A DNA stretch of 64,000 nt from Scyliorhinus canicula (Eukaryota): NCBI RefSeq assembly GCF_902713615.1, contig NC_052172.1:186001-250000 (forward strand), in the 5' to 3' direction. The position numbers and the translations under genes are program-made. The notes below the pieces were generated by a model. It had not been told where the DNA came from, made no database searches, and saw only the letters and a list, made by a program, of their open reading frames with translations. Shown one piece after another: positions 1 to 64,000 of the stretch. Within the stretch, counting starts at the first letter, position 1. Each line of letters begins with the position of its first letter.

Positions 1-292
1 GGCAGTTTCTAGCGGGCTGGCTTTCTGAAACTGTCCATTTATGTGCAATGGGGTGTGCGGGGTTTCATAATTCTTTCCCGCTCTCACTCTGTGCAGTTAC
101 AGGGCTGAATGCGGAGAAAGGTTTTGTGTTTAACTCTGCAGCACGTTCATATCGCCGTGAAAAGAGAAATCAATGACAGGAAACATTTCCTATTATAATG
201 CGAAATTTTGCCTCTACAATCGCGCGAAACCATCTCGATGCGTTATTCTGCTGCCATTCTTAGGTCAGTGCTCTCAATGTGAGGGTTTGGGC

Positions 293-308
293 GGCTCTTA
301 AAAGAGCC
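293..308 (-). terminator. Histone 3' stem-loop of H4
   Basis: CCCAAA GGCTCTTTTAAGAGCC GCCCA on minus strand. Confidence 0.95.
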
Positions 309-341
309 TTTGGGTTTTGTTACATTGCTAAATGGAGTTTC

Positions 342-662
<321 letters not shown>

Positions 663-1370
663 TCAGTCAAATCGCTGCTGAATGAGAGACGAGCTGCTGC
701 ACTTTCCTTTATTATACAGCCCGCCCCGACCTGACTGAGAAAGAGAGAGAGGCGGGGAGCAGACTGAGTGACAGACAGAGCAGTGAAATGTCTTTGACCA
801 TCCAGCTCCGCCTCCTGCCTGGTCCAACCCACATTTTATATTCCAAACAGAAGTTAACAGAGCGCGCTGAACACGTACAAACTGCAACATCATATAGCAG
901 CTAGTTAGTAACGCGGATCTATTAAATCCAGGCATGTCAGTAATATTCCGGCCTCAGTCCACTCCTTTCTAGAACCAGCCGACCTATCTGCTCCCATTTC
1001 AACCCCAGCTCCGATTCCATCCCCACACAACTCCTCTCCCAGACAGGTTGGGAATTTTACTAACATCCCTTACAGCTGATATAAAGTGTTTGAGTTGTGA
1101 GGCGAGATTTCTCCGCCATGTTAACTATTTTACAAACTCCCCACTGAATCTGTGAATAATGAAACTAACACAAACTGTGACTGTTCACCGGTTAGGAAGA
1201 TGCAGCAACTTCCCTGTGTTTTAGTGCAGAGTGGGGGGAGAAGCCCGGTGCAGAGCATGTCAGCGAGTGAGCGGCAATACTGGATTGACATTTCTATCTG
1301 AAATCTGCTCCCAGCACCGGGACAGGGATTCATTGGTCGGGGGATCAGCTCTTTCCGGAGAGATGTGGGT

Positions 1371-1386
1371 GGCTCTGAGAAGAGCC
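1371..1386 (-). terminator. Histone 3' stem-loop of H1 remnant
   Basis: CCCAAA GGCTCTTCTCAGAGCC ACCCA, followed by purine-rich GGAAAGAGCTG (HDE-like). Confidence 0.92.
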
Positions 1387-1422
1387 TTTGGGTTCAGAGG
1401 TTTACAATTTGCTCGCGTTCTT

Positions 1423-1716
1423 TCACTTCTTTGCTGGTTTCTTAGCCTTTGCTGATTTCGCTTTGGGATTGGCCCTCGATTTGGTCTGCTTTATTCCGCC
1501 CTTGATCTTTTTCACAGGAAAACTTTTCTTCGGGGCTGCTTTCTTCGCCCTCTTTTTGGGAGCTGCCGCCTTCTTGGCTGCTGCTTTCTTGGGAGATTTC
1601 TTGGCTGCGGGTTTCTTGGCAGTTTTCTTGGCTGCGGGTTTCTTGGGAGATTTCTTGGCTGCTGCTTTCTTCACTAAAGGTTTCTTGCCTGCTCCGGTCT
1701 TTATCACTTTCCCCCG
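1423..1716 (-). pseudogene. H1: Histone H1 C-terminal tail only (globular domain missing)
   Basis: K/A/P-rich tail with KKSPKK motifs ending AKKPAKK*, followed by histone stem-loop. Confidence 0.88.
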
Positions 1717-2362
1717 GTTGTTTAGTCCTTGCCACAACCGCCGAGGGTCTATCTGTGACTCTAGCTTAGTTTGATATTCTCTCTTGGCATCTCGGATGGC
1801 TTTGCGGAGGTCGTACCTGGATTTCTTGTATAGGACAGCGTCGTCTGCCTTGAACGCCTCAGATCTGTCCTTCAGTAGGGAGTCAATCTTGCGGTTGATC
1901 CATGGTTTCCGGTTGGGGAAAGTTCGTACTGCTTTCTTTGGCAGGCAATAGTCCACACATTTGCTGATGAAGTCTGTGACGGTGGTGACATACTCATTTA
2001 AGTTAGTCGCTGAGTTCTTAAATATGGACCAGTCTACTGTCTCCAAGCAGTCACGTCAGAGCTCTTCTGTCTCCTCAGACCAGCACTGCACAACCTTCTT
2101 AGCTGGATTCTCCCGCTTGAGTTTCTGCTTGTAAGCCGGGAGAAGGAGCACAGTCTTATGGTCTGATTTCCCAAAGTGCGGTCGGGGGATGGAACGGTAG
2201 GCGCCCTTGATTTTTGAGTAGCAGTGGTCAAGAATGTTGTCGCCCCTGGTGGGACAGGAGATGTGCTGGTGGAATTTTGGCAGTACACTCTTGAGGTTGG
2301 CTTTGTTGAAGTCTCCGTCCACAATGAACAAGGCCGCCGGCTGTTCTGTTTCATAGTTGTTG
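1717..2362 (-). mobile_element. Rex1/Babar-like LINE internal fragment (APE endonuclease C-terminus and linker)
   Basis: GDFN...TRGDNILDHCY...GKSDH motifs, then FPNRKPWIN...DPRRLWQGL; one in-frame TGA at 2056-2058. Confidence 0.8.
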
Positions 2363-2464
2363 TTCTATAAAGAGTTAATATATAGAGTCTATATAGAGTT
2401 AGTCTATAAAAGAGCAGTTGTCTGGCAATTCTCAGTTATTGTGTGTCTGCAGTTTGTTCTCACC

Positions 2465-2842
<378 letters not shown>

Positions 2843-3379
2843 AACTGTTCTCAAACTCCTCCAAAACCCAATGGCTCTTTTAATAAGCCACCCACAACTT
2901 CTTGAAAACAGCCAAACCATCATACTTTAAACTATTTAGTTTATTTCGATTATGACTAGCCAAGTCCATTCAAATACGGTTTTACAGGAACGTAACATCC
3001 TGGGTGATGTCCAGTTATAGCCCAGTGAATCTTTGTGCCTTGATAATAAGCCCCGTCATTTAGTGCCCGCTCGGTGTTCAGGATTCGAAGGTAATTCCCT
3101 TCCGATTTACGTTGAGAGCACAGTAGTGCTGTGGGGAAACTCCATTTCAATACTGACACTAGCTCCAAACAGCTCACTCCACTTTTAGCACTAGTCTACA
3201 ATATGGATCTTTATTATAATATTTTGAAGCTGGCTGCAAATTAAACATTGTCTGCGATTGATAGCATTTTAAACAGCAGCTAGATTAAACTCGATTCAAA
3301 TCCAAATTGGAAAAATCCGTGGTAACAGTTTCTGATTGGTCACTTTGTAGCCGGCTCCACAATGTTATTCAGATAATCA

Positions 3380-4170
3380 GAGTGAGTAAATACCACATTC
3401 TCACACTATTGGAGCTACAGTAAATCCCACACTCACACTGTATCAGATAGTGAGTAAATCCCACGCTCACACTGTATCAGAGAGTGAGTAAATCTCACGC
3501 GCACGCACTGCATCAGAGAGTGAGTAAATCTCACACGCACGCACTGCATCAGAGAGTGAGTAAATCTCACACTCACACACTGTATCAGAGAGTGAGTAAA
3601 TCCCACACTCACACTGTATCAGAGAGTGAGTAAATCCCACAGACACATTGTATCAGAGAGTGAGTAAATCCCACACTCACACACTGTATCAGAGAGTGAG
3701 TAAATCCCACACTCACACACTGTATCAGAGAGTGAGTAAATCCCACACTCACACACTGTATCAGATAGTGAGTAAATCCCACGCTCACACTGTATTAGAG
3801 AGTGAGTAAATCTCACGCGCACGCACTGCATCAGAGAGTGAGTAAATCCCACATTCACACACTGTATCAGAGAGTGAGTAAATCCCACACTCACACACTG
3901 TATCAGAGAGTGAGTAAATCCCACACTCACACTGTATCAGAGAGTGAGTAAATCCCACAGACACATTGTATCAGAGAGTGAGTAAATCGCACACTCTCAC
4001 ATTGTATCAGAGAGTGAGTAAATCCCACATTCACACACTGTATCAGAGAGTGAGTAAATCCCACACTCTCACACTGTATCAGAGAGTGAGTAAATCCCAC
4101 AGACACATTGTATCAGAGAGTGAGTAAATCCCACAGACACATTGTATCGGAGTGAGTAAATCTCACACAC
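3380..4170 (+). repeat. ~36-bp minisatellite (TGTATCAGAGAGTGAGTAAATCCCACACTCACACAC)n
   Basis: Directly visible tandem array. Confidence 0.95.
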
Positions 4171-4404
4171 CCACATATCACAAGACACTCCCAGTTCCTG
4201 AAGGAATCCCACACTCCCGCACAGACGCTCTGTGGCGAAGGGTCCCTCTCACCGACAGCCAGGTGACATTTCCCGGTGAATCTTTACCCACTAACAAACT
4301 GGGACTGGAGACATTCTCTCTCAAATGTATTTCTTGTTTGTAATATGATTGTAATATGAGGTTGATTATTGGTGGAAAATCCTAAATCTAATTTGTCTGT
4401 TCAC

Positions 4405-4520
4405 ATATCCAATCAAATAAACAGAACATAACTGGCTGTCCTCATTTTCACAATGTCCAATCACAATCATTCCTTTCCCCATTCCTCATTAGCATAGATG
4501 TGAGGCTCTGTCTATTTAAT
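4405..4520 (+). promoter_or_regulatory. H2B promoter: CCAAT boxes, octamer variant, TATA
   Basis: CCAAT at ~4409 and ~4457, ATTAGCAT 4488-4495, TATTTAA 4513-4519; same layout upstream of the other two H2B genes. Confidence 0.8.
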
Positions 4521-4564
4521 CAGCGCTCGGAAGGGGTTTGCTTTATTTCTGGGTGAAACTGAAG

Positions 4565-4951
4565 ATGGCTGACGAGAAGAAACCAACATCGAAAACAGCT
4601 TCCAAGAAAGGAGCCAAGAAAGTCATTAAGAAACCGGCAGGAAAGGGCGGCAAGAAGCGGCGAAAGTCGAGGAAGGAGAGTTACTCCATCTACATCTACA
4701 AAGTGATGAAGCAGGTTCACCCCGACACCGGCATCTCCTCCAAGGCCATGAGCATCATGAACTCGTTCGTCAGCGATATTTTCGAGCGTATCGCGGGTGA
4801 GGCTTCCCGCCTGGCCCATTACAACAAGCGCCACACCATCAGCTCCCGGGAGATCCAGACCGCCGTGCGCCTGCTGCTGCCCGGGGAACTGGCCAAGCAC
4901 GCCGTGTCGGAAGGGACAAAGGCGGTCACCAAGTACACCAGCTCCAAGTAA
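4565..4951 (+). CDS. H2B: Histone H2B, intact (128 aa)
   Basis: MADEKK...[21 protein letters not shown]...KYTSSK; stem-loop 4989-5004. Confidence 0.97.
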
Positions 4952-5900
4952 AACTGCACAATGGACTGAAAACCACCCTAAATACAACGGCTCTTTTAAG
5001 AGCCACCCACAACTTCTGTGAAGCAGTCAAACCATCATATTTTAAATTATGGGTTCATTTCTATGATGATTAACCAGATCCGTTTTAATAGCGTTTCACT
5101 AAAACAACATCCTGTATAATGCCAAGTTATCGTCATGTCGATCTTTGTACGTTGTTTATAAAGTTCCATCATTTAGTGATGCTCGGTGACCGCTTCATAC
5201 TCGGCCGCTGTTGCTGGATTTGGAGAGAGAACAGAACTCCAATACCTCCTGTAGCATTTGTGTTCAGCCTTACAAATTACTCCCTTTCCATTTATGTTCA
5301 TGTTCACACTCAATGATCGAGAGCACCCCGGTGGTGTGGGTAATCTCCATTTCAATAGTGACACTAGCTCCAAACTGATCACTCCACTTTTAACACCGAG
5401 AAAGCGGCAGTAATCTACAATATGAATAAATGTTACTATATTTGCAGATGGCTGTGAATTAGACACTGTCGGCGGCTGAGAGCATTTTAAACAACAGCCA
5501 GATTAAACCTGTGGCGACAGTTCCCCTTCTACAGATCCTAAACGTTTCTCGCCTCAGATGCTCCCAGACACGCTGAGTTGATCCAGCAATTTCTCTTCAA
5601 TTCACATTTGCAGCCTCCGCATTATTTTGGTTTAATTTATTTTGGGTTTGTTGTCAGTTACAGAGACAAAATCAGAAACTGACAGATAATGGGAAACTAG
5701 ACGCGGGAAATAGAGAGAATCCAACAATCTTATACTCAAATGATTTAGTCACATTTTTTATTCAATTTTATCTGTTTTATATTTTCGCACCCATTTAAGA
5801 TTTGAAATAAATATTCGGTTGGAATCTGAACATTTGCCGCCCAAACTTTCCGCCCTCAGCACCGTGGGTTCTCCTGATTGGTGCTTCAAACAGATATCTG

Positions 5901-6263
5901 GGGCAGCAGGGTAGCATAGTGGTTAGCATCAATGCTTCACAGCTCCAGGGTCCCAGGTTCGATTCCCGGCTGGGTCACTGTCTGTGTGGAGTCTGCACGT
6001 CCTCCCCCCTGTGTGCGTGGGTTTCCTACGGGTGCTCTGGTTTCGTCCCACAGTCCAAAGGTGTGCGGGTTAGGTGGATTGGCCATGCTAAATTGCCCGT
6101 AGTGTCCTAAAAAAAAAAAAAATTAGGTTAAGGGGGGGTTGTTGGGTTACGGGTACAGGTTGGATACGTGGGTTTGAGTAGGGTGATCATTGCTCGGCAC
6201 AACATCGAGGGCCGAAGGGCCTGTTCTGTGCTGTACTGTTCTATGTTCTATGTTCTTTGTTCT
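5901..6263 (+). mobile_element. tRNA-derived HE1-like SINE inserted in H2A promoter
   Basis: A/B-box-like head, (TTCTATG)n tail, TSD ATATCTG (5894-5900 / 6264-6270); empty site in paralog at ~49381-49390. Confidence 0.9.
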
Positions 6264-6415
6264 ATATCTGATTGGTCACTTTGTAGCCGGCACCACAATG
6301 TTGTTCAGATAACCAATCAGCAATGTGTGCACCGCCATTCCTCCTGAAGCTATAAGAGAAGTGAATGTGGGCGGTTTTCCTCATTCTGTGTGAAAGTGTT
6401 TGTGAGATTGTGACA

Positions 6416-6512
6416 ATGTCTGGAAGAGGAAAGACCGGCGGTAAAGTTCGGGCCAAGGCCAAGTCTCGCTCCTCCCGGGCTGGACTGCAGTTCCCGGTGG
6501 GCCGTGTTCACA
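6416..6512 (+). pseudogene. H2A: 5' fragment of histone H2A (32 codons)
   Basis: [32 protein letters not shown], then abrupt loss of homology. Confidence 0.92.
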
Positions 6513-6524
6513 ATCAGCAACATG

Positions 6525-7340
6525 ATGGGCTGCACAGTGGTCATCACTACTGCCTCACAGCGCCAGGGACCCGGGTTCACTCTGACCCTGACATTCTGTG
6601 TGTCTGTGGGTTTCCTCACACGGTAAAGATTCGCAGGTTAGGTGGATTGGCTGTGCTAAATTAACCGTTTGTGTCTAAAGGTGTGGATGATAGGTGGAGT
6701 TGCGAGGGATTGGGCCTGGGTAGGTTTGCTCTTTGAGAGAGTTGCTGTAGACTCGATGGACTGAATGGCCTCCTTCTGCACTGTAGTAATTATATGGGAA
6801 GGATCTCCGTGTTGCTAGACGTGGCACAGGTCTGGCCCATTACCCAGTCCTGTGCGCAGCAGTCACCCGAGCCATCATCAAGTTCATCTGGAGATCACAG
6901 TTCAGGTCACCACACTACCAGAAAGATGTGGTACTGCACAGACAGTGACCCAAGCCGGGAATCAAACCTGGGATCCTGGAGCTGTGAAGCAATTGTGCGA
7001 ACCACAATGCTACCGTGCTGCCCGAGAGGGGCTGGTAACTGAGTAAAGTACCTAGGCGCAGCGCCAGGGTCCCAGGCTCGATTCCCCGCTGGGTCACTGA
7101 CTGTGCAGGGTCTGCATATTCTCCCCGTGTCTGCGTGGGTTTCCTCTGGGTGCTCCGGTTTCCTGCCACAGTCTAAAGACAGGCAACGCAGCTGGATTGC
7201 TATGCTAAATTGCCCTTAGAGCTCAAAAATGTTAGGAGAGGTTATTGGGTTAAGGGGATAAGGTTGAAGTGAGAGCTTCAGGGGGTCGATGCAGACTCAG
7301 TGGGCCGAATGGCCTCCTTCTGAACTGTATGTTCTCTGTT
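6525..7340. mobile_element. Diverged HE1-like SINE copies plus short Tx1/L1 ORF2 piece (~6795-6900)
   Basis: SINE body motifs (GGTTAGGTGGATTGG, ACTCGATGG..GAATGGCCTCCTTCTG); 6795-6900 is the reverse complement of ~47040-47150. Confidence 0.65.
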
Positions 7341-7391
7341 AAAGATATTAAACAGATATTATACAGATATTAAACAGACCGGGGTGTGCGA

Positions 7392-7562
7392 TGAATGAAA
7401 ATGAAAGTCACAAGTAGGCTTCAAATGAAGTTACTGTGAAAAGCCCCGGTCACTACATTCCAGCACCTGTTTGGGGAGGCTGATACGGAATTGAACCGTG
7501 CTGTTGGCCTGCCTTGGTCTGCTTTAAAAGCCAGCTCTTTAGCCCTGTGCCGAACCAGCCGC
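7392..7562 (-). mobile_element. Second SINE family with (TTTTCA)n tail
   Basis: Same family as copies at 18371, 22615, 45427, 53830, 60274, 63588. Confidence 0.8.
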
Positions 7563-7599
7563 TGATTAATACTAAAAAGGATCTGGTAACTTTGTAAAC

Positions 7600-8065
7600 C
7601 CCCCCAAGGAGGTTCACAAGATTGATCCCTGGAATGAAGCACTTGTCATGTGAAGAACGTTTGGGAACTCTGGGTCTGTACTCGTTGGAGTTTAGAAGAA
7701 CGAGGGGGGATCTTATTGAAACTTCCAGGATACTGCGAGGTCTGAATAGAGTGGACATGGAGAGGATGTCTCCACTTGGAGGAAAAACAAGAACCAGAGG
7801 ACAACATCCATCACCTCAGACTAAAGGGGCAATCATTTAAAACAGAGATGAGGAGGAACCTCTTCAGCCAGAGGGTGGTGAATTTGTGGATGCCAAATCA
7901 CGGAGTGTTTTTAAGACCGAGATAGATAGAGTCTTGATTAATAAGGGGCTCGGGGGTTATGGGGAGAAAGCAGGAGAATGGGGATGAGAAAATATCAGCC
8001 ATGATTGGATGGCGGAGTAGACCCGATGGGCCGAGTGGCCTAATTCTGCACCTGTGCCTTATGGT
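7600..8065 (+). mobile_element. CR1 LINE 3' fragment
   Basis: EERLGTLGLYSLEFRRTRGDLIE...TRG motif. Confidence 0.85.
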
Positions 8066-8074
8066 CTGTATGAT

Positions 8075-8240
8075 GAACACTCTAGAGGGGCTGGTAACTG
8101 TGGAAAAATACCCAGTCTGTGTGATTAACACTGAAGAGGGGCTGGTAACTTGAGTAAAACCTCCCGGTCTGTATGATTAACACTAAAGAGGGGCTGGTAA
8201 CTGTGTAAAACCCCGCGGCCGATGTGATTAACACTAAATG
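8075..8240 (+). repeat. ~58-bp degenerate tandem repeat (GAGGGGCTGGTAACT core)
   Basis: Three units here; reverse-complement array at ~44670-44935 and ~45930-46030. Confidence 0.75.
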
Positions 8241-8973
8241 TTTAAAATTATTGAAGCTTCACAGGGTGGAACATGACCGATGTAAATATTTTGAGAAGAA
8301 TTGTAATGTGAATATTGAAATGTGTGTAATGTTCTCATTCTCCAATGGAAGAAATTCAAGTAAATCTGGACCTCTGGAGAAAATGTAAATATTATTGTAC
8401 GATACGATATTATTGTGATGACAATTTGAAATGTTTGACAATGTTTGTTTCAAGGGATTTTATAAATGTAGTATATTTTTGAAAATATATTGTATGCTTC
8501 TATGAAAAATGAATTCAGTCAGTGAAATATAAGTTTGCAGAAAGTGTGAGTTTGAGGGGCTGAATGGCAGTGTAATAACAAACAAGCTGCAGGCAATGGC
8601 TGCAGATTGAATATCTGATTGGGACAAACACACAGCTACAAATGTGATTGGTTGAGCCCTGGAGCGCAGGGCCACTTGCACCCACACACACACAGTCCCC
8701 CCAACACGGGCTCTATCGGAGGTTTTGCTCCAAATGTAATGACAGTGAAATGGGGAATATTCCCATTGATTCTCAATGCGGAATTGGTGCGGGGATCTGC
8801 GCATGTCCGGGGTAGCCCCACCCCTGCCGTTCGTCATTCTGCGATTGAGAGCGCATGCGCATCCCCTCCCCCACACACTCTCCTTTTGATGTGGAGATGC
8901 CGGCGTTGGACTGGGGTGAGCACAGTAAGAAGTCTTACAACACCAGGTTAAAGTCCAACAGGTTTGTTTCAAA

Positions 8974-9008
8974 CACGAGCTTTCGGAGCACGGCTCCTTC
9001 TTCAGGTG
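8974..9008 (-). ncRNA. Minimal type I hammerhead ribozyme motif in pLTR
   Basis: CAC-CTGAAGA-AGGAGCCGTGCTCC-GAAAGCTC-GTG: CUGANGA/GAAA core, stem II, palindromic AGCT stem III. Confidence 0.85.
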
Positions 9009-9825
9009 AATGGAAAGGCTTGTTCCAGAAATGTTTATATAGACACAGTCAGAGATGCCCCGGAATGCGAGCACCTGCAGGCAATCAAATCATCAAAGAT
9101 GCAGAGAGAGAGGTAACTCCAGGTTAAAGAGGTGTGAATTGTCCCAAGCCAGTTCAGTCGGTAGGCCTCTGCAAGTCCAGGCTTGTTGGTGGGGGCCGAA
9201 TGTAATGCGACATGAATCCCAGATCCCGGTTGAGTCCGCATTCATGCGTGCGGAACTTAGCTATAAGTTTTTGCTCAGCAATTTTGCGTTGTCGCGTCTC
9301 CTGAAGGCCTCCTTGTAGAATGCTGACCCGGAGATCAGAGGCTGAATGTCCTTGACTGCTGAAGTGTTCCCCAACTGGAAGGCGAGACCATGCAGACACT
9401 GCGACAACGAATAAACGGGCATTGTGCGACTATCAACAGGCAGGACTGTTCCCTTCCAGTTGGGGAACACTTCAGCAGTCAAGGACATTCAGCCTCTGAT
9501 CTCCGGGTCAGCATTCTACAAGGAGGCCTTCAGGAGACGCGACAACGCAAAATTGCTGAGCAAAAACTTATAGCTAAGTTCCGCACGCATGAATGCGGAC
9601 TCAACCGGGATCTGGGATTCATGTCGCATTACATTCGGCCCCCACCAACAAGCCTGGACTTGCAGAGGCCTACCGACTGAACTGGCTTGGGACAATTCAC
9701 ACCTCTTTAACCTGGAGTTACCTCTCTCTCTGCATCTTTGATGATTTGATTGCCTGCAGGTGCTCGCATTCCGGGGCATCTCTGACTGTGTCTATATAAA
9801 CATTCCTGGAACAAGCCTTTCCATT

Positions 9826-9860
9826 CACCTGAAGAAGGAGCCGTGCTCCGAAAGCTCGTG
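9826..9860 (+). ncRNA. Minimal type I hammerhead ribozyme motif in pLTR
   Basis: Identical motif, plus strand. Confidence 0.85.
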
Positions 9861-11329
9861 TTTGAAACAAACCTGTTGGACTTTAACCTGGTGTTGTAAG
9901 ACTTCTTACTGTACTCTCCTTTTGCTCAGTGAGTGGAGACGCTTTGTTCAAACTGAGTGAAATGTCAGGGCCCAGGTCAGCGAGGAAACAGCGTTCTCAT
10001 TGCAGCAGCTCATCCATTTGGGAGTGTGAGCAAAGAGGCTCAGAGATCATTACTGACTCGGGGGGAGTTCAGGGACAATCGGGGGCTGTTTGCAAGAGGC
10101 GCAGCGGGAGCCCCATCTTGTTCCGGGAATTGGAGTGAGCGGGGGTAAGGAAGAGCTCTTTCTGGGCCTGGCTTATTGTCTGATTCTGGGGCAGGATTTG
10201 GACAGTATTTTCTTTATTTTACTGATTATCAGTTGAAAGAATTGATTGATCTATCATTGGCCTCATCGGACCCTGATTTACAAGAGATATGTGTTCTTCC
10301 CCCTCGTTCAACAGATGAAGAGATGAGTTCCAAGATGATGATTCCTCAGCAACATGAATGTGCCGCCGTCTCCTTCTAACTGACAGTAAGTACAATATTA
10401 ATCCAACATTGCAGAGACACAGACACAACATCAGCTCCACCATCACAGAGAACAGAAGCAGTCACACTTACATTGAGCTCAACTCCCAGGTAAACATGTC
10501 CAATCCAACAGTCCTCATTATCCAATTGAAGAAATTCAAGTAAATCTGGAACTCTGGAGAAAATGTAAATATTATTTACAGATACACGAGAGGACAGGTG
10601 GGATAATTTTCCACAATTCACCCCTACTCTCTCATGGAATGTTGGATCAACTTGTTGCGACAACAGCGTTTCATCTGTTAAGTAATCAGTATAGTATTAA
10701 TTAGGCTATAGATTCAGCAATCAATGTGCAAGGATCCATTTGCACTATTTTGTAACTTTCTTCATTTAAAATATATCAGAAGCAAAGCACTTGAATAAGG
10801 CATTAACAGAAAAATGATACATTTAAATAGTTCTCAAAGGACAATTATCAGATTGTAAGGCCATCCTTTCATCTCACAAGTTGTGAACCTTTGGTACAAG
10901 TAAAAGGTTGGATAGTACAGATGATTGTAAAGTGCCAAATTAATCATAAACTTCTATCAAGACACCTCCCAAAACAAAATATTAAATTCCAATCCAAATA
11001 TTGTGCACAATCTCAGATATAACAGTGCAGTACATGGAAATAGATCATTTGACATATCAATGTCATCAGTAAAAGTAAGAATGGAAGATCAATACTGAAC
11101 AGAATGTTCACCATTAACTCACAAAACAGATATTGACAAGTGCAGAAAATACAATAAAATCACGCACTTCAGAGAGGTGAACAGATAGAGATTAAATGCA
11201 GAATCCCATAACAGAGATAGACAGCTTAGAAAGCAAGCACACAGAACAGAGGCAGAGAGTTACAGAATCAAACTGATTTTTCTCGAACTCTTGACCCATA
11301 ACAGATACAGACAGCTACAGTGGAAAACA

Positions 11330-12200
11330 CACACTCTCACACATTCAGACACCAACAACTGCACAGGAGGCAGTAAAATATGACATATATCATATACAGA
11401 CAGTGAGGGTAAAACAGACTCACACATTCTCTCTCACAGTATACAGTAAATATACATTATCTATCACAGAGAGACAGTGAGGGTAAAATATACTCACATT
11501 TTACATGCACGTGCTCACTCACAAGTACCTTAGTAGGAAGCACTGAATATGCATTTTATGTCACAGAGTATAAGGGTGACACACACACTCACTCTCACAG
11601 CAATAACTGAGTATTGAGCAGTAAATTATATGTCCTACATAGCACAGAGAAACAGTGAGGTTTATACACACTCACTCACAATCTGTCTCTCATACACCCT
11701 CTCACGGAAACCCAAGCACTGTCTCTCCCACACACACTCACAAATCAATAACTGAGCAGTAATCAATAAAATATTAATTATATATCAGAGAGAGACTGTG
11801 AGGTTAATACACACTCACTCTCTCATACACTCTCCCTCTCTCTCACACACACACTCTCCCTCCCTCTCACACACACCAGTCACTGAGCAGTAATCAATTA
11901 AATATGGTAGATATACCACAGAGATACAGTGAGGGTAAAACATGAATTCACTCTCTCACTCAATCTCTCACTCAGACAGTCACACAGCAGTAACTGAGCA
12001 GTAAGCTGTAAAATATGTGTTATACATCATAGAGAGACAAGTGAGGGTAAAGCACACACTCACGCCGTCTCTCAAACACTGTCTCACATTTTACTGAGAA
12101 GTAAGCAGTAAAATATTTGTTATATATTGCAGAGAAACAGTGAGGGTAAAATATGCGCAAACACACAGACACTCTCTCTCTCTCTCACACACTCTCTCAT
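11330..12200 (+). repeat. Degenerate CA-rich tandem repeat (ACAGTGAGGGTAAA / TAACTGAGCAGTAA cores)
   Basis: Recurrent cores about every 120-140 bp; opposite orientation at ~14400-15050 and ~42280-43720. Confidence 0.7.
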
Positions 12201-12490
12201 AGAAACCCGACATTGCAGAAGGAGGCCATTCAACCCATCAAGTCTGCATTGACCCTCTGAATGAGCATGCTACCTAAGACCAATCTCCCACCTTCTCCTT
12301 GCAACCCCACCAAGGGATAGTTGAGCATATCAATTCCACCTGACTTGCACATTTTTTGGACTGTGGGAGGAAACTGGAGCACCTGAAGGAAACCCAAACA
12401 GACGCGGGAAGAATGTACAAACTCCGCACAGACAGTCGCCTGAGGTCGGAATCAAACACGGGTCTCTGGCGCTGTGCCACACTGCTGCCC
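12198..12490 (-). mobile_element. HE1-like SINE
   Basis: SINE body; paralog at ~42575-42858 (+). Confidence 0.8.
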
Positions 12491-12514
12491 ATCAGCAGGG
12501 TGCCACCCTGCTGC

Positions 12515-14400
12515 TAACACACACTCAGGCTCTCTCACACACACTCAGGCTCTCTAACACACACTCAGGCTCTGTCACACACACTCAGGCTCTCAAAACA
12601 CACTCAGGCTCTCTCACACACACTCAGGCTCTCTCACACACACTCAGGCTCTCTCACACACACTCAGGCTCTCTCACCACACTCAGGCTCTCTCACACAC
12701 ACTCAGGCTCTCTCACACACACTCAGGCTCTCTCCACACCACTCAGGCTCTCTCACACACACTCAGGCTCTCTCACACACACTCAGGCTCTCTCACACAC
12801 ACTCAGGCTCTCTCACACACACTCAGGCTCTCTCACACACACTCAGGCTCTCTCACACACACTCAGGCTCTCTCACACACACTCAGGCTCTCTCACACAC
12901 ACTCAGGCTCTCTCACACACACTCAGGCTCTCCACACACACTCAGGCTCTCTCTCACACACTCAGGCTCTCACACACACAGGCGCTCTCTCTCACACACA
13001 CACTCAGGCTCTCTCACACACACACTCAGGCTCTCTCACACACACACTCAGGCTCTCTCACACACACACTCAGGCTCTCTCACACACACACTCAGGCTCT
13101 CTCACACACACTCAGGCTCTCTCACACACACACTCAGGCTCTCTCACACACACACTCAGGCTCTCTCACACACACACTCAGGCTCTCTCACACACACACT
13201 CAGGCTCTCTCACACACACACTCAGGCTCTCTCACACACACCTCAGGCTCTCTCACACACACACTCAGGCTCTCTCACACACCACTCAGGGCTCTCTCAC
13301 ACACAACTCAGGCTCTCTCACCACACACACCAGGCTCTCTCCACACACACTCAGCGCTCTCAACACACACTCAGGCTCTCTCACACACACACTCAGGCTC
13401 TCTCACACACACACTCAGGCTCTCTCACACACACACTCAGGTCTCTCCCACACACACCTCAGGCTCTCTCTCACACACACTCAGGCTCTCTCACCCACAC
13501 TCAGGCTCTCTCACACACACTCAGGCTCTCTCACACACACTCAGGCTCCCTCACACACACTCAGGCTCTCTCACACACACTCAGGCTCTCTAACACACAC
13601 ACTCAGGCTCTCTCACACACACTCAGGCTCTCTCACACACACACTCAGGCTCTTTCACACACATTCAGGCTCTCTCTCACACACACTCTGGCTCTCTCAC
13701 ACACACTCAGGCTCTCTCACACACACTCAGGCTCTCACACACAAACTCAGGCTCTCTCACACACACACTCAGGCTCTCTCACACACACACTCAGGCTCTC
13801 TCAAACACATTCAAGCTCTCTCTCACACACACTCAGGCTCTCACACACAAACTCAGGCTCTCTCACACACACACTCAGGCTCTCTAACACACACTCAGCC
13901 TCTTTCACGCACACTCAGGCTCTCTCACACACACTCAGCCTCTCTCACGCACACTAAGGCTCTGTCTCTCTCACACATGTATTTCCTCACTGTCTTTCTA
14001 TCAGAGAAACCCAAACACACACTCAGGCTCTCTCACACACACTCAGGCTCTCTCACACACACTCAGGCTCTCTCACACACACTCAGGCTCTCTCACACAC
14101 ACACAGGCTCTCTCACACACACACTCACGCTCTCTCACACACACACTCAGGCTCTCTCACACACACACTCAGGCTCTCTCACACACACACTCAGGCTCTC
14201 TCACACACACTCAGGCTCTCTCACACACTCAGGCTCTCTCACACACATTCAGGCTCTCACACACACTCAGGCTCTCTCTCACACTCGGGCTCTCTCACAC
14301 ACACTCAGGCTCTCTAACACACACTCAGGCTCTCACGCACACACACTCAGGCTCTCTCACACACACTCAGCCTCTCTCACGCACACTCAGGCTCTGTCTC
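12515..14400 (+). repeat. ~20-bp minisatellite (ACACACACTCAGGCTCTCTC)n
   Basis: Directly visible ~1.9-kb array. Confidence 0.97.
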
Positions 14401-14931
14401 TCTCACACATGTATTTCCTCACTGTCTTTCTATCAGAGATAACATTTTACTGCTTACTGCTCAGTTACTGAAGGGTGAGAGTGGTGAGTGTATGTTTTAA
14501 CTTCACTGTCCCTGTGCAGCCTACAATGCATATTGAACTGCTGACTGCTCAGTGACTGGTGTGTGTGAGAGAGACAGAGTGAGAGAATGTGAGTGTGTGT
14601 TCGTGTGTTTTATTTTCAATGTCACTCTATGATCTATAACGCATATTTTACGGCTAACTGATCAGATATTGATGAGTAACTGTGTGTTCGTGTGTGTGAG
14701 AGTGGGAGAGAATCGGCTTGAATGTGTGTGAAGTGTGTATTACCCTCACTGTCTCTCTTTGAGACATCACACGTATTTTACTGCTTACTGTCAGTGTGTG
14801 TGTGTGAGAGAGAGAGTGTGTGAGTGAACATGTCTGTGTGTGTGAGAGAGAGTGTGTGAGAGAATGTGTGTGAGAGTGTATGAGTGCGAGAGCAAATGTG
14901 TGTGTGTGAGAGTGTGTGAGTGCGAGAGCAA

Positions 14932-14968
<37 letters not shown>

Positions 14969-15304
14969 GGTGTCAGTTTTCCCCTCACTGCCTCTCTGAT
15001 ATATAATGCATATATTAGTGTCTGCTGCTCAGTTACTGGGATGTGAGAGAGTGTGTGTGAGAGAGAGAGAGAGAAAGCGCATGTGAGTGAGAGAGTAAGC
15101 ATGCGTGTGTGTGTGAAAGAGTGCGTATGTGTGAGAATGTAAGTGTGAGAGAGTGCACCTCTGTGCACTCTGACACACCAGTAACTGGGCAGGAAGCAGT
15201 AAAATATGCATTATATATCACAGGGACATTGAGGATAAAACTCCCACACACACAAACAGCTAACTGAATTGTAAACAGTCAGTATGCGGTATATATCACA
15301 GCGA

Positions 15305-16450
15305 GATTGCGAGTCTGACGAACAAGGCAGATGAAGTGAGAACATGCGGTTATGATGTATTTTCTGTCACTGAATCACGGTTGGGAGAGGGGAAGGATGG
15401 GAGCTCAACAGGATCTCCAGGGGAGATAGGGCAGGAGGGAAAAGAGGAGAGGGTGTCGCAATTTTGATCAAGGAATGAATTACATCAGGAGGGAGAGATG
15501 GCATCTTAGAAAGCTCTTCAACTGAAGCCAAATGGGTAGAACTTAAAAACCAAAATGGAGCAATCACATTGCTGGAGTGTTCCATAGGCCACCGAACTAT
15601 CCCAAAGAAATAGAAGAGCAAATGTTCAGGCTAATTTCCGAGAAGTCGTAAAGTAATAGGGATGTGATAGTGGGAACAGGGGGGGGATTCCAACTTCCCC
15701 AATATGAACTGGGGTAGTCATAGTGTGAAAGGTTTAGAGGGAGCGGAATTCTGAAAATGCATCCATGTGAACTTTTTAAGCCAGTCCACGGAAGGACAGA
15801 CAAGGGGCGGGGGGCGGGGGGTGGGGGGGGGGGGGTGTCTTGGACTTCATTTTGATTAACGAAGCTGGGCAAGTGGTTGAAGTATCGTTGGGGGAGCATT
15901 TTGCAGACAGTGATCATAATTCATTAAGTACAAGATGGTTCTGAAAAAGGAGATGGGTGGGCCTGAGATCAAAGTTCTCAACTGGAGGAAGGCTGATTTT
16001 AATACGATCAGATATGATTTGGCCAGAGTGGACAGGGAGTAAACACCTTTAGATAAATCTGTGACAGAACAGTGGGACACATTCAACAAGGAACTAGGGA
16101 GAGTACAGGCTCAACATGTTCCAATCAAGAAAAGGGTGGGATCAACAAATCCAGTCAACCATGGATATTGAGGGATATACAGCGTTAGATAAGTAGAAAA
16201 GGGGAGGCTTGTGGGAGATATCGAGGATTCAAAAGAGGAGAAGCACGACAGGTATACAGAATATGCCAGAGGGAACTTAAAACAGAAATGCAGAGAGCAA
16301 AAAGGGGATATGAAAGGATACAGGCGGGTAAAATGAATTTGGTTTACAAATACATTCAGGGTAAAATAATAATTCGGGACAGAGTAGGGCCCATCACAGA
16401 GCACAGTGGAAACTTATGTGTGGAACCGGAGTGTTTCGAAATGAGTATTT
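15305..16450 (+). mobile_element. Degenerate CR1 LINE, endonuclease/linker region
   Basis: Frameshifted remnants of ITESWL, YRPP, GDFNFP and SDHN-like motifs. Confidence 0.7.
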
Positions 16451-16843
16451 TGTGTCAGTGTTCACTGTGGAGGTTTGTCCTCTAACTCGCCATGCTTAAT
16501 CTTCAAATGGCTTTGACATTTTGAAGGTTTTAAACTTTAATTTGCCAGTAATTTCCCTGCGTGTAACACACATGAACTTTGAATCCTGATTGCAGTGGCA
16601 CAATTTATAAACACACCCCTCAAATAATCACCTTTGTGCTGCTTTGTTCCTGTTTTCAGCTTCTTCATGGGTTGTTCACCAGAGGCCCTGGAGTTCACAC
16701 CCGCACTGCTGGCAGCAGCAAAATGGAGGAATCTGTCACGCACGCAGAACACGTGACGTCAGCGTGCGGGGAGGTGCATGTGACCTGCTCTCTGCCACCG
16801 CTTCCAGTGGGAGGTCTACAGAATTTTCTGAAACAAACTGGCG

Positions 16844-16941
16844 TGGGACAGCGCGCTGACATCAGGAGGAGCCAGTCCACCTTGCTGGGCTCTGGGACAG
16901 CGCGCTGACATCAGGAGGAGCCAGTCCACCTTGCTCGGCTC
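16844..16941 (+). repeat. 49-bp tandem duplication
   Basis: TGGGACAGCGCGCTGACATCAGG...GGCTC twice, 1 mismatch. Confidence 0.9.
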
Positions 16942-17244
16942 TGGGCCTGTGCACTACATGACAAGGCCGGCATGCGGGGAATGGCTGAAATTTCACACGG
17001 CCATCATGATCGGCATTTGTAAACTCTCGTCGTGACCACTGGCCATTCCTCCCGCGATCTGGATCACCGTCATCCTCCTGAAACCTTGACGAGATCCACC
17101 CACAGGTCACGACCCTGAGCTTGAAAACCCTGGGCCGATGGTACCCTTGTCTCTGTTAGCCAAGGCACAGAGTTTAAGAAAAGGCAAGTTATGCTGGAAC
17201 TGAGTAAAACATTGGTTAGGCCGCACAGGAGTAATACTCACACT

Positions 17245-18365
17245 AACAATGTATCAGAGAGTGAGTAAATACCGCACTCACACTTCATCAAAGAGTGAGT
17301 AAATCCCACACTCACACACTGTATCAGAGAGTGAGTAAATCCCACACTCACACACTGTATCAGAGAGTGAGTAAATCCCACACTCACACACTGTATCAGA
17401 GAGTGAGTAAATCCCACACACATACACTATCAGAGAGTGAGTAAATCCCACACTCACACACTGTATCAGAGATGAGTAAATCCCACACACACTGTATCAG
17501 AGAGTGAGTAAATCCCACACTCACACTGCATCAAAGAGTGAGTACATCCCACACTCACACACTGCATTAGAGAGTGAGTACATCCCACACTAACACACTG
17601 TATCAGAGAGTGAGTAAATCCCACACTCACACACTGTATCAGAGAGTGAGTAAATCCCACACTCACACACTGTATCAGAGAGTGAGTAAATCCCACACTC
17701 ACACACTGTATCAGAGAGTGAGTAAATCCCACACTGTATGAGAGTGAGTAAATCACACACTTTATCAAAGAGTGAGCAAATCCCACACACACACTTTCAG
17801 AGAGAGTAAATCCCACACTCTCAAACTGTATCAGAGTCAGTAAATCCCACAATCACACACTATCAGAGAGTGAGTAAATCCCACACACACACACTGTATC
17901 AGAGAGTGAGTAAATCCCACACTCACACACTGTATCAGAGAGTGAGTAAATCCCACACTCACACACTGTATCAGAGAGTGAGTAAATCCCACACTCACAC
18001 ACTGTATCAGAGAGTGAGTAAATCCCACACTCACACAATGTATCAGAGTAAATCCCACGCACACACTTATCAGAGAGGAAGTACATCCACACCCAGACAC
18101 TCTATCAGAGTAAATACCACACTCCGTGTCAGATAGTGATTAAATCCCACACACACACACTTATCAGAGAGTGAGTAAATCTTACATTCAGACTGTATCA
18201 GAGAGAGTAAATCTCACACTGATACACTATCAGTGAGTGAGTATATCTCACACTCGCACACTGTATCAGTGAGTGAGTATATCTCACACTCGCACATTGT
18301 ATCAGAGAGTGAGTAAATCTCACACTGACACACTATCAGTGAGTGAGTAAATCCCACACTCTCAC
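17245..18365 (+). repeat. ~36-bp minisatellite, same family as 3380-4170
   Basis: Tandem array. Confidence 0.95.
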
Positions 18366-18370
18366 ATATA

Positions 18371-18546
18371 AGCACAGGGCTAAACCACTGGCTTTGAAAG
18401 CTGACCAAGCGGGCGAGCAGCATGGTTTGATTCCCGTAACAGCCTCCCCGGACAGGCGCTGGAATGTGGTGACTAGGGGATTTTCACAGTAACGTCATTT
18501 GAAGCCTACTCGTGACAATAAGCGATTTTCACTTTTTTCATTTTCA
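18371..18546 (+). mobile_element. (TTTTCA)n-tailed SINE
   Basis: Family match; absent from the equivalent site at ~4180. Confidence 0.8.
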
Positions 18547-18903
18547 TATTACAAGACACTCCCAGTTCCTTAAGGAATCCCACATTCCCGCACAGTCTCA
18601 CCGACAGCCAGATGACAGTTTCCAGTAAATCTTTCCACACTGACAAACTGGGAATGGAGACATTCTTTCTGAAATGCATTTCCTGTTTGTTGTAAGGCCG
18701 TTTCTGATTGGTGGAAAATCTTAAATCTGACTGCTCTGTTTACATACCCAACCAAATAAACAGAACATAACTGGCTGTCCTCATTTTCACATTGTCCAAT
18801 CACAATCATTCCTTTCCCCATTCCTCATTAGCATAGATGTGAGGCTCTGTCTATTTAATCAGCGCTCGGAAGGGGTTTGCTTTATTTCTGGGTGAAACTG
18901 AAG

Positions 18904-19290
18904 ATGGCTGACGAGAAGAAACCAACATCGAAAGCAGCTGCCAAGAAGGGAGCCAAGAAAGTCATTAAGAAACCGGCAGTAAAGGGCGGCAAGAAGCGGC
19001 GAAGGTCGAGGAAGGAGAGTTACTCCATCTACATCTACAAAGTGATGAAGCAGGTTCACCCCGACACCGGCATCTCCTCCAAGGCCATGAGCATCATGAA
19101 CTCGTTCGTCAACGATATTTTCGAGCGTATCGCGGGTGAGGCTTCCCGCCTGGCCCATTACAACAAGCGCAGCACCATCAGCTCCCGGGAGATCCAGACC
19201 GCCGTGCGCCTGCTGCTGCCCGGGGAACTGGCCAAGCACGCCGTGTCGGAAGGGACAAAGGCGGTGACCAAGTACACCAGCTCCAAGTAA
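18904..19290 (+). CDS. H2B: Histone H2B, intact (128 aa)
   Basis: Canonical H2B; promoter as above; stem-loop 19328-19343. Confidence 0.97.
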
Positions 19291-21345
19291 AACTGCACAA
19301 TGGACTGAAAACCACCCCAAACACAACGGCTCTTTTAAGAGCCACCCACAATCTCTATGAAAAAGCTGCACCATCTTTTCCCGCATTGACTTCATGAGAA
19401 ATCTCTTTGTGGAGGATAGAGATTTGTCCCGTTCCAGAATGTTGTGAATGTGGCTTCATACCCGCCCGTCACAGACAGTTTCACACAGAAGAGACACTCG
19501 AACTGAATTGAGAGCGGATTTTAAACCCAGTCTGGTATTTGTGACGGACAATGAGGAGACGCACAATTTCAGGAGGGAATTATTTAAATGTAATGATAAC
19601 TATATTCAGAGTTTAACAATTGGTGAGTTAAATTCACAAAAAAATTGTTTTTTTTTTCTCTCGGGTGACCTGGTTCCCGATCCCGGAACAGAGTAAAGGC
19701 GGGAATGAAGAGGTTATTTTCGGGCTGATGTGTTTATTCCGCAGTTTTCCCAGGGGACGGAATCAGCGAGATTTGAGCACACACAGGACCTGTGTCCATT
19801 GCAGCGCTTTAAGATCTGCCTCTCCCCGGCCCTCCCTATTCTCCGGACACAAAGCTGCCTGTTCCACCGGCGGGATAGAGTCGGGGATTCTCTCCACACT
19901 TCCCAGTGTAACATCCCGGCCGCTTTCAGGAGAGAGGCTCAGAAATCAGCCCTTTCTCTCTGTCCCTGTGTAGCCTGTGTGAAGGAGTTGGTTGGTAATC
20001 TCTATGTTTCTGCTTTTGCGGTGAGCTGAGATTTGCTCCGTTTTAAATTGCTGAACGGGGTCTTATTACCGCCGGTTACTGATAAGAGACTGACAAATTC
20101 AAACTGTTCCTAAAATAGAGCCAGGATTCTGGGAGGGAAAATCCAATAAACAGATCACAAAGTGTGAGATTCAAATAGTTTCCTGAACATTGAGCCGTTC
20201 CGTTATTTGTGATTTTCCTGCACTGAAATTGGCGGGAGTTTCGAATTTGAAAATATCAGCCAATCAAAACCTCAAGATTCTTCTCCCTGGCCTGTGATTG
20301 GTTAATTGTTGACTGCACTTAAGTTTTTAAATATAAATTGTTTCCACAGACAAATACCAGAATATTCTGAACATGAATAAATGTGACGTCTGCTCCACAC
20401 AAGTTACAGGGAAGAGTGTCGCCAGCTCCTCACACACAGTCCGGACATTGTCACTGACAGAGCACAGAGACACAGACAGGTCATCAGTTCCACAGTCTCA
20501 GGCAGCAGAAATAGTTCCAGAGACACATTTTCAACCCATCAATCAAACAGCAGGAGAGACAGACGCTGTGTCCATGTCAGCCCTAACTCAGTAGCCACTG
20601 ACAGGAGGCCCCATAAATCCCAGTGCAAATTCTCACCCACTCTCATCATCACTGTATCAGTTCCACAATGGAGCAGGCTTAGTGAAATAATCAATATCAG
20701 AGAAAACTGGTTTCCGGTTAAGAATTACACAATTAACCTTAATAATGTACTCTGAGATTCGAGTTAAATACGAGTCACATCACTCACATCGGGGGTAGCT
20801 GTACTAATCCCCAGAGTGTGTCCTCACAAACACATTAGATGCAAACCCAAATATCAGGTGCATTCTCAGATTGGGATATGCTGAAAGCGACAAAGATACA
20901 AACTCTGATTCTCGTTTAAAACTCAACTAATTTATGAAAATAAAAGATACAATATAATTTCGATGACTTGAGAACTGAGCTTTAACTTGGAAACTATTCC
21001 CAAATCCTCACTCACTCCCTTCCAGATGGAAGACACTGCAGCAATTCCAGACTGTGGTCCATTTTATATTCATGTCAGAATTCTGACTCTGAATGAGACT
21101 GAGTATCACAGATCAAATCAATGTAAACAACCTGATTTAAACTTCCAGAGCAATCCAGTATCAGATTGAAGGTTACATTATCTTTCACAATTGTGTTCTG
21201 ATATTAAATGCTGGTCCAAAACTATCACACATTGTTTGCTTGAAACATCCCACAGCAATGGTCTCTTTCTGTGCTGGAAATTTACGTGGAATGAATGCAA
21301 ACTTATAAACTGACCTTGACATTAAAAGGTCACATCCTGAATCGC

Positions 21346-21553
21346 ATCCTCACATTGAGTCACAGAGCCTGACAAGTACAGGATAATCCTCAAACAGTTG
21401 TTGAGAGTAAAATCCATCCTCACACTGAGTCCTGGAGCATGACAGATTCAGGATAATTCTCAAACAGTTGTTGAGAGTAAGATCCATCCTCACACTGAGT
21501 CCTGGAGCATGACAGATTCAGGATAATTCTCAAACAGTTGTTGAGAGTAAGAT
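21346..21553 (+). repeat. 70-bp tandem repeat x3
   Basis: ATCCTCACACTGAGTCC...GTTGTTGAGAGTAAG three times. Confidence 0.9.
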
Positions 21554-21689
21554 GCTGAAAGGCACTGTACTCACTCATCAATAGCAGTCACAAAAAGCAA
21601 CAGACTCAACAATTGTACCTCTGAGAGATTTAGAAATGGTTAAAAGACTCTCAGAGAGGAAACAATAATTAATGACATACAAACGGAAG

Positions 21690-22030
21690 ACTGCTCGCAC
21701 ATACACACACAGGTATACACACACACAGATATACACAGGTATACACTCAGATACACACACAGTATACCGGCCCACACATATTATACACACAGAGTTACAC
21801 ACACACGTACACTCAAACATACACACACAGGTATACACACACACAGCTATATATATACCCGTGTATACACAGTATACAGAGCCACACAGATTATATGCAC
21901 ACAGTTGTACACACCCACACACACAGGTATATACACACAGGCACATAAACATTCACACATATTCTCAAATACACATACATATAAATAAACACATATGTGC
22001 ACACACACAGATATACACAGAGACAGATAC
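21690..22030. repeat. CA/TA-rich low-complexity sequence
   Basis: Composition. Confidence 0.85.
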
Positions 22031-22079
22031 ATTGTATCAACGAAATAATTTATCCAGCTACAGTGAAGTAACAGCGATA

Positions 22080-22840
22080 TATTTCCAAAACAGGATGGTG
22101 AGTGGCTGGAGGAGAGCCTACAGGTCGTGGTGTCGCTCTGTGTCGGCCGCCCTTGTCCCTCTCTAGATGGTGGTGGATGTGGGTTTGGAAGGTGTTGCCA
22201 AAGGAGCCTTGGTGACTTCCTGTAGTGAATCCTGTAGCTGGAATACACGCTGCCAATCTGCATCAGTGGTGGAGCGAGTGAGTGTTTACAGATGGGATGC
22301 CGATCAAGCGGGATACCTTGTCCTAGATGGTGTCAAACTTATTCAGTGTTGTTGAAATTGCAACTATTAAAGGAAATGGAAATTATTCCATTACATTCCT
22401 GATTTATGCCGCGTCGACAGGGTTTGGGGAGCCAGGGAGTGAGTGACTCGTCACAGGAGTCCGAGTCTTTGACCTGCCTTGCAGCTACAGTATTTATATG
22501 AACAGTTCAGTTCCTGGCCAATGGCAATCAGTAAGATGTTGGTAGTAGGGTTTCAGTGATGGTAATTCCAGTGAATGTGAAGGGGTGATGGTTAGATTCG
22601 TACTTGTTGTGAAATATGAAAATATGAAAACCACTTATTGTCGCAAGTAGGCTTCAAAATAAGTTACTGTGAAAAGCCCCTAGTCGCCACATTCCGGCGC
22701 CTGTTCGGGGAGGCTGGTACGGGAATGGTCTTTTCCTGGAACTTTTCAGCCCAAGCCTGGATATTGTCCAGGATTGGTGCATTTGTACATGGACTGTTTC
22801 ATTAAGAGGAGTTGTCAATGGTGCTGAGCATTGTGCAGTC
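22080..22840. mobile_element. Old LINE-like remnant containing a nested (TTTTCA)n SINE (~22615-22725, minus)
   Basis: SINE is clear; LINE assignment rests on weak resemblance only. Confidence 0.4.
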
Positions 22841-23052
22841 ATGGAAAGCCTGAGATTGTGGGTGTTTGCAACATTTACAGCGTGTGTCCCTGTGTGAATC
22901 ATTTCAGACATTGATTGGAAATATTAAGTGTTTGCTGGAAGGGAGAAGCCGAGTAAAAAAAAACGTGTCCTGTAAAGAAATGTCAGACCAGACAGACCTG
23001 AGGAGAGCAGCTGAATGTTTCTTTCTACTGTATCGGAAAGTAAAAAAATAAC

Positions 23053-23124
23053 TAGCAGAGAATGGTTTCGATCCATCGACCTCTGGGTTATGGGCCCAGC
23101 ACGCTTCCGCTGCGCCACTCTGCT
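23053..23124 (-). tRNA. tRNA-iMet(CAT)
   Basis: AGCAGAGTGGCGCAGCGGAAGCGTGCTGGGCCCATAACCCAGAGG...; one C>T in T-stem (G-U pair); T7 terminator follows. Confidence 0.95.
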
Positions 23125-23939
23125 CTCGGTTGGTATTGCGTTGAAAGGACACAATACTTCACTTCCGCAATGTTGTTCATCAGGAGAACATGTTCACGAC
23201 AGCGCACCCTGGCGGCACAATTCCTCTCTGTCACTCACCAACAATGGAATACACACAGCAGCAGGACACTGTCACCTGACACAGGTTAACACACACGCAA
23301 AGGAGAATCGAAAGTGTTCCCTCCTAAAATCTAGCCTCTTTCCCTCTTGTGTAACTGTGTTCTCTGCAACTTCGCTCTGTTATTGAAATGTCTTCCCTGA
23401 CGTTAAGTAAACTGCTTTCCGATATTTAAATATATTCACCCCCGCTGAACTGTGATTTCTACCGTGGAACCGAGATCTCTGCTGTGTCACTGCTCTCTGC
23501 TGTCTAATATGATCTCTGCTGTGAACTGGGCACTCCGCTGGGAAACTGCGATCTCTCCTGTGGAAATGTGCTCTCTGCTGTGGGACTGTGTTCTCTGCTG
23601 TCAAACTGTGCTCTCTGCTGAGGAAATGTGGACCAGATGTGTTGCAGCTGAGGATGATGAGTGATGTATGGTGGACATTGTGAACTTACTGGCCAGAAAC
23701 TTCCGAACTCTATTTTTGTATTAATGGACAGCTACAATCCACGTGTTTATTCTAGGACACAACAATGAATAAAAGTGAATCAGTGCTCAGCAGATTCTAA
23801 CATCCCAGACCTCCTCTTTGTTCCTATTGAGAACCCCGATTCGATGGAAGCTTTTGCTCTAAGAATTGGAACTCCGCCGCCTGGGAATACGGCAGCAACA
23901 CCTCCAAGATCTGATCTGTAACAGAATCACAGAATAATG

Positions 23940-24233
23940 CAATGTCCCCTCGTGACTGACCCTTCTCGTGAGGGGAACAGGTGATCCCTATCCGCCCTGT
24001 CTATACCTATCATAATCTTGTGCACCTCGATCAGATCACCCCTCAGTCATCTCTGTTCTTGGGAGAGAAGAAAAACGAACCTCTCTTCATATCTTAAAAG
24101 CAAGCAAGCAACAGCCTGCTGATTCACGTCCGCACCCCATTCAGTGCAGTGACATATTTAATATGACGTGTTGACCAGAATTGCACACGTACTCCAGCTG
24201 TGGCCTCACCAACATTCTATACAACTCCAACAT
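23940..24233 (-). mobile_element. Old CR1 3' fragment (continues at 26457-26620)
   Basis: Host element split by younger CR1; AACAT at both junctions. Confidence 0.75.
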
Positions 24234-26456
24234 AGAACATAGAACATAGAACACTACAGCGCAGTACGGGCCCTTCGGCCCTCGATGTTGCGCCGACCTG
24301 TGAAACCATCTGAAGCCTATCTGACCTACACTATTCCATTTTCATCCATATGTCTATCCAGTGACCACTTAAATGCCCTTAAAGTTGGCGAGTCTACTAC
24401 TGTTGCAGGCAGGGCGTTCCACACCCCTACTACTCTCTGAGTAAAGAAACTGCCTCTGACATCTGTCCTATATCTCTCACCCCTCAATTTAAAGCTATGT
24501 CCCCTCGTGTTGGTCATCACCATCCGAGGAAAAAGACTCTCACTGTCCACCCTATCTAACCCTCTGACTATCTTATATGTCTCTATTAAGTCACCTCTCA
24601 GCCTTCTCCTCTCTAACGAAAACAACCTCAATTCCCTGAGCCTTTCCTCGTAAGACCTTCCCTCCATACCAGGCAACATCCTAGTAAATCTCCTCTGAAC
24701 CCTTTCCAAAGCTTCCACATCCTTCCTATAATGTGGTGACCAGAACTGCACGCAGTACTCCAGGTGTGGCCGCACCAGAGTTATGTACAGCTGCAGCATG
24801 ACCCTGTGGTTCCGAAACTCAATCCCCCTGCTTATAAAGGCTAGCACACCATATGCCTTCTTAACAGCCCTATTAACCTGGGTGGCAACTTTCAAGGATT
24901 TATGTAACTGGATGCCGAGATCTCTCTGTTCATCTACACTACCAAGAATCTTGCCATTAGTCCAGTACTCTGCATTCCTGTTACTCCTTCCAAAGTGAAC
25001 CACCTCACACTTTTCCGCATTAAACTCCATCTGCCACCTCTCAGCCCAGCTCTGCAGCTTATCTATGTCCCTCTGTATCCTATAACATCCTTCAGCACTA
25101 TCCACAACTCCACCGACCTTCGTGTCATCTGCAAATTTACTAACCCATCCTTCTACACCCTCTTCCAGGTCATTTATAAAAATGACAAACAGCAGTGGCC
25201 CCAAAACAGATCCTTGCGGTACACCACTAGTAACTGAACTCCAGGATGAACATTTGCCATCAACCACCACCCTCTGTCTTCTTTCAGCTAGCCAATTACT
25301 GATCCAAACCGCTAAATCACCTTCAATTCTATACTTCCTTATTTTCTGCAATAGCCTACCGTGGGGAACCTTATCAAACGCCTTACTGAAATCCATATAC
25401 ACCACATCAACAGTTTTACCCTGATCCACCTGTTTGGTCACCTTCTCAAAAAACTCAATAAGGTTTGTGACACATGACCTACCCTTCACAAAACCGTGTT
25501 GTGTATCGCTAATCAACTTGTTCTTTTCAAGATGATTATAAACCCTATCTCTTATAACCTTTTCCAACATTTTACCCACAACCGAAGTAAGGCTCACAGG
25601 TCTATAATTACCAGGGTTGTCTCTACTCCCCTTCTTGAACAAGGGGACAACATTTGCTATCCTCCAGTCTTCCGGCACTATTCCTGTCGACAAAGACGAC
25701 ATAAATATCAAGGACAAAGGCTCTGCAATCTCCTCCCTGGCTTCCCAGAGAATCCTAGGATAAATCCCATCTGGCCCAGGGGACTTATCTATTTTGACAT
25801 TTTCTAAAATTGCTAACACCTCCTCCTTTTGAACCTCAATTCCATCTAGCCTGGTCGACTGAACCTGAGTGTTCTCCTCGACAACATTGTCTTTCTCCAG
25901 TGTAAACACTGACGAAAAATATCCATTTAATGCTTCACCTATCTCCTCTGATTCCACACACAACTTTCCACTACTATCCTTGATTGGCCCTAATCTTACT
26001 CGAGTCATTCTTTTGTTCCTGATATACCTATAGAAAGCCTTAGGGTTTTCCTTGATCCTATCCGCCAACGACTTTTCGTGTCCTCTCCTCGCTCTTCTTA
26101 ACTCTCCCTTTAGGTCCTTCCTGGCTAACTTGTAACTCTCAAGTGCCCTAACTGAGCCTTCATGTCTCATCCTAACATAAGCCTTCTTCTTCCTCTTGAC
26201 AAGTGCTTCAACTTCCTTAGTAAACCACGGCTCCTTTGCTCGACAACTTCCTCCCTGCCTGACAGGTACATACTTATCAAGGACACGCAGTAGCTGTTCC
26301 TTGAAAAAGCTCCACATTTCGATTGTACCCATCCCCTGCAGTTTCCTTCCCCATCCTATACCTCCTAAATCTTGCCGAATAGCATCATAATTGCCTTTTC
26401 CCCAGCTATAATTCTTGCCTTGCGGTATATACCTATCCCTGCCCATTGCTAAAGTA
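24234..26456 (-). mobile_element. Young 5'-truncated CR1 LINE with uninterrupted RT ORF
   Basis: [36 protein letters not shown]; stop at 24326; (TTCTATG)n tail. Confidence 0.95.
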
Positions 26457-38067: not shown

Positions 38068-39295
38068 GCATAGAACATAGAACATTACAGCACAGTACAG
38101 GCCCTTTGGCCCTCGATGTTGTGCCGAGCATTGTCCGAAACCAAGATCAAGCTATCCCACTCCCTGTCAATCTGGTGTGCTCCATGTGCCTATCCAATAA
38201 CCGCTTGAAAGTTCCTAAAATGTCCGACTCCACTATCACAGCAGGCAGTCCATTCCACACCCTAACCACTCTCTGAGTAAACAACCTACCTAGGACATCC
38301 CTCCTATATCTCCCACCCTGAATATTATAGCTATGCCCCCTTGTAACAGCTACATCAACCCGAGGAAATAGTCTCTGAACGTTCACTCTATCTATCCCCC
38401 TCATCATCTTATAAACCTCTATTAAGTCGCCTCTCATCCTCCTCCACTCCAAAGTGGAAAGCCCAAGCTCCCTCAACCATTCCTCATGAGACCTATCCTG
38501 CAAACCAGGCAGCATCCTGGTAAATCTCCTTTGCACCCTTTCCAATGCATCCACATCCTTCCCACAATGAGATGACCAGAACTGCACACAATACCCCAAA
38601 TGTGGTCTCACCAGGGTCCTGTATAGTTGCAGCATAACCCCGCGGCTCTTAAACTCAAGCCCCCTGTTAATAAACGCTAACACACTATAAGCCTTCTTCA
38701 TGGCTCTATCCACTTGAGTGGCAACCTTCAGAGATCTGTGGACATGAACCCGAAGATCTCTCTGTTCCTCCACATTCCTCAGAACCCTGCTGTTGACCCT
38801 GTAATCCACATTCAAATTTTTTCCACCAAAATGAATCACCTCGCACTTATCAGGGTTAAACTCCATCTGCCATTTTTCGGCCCAGCTCTGCATCCTATCA
38901 ATGTCTCTTTGCAGCCTTCAATAGCCCTCCACCTCATCCACTACTCCACCAATCTTGGTGTCATCAGCATATTTACTGACCCACCCTTCAGCCCCCTCCT
39001 CCAAGTCATTGATAAAAATCACAAATAGCAGAAGACCCAGCACTGATCCCTGTGGTACACCGCTGGTAACTGGTCTCCAGTCTGAAAATTTTCCATCCAC
39101 ACCACACTCTGTCTTCTATGTGACAGCCAGTTACTTATCCAATTGGCCAAATTTCCCTCTATCCCACACCTCTTTACTTTCTTCATGAGCTGACCATGGG
39201 GAAACTTATCAAACGCGTTACTGAAATCCATGTATACAACATCAACTGCTCTACCTTCATCGACACACTTAGTTACCTCCTCAAGGAATTCAATC
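38068..39295 (-). mobile_element. CR1 3' part (RT, frameshifted), nested in an older plus-strand CR1
   Basis: [20 protein letters not shown]; CATAGAA tail. Confidence 0.9.
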
Positions 39296-39529
39296 ACGTT
39301 TGAGCAGGTAGAGTAAAAATAAACAGAGCTTTACTTCCGTGTCCAACGGCTGCAGAATTACCACGGATCTCGGATTTCGAGTGCATGAGTCACGAAAACT
39401 GATTGTGTCAGTGCAACAAGTAATTAAGAAGGTGAGTAGAATTCTATCCTTATTCTGAGAGGATTTGAACATAAAAGTAAGGGTGTTATTCTTGAGTTGT
39501 AAAGTCAATTGGTGAAACCACATCACAGG

Positions 39530-41310
39530 ATCAGAGAATTGTTACAGCGCAGAAAGAGGTCTTTTGGACAATCGTGTTTGCACCGTCTCTCCAAACAAGC
39601 ATTGCGACTTCGTACCATTCCCCTGCCCTTTCCCCGAATTTCTACATTTTTTTTCTATTCAAGTAATCACCCGATGCTCTCTTGAAAGCTTCAGTTGAAA
39701 ATGCTGCACCACACTTCCAGTCAGTGCATTGCAGACCCGAAGCACTCGTTATGCAGAAGAGTTTCTTTTTCAAACATCACATTTGCTTCCTTTGCACATC
39801 AATTGAAATCGGTGCCCTCTCGTTCTTGTTATTTTTCTCGGCGGAAGTGTGTCTCTCTGTTTACTCCGCCCAGCCCCCTCATGATTTCGAACATCTCCAT
39901 CAAATCTCCTCTCAGTCTCATCCTCTCCAAGGAGAACATTCCCAACATCTCAAACCTAACATCATGAATGGAACCAATCCTGTAAACCCATTCCTCACGC
40001 TGCACAATCCGTCCACAGCCTTCCAATATTGTGACTCCCAGAGCTGTGCAAAATATTCCAGCTGATGTCTAACTGGTGGCTTGTACCAATTCAGCATAAC
40101 CTCCTTGCTCTTGTTCTCTTTTCCACTCGTAGTAAAGACCAGAATAAGATTTGCTTTATTACCTGTTCTATCCACGTGTCCTGCTACCTTCAATTATCAA
40201 TCCACAGAAACACTCAGTTCTCTCTGCTCCTTTATCCCATAAATATTTTACCGGCAGCACGGTAGCATAGTGGTTAGCACTATGGCTTCACAGCGCCGGG
40301 TCTCAGGTTCGATTCCGCTTGGATCACTATCTGCGTTCTCCCTGTGTGTGCGTGGGTTATCTCTGCGTGCTCCGGTTCCCTCCCACGCTCCAAAGATGTG
40401 CAGGTCAGGTGGATTGGCCATGCTAGGTTAGATGGAGTTGCTGTGATACGGGGATAGGATGGAGGTGTGGACTTCATTGGGGAGCTCTTTGTCGAGCCGG
40501 TGCAGATTCCATGGTCCGAATAGCCACCTTCTGCACTGTCAATTCTATGATTCTATACTTTACGACCAAAATGCATCATCTCACATGTCTCCAAAATGAA
40601 AATCATCCTTTGTCGCTTGAAGGTCTAGACTGCCCACGTCTCAGTTTACAAAATTTCCAAGTTTGTACCAACATCAAACTTTGAACCTGTTCCCTGGACA
40701 CCATGATCTATCACATTGTTATATATCAGGGAAAGCAAATGTTCCAATAGGAACCCATGTGGAACACTACAAACCTTCTTCCTGTCCAAAAAGTCTCCAC
40801 TGACCATTACATTTTGTTTCTGATTATTCAGCCACATTTATATCCATATTGCTGCTGTGCCTTTTATTCCAGGAGCGATAACATTTCGCTGATTCTGTGC
40901 GGTTTTTGTCTCCTTATTTAGGGAAAGATGTCAATTCCTTGGAGACGGTTCAGAGGAGGTTTCCTCCATTGGTGCCAGTAATGAGCGGGTTTTCTATTGA
41001 GGAAAGGTTAGACAAACTGCACTTGTTTCCAGTGGAGATGTGAAGAGTGACAGTTGATCTGATTGAAGTCCATCAAGTTTTGAATGGTCTTGACAAGGTG
41101 GACGAGGAGAGGATGTCTCTGCTTGTGGGTGAGAGCAGAAATACTGGGCAGTGAAAACAAGGATGTCGCCCATGTACGGAGATGTGGAAATTTCTCACTC
41201 TCAGAGAGTTGTGCGGCTTTGGAACTCTGCCTCAGGAAGCGGCCTAAGCGGGACATTGATTATTTTTAAGGCGGAGATTGAAAGATTCTTGTTCAGCAAA
41301 TAAATCAAAG
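39530..41310. mobile_element. Old CR1 fragments (minus ~39530-40880, plus ~40890-41310) with HE1-like SINE at ~40252-40555
   Basis: LERMRLRGDL, VRHQLEYFAQLW and VPHGFLLEHL degenerate motifs. Confidence 0.7.
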
Positions 41311-41569
41311 TTTTATCGGTGTTGCATACAAATTTTGCATTCAGCCAACTACCTGGATGTACAAGCGTTCGTTTGATTTACTTGATATATGGGGGTAAAC
41401 TCACAGTCCTACACCATGGTCAAATGGTCTTTAAATGTCGTGTTTGTTTCTTCACGTGTTCTGCATTGATATATTCTCTGGGGCTCAGACCTGCTCCCGA
41501 TTTCTGTCAATGACACCATACCGATGGTACTGATTTTAAAAAATAGGGCTTGCCTGGGATTTTAACCCA

Positions 41570-42182
41570 GGACCATGTGTTCAACTCCTCTCTCTCCTTA
41601 TTTCTCACTTCGCTAGCACGTGGCACGGGTGACAACCCAGAGATAAAAACTCTGTTTTTTCTAGCTCTCAGCTTCCACCCTAGCTCCCTGAATTTCTGTC
41701 TCAAATCCCCATCTCTCTTCCTACCTATGTCGTTGGTACCTATGTGGACCACGACTTGGGGCTGCTCCCCCTCCCCCTTAAGGATCTCAAAAACACGATC
41801 AGAGACATCACGAACCCTGGCACCTGGGAAGCAACACACCAACCGTGAGTCTCTTTCATTCCCACAGGACCTCCTGTCTGTTCCTCTAACTATGGAGTCC
41901 CCAATGACAAGTGCTCTGTTCCTCTTCTCCCTTTCCTTCTGAGCAACAGGGACAGACTCTGTGCCAGTGACCTGTGCCCTATTGCTTATCCCCTGGTAAG
42001 TCGTCACCCGCAACATTATCCAAAACGGTATACTTGTTATAGAGGGGAACGACCACAGGGGATTCCTGCACTGCCTGCCCGTTCCATCTCCCTCCCCTGA
42101 CGGTAACCCATCTACCTTCTTCTTTTACCTGAGGTGTGACTACCTCCCTATAACTCCTCTCAATAACCTCCTCCGCCTCCCG
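41570..42182 (-). mobile_element. CR1 ORF1 fragment (SGNH esterase domain)
   Basis: VIGDSIVR...CFPGARVRDV...VVVHIGTNDI blocks typical of CR1/L2 ORF1 esterase. Confidence 0.85.
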
Positions 42183-43792
42183 ATTGTGGGAGAGTGTGGG
42201 AGTGAGATAGTGTGTGTGAGAGGGAGGGAGTGTGAGTGAGATTTTTGACCTCCCTCTCTCTATCATATGGACACACATTTTACAGCATACTGCTCAGTTA
42301 ATGGTGTGTGTGAGTGTCAGTGTGTGTGAGAGAGATTGAGTGTAAGTTTTATCCTCACTGTCTCTCTGTGACATAGTACACATATTTTACTGCTTGTGGG
42401 TCAATTGCTGGTGTGAGAGAGTATGTGTGAGAGAATGTATGAATGTGTGAGAGGTGTGTGTGTCAGAGAAAGTGAGTGAGTGAGTGCATGTGTGTGAGGG
42501 AGAGTCTGTGAGTATGTGTGAGGGATGGTGAGTGTGTGTGGGAGCAATAGGGTGAACAATGGATGTGCCGCTGATGGGCAGCAGGGTGGAACAGCGCCAG
42601 AGACATAGGTTTGATTCCGACCTCAGGCGACAGTCTGTGCGGAGTTTGTACATTCTTCCCGTGTCTGTTAGGGTTTCCTCCGGGTGCTCCAGTTTCCTCC
42701 CACAGTCCAAAAAATGGTGGAATTGATATGCTCAACTATCCCTTGGTGGGGTTACAAGGAGAAGGTGGGAGATTGGTCTTGGGTAGCATGCTCATTCAAA
42801 AGGTCAATGCAGACTCGATGGGTTGAATGGCCTCCTTCTGCACTGTAGGGTTTCTATGAGAGAGTGTGTGAGAGAGAGTGTGTGTCTGTGTGTTTGCGCG
42901 TGCTTTACCCTCACTATTTCTCTGCGATATATAACAAATATTTTACTGCTTACTTCTCAGTGAAATGTGAGACAGTGTTTGAGAGACGGCGTGAGTATGT
43001 GTTTTACCCTCACTGTCTCTCTATGATGTATAACACATTTTACAGCTTACTGCTCAGTTACTGCTGTGTGACTGTATGAGTGAGAGAGTGTGAGTGAGAG
43101 AGTGAGTGCATGTTTTACCCTCACTGTATCTCTGTGGTATATCTACCATATTTAATTGATTACTGCTCAGTGACTGGTGTGTGTGTGTGAGAGAGGGAGA
43201 GTGTGTGTGTGTGAGAGAGTGTGAGTGAGTGAGTATTAACCTCACAGTCTCTCTCTGATGCATAATTAATATATTATTGATCAGTTATTGATTTGTGAGT
43301 ATGTGTGGGAGAGACAGTGCTTGGGTGTCTGTGAGAGGGTGTACATGAGACAGAGTGTGAGTGAGTGTGTATAAACCTCACTGTTACTCTGTGCTATATA
43401 GGACATATATTTTACTGCTCAATGCTCAGTTGTTGCTGTGAGAGTGAGTGTGTTTCACCCTCAGACTTTGATATAAAATTCATATTTAGCGCTTACTACT
43501 AAGTTACTTGTGAGTGAGCATGTGCATGAGAAAATGTGAGTGTATGTTTTACCCTCACTGTCTCTCTGTGATAGATAATGTATATTGACTGCGTACTCTG
43601 AGAGAGAATGTGTGAGTCTGTTTTACCTTCACTGTCTGTATATGATATATGTCATATTTTACTGCCTCCTGTGCAGTTGTTGGTGTCTGAATGTGTGAGA
43701 GTGTGTTTTCCACTGTAGCGGTCTGTCTCTGTTTTGGGTCAAGTGTTATGAAAAAAATAATTTCATTCTGTAACTCTCTGTCTCTGTTCTGT

Positions 43793-44578
43793 AGCACTCC
43801 CAGATCCCTTTGTACTTTGGCATTATGAATTTTCTCACCGTTTAGAAAGTAGTCTATGCTTGGATTCTTTTTTCCAAAGTGCAAGACCTCACATTTTCTC
43901 ACGTTGAATTGCATCAGCCATTTCCTGCACCACTCTCCCAAACTGTCTAGATCCTTCTGCAGCCTCCCCACTTCCTCAGCACTACCTGCCTGACCACCTA
44001 ACTTCGTATCATCGGCAAACTTCGCTAGAATTCCCCCAGTCCCTTCATCCAGATCATTAATATATATGGTGAACAGCTGCGGCCCCAACACTGAACCCTG
44101 TGGGACACCGCTGGTCACCGGCTGCCATTCCGAAAAAGAACCTTTTATCCCAACTCTCTGCCTTCTGTCAGACAGCTAATCCTCAACCCATGCCAGTAGC
44201 TCACCTCGAACACCATGGGCCCTCACCTTACTCAGCAGCCTCCTGTGTGGCACCTTATCAAAGGCCTTTTGGAAATCCAGATAGACCACGTCCACTGGGT
44301 TTCCCTGGTCTAACCTACTTGTCACCTCCTCAAAGAATTCTAACAGGTTTGTCAGGCACGACCTCCCCTTACTAAATCCATGTTGACTTGTTCTAATCCG
44401 ACCCTGCTCTTCCAAGAATTTAGAAATCTCATCCTTAACGATCGATTCTAGAATTTTACAAACAACCGAGGTTAGGCTAATTGGCCTATAATTTTCCATC
44501 TTTTGTCTTGATCCTTTCTTGAACAAGGGGGTTACAACAGCGATCTTCCAATCGTCCGGGACTTTCCCTGACTCCAGT
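43793..44578 (-). mobile_element. Internal CR1 RT fragment
   Basis: [29 protein letters not shown]; no 3' tail. Confidence 0.9.
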
Positions 44579-44939
44579 GATATTCCAGTAATATTCACAT
44601 TACTATTCTTCTCCAAATATTTACATTGGTCATGTTCCACCCTGTGAAGCTTCAATAATTTTAAACATTCAGTGTTAATCACACAGGCCGAGGGGGTTTA
44701 CCTGGTTACCAGCCCCTCTTTAGTATTAATCATACAGACCGGGGAATTTACACAGTTACCAGCCCCTCTTTAGTGTTTATCACACAGACCGGAAGGTTTT
44801 ACTCAGGTTACCAGCCGCTCTTTAATCTCTACCACACAGATCTGAGGGTTTTACAGTTAGCAGCCACTCTTTCATGTTAATCACACAGACCGGGTTTGTT
44901 TACACATTTACCAGCCCCTCTTTAGTGTTAATCATAGAA

Positions 44940-45915
44940 ACCAGAAGGCACAGGAGCTGAATTAGGCCACACGGCCCATCGAGTCTGCTCCACCATTCAA
45001 TCATGGCTAATATTTTCTCATTCCCATTCTCCAGCCTTCTACCCATTACCCCTGAGCCCCTTATTAATCAAGAACCTAGTTATCTTGGTCTTAAAGACAC
45101 TCAGTGATTTGGCCTCCACAGATTCACCACCCTCTGGCTGAAGAGATTCCTCCTCCTCATCTATGTTTTAAATTGATAGTCTGAGATGGTGTCCTCTGGT
45201 TCTAGTTTTTCCTACAAGTGGAAACACCCTCTCCATGTCCTCTCTATCCAGGCCTCGCAGCATCCTGTAAGTTTCAAAAAGATCCCCCCTCGTCCTTCTA
45301 AACTCAAACGAGTATAGACCCAGAGTTCCCAAACGTTCTTCGTACAAGTTCTTCATTCCAGGCATCATTCTTGTGAACCACCTCGGGGCGGGGACAAAGT
45401 TACCAGCCCCTCTTTAGTGTGAAGCAGGGGCTGCTTTAGCACAGGTCTAAAGAACTGGCTTTTAAAACAGACCAAGGCAGGCCAGCAGCATGGTTCAATT
45501 CCCGTACCAGCCTTCCCGAACAGGCGCTGGAATGTGGTGACTGGAGCTATTCACAGTGACTTCATTTGAAGCCGACTTGTGACGTTAAGCGATTTTCATT
45601 TTCATTCATCACGCAGACCGGTGTGTTTAACATGGAACATACAGTGCGGAAGGAGGCCATTCGGCCCACAGAGTCTGCATCGACACGCTTAAGCCTTCAC
45701 TTCAAACTTATCCCCTTAACCCAATTACCTCTCCCAAAACGTTTTAAGCACTAGGGGCAATTGAGCATGGCCAATCCACCTACGTCGCACGTCTTTGGAC
45801 TTTGGGAGGAAACCAGAACACCCGGAGGAAACCCACGCAGACACGGGGAGAATCTGCAGACTCTGCACAGACAGTGACCCAACGGGGAATCGAAACTGAA
45901 ACCCTGGCACTGTGC
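44940..45915. mobile_element. CR1 3' fragment (-), (TTTTCA)n SINE (+, ~45427-45604), HE1-like SINE (-)
   Basis: Reverse-complement paralog of ~7055-8065. Confidence 0.8.
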
Positions 45916-46030
45916 CTCAGGGTTTTACTCAATTACCAGCCCCTCTTTAGTGTTAATCACTCAGACCTGGGGTGGGGGTGGGGGGGGGGGGTTCACATAA
46001 TTACCAGCCCCTCTTTTGTGTTAATCACAC

Positions 46031-46373
46031 ATGTGGAGATGCCGTCATTGGACTGGGGTGAGCACAGTAAGAAGTCTTATAACACCAGGTTAAAGTCCAA
46101 CAGGTTTGTTTCAAACACAAGCTTTCGGAGCACTGCTCCTTCCTAAGGTGAATGGAGAGGTATGTTCCAGAAACATTTATACAGTACAGACAAAGTCAGA
46201 GATGCTGGACAATTCTTGGAATGCGAGCATTTGCAGGTAATCAAATCATTACAGATCCAGAAATAGGGGGTGATCCCAGGTTGAAGACGTGTGAATTGTC
46301 TCAAGCCAGGAAAGCTGGTAGGATTTTGCAATCCAGGCAGATGGTGGGGGGTGAATGTAATGCGACATGAATC
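46031..46373 (-). mobile_element. PLE pLTR of a related subfamily; hammerhead core mutated (46116-46150)
   Basis: Same terminal ~120 bp as 8889; core reads CTTAGGA instead of CTGANGA. Confidence 0.85.
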
Positions 46374-46379
46374 CTCTAA

Positions 46380-47150
46380 CAATCCTCAACACTCTCTGCC
46401 ACTCCACCAACCTTGTTGTCGTCCATGAACTTTCTCTGTTCAGACCTTCTTTGGAAAGGCACATTCCACATGGAGGTGAGTAACCACATGGAGCAGTCAG
46501 TTTGAGGGCAGTGTGAGACGGTGTTGAGACTTTGGGTGCATGAAGGATATGACGGGGAGGGCCCTTCTCACCACCATCCAAGCTGGGTCTTGCTGCTTGT
46601 TTGAAAGTTCTGGTGATGAGATGATCTGCCAGATGCCTCTGACAGTCTGCTCAGGGGAACCATCTGACATGATCCACCATCTCCTTTACCCTAAGGGCCT
46701 CGAAGACATTACGTGCAGACTACTGCTTGATTGCCTTGTGGCCAAACCTGTTTTCCTGAACAAATGTTTCCTTGAGGGACAGGTGTTACGACACGGTCCT
46801 AGGACCAGAGCATCCAGCGGCAACGAAGCCAGATCCATCCTTCGTAACACCCGGGACAGATAGAACCTCAGTACGTAGTGACACTTGGTGTTTGTGTACT
46901 GGGGGCCCACGCACAGCTGGATGTAGCCACACACACAGGTGGACAGCAAAGTGAGGACGGCCTTGGGTATGTTTGTCCCTCACTTATCCAGAGATCTGTA
47001 TATGCTGTCCCTTCTGTTTGTATATTTTGTATATGGGTCCCTGTGATCTACAAATTAACTTGATGATGGCTCAGGTGACTGCTGCGCGCAGGACTGGGGA
47101 ATGGGCAAGACCTGCGCCACATCCAGCAACACCGAGATCTTTCCCATATA
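46380..47150 (-). mobile_element. Tx1/L1-clade ORF2 C-terminal remnant
   Basis: KCHYVLRFYLSRVLRRMDLASLP-type segment recalled from Tx1-like ORF2; frameshifted. Confidence 0.55.
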
Positions 47151-47167
47151 ATTACTACAGTAATTAT

Positions 47168-47503
47168 GCAGCACGGTAGCATGGTGGTTAGCATAAATGC
47201 TTCACAGCTCCAGGGTCCCAGGTTCGATTCCCGGCTGGGTCACTGTCTGTGTGGAGTCTGCAGGTCCTCCCCGTGTGTGCGTGGGTTTCCTCCGGGTGCT
47301 CCGGTTTCGTCCCACAGTCCAAAGATGTGCGGGTTAGGTGGATTGGCCATGCTAATTTGCCCGTAGTGTCCTAAAAAGTAAGGTTAAGGGGGGGTTGTTG
47401 GGTTACGGGTATAGGGTGGATACATGGGTTTGAGTAGGGTGATCATTGCTCGGCACAACATCGAGGGCCGAAGGGCCTGTTCTGTGCTGTACTGTTCTAT
47501 GTT
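47168..47503 (+). mobile_element. Young HE1-like SINE
   Basis: TSD CTACAGT (47155-47161 / 47504-47510); absent from the paralogous site at ~6785. Confidence 0.9.
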
Positions 47504-47998
47504 CTACAGTGCAGAAGGAGGCCATTCAGTCCATCGAGTCCACAGCGACTCTCTGAAAGAGCAACCCTACTCAGGCCCACTCCCTCGCAACTCCATCTAT
47601 CATCCACACCCTTAGACACAAAGGGTTAATTTAGCACAGCCAATCCACCTAACCTGCGAATCTTTACTGTGTGAGGAAACCCACAGAGACACAGAATGTC
47701 AGGGTCAGAGTGAACCCGGGTCCCTGGCTCTGTGAGGCAGCAGTGCTGACCACTGTGCAGCCCATCATGTTGCAGATTGTCCCGTGTTCTTCAGCGCGCT
47801 CTTTTCACTCCTGTTTGGAATATAAAATGTGGGTTGGACCAGGCAGGAGGCGGAGCTGGATGATCAAAGACATTTCACTGCTCTGTCTGTCACTCAGTCT
47901 GCTCCCCGCCTCTCTCTCATTCTCAGTCAGGTCGGGGCGGGCTGTATAATAAAGGAAAGTGCAGCAGCTCGTCTCTCATTCAGCAGCGATTTGACTGA

Positions 47999-48319
<321 letters not shown>

Positions 48320-48849
48320 GAAACTCCATTTGACATTTTTAACAAAACCCAAAGGCTCTTTTAAGAGCCGCCCAAACCATCACATTGAGAGCACTGACCT
48401 TAGAATGGCAGCAGAATAACGCATCGAGCTGGTCCAGCGAGTGAGGAAGGCAAAGTGTCGCGTTATAATAGGAAATGTTTCCTGTCTTTGATTTCGCTTT
48501 TCACGGGGATATGAACGTGCTGCAGAGTGAAACACAAAACCTTTCTCCGCAGTCAGCCCTGTAACCGCACAGAGTGAGCACTGACATTGTAATGAGAGCG
48601 GGAATGAATTCTGAAACCCCGCAAACCCATTGCACATAAAATGGACAGTTTCAGAAAGTCAGCCCGCTAGAAACTGCCGCCCTCTGGTAAATACCGACAA
48701 CACAGGGGAAAGCTCTCATTCCAGCCTGAAGCCTCAGGGAAATTCTCACAAACACGGCACTAAGCGGATCCAGAACAGGTCACCCTTTTTCAGATAAATG
48801 AGTGGCTCTGAAAAGAGCCTTTGGGTTATTAGATTAAAGAATGGTCGCT

Positions 48850-49287
<438 letters not shown>

Positions 49288-50323
49288 TCACTTCTCTTAT
49301 AGCTTCAGGAGGAATGGCGGTGCACACATTGCTGATTGGTTATCTGAACAACATTGTGGAGCCGGCTACAAAGTGACCAATCAGATATCTGTTTGAAGCA
49401 CCAATCAGGAGAACCCACGGTGTTGAGGGCGGAAAGTTTGGGCGGCAAATGTTCAGATTCCAACCGAATATTTATTTCAAATCTTAAATGGGCGCGAAAA
49501 GATATAACAGATAAAATTGAATAAAAAATGTGACTGAATCATTTGAGTATAAGATTGTTAGATTCTCTCTCTTTCCCGCGTCTAGTTTCCCATTATCTGT
49601 CAGTTTCTGATTTTGTCTCTGTAACTGACAACAAACCCGAAATAAATTAAACCAAAATAATGCGGAGGCTGCAAATGTGAATTAAAGAGAAAATGCTGGA
49701 TCAACTCAGCGTGTCTGGTATCATCTGTGGAGAGAAACGTTTAGGATCTGTAGAAGGGGAACTGACTCCACACGTTTAGTCTGGCTGTTGTTTAAAACGC
49801 TCTCAGCCGCCGACAGTGTCTAATTCACAGCCATCTGCAAACATAATAACATTTATTCATATTGTAGACTGCTGCCGCTTTCTTGGTGTTAAAAGTGGAG
49901 TGAGCAGTTTGGAGCTAGTGTCAGTATTGAAATGGAGTTTACCCACACCACCGGGGTGCTCTCGATCATTGAGTGTGAACATGAACATAAATGGAAAGAG
50001 AGTAATTTGGGAGACTTAACACAAATGCTACGGGAGGTATTGGAGTTCTGTTCTCTCTCCAAATCCAGCCACAGCAGCCGAGTACGAAGCGGCGACCGAG
50101 CATCACTAAATGATGGGATTTAATAAACAACGTACGAAGATCGACATGACGATAACTCGGCATTATACAGGATGTTGTTGTAGTGAAACACTATTTAATC
50201 GGATCTGGATATTCATAATAGAAATAAACGGATAATTTAATGTATGATGGTTTGGCTGCTTTACAGAAGTTGTGGGTGGCTCTTAAAAGAGCCGTTGGGT
50301 TTTGGACGAGTTTGAGAACTGTT

Positions 50324-50710
50324 TTACTTGGAGCTGGTGTACTTGGTCACCGCCTTTGTCCCTTCCGACACGGCGTGCTTGGCCAGTTCCCCGGGCAGCA
50401 GCAGGCGCACGGCGGTCTGGATCTCCCGGGAGCTGATGGTGCTGCGCTTGTTGTAATGGGCCAGGCGGGAAGCCTCACCCGCGATACGCTCGAAAATATC
50501 GCTGACGAACGAGTTCATGATGCTCATGGCCTTGGAGGAGATGCCGGTGTCGGGGTGAACCTGCTTCATCACTTTGTAGATGTAGATGGAGTAACTCTCC
50601 TTCCTCGACTTTCGCCGCTTCTTGCCGCCCTTTACTGCCGGTTTCTTAATGACTTTCTTGGCTCCCTTCTTGGCAGCTGGTTTCGATGTTGGTTTCTTCT
50701 CGTCAGCCAT
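50324..50710 (-). CDS. H2B: Histone H2B, intact ORF (128 aa), promoter split by PLE
   Basis: Canonical H2B; stem-loop 50278-50293. Confidence 0.96.
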
Positions 50711-50768
50711 CTTCAGTTTCACCCAGAAATAAAGCAAACCCCTTCCGAGCGCTGATTAAATAGACAGA

Positions 50769-50803
50769 CACGAGCTTTCGGAGCACGGCTCCTTCTTCAG
50801 GTG
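50769..50803 (-). ncRNA. Minimal hammerhead ribozyme motif
   Basis: Same 35-nt motif; forms the very end of the insertion. Confidence 0.85.
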
Positions 50804-52055
50804 AATGGAAAGGCTTGTTCCAGAAATGTTTATATAGACACAGTCAGAGATGCCCCGGAATGCGAGCACCTGCAGGCAATCAAATCATCAAAGATGCAGA
50901 GAGAGAGGTAACTCCAGGTTAAAGAGGTGTGAATTGTCCCAAGCCAGTTCAGTCGGTAGGCCTCTGCAAGTCCAGGCTTGTTGGTGGGGGCCGAATGTAA
51001 TGCGACATGAATCCCAGATCCCGGTTGAGTCCGCATTCATGCGTGCGGAACTTAGCTATAAGTTTTTGCTCAGCAATTTTGCGTTGTCGCGTCTCCTGAA
51101 GGCCTCCTTGTAGAATGCTGACCCGGAGATCAGAGGCTGAATGTCCTTGACTGCTGAAGTGTTCCCCAACTGGAAGGGAACAGTCCTGCCTGTTGATAGT
51201 CGCACGATGCCCGTTTATTCGTTGTCGCAGTGTCTGCATGGTCTCGCCAATGTACCACGCTTCGGCAGGGTTTTGTGGTGTTGTGGTTGCTGTTCTGAAG
51301 GCTGGGTAATTTGCTGCAAACAATGGTTTGTTTGAGGTTGCGCAGTTGTTTGAAGGCCAGTAGTGGGGGTGTGGGGATGACCTTGGCAAGATGTCCATCC
51401 TCGCTGATGATGTGTTGGAGGCTGCGAAGAAGATGTCGTAGTTTCTCCGCCCCAGGTAATCTCTGCAAGACATGCCAGATCATCGACATGGACACCACCA
51501 TTACACGTGGAAACACCACCCACCAGGTACGCGGCGCATACTCGTGCGACTCGACCAATGTAGTCTACCTCATACGCTGCAGGAAAGGATGTCCCGAAGC
51601 GTGGTACATTGGCGAGACCATGCAGACACTGCGACAACGAATAAACGGGCATCGTGCGACTATCAACAGGCAGGACTGTTCCCTTCCAGTTGGGGAACAC
51701 TTCAGCAGTCAAGGACATTCAGCCTCTGATCTCCGGGTCAGCATTCTACAAGGAGGCCTTCAGGAGACGCGACAACGCAAAATTGCTGAGCAAAAACTTA
51801 TAGCTAAGTTCCGCACGCATGAATGCGGACTCAACCGGGATCTGGGATTCATGTCGCATTACATTCGGCCCCCACCAACAAGCCTGGACTTGCAGAGGCC
51901 TACCGACTGAACTGGCTTGGGACAATTCACACCTCTTTAACCTGGAGTTACCTCTCTCTCTGCATCTTTGATGATTTGATTGCCTGCAGGTGCTCGCATT
52001 CCGGGGCATCTCTGACTGTGTCTATATAAACATTTCTGGAACAAGCCTTTCCATT

Positions 52056-52090
52056 CACCTGAAGAAGGAGCCGTGCTCCGAAAGCTCGTG
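52056..52090 (+). ncRNA. Minimal hammerhead ribozyme motif
   Basis: CACCTGAAGAAGGAGCCGTGCTCCGAAAGCTCGTG. Confidence 0.85.
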
Positions 52091-52177
52091 TTTGAAACAA
52101 ACCTGTTGGACTTTAACCTGGTGTTGTAAGACTTCTTACTGTGCTCACCCCAGTCCAACGCCGGCATCTCCACATCA

Positions 52178-52330
52178 TAAATAGACAGAGCCTCACATCT
52201 ATGCTAATGAGGAATGGGGAAAGGAATGATTGTGATTGGACAATGTGAAAATGAGACCAGCCAGTTATGTTCTGTTTATTTTATTGGATATCTGAACAGA
52301 CCAATCAGATTTAGGATTTTCCACCAATCA
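52178..52330 (-). promoter_or_regulatory. Displaced H2B promoter (TATA copy, octamer variant, CCAAT boxes)
   Basis: ATGCTAAT at 52201-52208, ATTGG at ~52235 and ~52283. Confidence 0.8.
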
Positions 52331-52395
52331 GTAACCTCCTTACGACAAACAGCAAATGCATTTCAGAAAGAATGTCTCCAGTTCAAGTTTGTCAG

Positions 52396-52530
52396 TTACT
52401 CACTCTGATACAGTGTGTAAGTGTGGGATTTACTCACTCTCTGATGCAGTGTGAGTGTGGGATTTACTCACTCTCTGTTGCAGTGTGTGAGTATGGAATT
52501 TACTGACACTCTGATACAGTGTGTGAGTGT
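52396..52530 (-). repeat. Short array of the 36-bp minisatellite
   Basis: Reverse complement of the 3380 family, ~4 units. Confidence 0.88.
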
Positions 52531-52989
52531 CGGGGTGAACCGGCTTTCTAATCTGTGATTGGAGATATTAATCTAGTATTTCATTTCTACTAGCTTCATG
52601 TCAATTTTATTTTGCGTGCCATCATTTGGTGACTATCTTATTCTATTTTTGTCATATTCGTACCGTAGTAAATGCTGGCTGCACTTTTAATTTGTCAATT
52701 TATTATGTGTCAATTTGGGTTTACCTGTATTTCCAATGTAGAAGGAAACACCTTACACTTTATCTGTAATTTGTGGACAGTGAATGGGATCACTGCAAAC
52801 CCATTACAGTCTCATATGGGATGGTTTTGCTCATTTAATATTGAGCTGTCAGTTTCCAGTTTGTGAATCAGTATTTTCTGCTGTACAGCTGTCTCATTGT
52901 CTATTTTCTCTCCACAGGTTAGTTCTGCCATGGATGGAAAGTCGTTTTTCTCCTGTACCTGTTAAATACGGGAAGTGAATGTGTATTAA

Positions 52990-53320
52990 GGGCAGCACGG
53001 TAGCATTGTGAGAGCTACAATCCCGGGTTTCAGGTTCGATTCCCGGCTTCGGTCACTGTCTGTGCGGAGTCTGCACATCCTCCCCGTGTGTGTGTGGGTT
53101 TCCTCTGTGTGCTACGGTTTCCTCCCACAGTCCAAAGATGTGCAGGTTAGGGGGATTGGCCATGCTAAATTGTCCTTAGTGTCCAAAATTGCCCTTAATG
53201 TTGGGTGGAGTTACTGGGTTATGGGGATAGGGTGGAGGTGTGGACCTTGGGTAGGGTGTTCTTTACAGGAGCCGGTGCGGACTCGATGGGCCGAATAGCC
53301 TCCTTCGGCACTGTAAATTC
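52990..53320 (+). mobile_element. HE1-like SINE
   Basis: GGGCAGCACGGTAGC head and full body. Confidence 0.88.
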
Positions 53321-53829
53321 TAAGTCTCTGTCAGTTTCCTTTATGTAACAAGGCATTTTAATCTTCAGTTTTCTGTTCCCAATGTCAGAATGGTGGTTCT
53401 GCGCATGTGTCAGTTACTACAACACAATGGAGGTTTACTTGATGCCTGTTCTTTACTCTGCTAATTGAATGTGGAATTTACTCTGAATATTTCAGTCAGG
53501 GAATGTGGATGTTGTGATAACTCAGTATCTGCATCTGTTTTTGAATGTTTGTTTTATTTACCCTATCAGTTACTGGGATGCAACTGTGGGGTTTTTGTGT
53601 GTTTGCATGTTTATTGTTGGTGTGTTCTTTGTTGTGCCCTTGTTCTATCGATGTAGTTTCGGCAGACAGGCTACGAAGGTGAAAGAAGGCAGTCCACAGC
53701 CACTTTAAACACAGCTATTAGGAAGTTACTTTTTGATAATGCCCACATTCAAACAACATATATACTAAAACCAATAGTGGTCTGTATATGAAATTTGTTT
53801 ATCCAGTATCGGCTCACCACTGGGCCACA

Positions 53830-54008
53830 GGGGCTGGTTTAGCTCACAAGGCTAAATCGCTGGCTTTTAAAGCAGACCAAGCAGGCCAGCAGCACGTTTC
53901 GATTCCCGTACCAGCCTCCCCGGGCAGGCGCCGGAATGTGGCGACTAGGGGCTTTTCACAGTAACTTCATTGAAGCCTACTCGTGACAATAAGCGATTTT
54001 CATTTTCA
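53830..54008 (+). mobile_element. (TTTTCA)n-tailed SINE
   Basis: Family match. Confidence 0.85.
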
Positions 54009-57000
54009 CAATGTCAGTATCCAAGTCATTCAGCATCTATTATTCGCTGCAAATGAATTGTTCTGGTTTTTGTTTTCGATTCACCATTCTCTGATTCAGA
54101 ATGTGGGTTTTGCACTAATCCATAATCCCCTACATTCCTGTCTGGATCTGTCATTTTCTGGAATCTCGATATGGATATGATTCTTTGTAAGACTGTCTCT
54201 GAAAGCAATGCAACCATGTGACTCATACTGCAAATTCTTGTTTCCTCAGGTGCACTGGAGTGAAATTTCTCACATAACTGTCAATATCAGTCCAAAGATG
54301 TGCAGGTTGGGTGGATTAGCCATGATAAATTGCCCTTGGTGTCCAAACTTCCATGATAAAACTAGGACAAAAGTTCGGCACAACATCTTGGGCCAAAGGG
54401 GCTGTTCTGTGCTGTATTTCTCTCTCTCTATCATATGTTTTTTTTTCTTTGTGAATATGTAATTGATTCTTTACCTGACAATCTGCGAGAGGAAAGGATT
54501 GACTGTTAATTGTAAAGCTGGTGCTTTAATGTTCATGTGATTAATTCTGTGTTTAAATTAAAGTTTGTTTTAATATATTGGTCAGTGTCATCACTCCTGG
54601 GGACAAATTTCCTTTCCTCACAGTTTTACAAATTGAAAAAAATGTTTGCAGTTTGTCGTCCGGTGTCCTAACAAAAGTTGGGGTGTGATCCGATACACTA
54701 ACAACAGCTCATTGTGAGGATGCCACGGAAAGTGAGTGTGAGTTTGACATTTCATCAGCAGTCTTCATTCTTTGTCAAATATCTCTGTGCCGGATTTATC
54801 CTGTATGTATCAGTCTCCGGTACAGTATGTCATTACTGTTTCCCTTCTTGATCTGTCATAGATGGTACGGTGCAGGAAAGTAGGATTTTCACAGCAACAT
54901 CCTCTCTGATACCTATATCTTTTAAGAAAGTTGATTGTCGTTCTTCTAACTATAATTGTATTAGGTCCAACTTCCCATAAGTGAGCCGAGACTGTATATG
55001 TCACTGTCTATTGTACTCTGTTTCCCAGAGTTTCTGATACATAGATTCTGGGTTTGTGCTGCAACCTTATGTTTCTGCAAAGGGTAGATATTAATCTCTA
55101 TTTCTTTAAATAGATTAATGGAAGCATGTTTATACTCATAAAGCTGTCAGTATGTGGTATATCTGTCCCGCTATTAACTGAGAATGTCCACTGCTGCCAT
55201 GTGAGTGTTGTTTTCACTCTGTATATTCCAGTGAATTGGAACATTGTGTTATATCGTGCATCTATCACAGTTTTCAGTGTGACTCTATGTGTTAAGATGT
55301 TCACCTCAGTCTCTCATAGCTCAGTATCTTATTCTGTTTTATCTACTCATTTGAGTTCCTGAAAACATTAAAGTAAACTATTCCATCTTTTTAAATTTCT
55401 GATTCATTAAGACATAGTTTTCTCTACTCCTATCCATTCTGATGTGACAAAATTGAATAATTGTGCACTTTTCTGTCACAAGTATATGAATATATTGTCT
55501 GCGTCTTTTGGTTTCTGAAAAGTAATTGTCACGTTTTAAATTTATTACAAGTGTGTTTTTGGTAAGCGAATGTGGATTATGATCTGCACCTCCTCTTTTC
55601 AGGTATATGATGTCACCTTCATGTTTATTCTGTATATTTGAGCTGTACATCGAGTTTATTCTGTACATTTGAGCTGTACATTGAGTTAATGTACAATTTT
55701 TAATTTACAAATTGAAAAAGATGTTTGCTTTTTCTTGTCCGGTATCGAAAAAAAAGTTGGGGTGTGGTCCGATACACAAACAACAGCTCATTGCGAGGTT
55801 GCCACTGATAGTGAGTGTGAATTTGACATTTCATCAGCAGTTTTCATTCTTTGCCAAAACTTCGGTGCCAGATTTATCCTGTATGTATCAGTCTCCGGTA
55901 CTTTGAGAATCTATGTGAATATTCCCCATTTCACTGTCATCAAATATAGAGCAAAATCTCCTATAGAGCCAGTGTTGGGGGGGGGGGGGGGGGGTGTCTG
56001 TGTGTGGTCCTGGGGTGCAACTGGCCCTGCGCCCCAGGGGTCATCCAATCACCTTTGTAGCTGTGTGTTTGTCCCAATGAGATATTCAATTTGCAGTCAT
56101 TGTCTGCAGCTTGTTCGTTATTACACTGTCACTCAGCCACTGAAACTCACACTTTCTGCAAACTAACATTTCACTGATTCACTTCATTATCACCCATTTC
56201 CAATTTCAAAGTGAATTCGATTTGTACAATCAACTGCTTTACTTACTGATCTAATTTTGCACACACTCCTGGTTTAGCATATTCCTAGTTTTCTCACTCT
56301 CCTGGTTTCCACAGCCCCTGGTTTATACATTTGCCTGGTTTAACACACACCCCTGCTCACACACTCTGGTTCTTCACACACACGGCTATTTGTTATCATA
56401 TCCGGGAATTAAATACTGTGCTGTTTTACACACTACCCCTGGTTCACTCACTCCCCTGGTTCACTCACTCCCCTGTAATAGAATTACATAAACTGTGAGT
56501 CTGTACAGTCAGGAATGTGTGTACAACCAATGGATTGTGCAATGCCATGGGTGCAAGTGTGTTAACAAGGACAGTGTGAAAAAGTAAGTGATTGTGCAAG
56601 CTGGGTGTCTGTGAACCGGGATTGTGTAAAACCTATAAAGTGTGTAAGTCGGGCAGTGTGCAAACCCAGTGATTGTACAACACACCTGGTATTGCAGCCT
56701 CAAATTTTAGGTGTGTGTGAGTAAAACCAGACGTATAAGAATGTTTAAGAGAGGATTGTGAAAACCTGACAATTACACAATATGAGTGTGTGTTTTTGTT
56801 GAAATGTGTAAACTTGCAGAGTGTGTAAAAGCAGGGGAATGTGTAAAGCCAAGCATAACAGAGGAGTGGGTAAACATGGGGAGTGTGTTAACTATTGGAA
56901 ATGTGTAAACCGGTGTCGTGTGTGGAACAGGGGAGTGTATTGAGCAGATGAGTGGGTTAACCAGGATAATGTGTAAACCATAGGACTGTGTAAAACAAGG

Positions 57001-57999
57001 AGAGTGTGCAAAACAAGGGGAATATGGAAACCTGTGAATGTGTGAAATGAGGGGAATTGGGAAAATGAGTTCTGAGTCTAAACAGAGGGGGCTGAGTTCA
57101 GAGGGGGTAGCTCACACGTGGAGGCTCTCCACTACAATCAAAAACACCTTCAAGTGCAACAATTGAAATATTTTGGAAAGTTCAGAACTTGGCATAAGGA
57201 GGCACTTACCAGAGTACAGGGGAAGAGAAAAAAAAGGTCTATTGGATGAGCAACTGAGGAATTGTAAGTGAAGACACAGTGCCAGCATAGTGGGCGGCTC
57301 CTCCACTGGTGCCGGCAGTTCGGGCTGATCAAAGGAGAACTCCGTCTTTTTGGAGGTGTGTTTTGCCCCTCTTCTTTTCTCCTCCCGTGGGTCTTTACTT
57401 CTCTCTGTCTCGTGGGGTCTCTCTCCCCTTGGTCCCTTTTGTCTCTCTCTCCCAACTGAAGCAGATACGTTTGTCACAGACTGCGGGCTGGGGCCGTGAC
57501 CACAGGAGAGGCGGGAGGGGTCCAGGCAAAAGCAGCGCATTGGCAAACCAACAATTGGGGAGGGGAGGGGGAGAAAAGAACCTCACCCCTCCTCCACCCC
57601 CCACAACACAACTGACTGACGAAGAGGCGGGAGATGGTGTCCCTATACGTGCAGACAAGGGCAAAAGGCGGAGGACCTAGTATCGGGCATGATGTGGAAA
57701 GAACATAGAGAAACCACAGAGATTGGGTGGGAGGACAGCGGGACAGTAACTCCCGGGAGGAGGGTCAGCACACTAACGGGAGAGCTAACGCCGGGAACAT
57801 GCAGCAGATAGAGGAAGCGGCTGTCTTCCAACTGGGGGGGGGGGGGGGGGGGCAGTGCCTGGCAGTGGGAGTGGGAACAAACAGCAGGTACGGAGAAGTA
57901 TAGGGGAAAAAGAGCTCGGGGAAAGGGGACAGAGGGGGAGGGAAAGGGAAAGGAGATGGGAGAGGGGGGACGGGAAAGGGGAGGTGATATGAAAAGGGA

Positions 58000-59225
58000 C
58001 CTCAAAACCTGGAATGTCAAGGGACTTATAGGCCCAGTGAAAAGATCCAGAGTCTTCACCCACCGAAGAAACATGAGAGCCAACATAGTCGTCCTCCAAG
58101 AGACACACCTGAGAGAGCAGGACCGGCTGTGGCTAAGGAAGGGCTGGGTGGGACAGACTTACCATTCCTGCCATGGGACGAGGGCCTGAGGGGTAGTGAT
58201 TCTGTTAAAGAACAGGACTATGTTTAAGGTGACGATGACGGTAACGGACCCAGGGGGGATGGTACGTCATGGTTGGACGGCGCACCGATAGTACTGTCAA
58301 CGTGAACACTCTCAACTGGAGAACGCAAAATTCATTAACAAGACAAAGGCAGAAATCCCCTACATAGCGACACACCGACTGATCATGGGTGGGGTGGGGG
58401 GGGGGGGGGGGGGGGGGGACTATAACTGTGTACAGGACACATGGACAGACAGCTCAAACCCCGGAACGGGGAAGACCTTGAACATGGCGAAGGAACCCGG
58501 TCGCTTTATGGGGCAGATGGGGGCGGTGGGAGGTTCACCCACCCAGGGCAGCAGGATTTCTCCTTGTTCTCACCAGTCCACAACATATACTTGAGGAGTC
58601 ACTTCTTTCTGGTTGGAAAATCGGTGCTCCCAGAGCTGGTCAAGGCGGAGTCTCCGTAATCGTAATCTCAGAACATGCTCCACATTATATGGATGTGAGG
58701 TTGGAGATGGGCAGTACCCAATGCCCCACATAGAGATTGGGCGCTGCCCTACTGGCCAACATGGCTTTCAGCGAGAGGGTATCACAGGCCATAGCGGAGT
58801 ATACGACAAACAACCAAAATGGGGAGGTCTCAGCCTCCATGTCTGGGAGGAGCTAAAGGCCATGATTGGAGGGGAAACTATTGCCTTTAAAGCACAAAGG
58901 GAGAGAGGAGAGAGTGGCTAGGCAGCAGTCGGCCCCAACAATAGAGCTCTTGGCAGAGAGGGAAAAGCAACAAATGGACTTTGACCTGCTCTCCACGAGT
59001 AAAGCAGTGCACAAACTCCACCAAGCACGGGGAACCCTATACAAAGACGGGGACAAAGCCAGCCGCCTGTTGGCACACCAGCAGAGAAGGCCAGCTGAGC
59101 AGCCAACAGAAAGATTGTGCAAATTTGGGACAGCAGAGGCACACTAGAAACAGACCCAAACAAGGTTAACAAGACCTTTGAGGACTTTTACCGGGGACTG
59201 CACACCTCAGATCCCCCAACAGGGG
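58000..59225 (+). mobile_element. Degenerate L1/Tx1 ORF2 endonuclease region (second copy ~61358-62550)
   Basis: TWNVKGL...LQETHL...GGDFN...WEELKA motifs, frameshifted. Confidence 0.8.
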
Positions 59226-60581
59226 AACATCGAAAAATACTGCACATAACAGGCCCTGCGGCCCACGATGTTGTACCGAACCTTTGTCCTAGATTAATCA
59301 TAGATTATCATAGAATTTACAGTGCAGAAGGAGGCCACTCGGCCCATCGAGTCTGCCCCAGCTCTTGGAAAGAGCACCCTACCCGGGGTCAACACCTCCA
59401 CCCTATCCCCATAACCCAGTAACCCCACCCAACACTGACGGCAATTTTGGACACCAAGGGCAATTTATCATGGCCAATCCACCTAACTGGCACATCTTTG
59501 GACTGTGGGAGAAAACCGGATCGGCACCCGGAGGAAACCCACGCACACACGGGATGGATGTGCAGACTCCACACAGACAGTGACCCAGCCGGGAATCCAA
59601 GGCGAAATCGAAACTGGGACCCTGGAGCTGTAAAGCAATTGTGCTCTCCACAATGCTACCGTGATGCCCTTAAGAATAAATTAATCTACACTCCATTATT
59701 CTACCATAATCCATGTACATATCCAATAGCCGCTTGAAGGTCCCTAATGTTGCCGACACAACTACTTCCATAGGCAGTACATTCCATGCCCCCACTACTC
59801 TCTGGGTAAAGAACCTACCTCAGACATCCCCCCTATATCTTCCACCATCCACCTTAGATTTATGTCCCCTTGTAATGGTTTGTTCCACCCGGGGAAAAGT
59901 CTCTGGCTGTCTACTCTATCTATTCCCCTGATCATCATATAAACCTCTATCAAGTTGCCCCTCATCCTTCTCCGTTCTAATGAGAAAAGGCCTAGCACCC
60001 TCAACCTTTCCTCGTAAGACCTACTCTCCATTCCAGGCAACATCCTGGTCAATCTCCTTTGCACCTTTTCCAAAACTTCCACATCCTTCCTAAAATGAGG
60101 TGACCAGAACTGCACACAGTACTCAGATGTGGCCTCACCAAGGTTTTGTACAGCTGCATCATCACCTCACGGCTCTTAAATTCAATTCCTCTGCCAATGA
60201 ACGCTAGCACACCATAGGCCTTCTTCACAGCTCTATCCACTTGAGTGGCAACTTTCAAAGGTCTCTGAACATAGGGGCTGGTTTAGCTCACTGGGCTAAA
60301 TCGCTGGCTTTTAAAGCACACCAAGCAGGCCAGCAGCACAGTTTGATTCCCGTACCAGCCTCCCCGGACAGGCGCCGGTATGTGGCGACTAGGGGCTTTT
60401 CACAGTAACTTAATTGAAGCCTACTCGTGACAATATGCGATTTTCATTTTTCATTTCATTTCAACATGGACCCCAAGATCTCTCTGCTCCTCAGCGTTGC
60501 CAAGAACCCGACCGTTAACCCTGTATTCCGCATTCACATTTCGCCTTCCAAAATGGACAACCTCACACTTGTCAGGGTTAA
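59225..60581 (-). mobile_element. CR1 3' fragment with nested HE1-like SINE (~59299-59669) and (TTTTCA)n SINE (60274-60462); second copy 62552-64000
   Basis: RT C-terminal motifs; TTAA and AACAT junction duplications. Confidence 0.85.
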
Positions 60582-63500
60582 TTTAACGTGGCCAATCCAC
60601 CTAACCTGCACATCTTTGGGTTGTTGTGGGGCGAAACCCACGCAGGCTAGGGGAGAATGTGCAAACTCCTCACAGACCCAGTGCCAGGATTCAAACCCAG
60701 GTCCTTAGCGCCGTAGGCATCGATGTACGAAAGCGGCGTTCACTTAAGAATGTTATATCCAGCCAGGCCTGGGTCACATACCAGGGCAAAAAATATTGTT
60801 TTTAAGGCCCCAACTGAAGCAGATACGTTTGTCACAGACTGCGGGCTGGGGCCGTGACCACAGGAGAGGCGGGAGGGGTCCAGGCGAAGAGCGGCAGCGC
60901 ATTGGCAAACCAACAATTGGGGAGGGGAGAGGGAGAAAAGAACCTCACCCCTCCTCCACCCCCCACAACACAACTGACTGACGAAGAGGCGGGAGATGGT
61001 GTCCCTATACGTGCAGACAAGGGCAAAAGGTGGAGGACCAAGTGTCGGGCATGATGTGGAAAGAACATACAGAACCCACAGAGATTGGGTGGAAGGACAG
61101 CGGGACAGTAACTCCCGGGAGGAGGGTCACCACACTAGCGGGAGAGCTAACGCCGGGAACATGCAGCAGATAGAGGCCGCGGCTGTCTTCCAACGGGGGG
61201 GGGGGGGGGGGGGGGGCAGTGCCTGGCAGGGGGGGTGAGAACAAACAGCAGGGACGGAGAAGTATTGGGGAAAAGGAGCTCGGGGAAGGGGGACAGAGGA
61301 AGGGAAAGAAGATGGGAGAGGGGGGACGGGAAGGGGAGGCGATGGGAAAAGGGACCTGGTAACCTGGAATGTCAAGGAACTTAAAGGCCCAGTGAAAAGA
61401 TCCAGAGTCTTCACCCACCGAAGAAACATGAGAGCCAACATAGTCCTCCTCCAAGAGACATACCTGAGAGAACAGGACCGGCTGTGGCTAAGGAAGGGCT
61501 GGGTGGGACAGACTTACCATTCCTGCCATGGGACGAGGGCCTGAGGGGTAGTGATTCTGTTAAAGAACAGGACTATGTTTAAGGTGACGATGACGGTAAC
61601 GGACCCAGGGGGATGGTACGTCATGGTTGGACTGTCAACGTGAACACTCTCAACTGGGACAGCGCAAAATTCATTAACAAGCCAAAGGCAGAAATCCCCT
61701 ACATAGCGACACACCGACTGATCATGGAGGGGGGTGGGGGGGACTTTAACTGTGTACAGGAAACATGGACAGACAGCTCAAACCCCGGAATGGGGAAGAC
61801 CTTGAACATGGCGAAGGAACCCGGTCGCTTCATGGGGCAGATGGGGGCGGTGGGAGGTTCACCCACCCAGGGCAGCAGGATTTCTCCTTGTTCTCACCAG
61901 TCCACAACATATACTTGAGGAGTCACTTCTTTCTGGTTGGAAAATCGGTGCTCCCAGGGCTGGTCAAGGCGGCGTCTCCGTAATCATAATCTCAGACCAT
62001 GCTCCACATTATATGGATGTGAGGTTGGAGATGGGCAGTACCCAATGCCCCACATAGAGGTTGGACGCTGCCCGACTGGCCAACATGGCTTTCAGCGAGA
62101 GGGTATCACAGGCCATAGCGGAGAATATGACAAACAACCAAAATGGGGAGGTCTCAGTCTCTGTGTCTGGGAGGAGCTAAAGGCCGTGATTGGAGGGGAA
62201 ACTATTGCCTTTAAAGCACAAAGGGAGAGAGGAGAGAGTGGTTAGGCAGCAGTCGGCCCCAACCAATAGAGCTCTTGGCAGAGATGGAAAAGCAACAAAT
62301 GGACTTTGACCTGCTCTCCACGAGTAAAGCAGTGCACCAACTCCACCAAGCATGGGGAACCCTATACAAAGACGGGGACAAAGCCAGCCGCCTGTTGGCA
62401 CACCAGCAGAGAAGGCCAGCTGAGCAGCCAACAGAAAGATTGTGCAAATTTGGGACAACAGAGGCACACTAGAAACAGACCCAAACAAGGTTAACAAGAC
62501 CTTTGAGGACTTTTACCGGTGACTGCACACCTCAAATCCCCCAACAGGGGAACATAGAACATAGAAAAATACAGCACAGAACAGGCCCTTCAGCCCACGA
62601 TGTTGTGCCGAACCTTTGTCCTAGATTAATCATAGATTATCATAGAATTTACAGTGCAGGAGGCCACTCGGCCCATCGAGTCTGCACCGGCTCTTGGGAA
62701 GAGCACCCTACCCGAGGTCAACAACTCCACCCTATCCCCATAACCTAGTAAACCCACCCAACACTGACTGCAATTTTGGACACTAAGGGCAATTTATCAT
62801 GGCCAATCCACCTAACCTGCGCATCTTTCGACTGTGGGAGAAAACCGGAACATCCGGAGGAAACCCACGCACACACGGGGTGGATGTGCAGACCCCGCAC
62901 AGACAGTGACCCAAGGCGGAATCGAACCTGGGACCCTCTAGCTGTGACGCAATTGTGCTCACCACAATGCTACCGTGCTGCCCTTAAGAACAAATTAATC
63001 TACACTCCATTATTCTACCATAATCCATGTACCTATCCAATAGCCGCTTGAAGGTCCCTAATGTTGCCGACTCACCTACTTCCACAGGCAGTGCATTCCA
63101 TGCCCCCACTACTCTCTGGGTAAAGAACCTAACTCTGACATCCCCCCTGTATCTTCCACCATTCACCTTAAATTTATGTACCCTTGTAATGGTTTGTTCC
63201 ACCCGGGGAAAAAGTCTCTGACTGTCTACTCTATCTATTCCCCGATCATCTTATAAACATCTATCAAGTCGTCCCTCATCCTTCTCCGTTCTAATGAGAA
63301 AAGGCCTAGCACCCTCAACCTTTCCTCATAAGACCTACTCTCCATTCCAGGCAGCATCCTGGTAAATCTCCTTTGCACCTTTTCCAAAGCTTCCACATCC
63401 TTCCTAAAATGAGGTGACCAGAACAGCACACAGTACTCCAAATGTGGCCTCACCAAGGTTTTGTACAGCTGCATCATCACCTCACAGCTCTTAAATTCAA

Positions 63501-64000
63501 TCCCTCTGCCAATGAATGCGAGCACACCATAGGCCTTCTTCACAGCTCTATCCACTTGAGTGGCAACTTTCAAAGATCTCTGAACATAGGGGCTGGTTTA
63601 GCTCACTGGGCTAAATCGTTGGCTTTGAAAGCACACCAAGCAGGCCAGCAGAACAGTTTGATTCCCGTACCAGCCGCCCCGGACAAGCGCCGGTATGTGG
63701 CGACTAGGGGCTTTTCACAGTAACTTCATTGAAGCCTACTCCTGACAATATGCGATTTTCATTTATCATTTCATTTCAACATGGACCCCAAGATCTCTCT
63801 GCTCCACAGCATTGCCAAGATCCCTACCGTTAACCCGGTGTTCCGCATTCACATTTCTCCTTCCAAAATGGACAACCTCACACTTGTCAGGGTTAAACTC
63901 CATCTACCACTTCTCAGCCCAGCTCTGCATCCTATCTATGTCTCTTTGCAGTCGACAACAGCCCTCCTCACTATCCACAACTCCACCAATCTTCATATCA

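Follow-up and report, generated by a model that had tools for sequence, protein, structure and literature searches.

Interrupted promoter of the H2B gene

The question raised by this locus is how a retrotransposon came to lie inside the promoter of a histone H2B gene of the catshark Scyliorhinus canicula, and what its presence may mean for transcription of the gene. The window referred to below is the whole stretch of DNA that was analyzed, 64 kb in length. The gene displays the features of a replication-dependent H2B, namely an intronless ORF encoding a histone fold, a 3' stem-loop, and a promoter with octamer, CCAAT and TATA elements, the latter being split here by an insert (Table 1). Its coding sequence differs in three bases from that of the paralog at 18904. 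The insert comprises 1409 bp (50769-52177), is framed by a perfect 12-bp target-site duplication and is located in the TATA box of this intact gene; the direct repeat TAAATAGACAGA (repeat family D4) occupies positions 50757-50768 and 52178-52189.

The empty site was rebuilt by deleting the insert together with one copy of the repeat, and the result was aligned in the H2B sense to the promoters of the paralogs. The rebuilt promoter was highly similar to those of two paralogs over about 250 bp and, from about -140 to the ATG, identical to the intact H2B promoters at 18904(+) and 4565(+). As the duplicated target includes the TATA core, the gene keeps a complete core promoter, i.e., TATTTAA, the start region and the 5' UTR. 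The gene-proximal TATTTAA (50762-50756, minus strand) matches the paralogs exactly, while the distal copy reads TATTTAT in the H2B sense; thus, the preliminary description, which had placed one TATA copy on either side of the element, was correct in this respect. It had also claimed that the octamer/CCAAT module is separated from H2B by about 1.4 kb, which is confirmed by the length of the insert and by the empty-site alignment. The displaced module contains four CCAAT/ATTGG boxes (52235-52328) and an octamer-like element ATTAGCAT at 52201-52208, which has one mismatch to ATTTGCAT and is the same in all three paralogs. In mammals, S-phase transcription of H2B depends on the octamer, which is the Oct-1/OCA-S site (PMC5706932). 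The consensus used here is the mammalian one, and the role of the one-mismatch element in sharks is assumed.

Table 1. Features of the H2B locus and of the inserted element (positions within the window)
Feature	Position	Strand	Basis
Histone 3' stem-loop of the H2B gene	50254..50298	-	Rfam RF00032, 37.8 bits, above gathering
Intact replication-dependent H2B CDS, 128 aa	50324..50710	-	ORF; Pfam Histone PF00125, E=2.3e-22; paralog alignment
H2B core promoter and 5' UTR, unchanged (TATTTAA 50762-50756; left duplication 50757-50768)	50711..50768	-	Paralog identity
Left PLE copy, segment C: C-terminal GIY-YIG codons, stop 50951-50949, 3' UTR, TATA, hammerhead	50769..51265	-	Inverted repeat; blastn; tblastn of P0001 aa 156-244
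Left minimal hammerhead, H2B sense (putative)	50772..50808	-	Descriptor scan; isolated fold; cross-species pair counts
TATATAAA, TATA of the PLE 3' UTR (pLTR)	50829..50836	-	Sequence check; equivalent box in four other PLE lineages/copies
Left PLE copy, segment A = aa 38-107 of relative P0001	51266..51471	-	tblastn
Right PLE copy, segment B, from aa 109 of P0001; CxxC linker and GIY-YIG start	51455..51593	+	tblastn; Pfam GIY-YIG, E=5.4e-4
Right PLE copy, segment C: stop 51908-51910, TATATAAA 52023-52030, hammerhead 52051-52090 (C17 52087)	51594..52090	+	Identical to left arm
87-nt tail, right end only	52091..52177	+	blastn; tail concept PMC8557442, PMC11167929
Right target-site duplication copy, including distal TATTTAT	52178..52189	.	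Repeat and sequence check
Displaced upstream H2B promoter module: octamer-like and CCAAT/ATTGG boxes	52190..52330	-	Alignment to paralog promoters

Structure and origin of the insert

Two 3' ends of a Penelope-like element (PLE), both truncated on the 5' side, make up the insert in a head-to-head arrangement. Its arms, 50769-51265 and 51594-52090, are complementary at 497 of 497 positions (inverted repeat I1; blastn), the gene-proximal one lying on the minus strand, in the same sense as H2B, as had been described. In the left copy, segment A is fused directly to segment C and the region of aa 108-155 is absent; segment B of the right copy is exactly this absent part. The left segment C ends 3-4 nt beyond the predicted hammerhead cut site and has no tail, while the tail of the right end folds into a hairpin in its native context. 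The 3' ends observed here fall into three classes, ending after GCUCGUGU, after CUUACUGU, or with the full tail. The family has left another insertion, at 8887-9919, which is built as a palindrome in the same way and carries a duplication of 11 bp. Inverted repeat I2, in which 11 nt of the PLE tail are identical to H2B coding sequence, was set aside, being at chance level by estimate.

The GIY-YIG match on the right copy (20.6 bits, E=5.4e-4) is just below the Pfam cutoff of 22.6, and in the relatives P0159 and P0169 the C-terminal GIY-YIG domain is recognized above it. The insert is 5'-truncated and contains no codons of the reverse transcriptase (RT), as judged by tblastn; its full-length relatives P0051, P0098, P0159 and P0169 (799-921 aa) have RVT_1 upstream of the region of homology, with GIY-YIG at the C-terminus. 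Close homologues of the GIY-YIG end were found in sharks only. The inverted 497-nt arms with the one-sided 87-nt extension constitute a pLTR-type architecture, shared by the insertion at 8887-9919; hallmarks of PLEs include a 5'-truncated copy in inverted orientation and a tail confined to one end (PMC8557442). Judging by its sequence, the inserted element is a Penelope-like retrotransposon with a hammerhead, that is, an ordinary insertion of a known kind of element. The insert is very young, and the PLE family has been recently active in the shark; our literature search revealed no paper describing PLEs in the catshark.

Apparently, the TATA box of a single member of the multi-copy replication-dependent H2B family served as the site of PLE integration, which would have produced a 12-bp staggered break. 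Each broken strand may then have primed reverse transcription of PLE RNA, yielding two 5'-truncated 3' ends head to head: the tailed end would have started at the far reverse-transcription start site, which gave the 87-nt tail, and the other end 3-4 nt beyond the hammerhead. As the arms are identical, the build is taken to record a single integration event, in which both strands were primed, two RT start sites were used and a template jump occurred. Such a scheme agrees with the properties of a PLE protein that nicks and extends both DNA strands with a preference for AT-rich cuts and reverse transcribes from two internal sites, producing a tail (PMC11167929). At the H2B promoter, AT-rich sequence is present only at the bottom-strand nick (TATTTA^AT), and no motif is common to the three target-site duplications in the window; for these reasons, no targeting of TATA boxes is claimed.

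The perfect identity of the arms could also be produced by an assembly error, e.g., a chimeric fold-back read that corresponds to no real allele, the more so as assemblies are known to have difficulties with complex structures of PLEs (PMC8557442). A fold-back, however, is not expected to give the asymmetric build observed, with a one-sided tail and the internal segments A and B; moreover, the 12-bp duplication is clean, the site is exactly that of the paralogs, and a second palindromic copy, differently truncated, possesses its own duplication. Considering these facts, we find an artefact barely credible.

Hammerhead motif and TATA box at the ends of the insert

The preliminary description had reported a complete hammerhead ribozyme at the gene-proximal end, with predicted cleavage near 50772, about 60 nt before the ATG. 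The motif comprises the 5' strand of helix I, the CUGAAGA box, an extra A, a 5-bp helix II (GGAGC/GCUCC, preceded by the extra A), the GAAA box, the AGCU palindrome and C17 (50772); the descriptor scan placed it at 50800-50772 on the minus strand. Cleavage is predicted between 50772 and 50771, at a distance of 61 nt upstream from the A of the ATG (50710), and the position given earlier therefore holds. As to completeness, the core, helix II and a minimal palindromic helix III are present, but helix I amounts to only 3 bp plus two more pairs. Rfam hammerhead families gave no match at the gathering threshold, nor at E<=10 on 50650-52400; the helix III hairpin which the Rfam models expect is missing from the motif. 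A manual descriptor and cross-species comparison were used in place of Rfam. With a relaxed descriptor of the minimal hammerhead ribozyme (min-HHR), the only matches in the 64-kb window, both strands included, were the five PLE ends.

In all its sequence features the motif agrees with published PLE min-HHRs, the catalytic boxes (CUGAAGA ... GAAA ... UC) being present and position 17 conforming to H17. It is kept in Heptranchias, Chiloscyllium and two metagenome contigs, where only N7, loop II and H17 vary. All 45 of 45 paired cells of the cross-species comparison are preserved, with two compensatory pairs, such changes occurring in helix II. The extra nucleotide is found in all relatives, the G10.1-C11.1 pair in four of five sequences (G-U in the remaining one), and the palindrome AGCU is invariant in five of five; in the relative designated L007, the U3-A8 core is covariant, which is a known type of variation. 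Taken in isolation, the 52-nt segment is predicted to fold as a hammerhead, and cofolding favours the dimer (-30 to -33 kcal/mol) over two monomers (-22 to -25 kcal/mol). No hammerhead was detected in the DNA of L003, L004, L006 and L008 that was examined. L005, which looks like a 5'-truncated fragment, possesses a hammerhead and has no TATA box within 60 nt upstream of it.

At both outward ends of the insert, TATATAAA lies about 36 nt upstream of the hammerhead C3; at the gene-proximal end it was found where it had been placed before (50836-50829, minus strand). Transcription from it is predicted to start at about A50806, inside CCATTCAC. The earlier designation of this box as the TATA of the pLTR is supported: a TATA-like box occurs 34-44 nt 5' of the hammerhead in young and old catshark copies, Heptranchias, Chiloscyllium and one metagenome contig, i.e., at a similar distance in five copies or lineages, though the rest of the 3' UTR is barely alignable among them. 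The chance of encountering such a box in the 11-nt placement window is about 0.7% per lineage. The pLTR houses the start of PLE transcription (PMC8557442), as was described for Penelope and Chlamys (PMC8557442, PMC2377424). In D. virilis, the promoter of Penelope is internal and lacks a TATA box (PMC2377424), and we therefore infer a TATA-driven PLE promoter solely from its conservation in sharks. No paper on a TATA box upstream of PLE hammerheads was found in our literature search.

Transcription of the disrupted gene

The preliminary description had proposed that the S-phase promoter may transcribe PLE hairpin RNA, with H2B being silenced, driven by the pLTR or released by the ribozyme; the physical rewiring on which these candidate outcomes are based is real. 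As a result of the insertion, the octamer-like and CCAAT elements and the second TATA-like copy have been shifted 1409 bp upstream, and the conserved TATA/hammerhead module of the PLE, oriented like H2B, now lies at a distance of 75 bp upstream from the H2B TATA. From this arrangement, the disrupted H2B copy has most likely lost most of its S-phase-coupled activation, and residual transcription may start at the bare core promoter or at the PLE TATA, in the latter case with a 96-nt leader. Upstream promoter elements are able to act over 1.4 kb, and the copy may therefore stay under S-phase regulation. Since other intact H2B copies exist, the insertion was presumably close to neutral. Taken as a whole, PLE integration into the H2B TATA box with two primed ends, followed by loss of most of the S-phase activation, is the best explanation of the locus, and we consider it moderately probable.

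An H2B transcript driven by the PLE promoter, with the 96-nt leader and no upstream ATG, is plausible. A stronger version, in which the PLE TATA/initiator module would be the main promoter and would yield a capped mRNA from about 50806 with the hammerhead in its leader and a PLE-like rather than S-phase expression, appears rather unlikely to us. The constant spacing of TATA and hammerhead across shark PLEs, the orientation and proximity of this TATA to that of H2B, the absence of a poly(A) signal as well as of an upstream ATG from the leader, and the role of the pLTR as transcript start site in Penelope and Chlamys all argue for it; on the other hand, enhancer-like sequences may be missing from the 5'-truncated copy, and young transposon copies are commonly silenced. 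It is improbable that the displaced S-phase promoter, whose distal module is intact and retains the TATA-like copy TATTTAT, fires into the insert instead. The 1448-nt leader predicted for such a transcript would fold with fully paired arms (-1183 kcal/mol) into a 497-bp hairpin RNA, a possible source of small RNA or dsRNA against the PLE, and contains 26 upstream ATGs; the H2B message would be untranslatable. An AATAAA in the H2B sense (51219-51214) could, however, terminate these transcripts early, the start region 3' of the distal TATA is now PLE sequence, and any role of the RNA beyond that of a by-product is pure conjecture. The combined scenario, in which the S-phase promoter would transcribe the 497-bp PLE hairpin at each division as a small-RNA source restraining the PLE, while the TATA/hammerhead module acts as a portable promoter that brings H2B under transposon-type control, we consider distinctly improbable.

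The release of H2B as a ribozyme-cut RNA is the weakest of the transcriptional readings. It supposes that the hammerhead cuts H2B-sense RNA after C50772 and that an uncapped 5'-OH H2B RNA with a 61-nt leader is a significant product, which is very unlikely in our opinion, even though the motif possesses the core, the extra nucleotide, the G10.1-C11.1 pair and the AGCU palindrome, all of them conserved across sharks, and the predicted folds of the isolated segment and of its dimer are favourable. For PLE min-HHRs as single motifs, no self-cleavage could be detected in vitro (PMC4209133), the monomer cleavage activity of such ribozymes is very low (PMC4209133, PMC11167929), and the hammerhead of the Anolis PLE requires the PLE protein, with no RNA-seq ends at its cut site (PMC11167929). 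The H2B-sense RNA contains only one sense hammerhead, which in the predicted fold of the read-through RNA is paired over its whole length to the other arm. For the fused RNA of 107 nt, the fold of minimum energy is one in which the core pairs with the H2B 5' UTR and no hammerhead is formed, the z-score being about 0. Poor monomer cleavage, together with burial of the motif in the 497-bp duplex of read-through RNA, makes a ribozyme-cut uncapped mRNA unlikely, and hammerhead cleavage of H2B transcripts would be at most a minor side reaction.

The biological stakes of the preferred reading, integration with most of the S-phase activation lost, are small: it is one more insertion of a retrotransposon of a known class into one copy of a redundant gene family. 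Its value is that of a clean natural specimen, whose empty site can be read from the paralogs with single-base precision and whose internal build agrees with the 2024 in vitro work on the Anolis PLE. A small and testable addition to PLE biology is the retention, in shark PLEs, of a TATA box some 36 nt upstream of the hammerhead, by which the transcript start would be put at helix I of the ribozyme. If the locus is expressed, it would provide a convenient in vivo test of cleavage by a lone min-HHR.

Comparison with known systems

The central part of the insert has the same arrangement, rc(A) and then B-C-D, where A and B are neighbours in the source RNA, as the twin-priming inversions reportedly found in human LINE-1 insertions by Ostertag and Kazazian in 2001. 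The enzyme family is different, and in the catshark another copy of the 3' end (segment C) stands in front of the inverted segment, an arrangement that requires a second priming event at the 3' region of the element and a template jump. P elements insert in Drosophila heat-shock promoters (PMC2793543), which resembles the present case in that the mobile element comes to lie between the core promoter and the upstream activating elements of a gene that is highly expressed and has an open promoter; they belong to a different class of elements, and the catshark case is single, with no targeting preference evident in the window.

With the metazoan PLE min-HHRs (Cervera and De la Pena, 2014; PMC4209133) the catshark motif shares the boxes CUGANGA and GAAA, a single unpaired nucleotide between A9 and G10.1, the G10.1-C11.1 pair, a 1-bp helix III within AGCU, a short helix I, the covariation of U3-A8 in a relative, and the occurrence of motifs on opposite strands a few hundred bases apart. 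Its helix II is of 5 bp, compared with 7-8 bp in the Schistosoma families, it matches no Rfam family, and in the left copy the 3' strand of helix I is partly host H2B promoter.

A close resemblance is also seen to the canonical EN+ PLEs (Penelope/Poseidon/Neptune). The catshark copy differs from them in having no reverse-transcriptase part, in the length of the tail (87 nt, compared with the 30-40 nt described) and in the internal deletion of its left copy, which matches the start of the right one. Shared with them are the C-terminal GIY-YIG, which in the full-length relatives of the insert is combined with RT, the heavy 5' truncation, the inverted truncated copy forming terminal inverted repeats, the extension at one end and the pLTR hammerhead; the integration is likewise consistent with nicking and extension of both strands (PMC8557442, PMC11167929).

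Insertion Site and Ancestral H2B Promoter

Part of a histone cluster lies within the window (table below), and histone 3' stem-loops accompany five of its genes, including the H2B gene under study (50254-50298, minus strand). The ORF of the latter is intact and shows three base differences from the 18904 copy; the gene carries its own short 3' UTR variant. The upstream region of the partial H2B-like ORF is unrelated to the common H2B promoter, so that truncation or disruption of this copy is probable.

Coordinates of histone genes and of the PLE copies forming the H2B insert
Feature	Position	Strand	Remarks
H4	653-342	-	histone cluster
H4	48008-48319	+	histone cluster
H2A	49239-48850	-	histone cluster
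H2B, intact	4565	+	histone cluster
H2B, intact	18904	+	histone cluster
H2B, intact	50710-50324	-	histone cluster; PLE insert in promoter
H2B-like ORF, partial	2486-2842		fourth copy; lacks first 10 codons; 92% identical to other H2B
Right PLE copy	51455-51910, then 3' UTR to 52177	+	aa 109 to stop; P0001 mapping
Left PLE copy, first segment	51471 down to 51265	-	aa 38-107; P0001 mapping
Left PLE copy, second segment	51263 down to 50769	-	aa 156 to stop and 3' UTR; joined directly to aa 107

The insert, 1409 bp of Penelope-like element (PLE) sequence (50769-52177), is flanked by a 12-bp direct repeat, TAAATAGACAGA. The empty site was rebuilt by deleting the insert with one repeat copy and was aligned in H2B sense to the sequence preceding the H2B paralogs at 18904 and 4565; the rebuilt promoter equals theirs base for base from about -140 to the ATG, with a close match for about 250 bp. 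This match establishes insertion with target-site duplication and recovers the ancestral promoter to the base. Read in H2B sense, it comprises four CCAAT boxes (two inverted, two direct), an octamer-like ATTAGCAT and, next, TCTGTCTATTTAATC, which includes the TATA box; from there a leader of about 50 nt extends to the ATG. TATTTA lies within the duplicated 12 bp. On the gene side it is completed by the native A to TATTTAA (50762-50756) and leads into all native downstream sequence, and the distal copy reads TATTTAT and runs into element sequence. Thus the duplication and the paralog-matched empty site bear out the preliminary description, in which the PLE splits the octamer/CCAAT module from H2B with a TATA copy on each side.

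Directly upstream of the displaced promoter module, 4-5 tandem copies of a 34-36-nt unit (repeat families D1-D3) occupy 52379-52533; they are not common to the paralog promoters. Also upstream of the promoter, a 20-nt stretch (52527-52546, D5) is 95% identical to the H2B coding-strand complement at 50547-50566 and may derive from a further H2B copy or be a chance match. SINE-like sequence with a tRNA-related head (52985-53165) precedes the H2B promoter by about 800 bp.

Structure and Age of the Insert

The 154-aa C-terminal translation of the insert retrieved 50 proteins (E<=1e-3), the named close homologs all being from sharks (Mustelus, Heptranchias and Chiloscyllium), and an exhaustive HMMER search yielded 3478 relatives. 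Among the latter are proteins of 799-921 aa with the homologous region at the C-terminus; these carry RVT_1, two of them also GIY-YIG above the Pfam cutoff, and the GIY-YIG match of the insert ORFs was weak. The canonical architecture of endonuclease-positive PLEs is RT followed by C-terminal GIY-YIG.

The anatomy of the insert was mapped by placing on it P0001, a relative serving as an amino-acid ruler. The layout is rc(C)-rc(A)-B-C-D, where A, B and C are coding and 3'-end segments and D is an 87-nt extension present at the right end only; the left copy terminates 3-4 nt past the predicted hammerhead cut site. Aa 108-155 of P0001 (segment B) are missing from the left copy, and exactly this segment opens the right one (51263-51471 vs 51455-51593). 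This coincidence suggests that, during a single integration, a template jump linked two cDNAs in a variant of twin priming: the top-strand cDNA would have switched to the first part of the RNA still free of copying from the opposite side.

The two copies have 497 identical bases in common, with 0 differences between the arms, and are 99.3-100% identical to a PLE copy at 8887-9919. These observations point to a very recent insertion and a family that is active now or was until recently. The arms of the palindrome could also have stayed identical through gene conversion.

This second same-family insertion (8876-9923) is a palindromic pair with an 11-bp duplication, CTCTCCTTTTG, its two 3' ends meeting head to head at 9381/9382 without a spacer. 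Its ends are placed differently from those of the H2B insert, the left one bearing the full tail and the right one being cut at tail position ~59. A 93-nt minus-sense fragment (29369-29487; hammerhead and part of the tail), flanked by a 13-14-bp duplication, GTGGTATAGTGGTG, lies within a tRNA gene (Rfam tRNA 29468-29539, a call beginning inside the fragment). An older minus-sense 3' end (46031-46374), 78-83% identical, has retained its tail, helix II and TATA box, and its hammerhead core is mutated (CUUAGGA). The 3' ends of the window copies fall into three classes. The tail (52091-52177), conserved across distant sharks in Heptranchias (L001), Chiloscyllium (L002) and a metagenome contig (L007) with the core GUUGGACU..AACCUGGUGUUGU, is predicted to fold into a hairpin in native RNA and may correspond to the stem-loop at which reverse transcription begins in the Anolis PLE.

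Hammerhead and TATA Box

Rfam gave no hammerhead match, even at E<=10, and the motif was read by hand: helix I 5' strand CAC, CUGAAGA, one extra A, GGAGC-CGU-GCUCC, GAAA, GC, U and the predicted cut-site base C17. Over the whole window, a relaxed descriptor matched at the five PLE ends only. The module recurs in L001, L002 and two metagenome contigs (L005, L007), changes being confined to N7, loop II and H17, with two compensatory changes in helix II. Pairing holds in 45/45 cells, vs 24-51% with partners slid, the small sample making these statistics indicative only. L007 has the U3-A8 core covariant described for PLE hammerheads (PMC4209133), and in the old catshark copy G5 is missing, as expected under decay. 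Considering the recurrence, the restricted changes and the compensatory pairs, we conclude from the few sequences compared that the motif is a genuine, selected PLE hammerhead; the preliminary description had reported a complete hammerhead at the gene-proximal end.

The gene-proximal arm was likewise correctly described as lying in H2B sense with its own TATA box in the pLTR, the terminal-repeat-like PLE region: each of the two arms has TATATAAA 36 nt before C3. In the old catshark copy, L001, L002 and L007, where the surrounding 3' UTR is barely alignable, position 3 is preceded by a TATA-like hexamer at a distance of 34-44 nt; the probability of finding one by chance in a placement window of 11 nt is about 0.7% for each lineage. 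The A of CCATTCAC is 30 nt downstream of the first T, its CA step being kept in 5/5 sequences, and PLE RNA starting there would carry the hammerhead at its extreme 5' end. The preliminary interpretation is therefore supported in part, for the anatomy, the TATA box and the identity of the ribozyme.

Predicted Consequences for H2B Expression

RNA reading through from the displaced promoter would begin with a leader of 1448 nt containing 26 upstream ATGs and one AATAAA (51219-51214); its predicted fold (-1183 kcal/mol) pairs all hammerhead nucleotides with the other arm. The PLE-TATA transcript would have a 96-nt leader with 0 upstream ATGs. In its minimum-energy fold, no more stable than that of shuffled sequence, the hammerhead core pairs with the H2B 5' UTR, whereas the native PLE context is predicted to form the hammerhead and the tail hairpin. 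S-phase transcription of H2B in mammals requires the octamer beside the TATA box as its Oct-1/OCA-S site (PMC5706932). For single minimal hammerheads, cleavage was not detectable (PMC4209133), and the Anolis PLE hammerhead requires the element's protein and is without RNA-seq ends at the cut site (PMC11167929).

Given these leader and fold predictions, the undetectable cleavage of single minimal hammerheads and the mammalian role of the octamer, we rank reduced S-phase expression of this redundant H2B copy as the most likely outcome. Transcription of H2B from the PLE promoter is plausible and ranks next, ahead of hairpin RNA as a possible by-product; release of uncapped H2B mRNA by the ribozyme is unlikely.

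Comparison with Known Penelope-Like Elements

We found no paper on a TATA box upstream of a PLE hammerhead. Its placement in the shark PLE conforms to the general finding that PLE transcripts start within the pLTR (PMC8557442); D. virilis Penelope differs in having an internal promoter without a TATA box (PMC2377424). Inverted 5'-truncated copies are frequent in PLEs, with a tail at one end only (Craig et al., PMC8557442), and the insert is alike in both its inverted truncated copy and its one-sided tail. Work on an Anolis PLE showed that its protein nicks both DNA strands and extends each, with a preference for AT-rich cuts, and that it begins reverse transcription at two internal RNA sites, the spacing of which gives the tail (Frangieh et al., PMC11167929). 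The catshark insert fits this published integration biology, and the other copies in the window behave alike.
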